A stretch of DNA of 61,603 nucleotides, the filler included, from Globobulimina sp. (taxonomy: Eukaryota), in assembly GCA_003354225.1 (NCBI GenBank). It is 25 parts of 25 records of this genome, joined end to end, with 100 filler letters (N's around TTAATTAATTAA, not from the genome) between each part and the next. Parts side by side here need not be neighbours in the genome. Positions count along the whole stretch, not along the records: positions 27,170 to 29,537 come from PIVH01007107.1; 24 more parts are not named here. One strand, written 5' to 3'. Under the pieces are notes generated by a model. It did no database searches, was not told the origin of the DNA, and saw only the letters and a list, made by a program, of their open reading frames with translations. Of this stretch, positions 1 through 61,603 are shown piece after piece (within the stretch, counting starts at the first letter, position 1; the number at the start of each line of letters is the position of its first letter). The translations under genes and the position numbers were made by a program.

Positions 1-29
1 CCGTCAATTCCCGACTTCCGTGTATAACA

Positions 30-631
30 ATGACGATACAATTTTTGTTATTGCAAAACAGACAATGCAAAGTACGGTTAACCAAATGGTTTACGCCAGA
101 TTTTAATCAAAAATCGAAACAAAAAATACTGCGCGAGATTGGCCATACAGGGAGAAAGCGCAGCAAATCAAAGTGTAATTTTATAGAATGGAGACAATAT
201 ACAATCGTTTATAAAAGATATGCGTCATTATTCTTCATCATCTGTATTGAAGCGGGCGACAATGGGCTATTAGCAATGGAACTGATCCACCAATATGTGG
301 AGGTCTTAGATTCTTATTTTGGTAATGTTTGCGAATTAGATTTAATATTTAACTTTGATAAAGCACATTATATGTTGAACGAGTTGATTTTGGGAGGATC
401 TGTATGTATATATATATATATTTATTATGTGTTTATATTTATCAATGCCAAAATATGTAAACAAATCTCAAGGTTCAAGAAACATCCAAACGGGAAATAA
501 TTCGTTGCATTAAGCAACAGGATGATCTTGAAAAAAAAATAAAAGAAGAGAGGGGAACAAAGAAGAAAGGACTTGGACGTATTAAAAAGAGCAAAAAGAA
601 CAAAAAAAATAAGGACATATTATATATGTAA
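30..631 (+). CDS. AP1S: Adaptor protein complex small (sigma) subunit, AP-1 sigma-like; 2 exons (intron 402-472)
   Basis: Motifs IVYKRYASLFF and YFGNVCELDLIFNFDKAH. Removing the GT..AG intron 402-472 restores LGGS-VQETSKREI. Stop TAA at 629-631. Confidence 0.9.
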
Positions 632-736
632 GGACAAAGCATTATAATTTATTGTATTCAAATACTATTATTTTTTTAATACATACTAGTAACCGCATCC
701 TTGCACTTCTGAAACACTCAAAAACTGTAAACGTTA

Positions 737-1978
737 ATGGCAAAGCTAGAGATATGTTTATGCCACGGCGAGTTAAATGGATTTGTTTGGTCTGTTGATG
801 ATGCAAATGATTTAAGGGTAAAGCACCGCGTTTTGGGCAATTTTAATAACCACATTTCGAAGCGGAATGATCAGAATAAAAAGAAGAAACTTAATGATAA
901 AAACATGATAATTGGCCTTCCATTCATTTTAAATCAGCTTGAGATTCGATTATGTTTTGAATTAAACATTGCTTCCATTGTTCATCAATGTATCGATGAC
1001 AATACATTTAAATTCAGCAATGACAGCAACACAAACAATAAAAACCACAAACATAAAAATGATATTATTTATCAATTTTTTATTGAGAATAATTTAAAAA
1101 GAATGGAATCGTTGAAAGAAAAATGTCAATATCAACAAAACAAAGAACAAATCGAATCGTCGTCAATCGGACAAAAACGAACTTTGAATGAAACAGATAT
1201 TGTTCCATTTACAAATACGAATAATGCTGAATGTAAATCTAAATTATTGAGTACCTCCAATGTTATAAATAGCATTTCTCTGAACAACAATGGCAAAATT
1301 CATATTTCTCCATCACACAACGATTTCATTTTATTTCCGAAGCAGTTATTTGATGTATATTCTTTCGGTGACATATCAGTTGCAAACAACTATGATACAG
1401 AAACGTTTTGGTCCAAACTGTTTAACTTTGCAGCATCTTCAAATCGATATCAATATGGAATGTTTGAGGAACAATATGTAATTTACAAAGATTTATATGA
1501 CAATGGATTTTATATCTTAATGGACAGGCGATTTAGTGGTAATTTTGTAGTGTATCAAGAATCGCCATATGCTTCGATATCATTGCATGCTCAAATACAT
1601 TCAAAGTATATTGTCCAAATTATTTCCAAATATGCAAGACATTATAAATTTATGTTGAATCTATTGGATGAATATTGTGCGGAGACAATGAAATGTGATA
1701 ATAATATTAATGGCACTGACAAAGATACAAAGTTGTTGGAATTGGATATAAGGATAATGTGTTTTGTTCGGATTGCAGTGAATGTTAAAAAAGATATGTT
1801 ATTTGCTTATATTGGTCGACGTCGACAGATAAATAAAGTCAGATATTACATTGTAAAATGGCATTATTATAAAAACGAAGCAACTCAAATTACTGAATCT
1901 AAAACAAGTAGAAATGAGATGGATGATAATGTTGACAAAGAAATGTGGTATCAGGTTTATAGCGATTATAAACCATAA
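737..1978 (+). CDS. TSEN34: tRNA-splicing endonuclease catalytic subunit, Sen34-like
   Basis: N-terminal VWSVDDANDLR...GLPFIL and C-terminal IYKDLYDNGFY..FSGNFVVY..HSKYIV..RIAVNVKKDML resemble Sen34, with the Tyr/His/Lys triad positions present. Confidence 0.75.
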   Translation: MAKLEICLCHGELNGFVWSVDDANDLRVKHRVLGNFNNHISKRNDQNKKKKLNDKNMIIGLPFILNQLEIRLCFELNIASIVHQCIDDNTFKFSNDSNTNNKNHKHKNDIIYQFFIENNLKRMESLKEKCQYQQNKEQIESSSIGQKRTLNETDIVPFTNTNNAECKSKLLSTSNVINSISLNNNGKIHISPSHNDFILFPKQLFDVYSFGDISVANNYDTETFWSKLFNFAASSNRYQYGMFEEQYVIYKDLYDNGFYILMDRRFSGNFVVYQESPYASISLHAQIHSKYIVQIISKYARHYKFMLNLLDEYCAETMKCDNNINGTDKDTKLLELDIRIMCFVRIAVNVKKDMLFAYIGRRRQINKVRYYIVKWHYYKNEATQITESKTSRNEMDDNVDKEMWYQVYSDYKP

Positions 1979-2078
1979 AGACATAATTATCTTAGTGTCC
2001 AATGCGATTACTGTCCACCAGTTATTGTTGCAAAAAAGAAAAAAAAAACGCTTTTTACTCCAGCCATTTTAGTTAAAA

Positions 2079-2371
2079 ATGGCAACATATGACTACGTTA
2101 AAAATGGCAAAGTTCGATTATTAAAAGACCCAGATTTGACTGATGTGGACACAGACTCCAGTTCCGATGAACAACATCAACAACAACAAAATATTGGCAG
2201 TGTTTGGTGTTGGCAGAGTGATTATGGATATCAACCATATGATTTATCAGTGTCAAACAAATTGGATGGATTACATATTGGTGAGGTTTATAAATTATAT
2301 ATAAATAACACAACCTATGAAATTAAAAAAACAGCAAATGATGAAGCAATCCAAACAAATATAAGCAATGG
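2079..2371 (+). CDS. WWE-domain protein, 3'-truncated
   Basis: VWCWQSDYGYQPYD..VSNKLD...YINNTTYEI..AIQTN fits the WWE pattern. The ORF runs into the linker. Confidence 0.6.
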
Positions 2372-2471
2372 NNNNNNNNNNNNNNNNNNNNNNNNNNNNN
2401 NNNNNNNNNNNNNNNTTAATTAATTAANNNNNNNNNNNNNNNNNNNNNNNNNNNNNNNNNNNNNNNNNNNN
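2372..2471. other. Artificial contig-joining linker (N44-TTAATTAATTAA-N44); first of 24 such linkers spaced about every 2.47 kb
   Basis: The same N-padded all-frame-stop sequence recurs at 4843, 7313, 9783, 12253 and so on to 59139. Contig lengths fall monotonically from 2371 to 2365 nt. Confidence 0.99.
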
Positions 2472-2564
2472 TGTCCTCTGCTCCTTGCACTAAAACATCA
2501 ACATTTATTTTCTTTCCTTTTTAAACCATTCCTCCGTCTCTAAAGAATTGCGCCATTACTCCAA

Positions 2565-4340
2565 ATGTTTAACAACAACAAACCAAATCGGGAATTCCAA
2601 TCCGGATTAAAGACCGAAGAGCGGCGTCGATCGCGCCAAGATGACCGGTTGCGACTTCGCAGAGTCGATCGCGAAAATAGATTACAAAAAAAACGGCAAA
2701 CCTTAGCCGATCGCAATGCAAACAGCGCCGCCACAAACAGCCAGAACCAGCACCAAAGCAACAACGCTGGCAACACTCCCCAAAAACAGCAAGAGATGAT
2801 GCGCAAACAACAAATGCTGTCACAATTACCCAACTTTGTGAAAGGATGCTATTCGGACCACCCGGCCACGCAATTCGAGTGCACCCAACGTATTCGCAAA
2901 TTGCTGTCCATCCCCAACGAGCCGCCGATATTGGCGGTGATCGATTCGGGCGTAGTGACCCGTTTGGTGCAGTTCCTGCAGTTCACGAAATTCGACCGCT
3001 TGCAGTTTGAGGCCGCCTGGGCGTTAACTAACATCGCTTCGGGCACTGCCGAGAACACCGCGGTGGTGATCCGCTACGGCGCGGTGCCTATCTTCGTCAA
3101 GCTATTGGACAGCGAGTCTATGGAAGTGCGGGAGCAGGCCATTTGGGCCTTGGGCAACATCGCCGGCGACTCTCCAGAATGCCGCAATTTGGTGTTGCAG
3201 CACGGCGGCTTGTCTTCGTTGCTGCCTTTGTTGCGGTCCTCCACCTCCTTATATTGCGAGATCACGTTGTTACGCAACGCGACCTGGACCTTATCCAACT
3301 TCTGCCGCGGCAAACCGTCGCCGGACTGGAAATATGTGCAGTTGGCCATCAAAGCGCTGTCTATCATGATCACGTCCGACGACACCGAGATATTACAAGA
3401 CTGCGCCTGGGCCTTTTCCTATTTATCCGACGTCAACGACTCGCATCAACTCAGCTCCTCGCAAGTGATGAAGGCGATCATCGCCAGCGGGTCGTTGGAT
3501 CGCTTGATCTCGTTATTGGAGCACGAGGCGTCCAATGTGCGCCACCCTTCGTTGCGCACCATCGGCAACATTGTGACCGGCTGCGACCAGCAAACGCAAC
3601 GGGTGCTCAACTTGGGCGTCTTGAAGAAATTGCATCACTTATTGTTGGGCAATGGCATCCATTCGGATCGCGGCTGCGGCGCTATCAAACGCGAGGCCTG
3701 TTGGACGATATCGAATATCACGGCGGGCTCCGCCGAGCAGATCGAAGCGGTGATTTGTAACAATTTGATACCGGTTTTGATTCAGATACTGTCGCGGGAG
3801 AGGTTTGAGATCAGTAAAGAGGCACTTTGGGCCATCTCGAATGCGACCAGCGGCGGCACGGATGTGCAGGTTCAGTTTCTGGTGAATCAGGGCGTTATTC
3901 AGCCGCTGTGCAGGTTCTTCAATCCGGCGCTGATGAAGTCGCATAAGTGCTTATTGGTGGCGTTGGAAGGCATCGATAACATATTGGCGGTGGGCGTGCG
4001 TGGCGGGACACAAATTGCGAGCAATTATTGCAGGTTTGTGGAGGAAGCGGGCGGCGTGGACTATTTGGAGGAGATTCAGGCTATGCAATCTATTCCGGAC
4101 GAGATCTATGACAAAGCGGCGCAAATCGTGAAAAGCTATTTTGGTGCACAGGATATGCCGCTGCCGAATAATAATATGAATGTTGGATCGAATAATAATG
4201 GACAGTCACAGAATAATAATCATAATGGACAGAATAATATGTTTAATTTTGGAATTGTAAATAATAACAATCATAATAATGGGCAGAATAATGATAATAA
4301 CAATGGTGGGAATGGTGCGCCGCCACAGTTTAATTTTTGA
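2565..4340 (+). CDS. KPNA: Importin subunit alpha (karyopherin alpha)
   Basis: IBB domain (RRRSRQDDRLRLRR..RE..LQKKR), ARM repeats (LQFEAAWALTNIASG, EQAIWALGNIAGDS, REACWTISNITAG) and C-terminal FNF. Intronless. Confidence 0.97.
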   Translation: MFNNNKPNREFQSGLKTEERRRSRQDDRLRLRRVDRENRLQKKRQTLADRNANSAATNSQNQHQSNNAGNTPQKQQEMMRKQQMLSQLPNFVKGCYSDHPATQFECTQRIRKLLSIPNEPPILAVIDSGVVTRLVQFLQFTKFDRLQFEAAWALTNIASGTAENTAVVIRYGAVPIFVKLLDSESMEVREQAIWALGNIAGDSPECRNLVLQHGGLSSLLPLLRSSTSLYCEITLLRNATWTLSNFCRGKPSPDWKYVQLAIKALSIMITSDDTEILQDCAWAFSYLSDVNDSHQLSSSQVMKAIIASGSLDRLISLLEHEASNVRHPSLRTIGNIVTGCDQQTQRVLNLGVLKKLHHLLLGNGIHSDRGCGAIKREACWTISNITAGSAEQIEAVICNNLIPVLIQILSRERFEISKEALWAISNATSGGTDVQVQFLVNQGVIQPLCRFFNPALMKSHKCLLVALEGIDNILAVGVRGGTQIASNYCRFVEEAGGVDYLEEIQAMQSIPDEIYDKAAQIVKSYFGAQDMPLPNNNMNVGSNNNGQSQNNNHNGQNNMFNFGIVNNNNHNNGQNNDNNNGGNGAPPQFNF

Positions 4341-6002
4341 TTGAGTTTGAAACGTTTGATATTGATGAAAGCAAAAAGTGACTAGTAGTTTTTTTTTGGA
4401 TTTTAAGTTTGAACAATTTAAAATGTATTTTCTCATTTAATTTTACACTTATTTTTCATAATTTTCATTATTTACTCTGGAGGAATCAATAGATGCAGGA
4501 GATCGTTTTTGTGCAATTGCGCTCCATCGCATGTATATGCGGCGCAAGGTTGTAAACGCCGTTTTTGTGCAAGTATCTACTTCAAATTTCCAGATGATAG
4601 CGGATTTCCTTAAGGATTCATCATGTGAATTATGGATGGCGTTATCCATAAATTGAATGCACATCTGATTGAGTATTTAATTTATGGATAATGCACATCA
4701 AAGACATTTGACGTCTGACTGTTTTCTGTTTTTCATGAAGCAATTGATGCAAGCGCTTCAACGTGGATTTCCACGTGTTCATACATTGGGGGTTATGTCA
4801 CAAAAGCGGTTCGTATTTTCTTTTAACCCCACCTCATCTCCTNNNNNNNNNNNNNNNNNNNNNNNNNNNNNNNNNNNNNNNNNNNNTTAATTAATTAANN
4901 NNNNNNNNNNNNNNNNNNNNNNNNNNNNNNNNNNNNNNNNNNATTATTTAAATAAATACAAGACATTAAATAAAGATATATATTGTTACTTATTCACTGT
5001 TGAAACTTGTTTTTTTTTGCGATTGGTACTGTTTTTTTGTTTTGATATTTCTTTTTTTTTCTTACATTGCTAAAATTCCATGCAAAAAATTCCTTAATAT
5101 GTTGGGCCATTTAATTCCAAATCCCTACTTTAGCCAATTTTTGAACATGAATAAAATGTGTTTGTTATCATAAAATGTATCCAAATCCTCCACAATATCC
5201 GACCGAGTGTCTTTGGGAAATTCTGTGCAGCCTCGCCTTGAAATAATATGTTTTCCATATCACCAAATAAACCTTTTTTTAATGCCCAAAATTCTATCAA
5301 CAAACATGAAACAAAAATAAATTAATTAACTTATTTAGCGGCAAAAATAGTTGTTGTTGCCGAATATGCCTTCTTTTTTGTGATAAAATCCAATGGAAAG
5401 GCAATTATTTTGCGTTTTCCATAAAATAATCAAAATATTTTAAAAATTATAACGTTTTTGATGGTAATAATGAAGGCGTCGTTGGACGCCGTGTTTAAGC
5501 AATATTTGACATAAAATAGTAATTTTTGTGGCATTCTTGATATAATTCACCATATTCTAATAAATTATTTATATTTGAAGCAGTTGGTGGTGTTTTAATC
5601 GATGCGTTTTCTTTTGTTTGTTTCTTTAAAATATTTAAAAATTTACAATCCGTTTTATTTTAATATGTTTTATATAATTATTAATATGCAAATAATGCCT
5701 TGTAATTGATAATAATTTTAATGCAAAATACTTATAATTTGTTAAAAACGATCCAATGCCATATAATTTGAGCTTTTTTATTTGTTTTAAACCAATCTTT
5801 ACATATAAAAATTGATAGAATTGCGTATCAATACGGCGTTGTTTAATATGTGCGATTTTTATATTAATGTCCATGTTTGAATGTAATTCGTTGATATTGA
5901 ACATAATGATGCCATTAATTGAATCTACTGTGTTTGTGTAGTGTCATGTTGCTGGTGACATGAATAAATCGTTTACAAAAAGTTTACAAAAAAAGATTTG
6001 AA

Positions 6003-7312
6003 ATGTCGTCAAAGTTAACTGGACTCGCGCGTTATCGTAGAAACAAGATTAAAAATGATAAAATATTTCGTGATAATGGCCAAAAATATGGCAAGGGCGA
6101 CAGTTCTATGGATAACCCGCCATTTGCAGATATAACAGATACAAATAATAACCAACAAAGCAAATCTGATATCGATATGATTGATCATAATAATAACAAT
6201 AATACCAATACAAAATCAGTGACACAGCATAAACAACAATGTGGTGTACCACCGTCTCTCAAATTAGCAAATGCAACTAAAAAAATTAATAAATTAAAAA
6301 GAAATAAATTTACATTGCTTGGAAGAAGTAAATATCAAAAAAATGCCACCATCAAACTCCAATATAAACTTAAAAACGCATATAAAGAAAATAGAATTTT
6401 AAAAAAAAAATTATTTAAAATGCAAAAAAATAAATCAATCAATATACTGTGTCAAAACAAACATTTATTTGAAAAAATATTGAAAGAGAGAGAGAATAAA
6501 TTAAAACGATCTGAAATAACCACATTGAAGGTTATGGGAGATACAATAACGCGAATTGTTGCTCGTAACAAAGCAAAAAAATGGAGCAAACCAAATAAAA
6601 AACCATCAACAATTAAAAGATATAAAAGAAAGGAAATAAGTGAAATTGAAAGATTTATTGATAATCATTGCCAAAAGTTATTATTTTTTTTATATTAATA
6701 TTTGATAAATTGTTTAAATATTTTAACTAGTGATCCAGAACGAAAGAAGGCAATTTATCAAACGTTGGCAAAGAGGAATATCGTTGGTTTCCATTCAAAA
6801 TATGATGTTGCAGAAACGTTACAATTTATGGCTGAGGTCGGGCTCAATCCATTCATTTTAGATAAAAGTATGTGTATGCACTGACATATATGTATTCAAA
6901 ACTTTTTTAATTATGTGTTTTGTAATTAGTGCAACCGAAAATTAAAAAAAAACTGACATGGCCACTTTTTGGAAGTCACACCAAAGTCGGTGAAATATAT
7001 AAAAAATGCAAACCCACCACCTCCGAAATTACACAGTTAGTGTTAGGAAGACGGAAAAGTAGCAGAGAATGGAAAATGGGAAATAAAACAGTTGCGACTA
7101 ACGTCTATTTTGTTGAGTGGCAAGAAGCGTTAGCCTTAAATATTAAAAATAATATTGACAGTGGAATATATCAAATTCCAGATGCAATTGAATCAAATTC
7201 AATTGTATATCATATTGGAGCGGATGCAGGGAAAAAAATATTTCAAATGTCAATATCATCTCTGACATGTGCGCATCCATGCAGTCCGAAAAATTCCGTT
7301 GTTTTTATATCA
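6003..7312 (+). mobile_element. Transib/RAG1-like DDE transposase gene, 3 exons (introns 6677-6730, 6868-6929), 3'-truncated
   Basis: Two GT..AG introns join three ORFs in frame. The spliced product contains ETLQFMAEVGL..LFGSHTKVGEIYKKCKP (Transib-like helix plus IFPSY..V...KK.C.P) and IVYHIGADAG..FQMS..HPCSPKN (first catalytic Asp strand plus PxS motif). Confidence 0.6.
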
Positions 7313-7514
7313 NNNNNNNNNNNNNNNNNNNNNNNNNNNNNNNNNNNNNNNNNNNNTTAATTAATTAANNNNNNNNNNNNNNNNNNNNNNNNNNNNNNNN
7401 NNNNNNNNNNNNGATAGGTAGAAATCCTATACTCCCATATATATAGCAACGTTTTTTTGTTTTTATTTTATTTTTGTTTTAAGTGCATCAATTGCTGAGG
7501 CTGGGCAATGTGAT

Positions 7515-7835
7515 TAGTTTCTAAATAGTTTCTAAAATAGTTACTAAATAGTAGCTAAATCGTTGCTGAATAGCCTAGGTTTCTAAATACTTGCTAAATA
7601 GTTGCGCATTATCGTTTTTATTTTGAAATAATTACTAAATAGTAACTAATTAATATATATTATATATTAGTATATATTAGTACTAAAATATATATTAGCC
7701 CTTGACAGCTCCACCATTTACAAAATATATGATTAGATAAAATATATATTTTAGTACTAATATGCGAACCTCTTATCCGGAACACTACTGTAGTTGCATT
7801 TTTGTTTTTGGATTGAAATAGTCACTAAATAGTTA
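7515..7835. repeat. Degenerate ~11-bp tandem array (AGTT[T/A/G]CTAAAT) plus a perfect 23-bp inverted repeat (7674-7696 / 7741-7763)
   Basis: Repeated ctaaatag units. atattagtactaaaatatatatt and its exact reverse complement are separated by 44 nt. Confidence 0.8.
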
Positions 7836-8057
7836 TGTGGTAACTAATCAGATTTCCCAGTCTCCATTTGCTTCAAAAGTGCAGAAAAAAAAATATAGGA
7901 AAAAAAAATTAATTTAAAGCTTTTCTTGAAGTGAGCTAGAGTCCTTACATTTGTTTTGAGTGTTTTTTTCAAACCTAACATCCACAAAAGTTTCGTGGCA
8001 TATATTATGTCAATATATTGAATTGCTTTTAGTAAATAATGCACAATAAAAATTTAA

Positions 8058-9782
8058 GTGAGAGGATTGTATATAAGCGATGATGAACAACAAGAATTAT
8101 TACATGAATTGCAAGATAATAGTTGCAGTGGCAATACCCACCACCAAAACAATACCCTTGATAACGATAATATTGTTGATGCAATTGTGGCAATTAACAA
8201 TGAAGTGATAATACATAATAAACATACAAAGCATAGAAATTATGAATCACCCAAATATCGTTGGTTTGTTTTAGTAATTTTAGGGATACAAAGTATTTCA
8301 ATTTGGTATTGTTTTGATACATTAAGCATTTTACATAATGAATTTTATGATGAATTTAAACTAACAAATTTCGAGTACAATTTATTATATTCATTTGCGG
8401 TGTTTCCATCAGTAATATTAGCGATATTTGCTTCATATATTATTGATAAATATGGTATAACATATTCACTTTTAATATCATTGTTATTTTCATTTTGCGG
8501 CGAATCATTATTTGCCATTTCCTGTACACGATTATCATATACAATCATGTTAATTGCACGTTCATTGTACGGAATTGGTTGTTCATTCAACAGCATATGT
8601 TCTTTTATAATCATATATCACTACTTCAATACTCGCGAGTTTGCAACTTCGTTATCAATCTCATTTAGTTGCATCCGTTTAGCCTTTATAATGAATGACT
8701 TTATCACCACTTACATTGTGAATGCATTTGGTTCCATAGCATTATCAATTTGGTTTGGTGTAATCTTAATATTTCTATCCTTTATTTGTACATTGTATAT
8801 GTTGGGGAAAAATATTTCATGGCTTTACATGAATAATTATAATGATCAAGAAACGGAAGAAGAAGAAGAAGAAATAGCAGAAATCAGCAATATTCATACA
8901 ATACAACTAAATCCATCACATTTATATTCATTTAAAATCGGATTTTGGTTATTATCATTAATTTGCGGTTTAGGATTTGCATTTTTTTCAACATGGAATA
9001 GCATTGGCGTTGAATTGATGCATTCGCGCTATGGATTGGATGAAGCGACGGCAGATTACTACCTCTTAATATTATATATAATTCCATGCATTTTATCCCC
9101 TTTAAATGGTTTATTATTAGATAGAAACAAACGTTTTTACTCAACTTTATTAGTTGGTGGTATTTTAGGCATTGTCGGACACATTTTGATGATGATAAGA
9201 CTAAATATAAAAAATGAATATTTTTTATGGATAAATTATGCATCCTCATCACCAACATTATCATTGATATTCATTGCTTTTGGATATACATTATTTAATT
9301 CTGCATTATGGCCAAGCATTCCATATATGATCGATGCGAAAAAATTAGGCAGCGGCTATGGATTTATTTATGCAATGTATTGTGTTTGTTATTCAATATC
9401 TCAATTAATGATACCAATGTTTATAAAAAATGAATCAAGTAACAATGTGTCGAAATATGATTATGTTTGTGTATACTTAATAGCTTTATCCATAATATAT
9501 TGCATTCTCAGCATAATCTTATGGCTATGGAAAAAAGACGATGATTATAGAGTTATTCAATATAAATCTATTTCATCCATCTCGCCATTGACAATTGCAA
9601 TCAATGAAGATGTGGATATGGATATGGATGATATGGCTGATATGGATGAAGAAGGTGATATGGACGAATATGGCATAGGTTCAACATGTACAATGATGGG
9701 AGCAGTTGATTGCAATCTATCTACAATGTCTTTGTTCAGTGATGATCACAGCAAAGAAAGTGAATTGCATTTGCATCATGCG
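8058..9782 (+). CDS. Major facilitator superfamily transporter (MFSD1-like); true start uncertain, 3'-truncated
   Basis: About 12 hydrophobic helices. Motifs YRWFVL, EYNLLYS, IIDKYG, GLLLDRN and SALWPSIPY..KKLGSGYG. Confidence 0.85.
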
Positions 9783-9882
9783 NNNNNNNNNNNNNNNNNN
9801 NNNNNNNNNNNNNNNNNNNNNNNNNNTTAATTAATTAANNNNNNNNNNNNNNNNNNNNNNNNNNNNNNNNNNNNNNNNNNNN

Positions 9883-10503
9883 CTGGAATACTTATATGAG
9901 AAAAAGAGGATTCGCGCGTTGGGCGTGGCGCAGTTTAACGTGTCGCAGTTGACTGCGCTGATACGGCATAAACAAAAACATATCCCTTTGAGTGTGGTGC
10001 GGGATTGGAGGGATCCGTTGCATCCAAGCACCGCGGTGCTGCAATGGTGCAATGCCAACAATATTGTGTTCCAAGCATTCAGTCCGTTGGGTGGCCAACA
10101 TTTAGCTAAAAATAATGGAATTGTGAATCCAGTGCTAAACCATCCCACTTTGACGCAAATTGCAAGCAGCAATGGAATGGAAGCAGCACAGGTTGTGATT
10201 ACATGGAATATGATGCGGAATGTTGGCGTTATATTGAAAACAACGGATATTGACCACTTGTCGGAGAATTTGGATAGTTTTAGTTTTGCTAAATTGACAG
10301 ATGAGGAGTTGTATGAAATAGATATGTTGGGACTTTCTAAAAGTTCTAAAACACAGTCACAGATAATGGAGAAAAATGGAAATACGATTAAACGTAAAAT
10401 GAGGAGACAGCAAACCATCAGAAACCGAAAAAGAAAAGTTCAAACGCAAGCAAATCAGGAAGAGGCAGAGGAAGAAAGTGTTGAATTAATGGATGATTTG
10501 TAG
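9883..10503 (+). CDS. Aldo/keto reductase, C-terminal part (5'-truncated)
   Basis: RIRALGVAQF, NIVFQAFSPLG, AQVVITW and HLSENLDSFSFAKLTDEE. The frame is open from the contig start. Confidence 0.85.
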   Translation: MEYLYEKKRIRALGVAQFNVSQLTALIRHKQKHIPLSVVRDWRDPLHPSTAVLQWCNANNIVFQAFSPLGGQHLAKNNGIVNPVLNHPTLTQIASSNGMEAAQVVITWNMMRNVGVILKTTDIDHLSENLDSFSFAKLTDEELYEIDMLGLSKSSKTQSQIMEKNGNTIKRKMRRQQTIRNRKRKVQTQANQEEAEEESVELMDDL

Positions 10504-10873
10504 CATTAATTATTGCATTTCTTGTCTACACCAAATTCTCTTTAATATATATTATATATATTTTTACCGCTCTTCCTTGCAACATAACAAAAATTGCCAC
10601 CTTTCTTTCAGGAAAAGTACCCCTGACATAGCAGATTAGCAGTAAGAATATTGGCCCTTTTTTTTTGATTGGCATGTTTTCATTTATTGCGGCACATTGT
10701 TGCCCTTTTACTCTTACTACTTAGGTGCAAGGATAATAACTACATTAAATTTGATGAGATGCAAATCGTAACTAAATAATACATTGCATAAAGTTTATAT
10801 AATTTATGCAATGTAGACATTATTTACATTCATCACATTATTATTATTATATATGTGTTGCAAACAGCATTCA

Positions 10874-12252
10874 TCAGTTTTTGTTATGTGGTGCAGACGG
10901 ATAATAATGAGGATTATATGATTGTTGATTATAAGACGAAGGTTCTTCCGGAGTATGCTTATTTTCTTTAAGACTTTCAAAATGTCGCGCTAAATTTCTC
11001 CGAGTCGCAAAATCCTTAATATTAAAGGGAGAATTTCTCAAATCATCTTTCCTCAAATCACATAATATTTTGCCACAATAAATATTCTCACTAATAAAGC
11101 CTTTACGTAATACAGTTAAATAATTATTATATGCGCCATTATCTAAACACGATATCCATTGTATCATCTGTCCAATGTTCCACTTTTCATAATAAGTCGT
11201 ATTTGGTCTCAAAAATTTTGATATACCGTTCTCGAGTTTACCTAAATGTTTATTGAATACTTTTAAACGGCTTTTTAATGCGTTGATATCATCAGAAACC
11301 ATCAACGATGTGGCTTGTTTTTCGAATTCCTTCGTTAACGTTTTTTGATTATACGCCATCTCAAAACTCGCCATCCGTCGTTCCAAGCATATCAGCGCTG
11401 TTTTTAAACCAAAGGAATCATTCTTTTCTTCGTCATTTTGCTTTTGCTCCATCAGCTATTTATATATTCATACATGTGCTATTCATAATATTTTATACAA
11501 TACATACTTCTGTGTCGCTGTCTGTCTCTTCTTCGCTATCATCAACTTGTGCGCTCACCAATTGATACTGCAATAATTGCACAGAACCCATATCTTTATC
11601 TTGTTCGCCCCATAAAAATGTTTTGCCATATAACGAGAGCGCCATTTTATAGCTCCGGTTGCTGTCAACATTCTTTTCGGCCACAGCCCATCGGCCGAGT
11701 TCGATATAGTCCTCAACTGTGTTTATCCGCTGTTTCTTCACGACTTCGAGAGAGATTTTGGAAAAGGATAACGCGGAGCCCTTTAACATCATAAATACAA
11801 TATCTCCGGAGTTGTATGGATCGCTGAAACCTTTGCCTGCTGTAATAATATGTGAATATAGTTTGCCATTGCTTTTATAGCCATAATTTACAGTGGCTTG
11901 CCCGTGAAAATATGTATTTGTATGATCTGCCGCAACCTCATTAATACCAATGGATACAGCCGGATATTTATCATGATGTTGCACTATAGCAATGGCCCAG
12001 AAATAGGTCTTATTTTTACGTGGTTTAATTTCAATTGAACCATAAGCTGTATTCCAACCAAATACTTTGCTGGAACGAGCATTGGTAATTATTGTATTAT
12101 TATTAGATGATGCCATTTTATCTCCAAATGTTGCAAAATATTCTTCATTCCCAAAATGAATGTGCTTCTCTAAACCAGTGAAATAAGATGCTAACGAAAC
12201 TGCCATATTCTGTTTATTATAAGACATGATCAAAATGTTAGTTGTTCTTTGC
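10874..12252 (-). CDS. SPRY/B30.2-like + coiled-coil + SAM domain protein, 2 exons (intron 11456-11507), 5'-truncated
   Basis: A phase-0 GTATGT..AAATAG intron joins ORF 11493-12233 (SPRY-like: YFWAIAI, SIGI, YGYKSNGKLY, YNSGDIV) to ORF 10874-11452 (SAM: WNIGQMIQWI..DLRKDDL..FNIKDFATRRNL). Confidence 0.75.
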
Positions 12253-12460
12253 NNNNNNNNNNNNNNNNNNNNNNNNNNNNNNNNNNNNNNNNNNNNTTAA
12301 TTAATTAANNNNNNNNNNNNNNNNNNNNNNNNNNNNNNNNNNNNNNNNNNNNCTCAACATCCTGAAGGAATGAGCAAAAATAAAGTTTACCACGTGAATG
12401 GTGGCTAAAAGTTATCTTATATCACCAAGTATCATTTGTTTTGCACATTAATGCAATAAG

Positions 12461-12715
12461 CATAATAATTTTGCGTCTGGAGAAGAAAATGGCTGTGTTG
12501 AGAAAAAAAATAAGGGAATGATCATGCAAATTGATGCTGAATTTCGAGAGTCGTTTGGCAGTATTTGCTGCGATGTGTCCTGGATTTCTAAATTTAAAGA
12601 TGAGTTTGAAGTTTTAATTGCAAGAGGTATTGATAACACAAATAATAATTTTGATATGAGAGTTATTGACCAGAAGGATGAAATGCAAACAGTGTTGTTG
12701 ACAAAACATGACTGA
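12461..12715 (+). CDS. C-terminal exon of an ADP-ribosyltransferase-like protein
   Basis: GMIMQI...CCDVSWISKFKDEFEVLIAR, paralogous to the motif in 54307-56527. Confidence 0.55.
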   Translation, partial: HNNFASGEENGCVEKKNKGMIMQIDAEFRESFGSICCDVSWISKFKDEFEVLIARGIDNTNNNFDMRVIDQKDEMQTVLLTKHD

Positions 12716-12809
12716 CCATAAAAGTAATTAACTTCATACAATTAATCATATCAATTCCTTCTTTTTAATGGTGAAAAGAGTCAAAAAAACAAAATCTTTA
12801 TAAATAACA

Positions 12810-13887
12810 ATGGCTCTTTGGTGGGTGTTAAATAGTCTGAGTTTTATTGTATTTGTGGTAACAGCACCATTGAATGTTTATTATTTATACGTATTAATGA
12901 AAAATAAACCAAATACAGCGGTGTCTGATTCGTCAAAATCACCAAATGATGTACATATAAACACATATAGAAGTAGTATTTGTGGTATTATCTGTTTTGT
13001 GATATCGTCTGTTTCCTACATACCGATGTTTATAGCATACTTTATATATTATTCTTCATTGGAAGCCTCTGAGAGAGATAATACCAAACCTTTTTTTATT
13101 GTACTATGGGATGCATTTAATTTATTATTGTATGTCTCCGGTATTTGGGTGATGTTATTTACATTTCTTTTGCGAATTGATCATGCATTCAAATCACCAA
13201 ATAATGCGCATTTAGCGTTTCCGCCATGGTTTATTCGGTCTTTGTATATTTATGTGATAACAATTGGCGTCGTCATGTTAATCACCACCATATTGTATGC
13301 AATGGGAATGCAACTCATTGTTGGTATCGTTACCCCATTGTGTACGTTTATGATTATTAGCTATGATCTCATTTTGTTATATATATTATTTAGGTATATA
13401 TCTTATATATTTTTTTGAATTATTACTGCTCAGTACATGCTTTGTCTGTTGTCTCAGTAAATTATTTAGGATTTTCGCAGTCCGCGGAACAGCAAACCTG
13501 GAAACGAAAACTGATAATAATAATGATATCAATTCAGCGATTATTGAATTAGACACATTACAAACAACAACGAGATATTCAGCATTGATTTTATTGGGAG
13601 TAATATCAACATTTATATTTGCGACTTTATTGGCTGTCGAGCGACCTTTAGTGGAAGTAATTGATTTACCCGGCGGTGTTTGGATTGGTTTGGACATTTA
13701 TATCAATGCAACTGCCTTGTTTTTAATGTTTGCTGTTAACAAAGAAAAATACGAGAAATATTGTTCAAAATATCATTTATGTCTACTTTCATGTTGTATT
13801 AATTGTACATATAAAGGAACCGTTACAACACAAAAAACAAAAGAAGAATATGTGAATCTCGTTTTAAACGATTCTGTTGTTTTATAA
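12810..13887 (+). CDS. Orphan 7-TM (GPCR-like) membrane protein, 2 exons (intron 13394-13457)
   Basis: About 7 hydrophobic segments across two ORFs joined by a GT..AG intron (LF-S-KLF). Ends with LFLMF..KYEKYCSKYH..CC. Confidence 0.7.
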
Positions 13888-14095
13888 TTTGAATATGAAG
13901 AAATACACCACCATTAGCATGAAATTACCGTTTTATTTTTTTCCTGTTTTGCTTCTAATAATGGCAACGTGATAAATAATGGCAACTGTACACTTTTTAA
14001 AATTGCCAATATCCCTAAAACCAGCAATGATATAATTTACGGCTTTCCGTTAGAACCTGGTTTTTATGAATATTGTCAGGTGTAAAAACACGAAA

Positions 14096-14722
14096 CTACC
14101 AAGGTTGCAACGCCAACACATTATCAATCAACACATGCAATCTGTTATTTGTATCAACCCAACCATAGAAATACGCTTTTCTTGCACCTCCATCCATTAT
14201 CCCACCACCACCGTGCTTATCCATCAATTTCTTCAATTCCCTCCATTTTTTGCGTTGCTTTGTCTTATTAATAAACACCATATACTTCCTACTCTTATCA
14301 TAAACCAATAACTTATCTCTAGTCTCTCTCTGAGTGTTTGATTGTATTTTAATCACAAATTTTTCATTCAATTTCGATTTATTCTTGACACTTTTCCCAT
14401 ATTTCTTTGTCTGTTTCTCATACCGTTTCCGTCTTTTTCCCTGATATTTTTTGCGATGTTTCTCAATGCCGGTTAGGTTTAACATTTCTGAAATGTCCTC
14501 ACTGCGTTGAGTATAGACAGAGGCTATGGGCTGCACCAATCCCTGAGCAGATTCTACGGTAAATGCCAACTCTTTCGCTTTAACTTGATTCAACCCCATT
14601 TTATTGCGATTTTTTTTACATTTCTTTTTATGTTTTGACCAATATTTCTTTTGACATTCATGACTGCAGTATCTCTCCACACCTTTACATTTCTGACATT
14701 GATACATTTTTTTTATTTTGGA
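14096..14722 (-). CDS. MYND zinc-finger protein, 5'-truncated
   Basis: CQKCK...YCSHECQKKYWSKHKKKC is the C-terminal half of zf-MYND. Confidence 0.8.
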   Translation of the reverse strand, partial: SKIKKMYQCQKCKGVERYCSHECQKKYWSKHKKKCKKNRNKMGLNQVKAKELAFTVESAQGLVQPIASVYTQRSEDISEMLNLTGIEKHRKKYQGKRRKRYEKQTKKYGKSVKNKSKLNEKFVIKIQSNTQRETRDKLLVYDKSRKYMVFINKTKQRKKWRELKKLMDKHGGGGIMDGGARKAYFYGWVDTNNRLHVLIDNVLALQPW

Positions 14723-14822
14723 NNNNNNNNNNNNNNNNNNNNNNNNNNNNNNNNNNNNNNNNNNNNTTAATTAATTAANNNNNNNNNNNNNNNNNNNNNN
14801 NNNNNNNNNNNNNNNNNNNNNN

Positions 14823-17192
14823 ATACTGTGCTAATTTTGCATTATATTCATTTTCAAAATGTTCCCGTACAGAATTTGCCATTCTATTTACAATATGCAT
14901 CAAATGCGATATCCCTTCGACCTCAAAGTATTCTGATTTAGGTCCACCAACATCCGCACCCGGATTATCATAATCTGCTTTCTTTAATTCCGTACCTAAA
15001 ATACGTTTGGTTGGATATGATTCATTTGTCACTAATCTCAAACTGGTATCCCTTTGTAACAACAAATTAAATGATTCCTTCAATTCATAACATTGTTGAA
15101 ATAACCGCGAACTGGCAAATATATATAAACCTAATTTCGATCGTGACAACGACACAATTAATCTTCGCACATCGCGCAAATATCCAACAGAGCGCGTCCG
15201 CACCAATGACAGCAAAATATATTCATTTTGCGATCCTTGATATTTATCCACTGTGCTAATCTTATGCGGTGCGCCAAACAAGGGATCATTGACACATTTC
15301 TTATTTATAATCTCTTTCAATAACTGTTTCTGTCCATTATACGTGGTTAAAATTGAAATTTTCGCGCTTGGATACCCTAATAATCTCATGTACATATAAC
15401 AATTTACAACATACTCTGCTTCATCTAGATTTTGATAAAAATACGGATTTGGCTGAAATTCGCCTTTTGACAGCACATTGTCCACATTTATTAACTGATA
15501 ATCGTAATAAAATCCTGTATTTGCAGCTAAATATTCATTTTGTTTGACACAGCGTAAATCTCCCATTTTATATGGATACCGCCAGGACCACAAAGCGCGG
15601 ATATTTGGCCTGCAACGTCCTTGCATATTTAACAAATGATAGGGTATTCCCAAACGTATTAATCTGTGGAATAAGGACTGATCCAATTTGCTGTATCGCG
15701 CAAAGGTTCTATTCTTTATAATTGGCGGTAATTGATAATGATCCCCGATTAATATTATTCGTTTTAAGCGCTGATTGTTTTTCTGTAAGCCACCCATTGG
15801 AATAAATGTTTCAATGTCTAATATCTGTCCGGATTCCTCCATTATCAACGTATCAAATTCAAATTTATATTTCAAAAATTGATCTCTTTTGATGGCCGCA
15901 TGGGTCGTGGTCATAGCCACGATCTTTGCTTTCCGTGTTAACAAATATTGTGATCTGTCTTTGGTGGTACGCAATAATTCAAACACATGGCATTGCTTTA
16001 TATCGTCAAATATGTTTAAAATGTATGCCCAGTATTTATAGGCCAATGCTTTGTTATATGAATAGCTTTCATTCTGCATAAAGGGCGATATTATATTATC
16101 ATTGTCGTATAAGGATTGTATCTTTGAAATGAACATTTTGAATGGAAATAGTGTATCAACTATTTTGTTGATGGATATATTTTGATATACATTTTTTGAA
16201 TTGTTTACAGAGATAAATTCTGTAATAACAAAATCATTTTTGTTCAATTTATCAGCATATTTACCTTCAATTTCGTCCAGTTCATCTTGGAAATCTTCCC
16301 ACAAACTCATCAATTTCATGTTTTTAAAATGTGCGCAAGTTTCTGCAGTGTGACAATAACCAGTTGTATTGGACGAGATATTCAGTGTTGATTCCAAGAA
16401 TTGTGCGATTTGTAACTTATTCTTCCGTTCATTTAACATATAATCAATCCTCCCTTTAGTGGAGAAATTAAATTTTGCGTCTTGGTTGTTATTTTCCTGC
16501 AATTTTTTATATCCATAACCTAACCGCAGCATATGTCTGTGGTCAATATCTGTTTTCGTGATTAATTTCTCAAATAAATCATTCAATGCCATGTTACTGT
16601 GCGTTACTAATAAAATCCTTTCATTTTCACCAAAATTAAAATACAAATTATTTATAATCTGCACAGCTACATCAGTCTTACCACTGCCTGGAGGCCTTTG
16701 GTCATCACAAAACATTGATTTATAAATCAGAAAATATAAAATCAAAAAAAACAAAGATAACATACCCAACAACCATGGTCAGACCATAATGCATTCCACT
16801 CTTAATGGCCTCGACTTGTATCGGTGTATATCGCACTGTATTTTTCCTACTGTCACCACCACCAAATCCATCATGCTTTGTATCATAATACGGCTCTACA
16901 ATCACAACATCATCCTCATCAATGTCCATCTCTTTATTACTCAATGCAGCCTCTAATATCATTTCATAATTTGGTGTTTTTATCTTTTTTTTGTGAAACC
17001 ACAGCCTGAAATATCCACTATTTTTATATTTCATATTGTCGCCAATGTCCAACAATTTCACCGTTTTCCCTACAAACGCCTCCTTCAAATGTTGAAAGTC
17101 AATAAAACAATCAGTGAAATCCAAACAGTAATAATCATTTACAATCTCCTTATAACCCTTCACAACATCACCATTCACCACATCACCATCAC
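14823..17192 (-). CDS. AQR: Intron-binding spliceosomal helicase Aquarius (internal fragment; intron 16696-16765)
   Basis: KNTVRYTPIQVEAIKSGM..GLTMVVG|PPGSGKTDVAVQII, LVTHSNMALNDLFEK, MEESGQILDIETFIP, YQNLDEAEY and TVDKYQGSQNEY. Confidence 0.95.
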
Positions 17193-17292
17193 NNNNNNNN
17201 NNNNNNNNNNNNNNNNNNNNNNNNNNNNNNNNNNNNTTAATTAATTAANNNNNNNNNNNNNNNNNNNNNNNNNNNNNNNNNNNNNNNNNNNN

Positions 17293-19662
17293 CAAAGCAA
17301 AACATTTGCAAACAACGCAAACAACAAAAAGAACAAAGAAAAACAGAAAAAAGTGGCAAAAAATGGCAAATATTCGGCAGAATGGATCCGCGAAAAGGCG
17401 CAACATATCGCAATGATGAAATTGCAGGTAATTTGTATAAATTTTGTGTTTGTAAATAATATAACTAACAAATTTACAGTTTTGCCATCACGAAAATGCG
17501 GATTTAATGGATGTCGAAACATTGACATTGCAAATATTGGAATTGATCCACAACCCGCAATTTTCGGATATTTCCTTACAATCACAATTTACGGATTTAT
17601 TAGGCATCGATTCCTTTGATTTGATCACCGAATTAATACGAAACAGATCGGTTATTATAAAGTCGACGTCGCGATTTATGAATTATAAGCAAATGAAAAG
17701 CAACAAAAACATTGCAATTCCACAACAACGCAGCACAGAAAGCGGCGGACCGTTTGGAGCCAGTTTTAGCATCAAAACAGAGTCACAATGCAAAGCCGAC
17801 AAACACCGCAACAAAAAGAACAAGAAAAAAAACAAGAAATCCGGCCAAAGGAAAAAGGCGGCGCAGCACAGAAAAGATGAGGTCATAAACACAAAAAACC
17901 GGCAACACGAAAATTATAAACGGACCATGAAATTAATGGGTTACACTCCGAAAAATAGCACGACAGACTCGGACAAACAAAGCTTGCCATCCAACACAAC
18001 CACCACCACTCACAAAATGGCCACGGGGACTTGGCAGGAAATACATATTCCGGCGCCGGACCAAAAGGTATTGGACGGCATTAAGCAGCAAAAAGTGGTG
18101 AAGATAGCGCAGTGTTTCCCTGTCTGGGCACAATTAGCTTTTGTCCCGTTTGGCATCGACGAGTTGAATCCGATGCAGTCGCAGTGCTTCGAGAAGGCCT
18201 TCCATTCCAATGTCAATCTATTAATATGTGCGCCGACGGGAGCGGGCAAAACGAACGTTGCCATCATAGCGACTCTGCGCGAAATCGGACTGAATCTGAA
18301 AAACGGAGTGCTGGCCAAAGCGGACAAATTCAAAATAATTTACGTGGCTCCGATGAAGGCGTTGGCGCAGGAAATTGTGCGCAAATTCGGCACTCGATTG
18401 AAGTGCTTAGGCATTGTTTGTAGAGAGCTGACCGGCGATATGCAATTAACAAAGAGCGAAATCGCAGAGACGCATATTATTGTCACGACGCCGGAGAAAT
18501 GGGACATAATCACGCGGAAATCCGACGAGGTGGTCAAGATCGTAAAGTTACTGATTTTGGACGAAGTGCATTTGTTGCAAGACGACCGAGGCAGTGTCAT
18601 CGAGGCCATTGTGGCGCGGACAACGCGTTTGGTGGAATCCGCGCAAACAATGATACGCATCGTCGGATTGTCGGCGACTTTGCCAAATTACATCGACGTG
18701 GCGGCCTTTTTGAAGGCGGAGAACGGAGTGTGTTATTTCGACGATTCTTACCGCCCCGTCCCATTAAGCAAGGCCTTTATCGGCGTGGCGGACGCCAACA
18801 ACCTGCGAGCGAGGAATATGATGAATGAGGTCTGTTTCCTCAAAGTGGAGAAAGCAGTGATGGCGGGACACCAAGTTATGGTTTTTGTGCATTCGCGAAA
18901 AGACACGCTGCGAACTGCGCAATTTCTGCGCGAAAAGTTCCAGGAACACGATGAGTGCCAATATGTCGATCCAGATAAGACTGTCCACGGCGTGCAGTTG
19001 GACAAAATCGCCAAGAAATCGAGAGTGCCCTCGGAATTGTTCCATTTATTGATCCATGGCTTCGGCACTCACCACGCCGGCATGCGGCGGGAGAACCGGC
19101 GCGTTGTGGAGCAGGCGTTTCTGAGCGGAGTGGTGTCTGTGCTGTGCTGCACTGCGACGCTTGCGTGGGGCGTAAATTTGCCGGCTCACACCGTCATCAT
19201 TAAAGGCACCACCATCTACGACACCAAACGCGGCGGTTTCGTCGACGTCTCCATATTGGACGTCATGCAAATATTTGGGCGAGCGGGGCGGCCGCAATTC
19301 GACAAAGTGGGCGGCGGCGAAGCCTTTGTCATTACACAGCAAAAGAGGTTAAGGCATTTTGTGTCGGCCATGACCAATTCGGTGCCGATTGAGTCGAAGT
19401 TCCATACGGATTTAGCCAACCATTTGAATGCGGAGATCGTGCTGGGTTCAGTCACAAATATGACGGAAGCCATCCAGTGGCTGCAATATACGTATTTGTA
19501 CGTTCGATTAATTCGCTCTCCCTCCAAATACATCGACACCACCTCCGACTTCTTCACCGCGTATCGCAACGACCCGTTTTTCACTGCAAAGCTGCGCGAA
19601 ATGTTGGAAGAGGCCGCCGTGGAATTGGCCAAAATGAAGATGTCCCGCTTTGACAGCGGCGA
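17293..19662 (+). CDS. ASCC3: Ski2-like helicase ASCC3/Slh1 (internal fragment; intron 17428-17479)
   Basis: LLICAPTGAGKT, YVAPMKALAQE, RELTGDMQL, DEVH and KRGGFVDVSILDVMQIFGRAGRPQFD (ASCC3-type rather than Brr2). The intron has an ACTAAC branch site. Confidence 0.88.
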
Positions 19663-20909
19663 NNNNNNNNNNNNNNNNNNNNNNNNNNNNNNNNNNNNNN
19701 NNNNNNTTAATTAATTAANNNNNNNNNNNNNNNNNNNNNNNNNNNNNNNNNNNNNNNNNNNNCAATTATGTATAACTAAAGAGCGCTATGAATTGAAACA
19801 AGACAAAAACAATTGTTTCAATTCGATTTGTCAGGATGTTGAGAGGATGTTGAGGTTTTAAATCTGCACTCCTCATATATTCATGCATGAACAATTATAA
19901 ACAAATAAAAATCGGAATATCGATCCTCAGTGCTCACCGATGATGAAAGTCTCAAACATTAATAATTTATAAAGAGAATAGTATTATTGTGAAGCAGTGT
20001 CATTACTCATTCACGAAATAATGTGACAAAGAATTGATAACTTACATATTTACATCGTGGTATCATGACAATGATGACGGAATAAAATGCTATAAACGAA
20101 GCTTCGATTGATATGAATAATATATGCATTGTCATATATTTTTAATAAATAAGAGCAACAATGTTTAGTTTTTTTGTATCCCAACATGATGCTGTAATAT
20201 ACAAATGCTGTAATATACAAATGTAGATATTAGGTATACAATAAGTACATTAATAGTTGTACCTCGTTTCTGTTGTACCTTTGATAATTAATATGGCAAC
20301 ATCCGATATTCACCACCGATTCCAAATGTATTCAATAATCTGAATGTATTATCATTTGTGGACAGAAAACAAAATAAAGTGCAGAATATTGATAACTTAT
20401 TTACAAAAAATGAAAATTAATACTGATTCAGTTTTGAAACAAGCTAAAAAAACATTACCTAAATGCGAGTACGTCCAAAGTATGTAAGCTAAAAAAACGT
20501 TTCTGGCGCAAGAGTGTTAATTTGTTTTCGAACATGCAAAGTCTGACTGCGTGTTTTTAGTACTTTACGTATTTCGCGGATTCGACAATTCGACAATTAA
20601 TTTAAAACTGAATTAAAATTGAATTAACATTGAATTAACAAAGAGGATACGAAGAAAAATAAACCACCCAATATTATGAAAGAAATCATCAAACAAAGAC
20701 AGCAAAAAAATATGAATGCAACACCAATGATACAATATGTTACAAACAAAGCACAACAACAAAAAAGCAAACAAACAAACAACTGAAAGAAATTAGACTC
20801 AAAAACATCCGTAAAAAAAACAGAAACAATACTTTATTATCATGCATTATCCAACATTGCATTATCCAACATAAAAAAAGTAAATAATGTATGAGGAAAA
20901 TATTAACAG

Positions 20910-21757
20910 TTATTTACGTGATTTAAATCTCATAAAATGTCGACGACGCCCAGCCATTATTTGTTTAACAATGTGAACATCGGTATGTTTTCTAACAGCA
21001 CGCGTGATTACTTTTAATTGTCTGGCCTGGAATTTCATTGATGGCTTACTGACCATTTTGCATCTTTCTAATAAAAATTTAATCTTTTTACCAGAACCGA
21101 ATATTGTTTTTGCTGCTTTGCTTAAAGCATTATATTCAGCCATTCCATCGCCAATCGAATATATGAGGGGAATGTCACATGTCTCTGCACCGCGGTATGG
21201 ATCATAAAGACCAGTCAAAGGATCTTCAGCGCAATAAATGTCTTTCAAATATGTCCGGATGGTGCTGTGTTTATATATAATTATTTTGATATTAATATAT
21301 GTACAGATGACAGATGAAATACATACTGTTCTTTTGCCAAAGCCAATGGGAATTTACGCATCCGATTTCTATTGTATTTATTCAATTTATTCCATCGATC
21401 TCGTGCTGATATTATCTGGATTCTATTCACGCCAATTTCAGGAACTAAGGGTGATAATATATCTCTATATATCTGTCCATATCGGCCCGAAAAAAAGCCA
21501 GTTATTCTGCTCAAATTAGAATTGGTAATAATAGCAATGTTTGCGTCTTTAAACATTGGCGAGCGTACTAATGCCAATCCAGCTGCGACTATTTCTTTTA
21601 ATGCTGCGATTGTGCGCTCATTGGGTGTATTCTCGACCCTTCTCTCTGTTAATTTTAATTTGGTTAATTGCCAGGTTGGGAATAAGGTATCGTCCCAGTC
21701 GATTATTACTGTTCTAATCACATTATAAGTTTGTTCAGCACGGGCGGTGTTAGACAT
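20910..21757 (-). CDS. HAD-superfamily hydrolase-like protein, 2 exons (intron 21265-21326)
   Basis: IIDWDDTLFPT (motif I), IITNS (motif II), IISARD and SIGDG..EY (motif IV). A GTATGT..CAG intron joins the two ORFs. Confidence 0.75.
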
Positions 21758-22231
21758 GATGGTTTTTAGTGAGTGAGGTGAGGAAGAGAGGAGATGAGAA
21801 AGTTGTGATGAAGTAAAATCTTTTTTTTACTGAAGTTCATTGCCAACATCGATGGATTGTTTTAAACATTAAAAAATAAAACACGAAGAGTATATTGACA
21901 ACCTCAGAAAATACGTTTCTTTATGTAACTGAAACGTGTTATTAAATATTAAATATCCAGCTCTCCACACTTAAAAACATTTTCTTTTTAATAGTACATA
22001 GACAGATTTTAGTGATGCATGTTTTGTCAGGTAATCCATCATCAGAAATAAGCACACGTTCATTAATTTATCCAAATGACAACGAAAATCAATCATTTGC
22101 TTCCTACTCCGAATTGTATAGCACAGAAAATNNNNNNNNNNNNNNNNNNNNNNNNNNNNNNNNNNNNNNNNNNNNTTAATTAATTAANNNNNNNNNNNNN
22201 NNNNNNNNNNNNNNNNNNNNNNNNNNNNNNN

Positions 22232-24600
22232 CATTTCAATGTATTTGTAATCGGGAATAGTAACTTGAATAAATGCGCCGTCATTGCCCCCTTCGAAATT
22301 AATCAACAACAAATCATTGATGTTTAATAGTGGAGATATGACAGAAATATTCGCCGTTTTAAGTGTAAAAGAATGCTCATAATTTAATGAAAATAATAAG
22401 ATATCATTTGGTGCAAATACCTGATTATGTAATGTCAAATTAACTGCATTTGTAAAAAAATTCCATTCGGAGCCATAATTATTAGATCCAATAGAAACAG
22501 ATTGAATTTGTGAATGATTGCCAAAGTGAGTATAATTTGTAATTAAACTCTGTCCCAAATGTGCGCCATTGCCAATTTCTAATTTATTTTCATTCCAATA
22601 AATCCAAAATAAATATGGCAACGAAGCATCATAGCCAGAATATTTCGAACAATATACATACTGCGAATTTTTCATCATTACAATGTGGTCAGTTACGCCG
22701 CGATTATCGTCGCAGAGATCTTTTACCGATTCTTTGCTATATTCAATGATAAAAATATCGCTTTTCATTTGAAATTCAATCCATGTCTCACCAAAGGAAG
22801 ATATATTAAACATTAAATATTTATTATTCCATAGATATTTTGGAAGGAATTTCTCTGTCATTCGGAGTAAATTATATTTAATATTATGTGCCAATATATG
22901 TGAAGATATATTATATTTGTTAATTATTTGCATGTCGCATACTTGCGAGGTATTATAGTCATAAAATATCCATTGACTGACATGAATGGAATCGATCCAT
23001 AAATATTGCAATGAAGCTGACGCATTGTAACTGTGGTCATAATCAAATGAAAATATAATATCATCATCATTGCCAATTAAATTACCAATTCCTATTTTGA
23101 GATTGTTGTTATCGAACGAGGTGATCCATATATCCACCCAATCAGTGATTGTATCGTCTGACAACTCAGGGATAATAAATTCCGCATCAACTCCATAGCC
23201 ATCTGCATCACATTTGAACAGTGCTTCATAGCCATAAACCAATGTTTTTCCATCCAACGCCTTGTAAACATGCTACGTGTGCACAGAAGTCATGCTTTGT
23301 AGTCAAAGTAAAAAAAACCTCAAAAAACAATGTCACTTAACTTGGGTATTATCCCTCGCGAGTCGACAAATATCGGCCATGTATGCATTATCAGGCTCAG
23401 CAAATGATATTTTATATCGATTATCACTCGATATATCAATATCAACTTTAATTCCATAAGGTTGCGATGATGAGACTTTTGCGTTTCGCTCATGATCACC
23501 AATCATAAATCCATTGCCTCGTTCACCAAATGTCACGTATAAATTTAACTCGTTATATATTTTTTGTGTTTTATAATTATAATACCATATTTGTCCCAGA
23601 CCATGACAATTCCAAAATAAATCCATCTCTGCGTCATATAATCCATGCTCATAACAGCAATAATCACTGTCGCTGTCTATAAATGCACCAAATGTGATAT
23701 CTAAATAGCAATTTGTTTCATCGTCGCGGATCCTAAAATGTGTGGGTAATATGATGGATGCAATGGCACCGTCACTATTGTTAAATACATAGATTTGTTG
23801 TTTGGAGACCTCAAATTCTATGGACCACCACCACTGATTATCGATATTAAAATTATTATTGTTGTTTTTGCGTACTGTATTCCAATATGATAAATAAATT
23901 TGGGGCGAATTATCCATTTCGCTCTCGGTTCTCACAGAAAACGCAATGAAATCATCAGTCATTGTGCTCAATGTATCAATTTGACTTTTACTGTTGGAGT
24001 GCGTATAATGTCTTTGACAAAATAAATCTAAATCTTTATTAATATAATTGACGTCGCCTTGTATGGCTGTTGTTGTGTTATAAAAAGAATAAAAAATCCA
24101 CTTCGATGCTGCCAATGACGATATTTGTATGTTAGAAATAGAATTTGTATCAAACTCTGCGTCTTTATATGTATATATTAGTCCGTTACCAATATGTTCC
24201 CCATTGCCAAATAATAATTGATTGCCATCCTTCCACCACATCCAAAAGGTCCAATTCAATGATAAATCATAATCAGAATGTGTGCAATATATATGTTCTA
24301 CAATATTTTCATCCAAATCGGAGATTTCTTTTGTAATTAAAATCGCTTTCTGTGAGTCTGACTGCGTGTAATTATTGCATTCATTTGATTGGAATATAAT
24401 ATTTAATGATTCGTTTTTCATTCCATTCATTTGTACTTTGATATGTACGCTATCCATGCAATCCACTCCAAACATTAAATACTTACAATCTCGCCATAAA
24501 TTGGCATCCACTGCATATAACTCGTTATCATATGTATTAATATTAAATTGATGCGAAGATACCACTTCATGTGCATCCATAATATTAATTATATCGAAGT
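22232..24600 (-). CDS. Large repeat protein with tandem farnesoic-acid-O-methyltransferase-like (Methyltransf_FA) beta domains; intron 23273-23341; truncated at both ends
   Basis: Three copies of FW[I/M]xW..N.L.[I/F]G.G..IG..LI..Y...I..+.I.S....WxF. A phase-0 intron joins the two ORFs. Confidence 0.6.
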
Positions 24601-24726
24601 NNNNNNNNNNNNNNNNNNNNNNNNNNNNNNNNNNNNNNNNNNNNTTAATTAATTAANNNNNNNNNNNNNNNNNNNNNNNNNNNNNNNNNNNNNNNNNNNN
24701 TTTTATTTTCTCTCTTTTTGCGCGCG

Positions 24727-24866
24727 CCCCTCTAATAAGACTGCTCAGCAGTTATTAGGGATGAACCTGCCCATCAGGACTACCTGGTAGCTGATAGAAT
24801 GGTAGGTTGTCCGAACCCTTTGTGAGTGTATGTCTATTGTGGACCTGAAAAAGTGGCGAATAGACC
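24727..24866. ncRNA. Unidentified GC-rich structured element (three consecutive hairpins)
   Basis: Pairings: ctaataa(ga)ctgc/gcagttattag; aacctgcc..atcag..ctacc/ggtag.ctgat..ggtaggtt; gtctatt/aatagac. Confidence 0.35.
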
Positions 24867-24869
24867 TTA

Positions 24870-25820
24870 TTGTCTGTCTATTGTTGTATATCCACATTTT
24901 GGTTACAAATTATGATTTTTATCGCATGTACAGTCAAATCTGTTGGTTTAGATGCTGTTTATCGAGGATATTATGCCATCATTAAACAAAAATTGTATAC
25001 AGATAAACTTTGGTTAAATCAATTGTTGTTTGAGCCATTGGGCCATATCGTTTATTTAAATACGAGAGCTGGAAGAAATGCAAATGTTATTTATCGATTT
25101 TGCAGCAACATCGTAGGCATGGATTTGGACACAAAATGGAAACATTTTAATAATAATGTTACCAAAAATGGTGTTTTTATAACACAGCGGTTGAGCCTTT
25201 CCACACAATTTAAAGATCAGGAGGCAAAATTTGTTGATAATAAGGTTTATTTTACTGAATCGTATGGAGATGAAAAAAAGATGGATCCGTCAGACATGGA
25301 TCCGATGGAGGCATTTGGGTCATTTATGGGCAATGCATTTAAACATCAATTAGTTAAACGAGAGAAATATTTGCTGGACTTTGATAAAAGCAAAAACATC
25401 GCATCTATGATTGTGGAGAAGATTCCACATAAAAACTGTTGGAAAATACATCAAAGGGCGAATCCAGAAAAGACTTTTTGGACAGTTAATGAAGCAGTGT
25501 TTAATGCCATTACACGTGATACAAATGGTGAACTTGCAATTGATGATAATGACAAATGGGTGGTGGATGGTACTATTCGCAAACAATGTCGATACAGCAC
25601 ACAATTATCTGCTGTTAAATGCAGCGAAAACAAAGAGAATGATCCTTTACAGGAATTTGTTATTATTCCATCAGAAAAGAAAAATGAATGTTATGTATTA
25701 TCTGCTAAAAAATTGAATCGATTCTTATACTCTGTATATTTTAAAACAACAAAACCTGAAATGGTAGTATTGCCACAACCATCATATTGTTGCTCAAAAA
25801 CAACTTTATTTTTTGAATAA
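24870..25820 (+). CDS. Hypothetical protein (start uncertain)
   Basis: 316-codon ORF with protein-like composition. No motif recognised. Confidence 0.5.
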   Translation: MSVYCCISTFWLQIMIFIACTVKSVGLDAVYRGYYAIIKQKLYTDKLWLNQLLFEPLGHIVYLNTRAGRNANVIYRFCSNIVGMDLDTKWKHFNNNVTKNGVFITQRLSLSTQFKDQEAKFVDNKVYFTESYGDEKKMDPSDMDPMEAFGSFMGNAFKHQLVKREKYLLDFDKSKNIASMIVEKIPHKNCWKIHQRANPEKTFWTVNEAVFNAITRDTNGELAIDDNDKWVVDGTIRKQCRYSTQLSAVKCSENKENDPLQEFVIIPSEKKNECYVLSAKKLNRFLYSVYFKTTKPEMVVLPQPSYCCSKTTLFFE

Positions 25821-25943
25821 ATTAATATTGTTGTCACTTGTCACTATAAATACTGACCAATGACATCTATCTATATATAATTATTAATAACATTTAATTT
25901 TCTTATATATAAAACAAGCTCCACTAGTCTTGGCACCGCCACC

Positions 25944-26933
25944 ATGCCCACTTTACAACGAGCAAAAATACTGATGAAGTTATTTCAAGTAATCGGTCTC
26001 CTTACATCATTATCAGGCACAGTATCAGTGATAATGAAATTCGTATATCAAGAAAACGCCAATGAATTCTCGGATGCATGCTGTGGTTATATCAACGATC
26101 TTGATGCAAATTGCAATATCAACCAATATGAAACCTATGGATTTAGCAAAGATATCAATAATATTTGTACCGTAAATAACATGACCTGCAATGCATTTCC
26201 GTCAGTAAATCAATCTGATGGTGAATATTATAATGGTTATTATTATGTATCCAAGGGAGGTAATTTTAGTTATTGTACAGTGAATGAAACCAATATCAAT
26301 AACCATATCACAGAAGTCATTCATTTCAATTTAGATGAAACTGCATTATTAAATGCAACATGTACGCAACAGAACTTACATGACTCAATCAATTGGGCAA
26401 ATGATCAGGTAATCAACTTCTTATTATGGTTCATTGCTGCATTTCCGGGTTTCTTTTTGAGTTTTTCTCTCTCGATCACAGAGGTTTTTTCTCAAAAACT
26501 CAATGAGATATTAAAAGGGGTTTTGTGTGTTTTATGCTGTCCGTGTGTTATATGCTGTCAATGTCAAGGCGAATGTAAAGGTTCTGCTTTAATTGCAAAT
26601 ATTGGATATTATTTTGCTAAATTTGTATTATATGCATTGGCCAAAGCAGGTAATGATCAATTTAACTCAGGAATTAATGATTCATTGTATTTTGGAATAA
26701 ATGATTGGAGTGGAGAATCATTCAATATTTTTGCAAATTGCTATGGTGGATATAATCCATTGGTTTATGATAATACAATAATTCATCATCGTTTCAGCAT
26801 TATTGATCAAATTGTTACGATATGTGTTTATATTGGATATGGTTTGACTGTCGTTCAGTTTTTATTGAATCAATATATTGATAAATTAAAACAAGATGAA
26901 GGGGAGGGCGATGAGCCATTTCTTGTAAACTGA
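25944..26933 (+). CDS. Multi-pass membrane glycoprotein with Cys/Asn-rich luminal loop
   Basis: N-terminal TM, Cys-rich loop with several NxS/T sites, CCPCVICC segment and C-terminal TM. TATA-like tatataaaa upstream and GCCACCATG start context. Confidence 0.7.
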   Translation: MPTLQRAKILMKLFQVIGLLTSLSGTVSVIMKFVYQENANEFSDACCGYINDLDANCNINQYETYGFSKDINNICTVNNMTCNAFPSVNQSDGEYYNGYYYVSKGGNFSYCTVNETNINNHITEVIHFNLDETALLNATCTQQNLHDSINWANDQVINFLLWFIAAFPGFFLSFSLSITEVFSQKLNEILKGVLCVLCCPCVICCQCQGECKGSALIANIGYYFAKFVLYALAKAGNDQFNSGINDSLYFGINDWSGESFNIFANCYGGYNPLVYDNTIIHHRFSIIDQIVTICVYIGYGLTVVQFLLNQYIDKLKQDEGEGDEPFLVN

Positions 26934-27169
26934 TAATTGAAGAACATTCCAATGCAATTTCTAGTTATTGTTTTGTTGAATTCCTTTAATGTTGAAAAAA
27001 CTTCAACACATTTTTCTTTAGTTCAGCAATTAGCTTCATTCCACTCATTATTACGGTTGTTTTACTGCTNNNNNNNNNNNNNNNNNNNNNNNNNNNNNNN
27101 NNNNNNNNNNNNNTTAATTAATTAANNNNNNNNNNNNNNNNNNNNNNNNNNNNNNNNNNNNNNNNNNNN

Positions 27170-29140
27170 GGCAACAAACAGCATAGTGAACCGACAGAAA
27201 CACCACAAACAGACAAAGACATTGCAACTGTTACCCAATCAAAAAAACGGGATAATGCAAATTCACCATGGGTTTCTGGTGTACCAAGTCGTGAAAGACG
27301 GTTAAGAAAGGAGATGAAAGGTTGGAATACGTACTACGATGATGATGAGAAATCTAAACAATTTATAAAAAATACCACATTGGTTCATGTTAAGCATAAT
27401 ACATTCAAATCCACAATGAAAGGTCCTTTGAAAACACCCTACGAAGCAGGCATATACATCCTAAACATTGAATTCCCGCAAGATTATCCATTTAAACCTC
27501 CAAGGATAAAATTTCAAAACCCACCATTTTGCTGTAATGTTTATGGAAACGAAAAATTCGACAAAAGCTTAGGCAGCAATACCAACGAAAAGGACAATGA
27601 AGAGAAAACTGAACCAGATGCAAATTTTGGTTCATTTTCATTGTACATTTTAAGAGATAGATGGTCTCCGGCACTCACTATCACAAAGGTATTGCAACGG
27701 ATATATATAGACCTATTTTTCGAATGTGGTTATATTGACGAGAGTAGTAATGTTGATCCAAAATTGGAATACAGAAAGCAATTATTTGCAAACGATTTTA
27801 GTTTATTTCTTTACAAAGCATCATTATATAACGAAATTTATGCAAATGGTGTAGCTGCGACGTACTTTATTAATCCGCAAATAACTGACACAGAATATGA
27901 ATCATGTATTTCCATCATTGTCTCAATCTGTTCACAAAAATATAGTTTACCATCTTCCTTAATTCACAATTGTCTGATTCAATATTATGGAGTGCAGAGA
28001 GCATATTGTGGTCTAAGTCAATATTTTAATTACAATAAATTTCAGATTACAAAAGTTGCAAAATCAATTCAAGAAAAGCCTGAACCAGCTGCTCCACAAA
28101 CAATTAGTTCCCATATTCACGCCCATCCAGGATCTCGTGGTGCTGTTGGGTTTGGTGGATGTAGCATGCAGATATTCATTAAAACATTGGCTGGGAAGAC
28201 AATCACTTTGGATGTAGAGGCAAATGATACAATTCAAAATGTTAAAGCAAAACTCCAGGATCGCGAAGGCATTCCACCTGAACAAATGCGATTAATTTTT
28301 GCTGGGAAACAGTTGGAAGATGGGAGAACTTTAAGCGATTATATGATACAAAAAGAATCGACATTACATTTGGTGTTAAGATTAAGAGGCGAAGGAAACA
28401 TTGCTATTCAAACAAAACATGGTTCTTTTACTTTGAATGACGATGATATTATTGGTGATATTCATAAAATAATGTTGGAAAAATGTTCAGTTTCAAAAAT
28501 GAAATTTAAAGCAAATTATTCTTTTAAACAGATTGGAGTTAATTATGAGGCTTTGAATAACCTGAAATATTTACATAAGAAAGCACAGATATTTATGTGT
28601 TCAAATGTTATTACCAATTTTGATGCAGTTTGCTCATCGATTATTGAACATTGTATTGCATACTCACGACTTACAAATATTGAATGGACAGATTTTTCGT
28701 TGACTGAGTTAGGTTTAGATTGTGTGGTGTTGGATTGGTGTAAAATATTATTTGAATCGAATATTTTCAAAGATAAAATGAAAGAATTTAATGTTTCCAA
28801 ATTGAAAATAAAAGGGAGTGTATTACATGAATATGCAGATAATGTGATAAATGAAAATATTTGTGGCTTGAAGAAACATTATAAAAATGTTAAAATTGGT
28901 ATAAAAGGAGATGTTAATGGAGATCATAAAGATGGAAGTGATATGACAATTGATTTATGTCTAGGTAAAGATTTTAAAGGTGGTTCAATTAATTTTAAGC
29001 TAAGTGAAAACGAATTAGTTCAACTTAAAAATCGTCATAAAGGACAATGTTTATTTTTTGATGGAGATGTTATTCATAATGTTACACCCATTACAAATGG
29101 ACATAGAGTTCAGTTGGTTGTATTTTGTACATTTGATTGA
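27170..29140 (+). CDS. Fusion protein: UBC/E2-like domain (catalytic Cys replaced by Ser) + ubiquitin domain + 2OG-Fe(II) dioxygenase; 5'-truncated
   Basis: [38 protein letters not shown], then [16 protein letters not shown] (28166-28393), then [18 protein letters not shown]. Confidence 0.88.
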
Positions 29141-29273
29141 TTTAATGACTTCGAAACAACTGTTTAATACAAACATAAAACCATTTCTTGGACCACTGGT
29201 AGTTTTTCATTTTTTAAGTGGGTTTTTCTTGGTGAGTTCGTCAACATCTTTGGTGTATATATAAAAAACAAAA

Positions 29274-29537
29274 ATGAAACCACGCAAATCAATGATTAGT
29301 AAAAAAAAGAAGAAATCACAAAAAGAGATAGTACGAGAAAATGTATATTTTGATGAAGAATTAGAGCCCGTAGAAGTTCAAATGATTCCCGAAGATCAAT
29401 TAGATTTAAATGATGCAGAATTAGATGAAGAATTTACAAAAACATTGACCTGTTTAGATCCAAATCAAACATCAAAGATCACACATTTTAATTTTAAAAA
29501 AGGTGAATTTGAATCACGTCCAAATAATCAACATATT
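29274..29537 (+). CDS. DNAI1: Axonemal dynein intermediate chain 1, N-terminal fragment
   Basis: PEDQLDLNDAELDEEFTKTLTCLDPN...ITHFNFKKGEF resembles the DNAI1/IC78 segment [25 protein letters not shown]. Confidence 0.72.
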
Positions 29538-29637
29538 NNNNNNNNNNNNNNNNNNNNNNNNNNNNNNNNNNNNNNNNNNNNTTAATTAATTAANNNNNNN
29601 NNNNNNNNNNNNNNNNNNNNNNNNNNNNNNNNNNNNN

Positions 29638-30128
29638 TTGTTTTTTGTGGTAATTTTATGGGGACATTGTTATATTTATTTTTGTTATGGGGCAGTATGA
29701 CCCATTTTGGGCATAGAGATACGACTAAATACGATGCATTTAAACAGGTTTTATGCAAAGTGACAACCGGCAAATCATTGGGTTATCAAGAAACAGGTGG
29801 AGCTGCTGGATGGTTTGCATCATTATTTAACGGAATAATGTGTAATTGGATGGTGACAATGGGCGTATTATTATCCTTTTCGAGCAAAGCAACCATTGGG
29901 AAAATATTTGCAATGTATATCCCGATTGCATTATTTATAACGTTAGGCTTCGAACATTCGATTGTGAATTTATTTTTATTTCCTGCGGGTTTGGCTTATA
30001 AATGTAATACATATAATTTTGTTCAGTGGTGGCTGTGGAATCAAATTCCTGTTACTTTAGGAAATATAGTTGGCGGTATTTGCTTAACGGGGATTATGTA
30101 TTTTATCATTTGGGACAAAAAACTTTAA
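29638..30128 (+). CDS. Formate/nitrite transporter (FNT family), 5'-truncated
   Basis: FNT signatures GNFMG, GIMCNWMV, GKIFAMYIPI, FEHSIVNLF and NQIPVTLGNIVGG. Confidence 0.93.
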
Positions 30129-30564
30129 TTTGCCTTCTCTTCTTTTATTTAATTTAATTTTTAAAAAAATATTTTACACTTCGTGGAGACTCCTCTGGTG
30201 GTGTCGACTGTTACTTTGTTGTTTTAAAGGAAATGGTAAGAAATTAAGGTTTTGAGTAGGTTTTTCACCGAAAATTAATCACCAACGCAACATCACGTAG
30301 TAGCTGAACACGAAAAATGAAACAAAGAGAAATAAAATTTTAAGCATATTTCTTCATAGAGCTATGAGCTATATAACCTTGATAGCTCTATAACCTTTGA
30401 TGTCATATATATGCGTAATATATGACGTCATCCGCGTACTTATGATTGTCTTTAATTATATATCTCTCACTAAATCCCACCAGCTCATAACATTCGGAAT
30501 ATCGCACAAATAATAATTTGTTTATTTCGGAGATTCAAATATTTGGTTTCATAATTCATTCAAT

Positions 30565-31209
30565 ATGCAAATGTTTATAGTTGAAATAAAGAAGAATATT
30601 ATAATAGTTTCATTTTGCGATGAAGAAATACAAAGAAAAACTATGTGTGGTGTTTCTTGTTTTTACGAAGATCCCTTATATGCACTTAAATATATAAAGA
30701 AAGCCAAATTATTTGGAGCAAAGTTCAAAATTGCCTGTAAAGAGTACGATGGCCATAATAATAGTTTAGAAAACATAATATCGTACTTTCAATTAAGTTT
30801 GAACAAACATGATATTTTAAAAGAAGAACGCAACTTATTCATTGAATTAAAAAAAATAGTAAAAGGGGCGAAAAACGATTATTATGTTGTTACATTGGTG
30901 AAAATGAATAAATTAACTCTGGAACATGAGTTGGTGCATTCGGCTTATTATTTCAACAAAAAATATCAGCAACAAATAAAAAGGATATATGATACGGAGT
31001 TATCTAAGGACTTAAAAAGAGAAATAGTAAAATATTTAAAAACATACAATGAAAAGAAGCATGTGGATGAATTCTCTGCATATATGGTTTCTGACCATAT
31101 GGCTTTACTACAAGATACAAAGAAGAAGAAGAAAAGAGTTCTGACCGATGAATTGACTGCACTCAAAAATAAAATCCTCAACATTTATCATTCATTGCCA
31201 GCACCATAA
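30565..31209 (+). CDS. Hypothetical protein with HExxH zincin-like motif
   Basis: TLEHELVHSAYY followed by DEFSAY. Confidence 0.55.
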   Translation: MQMFIVEIKKNIIIVSFCDEEIQRKTMCGVSCFYEDPLYALKYIKKAKLFGAKFKIACKEYDGHNNSLENIISYFQLSLNKHDILKEERNLFIELKKIVKGAKNDYYVVTLVKMNKLTLEHELVHSAYYFNKKYQQQIKRIYDTELSKDLKREIVKYLKTYNEKKHVDEFSAYMVSDHMALLQDTKKKKKRVLTDELTALKNKILNIYHSLPAP

Positions 31210-31489
31210 TTATGTCTTGTGATTCCTATGTTCTTTGACATCTGATCTGTTATTTGTTTTTTGTCAATTTTGTGTGCGTCAATGTTTTATTTTTGTTTCG
31301 TCTGCTTATGAATTTTGATGTCTTTTAATACTTTGTAAACAAAAATAAATGATAGTATTACTACTGTACAACCTTTGCGATATGTGATAATATTGAAAAA
31401 AAAAATGACAATCACTGATCGCCCGCATTGCCCGATACTAAAACTAGGGCCATGTACAAAACACTTGCAACAATAAAAAATGAACCTTA

Positions 31490-32005
31490 TCAAATTCTTT
31501 TGAAAGCAGTCTGAGGGAATTTCTGTTTATTTGTTTTAATTTTATTATAAAACTGTTCAAACTTTTCATCCGTAATTTGCATTTTGTTAATAATCGCCTC
31601 TGCTCCGCCATCATTGATAAATGCTTTATTGTCATACATATCGCCATCCTTTTCAACTTCGAATATGAAGGGCAATATTTGTATAATATCCTGTGGATAG
31701 AACCTCTGTGTCTGTCCATTAAAATACAAATAACATTTTATCTCATCCTGTGCTTCCACGTGAAAACTAAATGTAATCAATTTCCCAGCCACTGAGGTTA
31801 ACGATGTCAGTGTCACACTTTCCTTTGCTGTCTTACTCGCATTTTTATCATTACTTAAATTGAGGATTTTCCGTTCATTCTTTCCATCCTTAAATCCTTT
31901 CCTCGGTATTAAACATTGTCGGACAGACTCAAAGTACCATTCAGCCACATGTTGCGATGGAATTGTATCCGCCACATACGGTGGCTCAAATATTGCAATT
32001 TCGTG
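31490..32005 (-). CDS. Hypothetical protein, 5'-truncated
   Basis: Open frame from the contig end to the stop at 31490. No motif recognised. Confidence 0.45.
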   Translation of the reverse strand, partial: HEIAIFEPPYVADTIPSQHVAEWYFESVRQCLIPRKGFKDGKNERKILNLSNDKNASKTAKESVTLTSLTSVAGKLITFSFHVEAQDEIKCYLYFNGQTQRFYPQDIIQILPFIFEVEKDGDMYDNKAFINDGGAEAIINKMQITDEKFEQFYNKIKTNKQKFPQTAFKRI

Positions 32006-32105
32006 NNNNNNNNNNNNNNNNNNNNNNNNNNNNNNNNNNNNNNNNNNNNTTAATTAATTAANNNNNNNNNNNNNNNNNNNNNNNNNNNNNNNNNNNNNNN
32101 NNNNN

Positions 32106-33950
32106 GTAAGAAGCTTTTTACCTTTCGTGAATCTTAGATATAAGCGCTTTGCAGGTCTTCTTAACAAACAAGCCATGGATCTGTCGAAGTGCTTTAGCCC
32201 TCTGTACACAGAGGAAATCAAGGAAATGTTTGATAAAATTATTGAATCAAATAGCATATTTAATGCTGAAAATGATAAAAAATTAGATGATCGATTACCA
32301 ATGGAAGCTATAGTTGTTTGTTTTGATCGTAGTGCCTCAATGAATGAAAAATGTTTCTCAAAGAATAAAGATGCATTATCCCGCTTAGAAGTAATTAAAG
32401 AATGTTGGCATGCATATATAAACAGATCAAATGCATATGATTTCCCAAACGAAATTGGTTTAATTTTATTTGATTCAGTTGTTGAAAAAACCTGCGATAT
32501 TACATCATCATATGAGCAATTTTTACGTAAAGTGGAAGAGATTGACACCGGCGGTATGACAGCCTTAAGAGACGCCGTTGAAGAAGCTGCAAAATTATTA
32601 ATTAAATGGAAAAATAATAAAGTTGAAAAACAACGACGTAGAGAAAGTAAATTAAGAATTATTGCGTTAACAGATGGAGCCGATAATAATAGCACTATTC
32701 AAGAATTTGAGGTTGTAAACTTATTAAATAAAAACGATATTATATTAGATGCGATATCAATCGGTGAACATAACAAATCATTGCATGCAATGGCTAAAGC
32801 AACGGGAGGATATATATTTGTACCATCCACTTTAATTGACACAATACGCATATTTGAATTAGAATCATTTTTATCAATCACTGAAAGACAATTGCCACAA
32901 ATTAAACATATTACAAACAACTCATTTGGCCATTTAAAAACTACTCCAACAGATATCTGTACATTTGATATTGTTCCATCTGGCAAACTTATTCCACATT
33001 TAGTGGCAAATAATAATACACAGTCATTGAAAGTTGTGATGGATGAAATTGGTTTTGATGTGACTGGTAATGTTACCGTATCAAAAAAACAACGGTATCA
33101 ACGTGTTATGCGTGAAATGACTGCAATGTTAAAGCAACCACATCCGTGTTATGATATATATCCATGTGAAAAAGATATTTATTTTTGTTGAGTATATTTT
33201 GTAATTTGCACACAAGTGAAGTGACACAACATTAACATAAATAATATATAAAAAGGGAAAGTTGTGCTTGAATGTCCAGTGGAAAATCATAGTTCAGCAT
33301 ATGAGGGTGGTGTATGGTTATTATATGTATCATTTTGCGATGACTACCCGTCAAAAGCACCGACAATGCGATTTGTTACACCAATAAAACATGTCAATGT
33401 AAATTGTTATGGGCGTATATGTCATTCGATATTTTCAACCAATTATACTCGTGATTTGACCATAAAAAATATATTTTCAAATGTTTATGGTATTCTGTTG
33501 CATCCAGATTTTGATAATCCGTTGGATAATGTATTAAGGACTGAATATGGCGATGATCGACAGTCATTCTTTTTGTCGGTGGAGAAGCATACTGAGAAAT
33601 ATGCAAAGAAACCACATGCAAATTCAAGAAAAGATTGGATGAAACGGTTATGCAATGATGAGAAAGATGATGATGATGATGATGAGAAATTGAATAATGA
33701 ACCAATATTAAAACAGCGAAATCAAATATCAATTATTTCAATTTATGGAGGCGTAAAAAAGCGAATTAATTTGAGAAGAAATGAATATACAATCAAGTTT
33801 TTAAAATCGAAATTACGCTTAAAATATAAATCAAAAGGGTTAAATGGAGAATTTATTGTAAAAACTGATACAGGCCATGTTATCAAACACGATAGTGATA
33901 TTATTAGATATTTGCCTGATGCTCCACTATTATATATTATTCAAAAGTAA
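32106..33950 (+). CDS. VWA domain + ubiquitin-conjugating enzyme (E2) fusion, 2 exons (intron 33187-33255), 5'-truncated
   Basis: MIDAS motifs DRSASM, GMTALRDA and LTDGADN. Splicing restores DIYF-W-KVVLE. E2 core YEGGVW..DYPSKAP..HVNVNCYGRICHSIF with the catalytic Cys intact. Confidence 0.88.
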
Positions 33951-34344
33951 TGTGTTGTTAATAGATAATAAATTGTTGATTAGTAAGTCTGGCTCACCTT
34001 AAACATCCCGACTAGGTTATCGATTACAAAACACGTTTTTTTGTTGCAAGATGTTGACTACTTTTACTCAAAAAGCATTCAAGCATTAAACCATGTCTAA
34101 CTAAACTATGCATGGACATACAGTATACGTCAGACGTGTTACGCAACTCAATCATTTAAAGGCGTTGTCCCAACTTGTAGAATTTGAAAGGTAGTTTCGC
34201 AGTTGTCCCAACATGCACACCGTCAAATTTGAAAGAAAGAGTGGATATTGTTATCCACAGTCTGCGTCGTCCTTCCCACGCTGGATAAATATTCGCATCG
34301 CAGTGTTCATAAACACCCATTTGCTCTATCACTGGGGGTTATTA

Positions 34345-34473
34345 ATGGCTTGCAATCAATGCGGTTGTCAGTGTAAAGCATATGAACAATCAACATCTAA
34401 ATGGAGCAAAGGAAAATGTAAACATTGCTCACATTCTCAAAAGCATCACAAATCCCATCCTGGCAATCAAATT
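34345..34473 (+). CDS. N-terminal Cys/His zinc-binding domain protein, 3'-truncated
   Basis: MACNQCGCQC...CKHCSHSQKHH. Confidence 0.5.
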
Positions 34474-34627
34474 NNNNNNNNNNNNNNNNNNNNNNNNNNN
34501 NNNNNNNNNNNNNNNNNTTAATTAATTAANNNNNNNNNNNNNNNNNNNNNNNNNNNNNNNNNNNNNNNNNNNNTCCTTTATTTCATTCATTTATTTTCTT
34601 GATAGTTAGCGTAAATTCTTTGTGCAG

Positions 34628-36940
34628 TATAAAGCTTACACAGTGTCGCAGGACATAGTTTATGCGATGTATATGTATGAATGGAGCAATGAGACTATAA
34701 TTGGCTCGTATTCTACATCGGATGATGAGTGTATGATATTTGTGTTTAATGGCAGCTGTGGCACAGAATATACATATTCACAAAATGAAAAACAGCGCAA
34801 TGCAGTGAGTGCAAATGTGGGCTCTTGCGGCTTTATCCCATCTCAACGACCGTGGTATGACAAAGCTAATGAGCTTGGGGCCGATGGTATGGGTTTTACC
34901 GAACCATATCTATTTCGCGAGAATGAGATTGGAATGAGTTTAGTGCGCAACTTATTGTATAATGGCGTGGAGGTTACGTTTATTGTCGAGTTTACTACAA
35001 ATACATTACAAAATGTATTTAGTTCGTTTGGCAGTGTTATTGGTGGGATTACGTATTTAGTGACACCCGGAGGCTCTGTCATTGCTTCTGATATTGGACA
35101 GGTTGACTGTGTGGATGCCACTATTCCAGATTGCAGCGCTGATGATGACTTATTAGCAAATTCGGTGCAAGAATTGCGGAAAGATTTAGCCGCGATGCAG
35201 GACGGCAATTATTCTGCAAACGTGATGACTGCAAATGATTTTGAAATGATAGCGTATTCGTTTACGGTATGTAAATCTCATTTTATATCATGTACCAATA
35301 TAATTTACATTTATATATAAGACTGTATGGTTAAATACTGATATCACAGAATATGCAACGATTGTTGTAGCATATAACAATGCATATTTATCCGACATTG
35401 CCTCTGCAGAATTTTGGACCATGGCCGTGTATATATTTTTTACGTTAACAATATGTATTTATCTATGCATTTTAGCTCAATGCAAGCAGAAAAACGACGC
35501 CTTTGAAGAAAAACAGCTGGAAATGTTAATTAAACAATCCTCAGCCTCTAAACCGGAAAACAATACATCTAAATTATTGGAGCGGATTTATGATTATTCG
35601 ACGGTCAGCAGATGTTCTACGTGGTGGACACTGTTGACATTTGTATTGGTGTACATACTCTGGGAAAGGAATGTTGATCCAAATTGGAAGGAAACCATTG
35701 ATGTATTTAAAAAAGAAGAATATATGATTGTGCAGGATAAAGTTATTAGTTATATCCACGTCGCTCAATCTATGGCAGACATCGTAGAGCAAAGATTCCA
35801 GCGCGGCGATTTTTTCTTGAATGGAGCAGATATCCCATTGCAAGCAGACGTATTTATGGCGAATATTATGGAATCATTTAAAGGCGTATATAATGAATAT
35901 TATTCAAGTATGGTTTACGTAGCAGCGCCAGACGGCAAATTTATTGGTGCTCGCATCGAAAGTGATGCAAATATCAGTGCTATATACGGCAATTCATTGC
36001 GTATCACTGTTCGCGATAATTCTACGGATTGGATCAGGAGAGATTTTGCCGCAAATCCGCAGACTTTGCAACGAGCCAATGTTTCAAATCCAATCCAAAC
36101 ACTCGGAACTTATGACCCGCGGTGCAGAGAATGGTATAAGTTATCATTGCAATATATGTTCGATGGTCCCATCTCTTTAGCATTTGGCGAGTACAGTACT
36201 TTCGAGGCATTTTATGTGGCACACGATGTAGATTCTGGACTGAGTTCAGAGTGCATTGACGCTGTGCAATTTTATACAGAGATATGGAATGTTTCCAATG
36301 TGAGCAATGGAGCCAGCTCTGAGACTAACACCGTGTTTAAAAATAATGTGCAATCCGCAAATGAATCATATAATATGCTGTGGACGCAATATTTATTTGC
36401 TTCGGAAGCAACGATTGGATTAACTGCAATGAAAGCAATTTTGAATTCGAGTACAGGTGAATTATTAGCTGTGGTTGCTATTGATCTCACTATGATATTA
36501 TGATAACTACACATCCTAACTATTTGATGCGTGTCATGTCTCAGGAAATCAGCCATAAATACTTCATCCAGTCTGACACAGTTACATTTATCGCTGGATT
36601 TGCCGGATGCGTTCAGTGGGAGAATTATGACTTATCCGCACAACCACAATCCGGTCGAACTGGATTTTATTTTTGTGATTGTGATGGATATCGGCAGTAT
36701 TAAAATTGCAGAAGAAGACCCAACCAATCAGCACAATATTGTGGTTCGCAGGCTGTGCGTCAGCAATTTGTTGGTGCTGTACTCCATAACAATATGCCTT
36801 TCTATTTTAAAATACCATATGCTAACATTTGTGTCTGCTGACTATGATTTCGTTTGTGTTGACTGTGTTTGGTTGTTCGTTCCTTTTTGTTTACAAAAGG
36901 TCACAAAATCGTACCGTTTCTGTGGAAAGAGCCATTTAGT
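34628..36940 (+). CDS. Membrane receptor-like protein with two Cache-type sensor domains (intron 35267-35321; further splicing near 36495-36544 unresolved)
   Basis: QRPWY..FTEPYLF, a TM pair, then VYVAAPDGKFIG..YDPRCREWY..YLFAS..IGLTA..GELLAVVAIDLT, typical of dCache_1. Confidence 0.7.
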
Positions 36941-37040
36941 NNNNNNNNNNNNNNNNNNNNNNNNNNNNNNNNNNNNNNNNNNNNTTAATTAATTAANNNN
37001 NNNNNNNNNNNNNNNNNNNNNNNNNNNNNNNNNNNNNNNN

Positions 37041-37359
37041 TGGCCCAAGGTGTTGTCAATGGTATTGTTTAGCACTTGAATGTTTATTAAAAAATCATAA
37101 CAAAAATAAGGATGAAAAAAACTTTGCGCAATGCATTGAACAAAATACTGATTTTGAAATATTGCAATCGATCAGTTTCGATAATGAAATATATCAAAAT
37201 TTGTTGAATCAAAATGTGTTGTTACTCAAAGGAGGGTTTAGACATTGGCTCAATAAATATAAGGATGATAATAAATATGTCGAGGATTTTGCAATGGAAT
37301 ATTGGCAATATGAAAAGGTTGGTGGTAAAAGAGAATTATATCATAAAACTGATTGGTAA
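37041..37359 (+). CDS. Rhodanese/Cdc25-like phosphatase or arsenate reductase, C-terminal fragment
   Basis: GPRCC at the contig start; VLLLKGGFRHW..Y.D...VEDF...YW. Confidence 0.65.
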
Positions 37360-37432
37360 CACTGCTATGTATATTAAAAAAAGTGTTTTTGTCTGATTCA
37401 CAAAACTTCACTTGAGCGGTAACTGCAATACC

Positions 37433-39088
37433 ATGCTAGCTAAACTATACCAACAATCTACGAGATTGATAACACTGTCAACAAAAAAAGCCAAATTGCA
37501 CTATATATACCGACAAAAACTGGTCATTTCGTCAAGTGTTAAATCCAAACGAAAACGACCATATTCAACAACAAAAGACTCTGCAGACACTAAAGAGAAT
37601 GATAATAAAACTAATGATAGCTCAGATACCTCAGATACACCAAGCAGAACTTTTGTAGCCAACCCGAATGCAATGATCGTAGAACGCGAGAACTGGGTCG
37701 AATCTATGACCCCCAAGAAAATAGTTGAAAAACTAGACCGATATATCATTGGCCAGGACAAGGCCAAACGCGCAGTCTCTGTCTCTTTGCGTAACCGTTG
37801 GCGCAGACAACAGTTAAACGACGACCTGAAGAAAGAAGTGATGCCAATGAACATCTTAATGATGGGGCCAACCGGCACCGGCAAGACAGAGATTGCCCGC
37901 CGCTTAGCTCAAATGGTGGATGGTTTGTTGCTTACTGTATATTCCAGAATTTTCTCCCCATTCCATACATAATTCCATATCAATTTAGCGCCATTCATCA
38001 AATGCGAAGCCACCAAGTACACTGAAGTCGGCATTGTAGGGCAATCCGCGGACGAATCCGTCAAAGATTTAGTGGATAAATCCATAAAAATGGAGCGAGA
38101 TAAGAAAGTCGAACAATTGAAGTCCGAATTGGATGAGAAAGTGGAACATCACATCTTAGCGCGTATACCCGGCTCCACTGCGGATTTAGACGGCTTTCGT
38201 AAGAAATTACGTGACGGCGAATTCGATAACACCAAGATCGAAGTGGCCAGTTTTCGCATTGATATGCCGGCTATGAACCCATTTTTTGGTAAAAGTGGAA
38301 AGAGTATGCCGCAAATCATAAACATCGCGGGTTTAATGGGTGGCGCATCTAATCGGGCCCCGGTCTCTGACCATGACAAGAAAAAAGACCGTGTGCCTAT
38401 ATCCGAGGCAAAAGAGATTATTCGTAATTTTGAATTGAACAAATCTTTGGATCAACAGGACATACAACGATGCGGTATCCGGCGCGCAGAAGAGAGTGGT
38501 ATCATTTTTCTGGATGAAATTGACAAATTATGCAGCGACCACAGCAGTATGCGGGGCTCTTATGGCGGCGTGAAAGGGGAAGGAGTGCAGAAGGAATTGT
38601 TGGGTTTGATCGAAGGAACGAGTGTAGGGACAGACTATGGTTTGGTGCATACGGATCATATGTTGTTTATAGCAGCGGGCGCCTTTCATTCCGCAAATCC
38701 GTCCGATTTATTGCCGGAATTGCAAGGCCGATTACCGATTCGTGTGGAATTGGAGGCGTTGTCGCAAAATGATTTCATTAAGATATTGACGCAAACGGAT
38801 TGTAATCTGATCCAGCAACAGAAGGCATTGTTTGGCGCAGAAGGCGTGGATTTGGAATTTACGGAGGATGCGATTGAAGAGATTGCGAGAATGAGCAAGA
38901 GTTTGAATGAAAGTGTGGATAATATTGGCGCGAGAAGATTGAGGGCGGTGATTTCCAAATTGATTGAACAGATTTCATTTAATGCGCCGGATATGCGAGG
39001 AGAAGTCATTCGTATTGATCGCGAATTTGTGCTTAAAGAATTGGCGGATATTGTTAAATCGGAAGATCTCTCAAAGTATATTTTGTAA
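37433..39088 (+). CDS. hslU: Mitochondrial HslU (ClpY) AAA+ ATPase, 2 exons (intron 37923-37988)
   Basis: [67 protein letters not shown] and C-terminal DLSKYIL. Basic Ser/Thr-rich N-terminal extension. Confidence 0.95.
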
Positions 39089-39659
39089 AAGTTGTGCAAT
39101 GTTGTACTGCTGACGTGTTTTGTAATTCACTTGTTTCATTGTCGTAATCATGTGAATTATTATAATTCACTAAAAACTGGTTGACATTTCTCGTAAATAT
39201 CGTACTTCTTTTGACAAGATTGCAGCAACAAAAATATGGACAAAAGGGACGAAATAAATTTATTCTCGAAATTTCAGTACGATTGAAACACGTGGTCTTA
39301 TATAAACCAACTAAACAAACACATTTAATGAATGAACAATATTTCACTCATTGAATGATATTACACACAATACACAGCATCACTAGTTATTTTTGAAAAT
39401 GACAAGANNNNNNNNNNNNNNNNNNNNNNNNNNNNNNNNNNNNNNNNNNNNTTAATTAATTAANNNNNNNNNNNNNNNNNNNNNNNNNNNNNNNNNNNNN
39501 NNNNNNNTAGGTTGTTGTATTGGTGTTCCTATAACACATTTTTGTTCGACTTCAACTGCCCTCATCTGTTGTCAAGATTAATATTGCAAAAAAAACTTAA
39601 AGTTAACAGTCAACATAAACTCCATCCTTTCCATCCGTTCAAATACAGAACCATATCAT

Positions 39660-40253
39660 ATGCAAAACATGTGGTTGATTAGTTTGTTATTATTGAGCAA
39701 AATAGCCTACGCTACTGATTGTGATGTAACAAGATACGACCTCACGCAATGTATGGATACTGTATCGCAATGTAAATCGCACCAAGTATGTAGCAAAAGA
39801 GTATCAGCGGATGACAACCAGTGGGAAGCCTTAACAGGTGATGAAGAATGTGAATTCCAGTGCAAATGTTATTGTTTAGAAATTGTAACTGATGTTATCC
39901 CCACAGCGCCCACTTTACCAGTGACACCACAAGGCAGTGAAGGCAGTGCCTCGCATAGTACAACAGCTAGAAATGATACAATTAATGGTGATGGTGATGG
40001 TGAGATATATTTATATGCATCAGATGATAAATCTATATCAGACATTAAAATAATGGTACAAAATATATGGATATTAATTATAACCGTTGTATTTGTAAAT
40101 ATTCTTGTTTTATTAACTTGGTGTTATTGTAAAAGATGGACAAAAGGTGGCAGTCATACTAAATCTCATTCGTATGTACCTACGGAAATGGAAGAAGAAG
40201 ATGAGAGTGTGCAGGATGTTGATGTTTCTTCTACTCACAGCACTGGTAATTGA
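39660..40253 (+). CDS. Type I single-pass membrane protein with small Cys-rich ectodomain
   Basis: Signal peptide, Cys cluster, Pro/Thr stalk, TM and acidic tail. Confidence 0.7.
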   Translation: MQNMWLISLLLLSKIAYATDCDVTRYDLTQCMDTVSQCKSHQVCSKRVSADDNQWEALTGDEECEFQCKCYCLEIVTDVIPTAPTLPVTPQGSEGSASHSTTARNDTINGDGDGEIYLYASDDKSISDIKIMVQNIWILIITVVFVNILVLLTWCYCKRWTKGGSHTKSHSYVPTEMEEEDESVQDVDVSSTHSTGN

Positions 40254-40547
40254 TACTTTCAATGTATTTGAGTAAAATTTAATTCATTTTTTCATACTTA
40301 TTTATATTTCTCTTTTTTTTCTTTCGTGTGTTTTTTCTTGTTTTTGTTTTTCTGTGTATTATTTTTCTAATTTAATTTAACCATAGTTTTTAGCAAATTG
40401 TTTTGAAAAAAAGTGAATACGTACAGATTAAATAAATACTTTAATACGCTTCTACGAACATAAAGCGTCGGATTTTGCCTTGCATTAATCTTATATCATG
40501 GGTACTGTATACTTTTTTTTTCCGTTTTCTGATAAACAATATTAATA

Positions 40548-41231
40548 ATGGTAGATATTTGGATATTTAATAGCATCGTATGTGTTGGATCCTTGTCAGA
40601 TATTTTGAGATTTAGAGAATATCTATTATTTGAAAACTGCGGTATAAAGAATCCATTGACAATCAATGCATGGATTTATGTACCAAAAACAATTGAAATA
40701 AATAAGCACAATATGACAGAATTGGTCACGGCAAAGAAATTTATCTTTTTGATGGAATTAAAAAAACGATCAGATTTTGGATATTGCTGCTTTGCAAATA
40801 GATTATTCTCAGAATGTATATTTATTCTTCGTGTAAGTTGTGATTGGGATACTGAACAAAGCAATCATTTCACACAAATGCAAATATGGCGAAATGCTCA
40901 AAATATATTTGCCAAGGAAACAATTAAAATTGAGTCACACGATAATGATATTATTAGTGACTATCAGTGGTTATTGCGATATTATGATGTTTGGAGAAGT
41001 CACAAAAAAGGTCCTCAAAATGATAAATATATTTGTTATAAAACCATTTATGAATCGAAAGATAAAATTGAAACAAAGCGTGATGGCATCATTGCAGAGA
41101 CATATCATATTTCATTGAAGCTGCTATGGATTCATTATATTTGCAATGTTTTATGTAAAGAAAACGGCGAAACGTATTCCATCTTTGTTGTAATAGATAT
41201 AATCGCTGATTTTCTTTGTGAATACCAATAA
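40548..41231 (+). CDS. Hypothetical protein
   Basis: 227-codon ORF. No motif recognised. Confidence 0.45.
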   Translation: MVDIWIFNSIVCVGSLSDILRFREYLLFENCGIKNPLTINAWIYVPKTIEINKHNMTELVTAKKFIFLMELKKRSDFGYCCFANRLFSECIFILRVSCDWDTEQSNHFTQMQIWRNAQNIFAKETIKIESHDNDIISDYQWLLRYYDVWRSHKKGPQNDKYICYKTIYESKDKIETKRDGIIAETYHISLKLLWIHYICNVLCKENGETYSIFVVIDIIADFLCEYQ

Positions 41232-41367
41232 AAAAATACTTTGTACATATTTATGGTTTTGTAAATAACAGACACAAGTCCGTCTGAAGACATTTACAGA
41301 AACGTTTCCGTATCACCCTTTCAAATTCGAAAACTGTCAGCTCAAAACAAAGTGTATATACTGCAAC

Positions 41368-41862
41368 ATGGGCGCTTGTTGTGACAGTGAACAGTCTGCT
41401 AATATTGAAAAGGAGATAGTTTTATCCAAAACACCAGAAACAAGCAAACCTCAAACAGACGATAATAAAATATACGGAAACACCGAAACAGGCACAACTG
41501 AGCAACCACAAAAAGAGCCACCAAAAAAGGAGGAGACTGTAAGCAATAAAAATGCTAAAAATTGCCCAGGAAAACACGGATTAACACAATTTACAACACC
41601 ACGCTCCGGATATCGCTGCGATGGGTGTCGTACCAGCATACCATCAGCGACCACAATGTATGGCTGTCGTACCTGTGATTATGATTTATGTGCGGAGTGT
41701 TATACTGGCACTAAAACCGCACCGCCTGCGTCTACAAAAACATCTGTACCGCCCACAAAAATACCAGAGCCGCAACCCGGTGCCAATAACGTCGAGGAAA
41801 AAGAAGCACCGCCAATTGCAACCCTTGAAATCGCAGAGAAAAAAGAAGCTCTGACGCATTAA
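41368..41862 (+). CDS. Putatively acylated (MGACC) protein with ZZ-like zinc finger
   Basis: N-myristoylation/palmitoylation-like start; CPGKHGL..CDGC..MYGCRTCDYDLCAEC. Confidence 0.7.
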   Translation: MGACCDSEQSANIEKEIVLSKTPETSKPQTDDNKIYGNTETGTTEQPQKEPPKKEETVSNKNAKNCPGKHGLTQFTTPRSGYRCDGCRTSIPSATTMYGCRTCDYDLCAECYTGTKTAPPASTKTSVPPTKIPEPQPGANNVEEKEAPPIATLEIAEKKEALTH

Positions 41863-42425
41863 GCGCCGGTGGCANNNNNNNNNNNNNNNNNNNNNNNNNN
41901 NNNNNNNNNNNNNNNNNNTTAATTAATTAANNNNNNNNNNNNNNNNNNNNNNNNNNNNNNNNNNNNNNNNNNNNTTATCATATTTAAGTCCGTCAATATA
42001 TCATCTAATTCTATTCAATTTCTCTAATAACACCATTCCAATCCATCTAATCGTGCTTCGACTCTTTTATTTTGTATCTGTTTCTGTTTCTGTTCATGTT
42101 CATAAAATATTGTCAGTCACATCACCACCGTTTTCAAAGACACTTGGATTTAATGATTGAATAATGTTTGACAGAAAGGAACCATTCAACCCGCCATGAT
42201 TTATTGTGCCTTTATTGAATATACATTTATGTGTTTGAAGTACATTTGCTTCTAATAAACAGAATGATGTCCTCCTTTTTGTTTTGATGGTAAACCATTT
42301 AGATATATTTCTATATTATATAATTATGGGCTGGAAAATGAATTCGTTGACAATATCTGGATCATCAATTTCCCCACTCAAAAAACATCCACTTCACACT
42401 CTCACATTTTCTTTTTGCAAGCAAG

Positions 42426-44102
42426 ATGATGGGTGTCTGTGGTGCTAAGGATGTCAATACATTCCGCAATTCATCACATTATCGCCTACCAAACGTATCA
42501 AATATAACATACGAAGGTTTATTCAACGAGTACATGTTTGACACCAAAACAAACAAAAAAAACGAAGACGAAAAAGAATACGACGAAAAAGATCAATTAA
42601 TAGTACCAACATATTGTTATTCTAAAACTAAAAAACCCAAATCATTGATTAAAGCGCAAAGATTATCAGCACACAATAACGAGACCACTCTGAAAGGTGT
42701 CGACGATGATACATTTGAATATTTTATGACGGTGGGACTGAATGAGAACTTTGATGTGAATACGTTTGAAAGAAATAATTTGAACTTAATAATATGCGTT
42801 GATCACAGTGGTTCAATGTCTATGCCATTTTATAAAAGCAGCGACGACGATGCTTCCCAAAGAGCAAAAAATAAAATGCAAATTGCAAACGAATCGATAA
42901 TTGCGTTGCTATCACATTTAAGCAACAATGATCGAATTGGAATCATTAAATTCATTCAATATTTTACTGTGATTCAAGAATTAGAGCTTGTCAAAAATAT
43001 CAATATGAAAAAACTAAAAAAGAAAATATTAGCCATAGAAGCCGGCGGCGATGAAGATTTGGGCAAAGTTTATAAGCGATCCGTTGAAATGTTTGAAAAC
43101 GTTTTTGATGAAAAAAAAACTGCGGACAAAGGCGGCAAAGATAAAAAGAAACATAAATATTCGAACAGGATTATATTCCTCACCGTATGTAAATATATCG
43201 CAAATAGAAACATTTTGCTATTTTGAATAATGTACAGGATGCTAACATAGTGTGTTGCATTTATATTGAATGAGGAATACACATATTTGAGTATGTTTTT
43301 ATTCATTCAGACAGCGGGTGATACAAATCCAAATTCGTTGTGTGGAATGATGAAGAAATACAGCGATCGGAAAGAAAATCAAATATGTACAACATTTGTA
43401 GGAGTTGGGCAAGATTTTAATACAGATTTTATGAACATTGTAACCAAAACAAAGGGCGGTAATTATTACAGTGTCCATTCAAGCAAAGAATTTATGAAAA
43501 CTATGGATGATGAGTTTATTTTTATGGTTAGCCCGCTGGCCAATGATTTTAAATTGACTTTGTTGGCTGAGGGTAATTCGTGTTGTATTGCTGCGGTGTT
43601 TGGTTCTGGCGATGACGAGAAAGCTGTGTTGAATGACGGGGAAGTTATGAATGTTCAAAGTGTTTTTCCATCGCCGCACGACGAGAAGGATGAAATTCGA
43701 GGCGGTGTGGTTTTGTTGCAAATGAAAACGGATAAAAAAGCTAAAAATGGGATTGCTTACAATATGGAAACAAATGTGGTTTATGTAGGTGTTGATGGCA
43801 AAGAATATGAAATTAATGATACGATACAATTTGGCGGTGCTTCCCTGGATAATATTAATAAAGCGGAGAATGACTATTTTGATAATAATGGGATTCGGAA
43901 AAGCATTTTGTTGGTTCGCTATGTTCAATTATTGAAAGAATGGCAAAAATACGAAAAAAAGCAAATGAACAAAGTCAGTGATGAGTATAAGGAAATATTC
44001 AAGGAATTTAAACAATATTTTTTGAGCGAAATGAAAGAAATTGGCGATGCAAAATTGGATCGGGAACTTAAAATTTTGAATCAATTTATTCAGTGGAAAT
44101 AA
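42426..44102 (+). CDS. VWA-domain protein of prokaryote-like type, 3 exons including a 12-nt micro-exon (43238-43249)
   Basis: GAKDVNTFR..LP..ITYEGLF.EY.FDT, LNLIICVDHSGSM, RIIFLT|DANI|TAGD, TTFVGVGQDFN and GIRKSILLVRY. Introns 43185-43237 and 43250-43310. Confidence 0.85.
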
Positions 44103-44441
44103 TCCATTTTTTCTGTGTTTCTTTGGTTTCTTTCTCTTTTTTATTACTTGTAAGTTGTAATGCTTCTTCTGATGATGAGTGATATCGATATGCATTTTCT
44201 GCTTCTGTGTTGGATATGATTCAACTAAAAAAAACTTACTACTTAGTACTTACTTTTTGTCCAAAGCATTAGACTCCTGCTAACTAAGTTTTTCTTAAGA
44301 CCTATAACTCTTCAAGTTAAATACATGGCACTTCCGCTTTANNNNNNNNNNNNNNNNNNNNNNNNNNNNNNNNNNNNNNNNNNNNTTAATTAATTAANNN
44401 NNNNNNNNNNNNNNNNNNNNNNNNNNNNNNNNNNNNNNNNN

Positions 44442-45384
44442 TAAAATGAATGAGTAAAAAAGTAACATTTGCATATTTTAAACAAAATGGCTTTAATTGT
44501 GTCCAGTTTATATGTCCATCATTTTCTAATTGTTTGAATGACCGATCTTTATCGAATAAAAAAGTACATTCAATGATTATAATGGGATAGTTTAATATCA
44601 TCGGCGTTGTCGTAAATATATTAATATTCGTATCACCAACATAAACAAATAACGGTAAATAATATTCTTCCATTATGTCAATACCATTTTTCCTTAATTC
44701 TAATATTGTATTTTTATGTGTTTTAAAATTCAACTCTTTATATTTTTGTTTTTTTCTTCGTCGTTTTTCATCAAACATATAACCTAAACAAGGAACAGCA
44801 TGATGACATTTAAAACATTTGGCTCTATATTTATCACCATTCAATTTATTATTTTTAGGTCCGAAGCATTTATAATCGCCATCATCACAGCCATTGATAG
44901 TAAAACTCCACTCAGGTTTGAGAGGTAATATTGTATTACAATTTAATTGGACAAATGTTTTACAATAATCTGAAATGTGCTTTACAATCTGTTTTGGACA
45001 ATATATGGTCATACCACTTCTATGTGTTGTCATATATGCGATATCCATCGAATGATCAAAATGTCCATGAGTTAAAAATAAATTATTTTGTAATCTGCCT
45101 CGACAATATCCGCCATCTAATGCAAGTTTTAATTGAGGAACACAAAAAAATGTTTTATCTGCAGATCTTGAATAACCAATCAACGTAAAATTAAAACTTT
45201 TCATTTTCCACGCTCTAAATGTTCGAATTGGTTGCCTCTCAATGGCGATCGGTATAGTTATGCTTGAATTGCATTTTCTTTCCTCATCATTGAAATGCTG
45301 CAACAAAAAATCAAGTATTTGTGTAGCATGATTCATAAAAAGAAGAGAAGTTTTTTTGAAACAATATATCCTTGCACAGTGCAT
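44442..45384 (-). CDS. Metallo-beta-lactamase-fold nuclease, short RNase Z-like; 3'-truncated
   Basis: FLTHGHFDH, HAVPCLGY, YVGDT, IECTF, GHINW and LIHF. Confidence 0.85.
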
Positions 45385-45469
45385 GAATGTTTCTGTGAAA
45401 ACGCTTTACAAAAATAAAATGCATATAATTTAATTAGTTAATACTTATATATATCATGTCAGTATTTAT

Positions 45470-46684
45470 TTATCTTGGAATAGGATAGGAAGGTTCACGT
45501 AATAGGCCACACTCTCCGTGATCGCCATTCTTCCCGCATTGCTTACAAATGCGAATATAGCCACTTTCTCCCCATGAGGCACCCCACGAATTTTTAACTT
45601 TCCAATATTTCTCACTTCCGGTATTATCATAGCCCACTGCTAAGACGCCATGATCTAATATTATGCCACAACGACCATCCACAATGCCGGATTTATATAA
45701 TTGCCACGTAGTACCCATTGCATCCACAGCGATAGAAACCGGCCCAGCAGCCACTGCCGTCTCTAAATCTAAATAACTATCTGGTTTAACATCAGTATAC
45801 GAGGTAATTGGATCATATTTCGTGCCACAGGTCGATGATTTACAGCTACCATCTTTGCCCGTATATCTATACTCAGATTCCGAGCATAAACCGCCGTTTT
45901 TTTGCACATATTCGAATGCACTGTCCATTAATCCACCATTACAGCCTTGGTTTCCTTGCGCTTTCGAACAATCAACCAATTCTTGCTCAGATAGAGTCGT
46001 TATCGACGCACCAGTCTGTCCCTTGGCGATTGCTGTTCGTGACTCCAAGGAGCCGGTGGTTGAAAATGCCCAACATGAACCTTACAAAAATATATAATAA
46101 ATATATGTGCGATTTTGCGATGTGCGATTTTGCGTATACTACAATTAAAACATACCACATTGTCCTTGATTTTTGACGGGTGTCACATATGAGGCTCCAT
46201 TGTGATTTGTCCAATCAATTTTGTCAGGATTGGCGCGTACAGTGGAGCCCAATGAAGGGGTTTTATCGAATTTATATTTTGGTTTTGGTTTTTTTGAGTC
46301 AACGCAGCTGTTCATATGACCATGAATGAAATATTGAAATTCAGACACACTTAAATCAGCAAATTGATTCACTCCCAATGTATAATTAAAACCGGCCTGA
46401 TTATGCTCGTTGACAAATTCCCAATTTTCTAACCATTGTAAGAAACGATACGCTTCTTCCTGTAAATCGCCATAGGTTTTACCAAATTCTGCTTTCCAAT
46501 TATTCCACGAAACGGTATGATCTAAATCCTCCCAATCGTATCTATGTATTATTATAATTTTTAAAGGTATATATAAATAAGGTCTGTCATACGTTATTTC
46601 TTCTTTCCATGCTAATTCTTGACGTAATGCGCTGTATGGGTTACCATAACTCACTCCTAATAATAATGCTGCTATTGCTATCAT
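45470..46684 (-). CDS. Papain-family (C1A) cysteine protease, cathepsin L-like, 3 exons (introns 46542-46592, 46081-46155)
   Basis: Signal peptide, I29 prodomain (ERFNIN-like, GVNQFAD), VKNQGQCG|SCWAFS, LDHGVLAVGY and VKNSWGASWG. Confidence 0.95.
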
Positions 46685-46996
46685 GGTGCTCGAGAGGAAA
46701 AAGTGAGGTTTTTGTTTGAAGAATAAAAAAAAAAAAGAAAATCATAAAACATAAATCAAATATGAAAAAAATTAAATATTTTACAATAATTTTTTTAATA
46801 TTTCGATTNNNNNNNNNNNNNNNNNNNNNNNNNNNNNNNNNNNNNNNNNNNNTTAATTAATTAANNNNNNNNNNNNNNNNNNNNNNNNNNNNNNNNNNNN
46901 NNNNNNNNTTATCCTCATATTATTACACTGTTTATAGTTAATAATAGTCATCAAAATACTGTGCATTTGATGTGTGATATTGTAATATTGCTAAAC

Positions 46997-47140
46997 TGTA
47001 TGTGCCTCATTGATCACTTCCAAATGTGTCGGCTCAAATTGTTTGTTTAGAATATCTTCAATCACACTAATTTTGTCGCTCCCTTTTGGTTTGGCTTCTT
47101 TTTCTATTGTTATCTCCTCCTTTTTTGCTTCTTGTGCCAT
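46997..47140 (-). CDS. BolA-like protein, first exon
   Basis: IEDILNKQFEPTHLEVINEAH followed by a GT donor. Confidence 0.75.
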
Positions 47141-47184
47141 TATTATTTTTAATTTTTTCAATAAAAAATATTCGTAAGCTGATA

Positions 47185-48145
47185 ATGTACAAATCACTCA
47201 CTCAGTACATATCCAGAAGACACAGCGCAGCAACAATTAAAGGGAAACAAACCATATCGCTGCAACAACACACAGCGTGGAATAAAAATGGATATATAAT
47301 TGTTCCAGGCTTGTAATTATAAATTTATTGCAATTGCAATTGTCATACATTTTTAATCATAAATAGGATTATTTGACAAGGAAGAAATGTCCATATTGCA
47401 TGAAACTATAAAATGTGATAAGATTTTACATGAGAACGAATTTGCAGTGAAAGACAACGAAGGACGTGGCGCATCACTGTCGATTTGGAATTATTTATCC
47501 AATGATACTTATGGCAATTTTATGGCATCAAACAGAATGTATAGAATAATGAGCGCATTGTCAATGAATGCCACCATGCAACATTATCACACAAAATTAA
47601 TGTTGAAACATGCACAAACTGGTGGTGCATTTGAATGGCATCAAGACTATGGTTATTGGTATAAAAATGGGATATTATTTCCGGATTTGATCACTGCATT
47701 TATTGCGGTTGATAATTGTACGAAATCGAATGGATGTTTGGAGGTTTTAAAAGGTTCACATTTATTGGGCAGAATTGAACATTCACTGATTGGCCATGGT
47801 GGACAAACCTGTGCTGATCCAGATAGAATAAAATGGATTGAGCAAGTTTGTGAAAACGAATTTGTTGAATTAAAAACTGGGGATACATTGTTTTTTCATT
47901 GTAATTTATTGCATCGATCCGCAGCAAATACATCAGATAATACAAGATATGCATTGTTAGCAAGTTACAATACAAAGGAAAACCAACCATTTGTGGAACA
48001 TCATCATATTTGTACTGATATAGAGGTTCGAGATGATAGTAATATTAAAGAAATGGGTGTTGTTCCGACATTTGATGAAAATATATTTATGGATCCCACC
48101 AAAGATCAAACTGCAGTTGCACAGAAAGTAAGAAATTTCAAATAA
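47185..48145 (+). CDS. Phytanoyl-CoA dioxygenase (PhyH) family 2OG-Fe(II) enzyme, 2 exons (GC-AG intron 47309-47366)
   Basis: GYIIVPG|LFDKEEM, WHQDYGYWY, NGCLEVLKGSH and GDTLFFHCNLLHRSAAN.S...R. Confidence 0.9.
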
Positions 48146-48398
48146 ATGCTTATTCTCGATCTCCGTCATTCATCATGATTTATACATCTTGCAATTAGTA
48201 TGGTTTCGTCAGATTTAAAATTTAGATAAATCTTTGGTATTCCCAATTTCCGCTGTTTCTATAGCTAGAGTATTATAATCATAATTACACAATACGTCTA
48301 AATATGAATATTATAAATATAGGTTTGCCTTAACTGCTGAAGTCTAAGTCTAATAATCATCTCCTTAGCCACCAGCCCACCACCAACACTGGATCTCA

Positions 48399-49274
48399 AT
48401 GGCACAGCTTTTACTGTTTTTAGTATTTTTTTTTACGTCTGCTAAATCCAATGCAAATTTAGTATTAGGCAGTAATGAATTTGGTTATGATTTATCAAAC
48501 GAATTATACACCGATTCTTCAGCAAATACGTGGATATCACCATTTTGTATAACATCATGTTTTTCATTAATATATGCTGGAAGTAATGGTAACACACAGA
48601 CACAAATTGCAAATGTATTAGGATATCCATCAGATATTGAGACTGCACAAGTTACCCAACATTTTTTCCTTTTACAGTCATTAATTGAAAATACATATAA
48701 TGGAATGAATAGAGCATCCATTATCGGAATAGCAAATAAAATTTATTCCTCAAAATCATTAGCATTAAAACAATCCTATATCGATGCTTTAAATGATGGG
48801 ACAGAATCATTTATTGACTCTAATTTTGATTTTGTTGCAAATAATGCAACCACAATAATTAATGAATGGGTCAATGCAAATACAAATGGTTTAATTGAAA
48901 ATATAATCCCGCCAACTCTCGATATTTCAGCATGGCGTTTAGTAGCAATGAATGCAATTTATTTAAATGGTACATTTTCAAAGCAATTTGACCCAACAAT
49001 GACCTCTGACTCTCATTTTTATTCAAATGCAAATCGAGCAACATTTACTGTACCACTTTATTTAATGCATCAAATGGATTATTTTTATTATCATTCAAAT
49101 GGAGATTATCAATTTTTAAAATTTCCTTTTTCAGATTCGGACGACTTATTTGTTTTATTTGCATTACCAATGAATAATAATGTTGGCTCACTCACAGATG
49201 TAAATATAGCTAAAACAGCCATAACTAAGCTTGAATTAAAATATATCGCATTAGCTTTACCAAAGTTATCCATC
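48399..49274 (+). CDS. Secreted serpin, 3'-truncated
   Basis: Signal peptide, N.WISPF, GS.GNT..QI, INEWV..NTNGLI, MNAIYLNG.F..FD and LALPKL. Confidence 0.92.
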
Positions 49275-49678
49275 NNNNNNNNNNNNNNNNNNNNNNNNNN
49301 NNNNNNNNNNNNNNNNNNTTAATTAATTAANNNNNNNNNNNNNNNNNNNNNNNNNNNNNNNNNNNNNNNNNNNNCCTGAAACGCGAAGCTTCTTTTTCCT
49401 TAACTTCTCTTTTAATTGTTTCACTGTGAAACGCTGATAATGAAGCTGTGACATGCTGTGCGCTGCGGGAAATAGCACCCGGAGGGGAGGTTATCTCCAG
49501 AAACGCATCGTTTTCATTCCTAGAAAATACTAATTTGAAAAAATAGACATACGGTACATAACAATAATAAAACAAAAATGAAGATAGTTACACGAACACA
49601 AAATTAGAAAAAAGTCAAGACACTGCGAGAAAAAAGCGGAAAAACTAAATAAAACAAACATAGCACCTTCCGATCCAC

Positions 49679-51484
49679 CTAAGGTACAATAATATCATTC
49701 ACCATATCGTCTTCCTCCAAAATAGGCAAATTTTGTATTTGTAGCTCGACCTCAGAATTGCTGATAACTCGTTGTCTGTTAACGTTTGCATGTTTATTGT
49801 CGTAATATTGCACTTCCACTGATGAGGAAAACGCAGAAACAGACGCATCCAGAAAAATATTTGACTCTTTGATATTATCCATATTTATATCACAGATTTC
49901 TGTCTTTATGTGCCTATTATTCATATTTTTTTTATTCATCATCATGTTGTTCTTATTTCCATCCTTCACACCATTTATATGCATTGTCGTCGTATAAATG
50001 TCATCATAAAACGCAATGTCATCATCACTGCAATGTCGAATGTGATAACTCCAAACTGAGGACAAGATAATATTTTTTGTTGCAGTGAATAAAGTATGAA
50101 ACAAAATCAATATGAAAATAATAGATAGCAAATGCAATATGGCATGCAATGGATTGCCAATCCAGTCACAACAAATTAATAAATAGATTTTCCCAATGGA
50201 GCCGTTGTTAATATTATTTTCCTCCATTTGCAAATCTGCAGAATGTGAGATTGAAAATATAGAAAATACAATCGACATTATACCATAGCAAACTGCGATA
50301 AATATAGGATATACCACACCGTTGTAACTCATTGTCAATGCAGAGGAATAATATTCAATTAATAAGATAAATGACTGTGCAATGCCACTGTTCACAAATA
50401 ACGAGAAGAAAGACAATGAATTCGACACAAAATGAAGATTATATTCATAAATGAACGCAATATAAACGATGACCGATACCATATTTAAAGCCATCACGGT
50501 TTGTAAGAATTTCTTGTGCAAAGTTGCTAGATTTATGATTTTCATTCGTTTTAAAGTGAATAACCAAAATATGACAGAGTCAGACGTCAATTCATGATCA
50601 TTGATAATATTAACATCAGGATCAATGTCCGCTGTATGCGTAAAAGAGTCATTCATATTTAAAATGTTTGTCTTTTCTCTGTCAATTTTAAATGAATTGT
50701 ACCCATTGTGGCCACCGTCAGAATCATTCAAATCATTCAAATGATTCATGTGATTATAATGATTTAACTTTGGCGAATATGAAGACGGGCTGTGACTGTG
50801 GGTGTGACTCTCATCATTGATTATCGGCAAACTATGAATATTATTATTGTCCATAGCTAATATAAAATCATCATCGCGTTTATCAATGCCGTTTGAGTCC
50901 ACACTTATGGCCAAACTGAAACTATTCCGATTGTCATCATGTTGCAATTGATTTGATTCATCCATTTGTGAGATTGATTTGTATTTTTTTGCGTTTGGTG
51001 ATTTCAATGCAAACGATGTTGTTTCATTCATAATTTTCGACTGTTTATTTGATTTTAATTTGGTTAATCGATGTGTATTAATTATGATATCAATATAAGT
51101 GTAGATATAATTAACTTTTTTGACATTGTATGGTCTTAAATTAGATAGTTTTAATTGTTGTTGGTTAACAAATTCGGATATTTTATAGGTTACAATGAAT
51201 GATAATAACAGGTAAATGACTGAGAGTAATAATGACCAATTGTTCATCCAATAGATCCATTCCAATAATTGATGCCTTAGTATATGATAAGTTATACTCC
51301 AAAGTAATATGGTTAATGATAATGCAAAGAATATAAATCGTGTAATCAACCATTGTTTTGATATTGGGGAATGACCAAAGAATAAACTACCTCCAAATTC
51401 CACTGCCTCTGGGATCAGAATGTGTCTTTTGTAAATTCCTGGCCATGTGCAGTTTGGGCACTGTTTTTTGTCGCATGCCGTCAT
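49679..51484 (-). CDS. Multi-pass membrane protein, rolling-stone/FAR-17a-AIG1-like, with a long low-complexity loop
   Basis: WIYWMNNWSLLL, VYPIFIAVCYGIMSI and IY...DW..NP; about 6-7 TM segments. Confidence 0.55.
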   Translation of the reverse strand: MTACDKKQCPNCTWPGIYKRHILIPEAVEFGGSLFFGHSPISKQWLITRFIFFALSLTILLWSITYHILRHQLLEWIYWMNNWSLLLSVIYLLLSFIVTYKISEFVNQQQLKLSNLRPYNVKKVNYIYTYIDIIINTHRLTKLKSNKQSKIMNETTSFALKSPNAKKYKSISQMDESNQLQHDDNRNSFSLAISVDSNGIDKRDDDFILAMDNNNIHSLPIINDESHTHSHSPSSYSPKLNHYNHMNHLNDLNDSDGGHNGYNSFKIDREKTNILNMNDSFTHTADIDPDVNIINDHELTSDSVIFWLFTLKRMKIINLATLHKKFLQTVMALNMVSVIVYIAFIYEYNLHFVSNSLSFFSLFVNSGIAQSFILLIEYYSSALTMSYNGVVYPIFIAVCYGIMSIVFSIFSISHSADLQMEENNINNGSIGKIYLLICCDWIGNPLHAILHLLSIIFILILFHTLFTATKNIILSSVWSYHIRHCSDDDIAFYDDIYTTTMHINGVKDGNKNNMMMNKKNMNNRHIKTEICDINMDNIKESNIFLDASVSAFSSSVEVQYYDNKHANVNRQRVISNSEVELQIQNLPILEEDDMVNDIIVP

Positions 51485-51896
51485 GGTATATTAGTGATTT
51501 TTGAGAGACGCGGTGAACAATGCTCACTCTCTACCTACTTTTGTGGTACGTTATTAATTTGACGATTCCAAGTATGTGCGATCTCATATTAGCATCAATA
51601 ATCATATTACATCCAAAAATAACAGATTACGCAATACAAGACACAAATGTCAAGGAACGCATTGGGAATCAGTTAATGCAAATTATGCTTAATTCCACAC
51701 AATTTGATGATAGACCGTCTCAAATCAACTTTCTTAAAACNNNNNNNNNNNNNNNNNNNNNNNNNNNNNNNNNNNNNNNNNNNNTTAATTAATTAANNNN
51801 NNNNNNNNNNNNNNNNNNNNNNNNNNNNNNNNNNNNNNNNTTTGTCATTCACATTTTCTGTACACACTCCCTCATAAATCGATCCATTATTAACAG

Positions 51897-53124
51897 ACTC
51901 GTGAATTGGCGCAAGCAGTGTTCAATAAAGAAACAGAAGCCAGGCAGTATGGCGCTGTTATAACAACCAGACAAAAAATTACTACATTACGAAATCAACA
52001 AAAACAATTCATCGAAAACCAGAATGTAGCAAAAAGAGATGAATTTATTAGACAACAAACTGAGCTCAAAAACAAACAAAGAATGCAACATAAAATAAAT
52101 AAATATCAATCTATTTTGAGAGGAGATTCCAACGTTGTTAGTAATGAATATTTGTAAGTTAAATTCCTACATAAAAAGCGTTTTTGATACATAACAAACA
52201 TTTAATTAATTTAATTGTATTCATTCCATTCCATTCAACAGAGTCGATTTCGAAGCGAAAGGCATTGATGTTACAACTGAAGATCATGAGATAACATTAA
52301 TGAATGTAAGATATGAAAGGAATAAAAATAAGATTGACTATGAATTATACCCAGATATGGTGGCTGATAGCGATGAAATTGCAAATAAATCACAAAAGAA
52401 AATGACTTTTGAGGATAAAATGAAAACACATTTATCAGATCGGAAACAATTAATCATTGACGCTAAGAAAAGGAAACAAAATTTTATGCAACACATCAAA
52501 GCCGGAACTATTGACTCATTAATAAAGGAAATGAGTGAAATGGAAACAAAAAATAAAATAAATATCCGTAAAAAGCCGATATTCACAAATAAAATGAAAA
52601 CAGCCACCAAACAGAAATCTTTTGTTCATAAACGCATTGAAATGGAAGTTAAAAACAAAAAAAGGAAGTTCGATGAGACAGAGAATGATTCACAATCCGT
52701 ATCTATATCGCCTGTAACTAAAAAGTTTAAAGCAAAACGTGTTGATAAGGAGTGTGATTATGCTGCGATACCTCCACCGACTCATTTGTATGCAAAGAAT
52801 AAAGGAAAAAGCAATGAATATAAACAGGAAACAATGGAAGTGAGTGATAATAATAATCCATCGGAATTTCAGTCAACAACAATGCATCAAACCTATCCAC
52901 AACAAACATATCCATATCCGTATGGTTTGAATTATAATCCATATTTGCATGGATATAATCCATATATGAATCCTTATCATCAAAATATGCAATATCCATT
53001 TCCATATTATCACCCACAAATGTCTCAATATCCGTATCCGAGTCAAATACCGCAAACTAATCCATTTATACCCAACACAAATCCGAATAACATCGAACCT
53101 ACGAAACAAAAGGATGACAGCTAA
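51897..53124 (+). CDS. Hypothetical Lys-rich protein with Tyr/Pro/Gln-rich tail (intron 52154-52241), 5'-truncated
   Basis: A GTAAGT..CAG intron joins ORFs 51906-52157 and 52300-53124 in frame. Confidence 0.6.
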
Positions 53125-53174
53125 AATTGTTTTTGTTTTTTTTGCATGATCTAAAAAACTTGTGAGTGTACGCA

Positions 53175-53684
53175 ATGGCAGGGAGAGATTACTTAATTCA
53201 CGATGTTGATGTTGATGTTGATATAAATAACAACAATAATAATAATTATGAAAGTAAAGTGAATGAGAATGCAAAATCAAGCTCCACATCGACAACACCA
53301 AAGGTAAGAAAAAAGAGACAAAAAACACCAAAACATGAAAAAATGACAGATGAAAAAAAACAAGAAATTCAACAAAAAGTGAAATTAAAGATTGCAAAGA
53401 CAGTGTATGAAATTATTGATTTTCGAGTGAGGGAATGGAATGATAACAACATTGAGGATCATAATGATGAAGATATAAAATTAAAGGCATCCAAGGAATT
53501 TATATTTGGATTAACGGAATTAATTTATGACACATCGGTTGTGTTAGGAAATGATTTGGAACAATTCAGGAAACATCGCGGCAAAAAAACTGTGGAAATT
53601 AAGGATTTTATGTTATTTCCGCGCAGAAATAAACACATAAAACAAAAAATGATTGATTTCTGCACAAAACTGCAAGATTATTAG
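53175..53684 (+). CDS. CENPS: CENP-S/MHF1 histone-fold protein
   Basis: ASKEFIFGLTELIY....LGNDLEQFRKHRGKKTVEIKDFMLFPRRN resembles CENP-S SKQTIAAISEL..AKDLEMFARHAKRTTINTEDVKLLARR. Confidence 0.75.
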   Translation: MAGRDYLIHDVDVDVDINNNNNNNYESKVNENAKSSSTSTTPKVRKKRQKTPKHEKMTDEKKQEIQQKVKLKIAKTVYEIIDFRVREWNDNNIEDHNDEDIKLKASKEFIFGLTELIYDTSVVLGNDLEQFRKHRGKKTVEIKDFMLFPRRNKHIKQKMIDFCTKLQDY

Positions 53685-54306
53685 ATCAAAAATTGGTCAA
53701 TGCGAACAAAATCCAACCACTAAAATAACACAGTTTTCTTCACTGTTTCTACGTCACTAGTAATCGTATACAGTATTTAACAAAACCTGATCACGTTATA
53801 TATTATAAAATATTATAAAATAATACATATAAACAACATATAAAATACAAAACAAATGGCAAACCAGATACATGATTTCGAAAAGAACAATATTCCCATT
53901 TAGGCACGCTGCTCACATGGATAAATGACATTTGTTGACAAATTATTAACCATTACATCATTTAGTTTGCGTGTGTTTGCATATGTATAGGATGTGCTAT
54001 TATTGGTTGGGGATTTGGATTCAATGTTTGTTGAAAATAAAAATTATTTATTTGCATTACCTGGGCAACGGGTAATGGTAATTTATAATTACTGTCAGGT
54101 CTTTCATCTGCACCCAATAATGATGACAAATCTAATGAGAAATCTACAGTTTGTTTTGATGCATTCAATGTTTTATAAATTCGCTCAACATTCTCTTGAG
54201 TAAGATNNNNNNNNNNNNNNNNNNNNNNNNNNNNNNNNNNNNNNNNNNNNTTAATTAATTAANNNNNNNNNNNNNNNNNNNNNNNNNNNNNNNNNNNNNN
54301 NNNNNN

Positions 54307-56527
54307 TATGAAGAGTCCATGAATATTTTGCAAATTTCTCCTGATAGGATCTAATATATTTTTCCACCGCTTCTTCTTTCATTTCATCTATATTTCCTAT
54401 ACTTATCTCAACAATCTTTAACTGTGTAATACTATAATTATTGTGAAGAAATACCAACATACAATCATAGATAAATTCATCTTGCAAATGTTCTACATTG
54501 TTTATTGTGACGTATATACATTTTGTATTTGGAAACAATTTCGTAATGACTTCAAGTTTCATCCAACCGTTTTTATGCCTCGACATGGCATTGTGTAATG
54601 GACTATTTCCGCGTTCATCATTCAAATCATACAATGTTATTTCCTCAATGCTTTGACAATGCAAATGCAATAATTTTTGTACATATTCAGGACATTTTTT
54701 CCAAGCTGGATAATTCTTATTATTTGTATAATATCTGCTCAATTCATGTGCCATTAATCGAAACGCAAACCGTATATCCTGTTTTGTCGAAGGATAACTA
54801 CCGCATAAAAAATCTTTACACATACAAAATGTAATTTGTTTCATTGCTTTGATATATATTTCATAATTAATCCCTGATAAATTCTCAACAATTGTATGGA
54901 AAGTGAAGTGATTGGCGCCTCCGATTGTAAATATTTCCTGCTCATTTCGATAGTCGCTGATCCAACTCATATCCACACAACTTTTCCTGAGGGAAGCAGC
55001 CGGTCCTTCATCCTTTTTGAAGCTCCAGTCTGTAACCATAGCTATAGTCACAACCATTCCTTGATCACCACAAAAATTAGTGGCCACTGCGTAATCTGTG
55101 GTTGTACTCAATGGAGCCTTAATATATGCAAATAATGAAGAAAATACAAATGTATTGTTTACTCCATGAAACACTGTTATCTCATTATATATAATTTTTT
55201 TTTTCCATTTTTGGATTTTTTTTTCCATTCCAAAACACTCCACACATTCTCTCAATAATCTGCCTAAATGATAATAATTTCTGTGTCGTTGCATCATTGC
55301 ATCATCAGTCTCATTCTCATTTTTATGTCGATATGTTTCAGAAAATTTATGCTGCAACGTATCATAATTAGAATATACCATCAAAACTATAAGATGTTGC
55401 ATTTTAATTTGTTCATTCTCCTTCATTTCATAATATGCTGCTGACTGTTTTCGTGGACAACTTATACTCCGCACATATTCTGTATCCAAGTGCATATTTG
55501 CTCTTTTTAGTAAACCATCCCATTGAGATTGCCCAATGCAACAAACGGTGTTGTCAATTAATTCTGTTTTCAAATCAGGATATTTGCGTTCAACATACCA
55601 GTCAGCAACAGTTGATCCAGCATTTGCAGCTGGCGGATCTGAATTATAAGCCCATTTGAAGTTTGCCGAATTATGTGCATCATCATACACTTTATGACAA
55701 TGTTCATAATGGCGCCAATAGAAATATCTGTAGCCATAACTGTAAACGTCCAATTTATTTGGTTGTGGTTCCAGTTCCACCATAAACTTATTTTTATCAC
55801 TAGATAATCTTCCCAGTCCTTGCATGTTTCCATAGTATTTTCTTTTGGATCTTGTGATGTTGTTTATTTTTTGAATAATCACGTCATCATAAAGGACAAC
55901 CTCATCATCATTCTGTTTGATGTCTTGATTGATAATATTTTGTTTATCTATTTTTGTTAATTTATATCCAATATCAAATGTATGGAAATAATAACAATGT
56001 ATAATATCCAACGTTTGTTGTGTAACAATATCATTTCCAAAATATAAATCATGCAATAAATCCTCTTGTAATGCCATGGTTGAGCTGTTCCTATAATGTC
56101 GTCTCAAGATTACACAATTTGACAGTTTACATTGTTGTTTATCATTGCTTTTATCTTTCAATATATTGTGAATATCTTCAAACTCCGTTGAATGACTGAA
56201 TAATAAATGATTACCATCGTTCAATATCGATACAATATCAAATGTCTCTCGTAAACCATCCTCAGATTTGTTTTTATTTGTATCATTATCATTATTTGCA
56301 GTTGATATATATGAATGATATTGTTTCAATACTTGGCATATTCTCTCCAAACACCCACATTTTATCAACTCATGATCGCATGTACTATGTTTCCGAAAAT
56401 GTGCTTCTTCATTCAATAGATATACTGAGTTAATTGGCGTTGGTGTTGGTAGATCCGCTGAAATAAAATAAGGATCGCTTGGAGTGAATTGTTTAAAACA
56501 TAATAAATAAATGTTAACTTTGTTCAA
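54307..56527 (-). CDS. Large ADP-ribosyltransferase-like family protein (start uncertain, 3'-truncated)
   Basis: TVFHGV...APLSTTTDYAVATNF..GMVV...DMSWISDYRNEQEIF follows the order of the ART R/H-STS-ExE motifs. Confidence 0.6.
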
Positions 56528-56772
56528 TTAACTCCTTTATCCAAGGATCAATTGACATGTTTTCCAACCAAAAATATTTTCAAGTCACGATAACATGTAC
56601 AAATTATTTTTTTTCGATGACTATCCTCAAGAGTTATGTCAGAGTGGACATTCGGAATTTATTTGTAAAACANNNNNNNNNNNNNNNNNNNNNNNNNNNN
56701 NNNNNNNNNNNNNNNNTTAATTAATTAANNNNNNNNNNNNNNNNNNNNNNNNNNNNNNNNNNNNNNNNNNNN

Positions 56773-59138
56773 TACAATGTTCAATCCAAGGAGTTTTATA
56801 AAAACAATCCATTTCAAAATAACAATAATAATAACAACAATAATTTTGATGATGGGCATTCGGATAAACATTGCAAACAATGTCCGCAAAACAATCAAAA
56901 TATAAATATAAATACAAACATACCATGGAATCAACAGCAATTTGAACAAAATATAATTCGATTATTCATTACCTCCACACATATTTCATTTATTGTATCC
57001 CCACTCAACAATGAACAATTTAAATTTTTATATGTTTTGAATAAACATATTTCCACAAAAGAAAACAAAACAAACTGTAATAAGAATAACAATGATTATA
57101 ATGATGAAAACATTTTATTGTATCAAAATAACGAAAATGTAAAGAATGACATTAATAATTTATTGTTAAAATTCATGTGTCCCTCATGCGACTTTATAAT
57201 AAATCGACAACATACGTTATATAAACAAAAAAAGAGAGAGAATTTAATCAAATTCATCACAAAAAATGTGTTAAAAAATAAGAATCATATAAATAATATA
57301 AAATGCATTTTAGATTCGAGCCAAATCTCTGACGAATTTATTAAAAATATCCCATTAATTAATGGCGAAGAAGATGCCAAACAATCCGTGGCTGAAAATA
57401 ATTATTTAAATGTCAAAAAAAATATTTATGACAAGATGTGGAATGAATGCGGCGATGATAACAATAAGCTATGTTCCCACATTACCATTAATATTATTAA
57501 ACTGTTGAATCACTCACCAATCAAACAGCTGAGTCTCCAAAAAGAAAAATATAAACTCTGGATCTCCAAATTATTGTTCCATCCACAGGCCAAAATCCGT
57601 CAGACCGCCACCAAATATATTTACATTTTATTCTATTACTTTTTCGGCTGTTTTGAGTCCAATAAACCGGACGCATTCTTCACAATTTATGGCAAATCTG
57701 GTGACTTGAAGCAGAAATTTAAAATACCCGCCGGGCTCAATGGAGCCAATGACGACGAATTGATTAGAATTCATAAAAATGTTCGACACAAAATAATCAC
57801 CAACAGCATTGCCAATTTTTATGACATGATTGCGATTTATCGCAACAACAACGATGATACGTTTGCGTGGACCAAAGAGGATGACATTATTCTACGTAGC
57901 TCAATATCATGTATTTTGGAGTCCGAATCGCAAATTCAATTTGAAATGATATCACACATTCTGTCGTCTATAACTATTAAACCACTGACAACTTACAACC
58001 AATTATTAAGAATTTCGAAATTTAATTCATCGCATTCTTCATTTTCAAATATTTCATTGTTGTTACAAACATTTTCCAACAAAAATAATGGCGGAAACCG
58101 ATTATTTCAGCAATATTTGCATCGACATTTAATTAAATCGCGCAAGAAAATTAATATTATCAGCAAGGACTTGTTGAAGATCGACGGGAAAATATATTTC
58201 AATGAAATGTTATCAAATATATTTCCAAAATTGGTGTTTAACAAAGATATAAAAACAATTAAAGCAATCTCAAAATACTTAAATCGAAGAACAGCCGATA
58301 TTGCATTGTGTTTATTACACAAAATATTGCCAAAAATACTGATATCAATATATGAAAATGGTGATACTGATACGTGTACGGACCCATTTGGATGGATTGA
58401 AAGCAATTTATTTCAAAATAAACGAAAATTTCTGTCATTGCTAAAGGAAAGGCCCAGTTCCTTAGTAAATGAGCTTATATTTATTTGCGGCTCGGGATTG
58501 GATATCGATTCTACCAAAAAACGCAATAATACGCGATTAAATGCACAGAATGCACTGTCGTATCTGGCTGATGCTATCGGTGAAAAGCAAGAGAAAAATA
58601 ATAAAAAAAAGCAGAAAAATAAAAAAAAGAAATATTCCGATGAATCTAATGACGAATCTGACGATGACGAAGATGAAGAAATCGAAGCAAGATCATGCTT
58701 ATTAGCTCAATATGCATCAGAAATATTGCTCGGATTTGGCCAAAAACTGAATGCAAAAAGCGGCGATGAAGAGATTATCGCTTCAAATAAACGCAAAACA
58801 TTACGCAGCTTAAGAGCAATGATAAAATTATTAGACAATAAATTGCCTCAATTCGCCTCCAAAATTATCACCTTATTGAAAATGGCAATGAATGATCAAA
58901 AGCTGAGATCGCAGACATTATCAGTTTGGAAGGATTTTTTCAATTATTTATCTGGCAAACATTTGGCGCAAAATTTCGCTCAAATCGTAGTGACATTGTT
59001 GAATTTCTTGGAACTCCCCGCTTCTTTATCGGTGTTATCCTCTCCATCGCCATATGACAATAATGAGATGGACCTTGATATTGATTTTAATGATGATGAC
59101 GATATCGGTGGTATTGGCGATGACTATTTTGCATTGAC
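56773..59138 (+). CDS. ATR: ATR/Mec1/Rad3 PIKK, HEAT region with UME domain (internal fragment)
   Basis: KRKTLRSLRAMIKLL..QFASKIITLLKMAM...LRSQTLSVWKDFF..L....LAQNFAQIVVTLL resembles the UME domain. The frame is open across the whole contig. Confidence 0.65.
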
Positions 59139-59238
59139 NNNNNNNNNNNNNNNNNNNNNNNNNNNNNNNNNNNNNNNNNNNNTTAATTAATTAANNNNNN
59201 NNNNNNNNNNNNNNNNNNNNNNNNNNNNNNNNNNNNNN

Positions 59239-61603: not shown

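Follow-up and report, generated by a model that had tools for sequence, protein, structure and literature searches.

A foraminiferal open reading frame joining a cysteine-less E2-like domain, a near-canonical ubiquitin and a predicted 2OG/Fe(II) hydroxylase

The window analysed here, a stretch of 61,603 nucleotides from Globobulimina sp. (assembly GCA_003354225.1), consists of 25 unrelated contigs of 2365–2371 bp each with N...TTAATTAATTAA...N linkers between them, and genuine genomic context is confined to positions 27170–29537. This segment, the 2368-bp contig PIVH01007107.1 of a fragmented assembly, carries one open reading frame of 656 codons followed by TGA (27170–29140, plus strand, as are all features below), which is 5'-open at the contig edge. 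At this base composition, a stop-free frame of such length would arise by chance with a probability of about 1e-25. Three recognisable domains are encoded: a UBC-fold E2-like domain, a ubiquitin and a 2OG/Fe(II) oxygenase. A sequence-only reading of the same DNA had proposed precisely this arrangement within one uninterrupted frame, and coordinate and residue checks, Pfam, phmmer against the PDB and the fold match all confirm it. The window gave no Rfam matches, and a scan for bacterial promoters and terminators, irrelevant for a eukaryote, returned 14 sites against 13.1 expected.

Both domain junctions are bridged by assembled contigs from four runs of four studies (two runs only guessed to be RNA), spanning 27805–28385, 27773–28248, 28342–29311, 28223–28942 and 28204–28724, with no joints reported. 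A chimera at the junctions is thereby refuted. The strain differences listed within the frame (n = 25; 14 synonymous, 11 nonsynonymous) are biased to synonymous sites, showing purifying selection, and the three-domain order recurs in the relatives P0006, P0007, P0021, P0024 and P0030. The gene is intact and encodes one polypeptide, being neither a chimera nor a product of recent decay.

The protein begins with an N-terminal extension (residues 1–39, 27170–27286), delimited by alignment with relatives, that starts GNKQHS. Relatives open with MGN(E/A)(Q/D)S, so that the Met codon alone is probably missing from the contig. Since the frame is open at its 5' end, running in from the contig edge at 27170, translation is unlikely to begin with the ATG at 27314. 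The extension may be an N-myristoylation signal, whose motif prefers Ser or Thr where the window protein has His.

Between the E2-like domain and the ubiquitin lies a middle region (residues 236–328, 27875–28153), composed of a conserved module (~236–300) and a variable linker. It was recovered by blastp in P0004–P0007 (E 1e-10 to 2e-29), P0024 (4e-7) and P0030 (9e-4). Scanning the region of six members against Pfam at E<=10 gave nothing beyond chance-level matches in any of them, and a search of the ESM Atlas with it gave no usable match. The module is probably helical, with helices 240–257 and 262–279 appearing only in a low-confidence model. An F-box identity, considered because of a K-Y-S-L-P-x-x-L-I motif, was dropped, as none of the six regions matched an F-box at E<=10.

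The E2-like domain (residues 40–235, 27287–27874) is of Ubc4/5 (UBE2D/E) type, as indicated by Pfam, phmmer against the PDB and a MAFFT alignment with canonical E2s and COP10, in which it aligns from helix 1 and is complete through the C-terminal helices. With a UQ_con match of 69.8 bits (E 2.4e-19, cut-off 27), it belongs to the UBC/E2 superfamily by the curated Pfam threshold. The top phmmer hits are Ubc4/UBE2D (E 3e-15), and they place FCCN under YHPN and GSFSL under GSICL. Thus, two hallmarks of an active E2 are replaced: HPN reads C121-C122-N123 (27530–27538), retaining only the Asn, and the Cys of G-x-I-C-L is Ser157 (27638–27640), whose TCA codon is two changes away from TGY. These replacements bear out what had been read from the sequence, while the insertion before the active site, present as claimed, measures 26 residues (127–152, 27548–27625) instead of about 20; it runs from the HPN loop to the active-site strand, and its start (GNE.FDK.LG) is conserved. 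A UBC fold lacking the catalytic Cys is what defines a ubiquitin E2 variant (UEV) in PMC7215765, and the domain conforms to it. The whole-protein AlphaFold model, built from 7 sequences, reached a pLDDT of 45.9, with the E2-like domain below 50, and is too poor to be used for either the E2 part or the middle region.

An E2 part was seen in eight members, the window included. The catalytic position is Ser in six of these (window, P0004, P0005, P0006, P0007 and P0021) and Cys in the other two (P0024 and P0030). The HPN position reads CCN in P0004–P0007, HCN in P0021, and SGN and TGN in P0024 and P0030, respectively, and the 26-residue insertion is found in the window and P0004–P0007 and is missing from P0021, P0024 and P0030. 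P0004–P0007 share 42–68% identity with the window over the E2 part, while in the near-canonical E2 of P0021 (UQ_con E 7.6e-43) the Ser had a separate origin. With Ser in five relatives and CCN in four of them, the alignment places the Ser state outside recent decay and upholds the proposal of a UEV-like, cysteine-less E2 part; relatives that keep the Cys, which in orthologues had been named in advance as a sign of recent decay, do exist (P0024 and P0030), and the ancestral E2 was probably active.

The best 120 of 222 matches to the E2-like domain are ordinary UBE2D/E-type or COP10 proteins (E>=1e-18). Among these 120, a Cys at the Pro position (HCN) is common and the active Cys is kept in 85; none of the matches listed from this search, which was aimed at stand-alone short relatives, shows CCN. 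As HCN is found in Cys-bearing E2s, the Pro-to-Cys change alone is not disabling, and on this comparison only the His-to-Cys change of CCN is special.

The ubiquitin domain (residues 333–408, 28166–28393; Pfam E 2e-28) is 84–85% identical to solved ubiquitins, with TM scores of 0.94–0.98, and is near-canonical as first described. It keeps L8, I44, K48, K63, H68, V70 and R72 and carries the changes K33R, Q41M and N60M. Its tail is RLRGE followed by G, where E408 (GAA) is one change from GGA. The C-terminal Gly-Gly of a conjugatable ubiquitin is absent in the window, P0002 and P0029. Among the 19 aligned rows, the tails are GG in 9, AG in 5, GE in 3, AN in 1 and GN in 1, so GG is lost in 10; GE is confined to the window and its nearest clade (P0002 and P0029). 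The predicted non-conjugatable tail therefore applies to these three sequences but not to the relatives ending in GG, and non-cleavability characterises a lineage rather than the family as a whole. All 19 rows have the same residues at K48, H68, V70 and R72, and I44 is unchanged in the 18 that cover it; loss of GG beside invariant recognition residues fits an integral ubiquitin domain.

Directly before Met333 stands G329-G330-C331-S332 (28154–28165), which resembles the junctions of relatives (RLCGG-S-MQIF in P0006, RLAGG-S-MQLF in P0021 and HGG-A-FMIHV in P0002). We interpret it as a relic of the GG of an upstream ubiquitin monomer followed by a rhizarian junction insertion, a signature described in PMC3014934. 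Together with the tandem Ubl and ubiquitin of P0006, P0021 and P0002, this relic shows descent from a polyubiquitin gene. N60M, a change peculiar to the family, speaks against continual gene conversion by polyubiquitin.

The C-terminal domain (residues 409–656, 28394–29137), delimited by its model, VIA and hhalign, is predicted to comprise a beta-hairpin, a helical part and a double-stranded beta-helix; the model of ubiquitin plus C-domain is confident (pLDDT 88.8). The first two predicted iron ligands lie in H586-K-D588 (28925–28933), and the predicted third iron ligand, H636, is followed by R646, the predicted ligand of the 2OG C5-carboxylate (29075–29107), at a distance of 10 residues, the spacing of prolyl/lysyl hydroxylases. 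Each of the four residues is at least 90% conserved in 31 aligned rows. The predicted fold and the H-x-D...H set with its basic 2OG ligand are those of the 2OG/Fe(II) superfamily, while Pfam matches stay below cut-off (2OG-FeII_Oxy_3, 16.5 bits against 27; 2OG-Fe_Oxy_2, 14.8 against 23.1). Fold matches were taken from a VIA-align wide search, the Foldseek list against the PDB being filled by ubiquitin chains. The best were 6ax6_A (Z 17.6, rmsd 2.4, 166 aligned) and 8zgc_A (Z 16.9, rmsd 2.5, 176 aligned), followed by OGFOD1, P4Hs and PHD2 (Z 13.8–12.5). In the ESM Atlas, the C-domain found only leads scoring below 0.9, to 2OG/P4H clusters. Fold, hhalign and conservation together support the dioxygenase with an intact H-x-D...H...R set that had been proposed. 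A complex prediction of the ubiquitin domain with the C-domain, in which alignments were unused, scored 0.03 against a mark of 0.34.

Hhalign related the C-domain to OGFOD2-like proteins with 98.8% probability (E 6.8e-17, 148 columns), while PF25238 had no match in the window protein at E<=1; the domain is thus a sister or divergent branch of OGFOD2, outside the family as Pfam models it. A profile search with it returned 318 matches at E<=1e-3. In the top full-domain relatives, ubiquitin lies directly upstream in 9 of 10 and UQ_con is also present in 3 of 10; the 123 more distant matches carry PF25238 in 65 cases, PF13640 in 28 and ankyrin repeats in 13. By domain content, what the family conserves is the pair of ubiquitin and hydroxylase, whereas the parts N-terminal to it vary. 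All seven named members with this unit are Foraminifera. The architecture had not been recognised from characterised proteins, and a search of the main texts of openly accessible papers found no published description of an E2, ubiquitin and 2OG oxygenase fusion or of a ubiquitin and OGFOD2-like fusion.

Taken together, these observations lead us to propose, with a probability of roughly 50%, a single uncleaved polypeptide whose protein hydroxylase is linked to the ubiquitin machinery by two further parts, a COP10-like E2 variant and an integral ubiquitin. Mechanistically, the E2 variant would retain its UBC fold together with the residues that contact E3s (YPFKPP, WSPALTI) and, because its catalytic Cys is Ser157, could not form a ubiquitin thioester; it may bind ubiquitin. 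A conserved helical spacer would then lead to the integral, polyubiquitin-derived ubiquitin, whose recognition surface (I44, H68, V70) and K48 are intact and whose G76E tail would block both removal by deubiquitinases and conjugation. The last part would be a catalytically competent, 2OG/Fe(II)-dependent hydroxylase of proteins, belonging to the clade of OGFOD2 and the lysyl-prolyl hydroxylases. In this arrangement, the E2-variant and ubiquitin modules would act as built-in adaptors, docking the hydroxylase onto E3s, E2~Ub or ubiquitin receptors, where it would use O2 to hydroxylate the side chain of a Lys or a Pro. Of the original idea of a hydroxylase linked to the ubiquitin system, the three domains, the cysteine-less E2 and the real junctions hold, but the unit conserved across the family is ubiquitin and hydroxylase only. 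Against the adaptor reading, GG persists in 9 of 19 relatives and the E2 Cys in two; the ancestor may have been cleaved or ubiquitin-conjugating, and the window form could itself be derived, serving another function or a lesser one.

A possible, though not probable, role for a non-removable ubiquitin, compatible with the adaptor reading, is that of a built-in ubiquitin-fusion-degradation degron. Chains on K48 or K29 would make the enzyme short-lived, and its level would track proteasome capacity. The ubiquitin-fusion-degradation pathway targets uncleavable ubiquitin fusions, and the invariance of K48 in 19 of 19 rows together with a dead tail in 10 is consistent with such a role. However, K29 varies widely (K, L, Y, H, E, M), and K48 is also part of the general recognition surface.

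Alternatively, the ubiquitin could be a pro-part that deubiquitinases remove by cutting behind it, as happens where ubiquitin is fused to ribosomal proteins. Cleavage would free the hydroxylase from an E2-variant-ubiquitin piece, and the fusion would serve only for co-expression or folding. Members that keep GG have the hydroxylase directly after it (RLRGG-D/E/Q...), and the products of polyubiquitin genes, from which the junction relic and the tandem Ubl and ubiquitin indicate descent, are normally processed. Nevertheless, ubiquitin fusions are routinely made uncleavable by substituting G76, and a substituted G76 is the state of the window, P0002 and P0029; moreover, the ten rows without GG still keep K48, H68, V70 and R72, as well as I44 in every row that extends over it. 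We consider a removable ubiquitin improbable in this protein.

It is equally hard to favour an E2-like domain that still conjugates, whether through Ser157 as an oxyester, through Cys121/122, or through Cys186, a conserved residue of the loop that stands in for NPxDP. In its favour, all eight members with an E2 part have the Asn of HPN, six of them share Ser and not some arbitrary residue, Cys-Gly takes the place of the NPxDP loop in five (the window, P0004, P0007, P0024 and P0030), and engineered Cys-to-Ser E2s can be charged with ubiquitin as oxyesters. On the other hand, the 26-residue insertion adjoins the active site, the same HCN and Ser pattern occurs in COP10, and natural E2 relatives without the catalytic Cys are classed as inactive variants in PMC7215765. 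The suggestion of a relocated CC pair is weakened further: a Cys at the Pro position is frequent in ordinary active E2s, as well as in COP10, and is therefore no sign of a relocated nucleophile, which leaves the His-to-Cys change as the only special feature.

Finally, an artefact, whether a chimera assembled across the many copies of ubiquitin sequence or a pseudogene in decay, is hardly credible: the contig is short (2368 bp) and from a fragmented assembly, and the ubiquitin stretch draws very deep contigs from canonical ubiquitin genes, but independent jointless contigs from four runs of four studies, the same domain order in five relatives, 656 open codons and the skew to synonymous differences all oppose it.

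Extending the adaptor reading, a more speculative and rather doubtful possibility is a foraminiferal one-polypeptide oxygen switch, in which ubiquitin or a bound E2/E3 component would be hydroxylated in an O2-driven manner while held by the protein's own E2-variant and ubiquitin domains. If true, ubiquitylation would be tuned directly by oxygen and, by the domain-fusion (Rosetta-stone) argument, the orphan animal OGFOD2 family would likewise act on components of that system. Oxygen-poor sediments are home to Bolivina argentea and Nonionella stella, and an O2-dependent enzyme wired to ubiquitin is biologically suggestive in species of this habitat. The closest divergent relatives of OGFOD2 are nearly always ubiquitin-fused, often with an E2 or E2 variant, providing a lead to seek its substrates in the ubiquitin system. 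The family also offers a series from Cys (P0024, P0030) through Ser without insertion (P0021) to Ser with CCN and insertion (window), useful for how E2 variants arise, and its GG, AG, GE, AN and GN tails suggest that a polyubiquitin-derived ubiquitin passed from cleavable to integral domain several times.

Compared with known systems, the nearest relative of the C-domain is OGFOD2 (PF25238 + PF13640). Homology extends over the helical part and the double-stranded beta-helix (148 columns), with the same H-x-D...H...R set and an SD.T.D/N.CLG..F.GG.L.F core, although identity is only ~20%; the window protein has ubiquitin directly upstream, at the place where ankyrin repeats are common in OGFOD2-like proteins (13 of 123). 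To judge from the listing of OGFOD2 papers, none is a functional study of the enzyme. The best structural matches are lysyl hydroxylases, namely mimivirus L230 (6ax6, Z 17.6) and human LH3/PLOD3 (8zgc, Z 16.9), at 16–19% identity, a fold similarity that by itself does not show Lys specificity; the window protein lacks their glycosyltransferase domains.

The E2-like domain shares the UBC fold without catalytic Cys with UEVs such as COP10, Mms2/Uev1 and Tsg101, and keeps the E3-contact motifs. By its motifs it resembles plant COP10, apparently UBE2D/E-derived as well: both carry Cys in place of the Pro of HPN together with an active-site Ser. COP10, which combines HCN with Ser or another non-Cys residue, is an accepted E2 variant (PMC7215765). 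The likeness is one of motifs only, and the window domain differs in also replacing the His (CCN), in its 26-residue insertion and another insertion after helix 1, and in sharing one chain with a ubiquitin and an oxygenase.

Like ubiquitin-eL40, ubiquitin-eS31 and polyubiquitin, the window protein places a near-canonical ubiquitin, of polyubiquitin descent, directly before another protein. Here, however, the ubiquitin is internal and not N-terminal, its partner is an enzyme and not a ribosomal protein, and the RLRGE tail means that processing, as in ubiquitin-eL40/eS31, is not expected. Lastly, PHD-HIF-VHL in animals and PhyA-Skp1 in Dictyostelium and Toxoplasma are oxygen-sensing pairs of hydroxylase and ubiquitin ligase, where a 2OG oxygenase of the prolyl-hydroxylase clade (PHD2 matches the C-domain with Z 12.5) is functionally tied to ubiquitin ligation. 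In those systems the components are separate proteins, whereas in the window protein they are covalently fused.

The window protein, encoded at 27170-29140 on the plus strand (656 residues, then TGA), proved to be an intact, selected, single ORF; at this base composition, the chance of a frame this long staying open is about 1e-25. It joins an E2 fold without the catalytic cysteine, a middle region, an apparently uncleavable but otherwise canonical ubiquitin, and a C-terminal oxygenase domain (C-domain) that is homologous to OGFOD2 and, by its residues, has a complete catalytic set. Our preferred reading, to which we give a probability of about 0.5, is that the E2 variant and the ubiquitin would be built-in adaptors, docking and holding the hydroxylase on the ubiquitin machinery, where it would hydroxylate lysine or proline residues of proteins using O2. 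The elements named in the sequence-only reading were all recovered in place by translation, Pfam, solved-structure alignment and a codon check.

The architecture is not confined to the window but defines a small family. In a word-indexed search, the C-terminal part retrieved two proteins with ubiquitin and the same C-domain (P0002, 67%; P0003, 41%), while the N-terminal query found four close relatives, P0004, P0005, P0006 and P0007. The full domain order is present at ~40% identity in P0006 (748 aa) and P0007 (640 aa); P0004 and P0005 end within the ubiquitin or just past it. Since P0004 and the fragment P0029 share a 9304-bp contig in their records, they are probably two parts of one gene. 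Searching 1.84 billion representatives with a profile built from four C-domains yielded 318 matches at E<=1e-3, of which 26 reached 1e-10 or lower and 8 reached 1e-30 or lower. Pfam scanning of the ten top full-domain matches placed ubiquitin immediately upstream of the C-domain in nine, with UQ_con also present in three (P0021, P0024, P0030). Exact-sequence look-up labelled 7 of 20 members with a species, all seven Foraminifera (Nonionella stella, three; Bolivina argentea, two; Reticulomyxa filosa, two), the other 13 being metagenome or ENA records. Public databases name the Reticulomyxa entries 'ubiquitin' and 'Fe2OG dioxygenase domain-containing protein'. Residues 236-332, the middle region, are common to the window protein, P0004-P0007, P0024 and P0030, and had no Pfam family match and no usable match in the Atlas search. 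An F-box identity, suspected from a K-Y-S-L-P-x-x-L-I motif, was rejected, as no F-box Pfam match was found.

The C-domain (residues 409-656) has only sub-threshold 2OG-oxygenase Pfam matches. We modelled it together with the ubiquitin (pLDDT 88.8, pTM 0.72, 31-row alignment), and the Foldseek list for this model was dominated by ubiquitin. An exhaustive VIA-align search ranked a mimivirus lysyl hydroxylase first (6ax6_A, Z 17.6, rmsd 2.4, 166 aligned, 19% identity), with human LH3 as a second lysyl hydroxylase (8zgc_A, Z 16.9), followed by OGFOD1 (Z 13.8), prolyl 4-hydroxylases (12.6-13.6) and PHD2 (12.5). The more distant profile matches (n=123) were mainly OGFOD2-like, with PF25238 in 65, PF13640 in 28 and ankyrin repeats in 13; profile-profile comparison with 18 OGFOD2-like proteins gave a probability of 98.8% (E 6.8e-17, 148 columns). 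His586 (CAT), Asp588 (GAT), His636 (CAT) and Arg646 (AGA) are at least 90% conserved in the 31-row alignment. Taken together, these results make the C-domain a divergent branch adjoining OGFOD2 among the protein-modifying 2OG oxygenases of the prolyl/lysyl-hydroxylase clade, and it looks catalytically competent. Among its relatives, P0047 (814 aa) and P0048 (905 aa) couple OGFOD2-like and 2OG oxygenase domains to tubulin, which is matched in full in P0047 but only as a weak fragment in P0048, a protein that adds a pinin/SDK/memA region. Other oxygenase-domain relatives lie beside ubiquitin-system modules: an F-box in P0084 (877 aa) and P0086 (561 aa), and in P0109 (572 aa) a sub-threshold RanBP2-type zinc finger, then ubiquitin (RLRGG), then the C-domain start.

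The ubiquitin (28166-28393, residues 333-408; Pfam E 2e-28) is 84-85% identical to solved ubiquitins and ends in RLRGE (G407 GGC, E408 GAA). Immediately before Met333 stands G-G-C-S, and the equivalent junctions read RLCGG-S-MQIF in P0006, RLAGG-S-MQLF in P0021 and, following a divergent ubiquitin-like domain, HGG-A-FMIHV in P0002. These match the insertion of one or two residues that PMC3014934 describes between polyubiquitin monomers in Rhizaria; the window ubiquitin thus derives from a rhizarian polyubiquitin gene, and its upstream monomer has decayed to a relic. Lys48, His68, Val70 and Arg72 are invariant in 19 of 19 family rows, and Ile44 in all 18 rows covering it. The tail ends in GG in nine of the 19 rows; the remaining ten end in AG (5), GE (3: the window protein, P0002 and P0029 only), AN (1) or GN (1). 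An integral ubiquitin domain would be expected to keep its recognition surface while its tail decays freely; a cleaved precursor would not. A ubiquitin-fusion-degradation degron is a possible but doubtful role for the domain, and would be compatible with its acting as an adaptor. Processing at the ubiquitin is improbable for the window protein and plausible for the GG-bearing relatives, which may still be processed. Within this coding stretch, 28197-28354 draws contigs at >=90% likeness whose summed word depth reaches 208,435, presumably canonical ubiquitin genes from the same samples.

The E2 part has a UQ_con match above cut-off (E 2.4e-19), its closest solved structures are Ubc4/UBE2D (E 3e-15), and, when aligned with canonical E2s, it has the whole UBC fold, helix 1 to the C-terminal helices. 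FCCN (C121 TGC, C122 TGT, N123 AAT) lies under YHPN and GSFSL (S157 TCA) under GSICL; the insertion noticed before the active site is real, although 26 residues long rather than ~20. YPFKPP and WSPALTI, which we take to be the motifs contacting RING E3s, are intact. The catalytic cysteine is retained in P0024 and P0030, whereas P0004, P0005, P0006, P0007 and P0021 have serine like the window protein. P0021 is otherwise near-canonical (UQ_con E 7.6e-43; HCN, without insertion), and since it lies far from the window's clade in the C-domain tree, its cysteine loss looks independent, or else ancient. P0008 (474 aa), an unrelated E2 + RWD protein, keeps HPN with serine at the catalytic position (GYISLEFL) and is another natural Cys-to-Ser E2.

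Residual conjugating activity through Ser157 or a nearby cysteine is an unlikely alternative. Next to the active site, Cys-Gly replaces the NPxDP loop (27716-27724, residues 183-185, FFECGY, by alignment with canonical E2s) in five of seven aligned members: the window protein, P0004, P0007, P0024 and P0030. When shorter proteins were searched, the best 120 of 222 matches were all ordinary E2s of the UBE2D/E type or plant COP10, the lowest E being 1e-18. HCN replaces HPN in many of the UBE2D/E-type matches, and COP10 rows combine HCN with serine or another non-Cys residue, so the second cysteine of CCN is an ordinary variant. By a pattern-based count, 85 of these 120 keep the active cysteine; that HCN is common among such E2s weakens the proposal of a relocated CC pair as nucleophile.

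The 61,603 bases are not a single locus: they comprise 25 separate, length-sorted contigs of 2365-2371 bp joined by N...TTAATTAATTAA...N linkers, and apparent neighbourhood across these is meaningless. The ORF lies wholly on contig 27170-29537, so its true context goes no further. Eukaryotic proteins encoded on the remaining contigs include importin-alpha, a Brr2-type helicase and a tRNA-intron endonuclease, and intron-free long ORFs are frequent. The two contigs encoding importin-alpha and the helicase (2472-4842; 17293-19662) have 47% G+C, against ~31% elsewhere. Downstream on the ORF's own contig, 133 nt past the stop, begins a plus-strand gene (29274-29537) resembling the axonemal dynein intermediate chain 1 N-terminus (E 6e-10); contigs from two runs start at 29263, one of them adjoining adapter sequence, so this gene may have a transcript start of its own. 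The 5' end of the ORF is open at the contig edge, and because relatives begin MGN(E/A)(Q/D)S where the window protein begins GNKQHS, probably only the Met codon is absent, with the ATG at 27314 lying inside the gene.

Runs from four studies cover the ORF, and we compared four, X1, X2, X6 and X7, as assembled contigs. The junction into ubiquitin (28166) is bridged by 27805-28385 (X1), 27773-28248 (X2) and 27754-28250 (X6), and the junction out of it (28393) by 28342-29311 (X2), 28223-28942 (X6), 28204-28724 (X7) and, only just, 28363-28881 (X1). No joints were reported in the four runs, contrary to a chimeric assembly; one run may itself have supplied the reads for the window's contigs, limiting independent support to at most three studies. 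Strain differences comprise 40 listed and 48 more; the 25 listed within the ORF divide into 14 synonymous and 11 non-synonymous changes. Two of the latter shift other runs towards consensus: Y159D (27644) restores the canonical-E2 Asp two residues past the active-site position, and D585Y (28922) the family's GYH.D. X1 also has several small insertions at 27334-27340, a variable stretch past E2 helix 1, and X6 and X7 an in-frame CAA insertion at 28601. An artefact is hardly credible.

The chief value of the fusion of E2 variant, ubiquitin and oxygenase lies in what it may reveal about the role of OGFOD2-like oxygenases, and in the natural series that the family provides for the transitions from E2 to E2 variant and from cleavable to integral ubiquitin. 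Each single domain is of a known kind; the literature searched, outside subscription journals and supplements, held no description of the combination. For the E2-like domain the closest known analogue is COP10, an accepted E2 variant according to PMC7215765, with its HCN and serine or other non-Cys residue.
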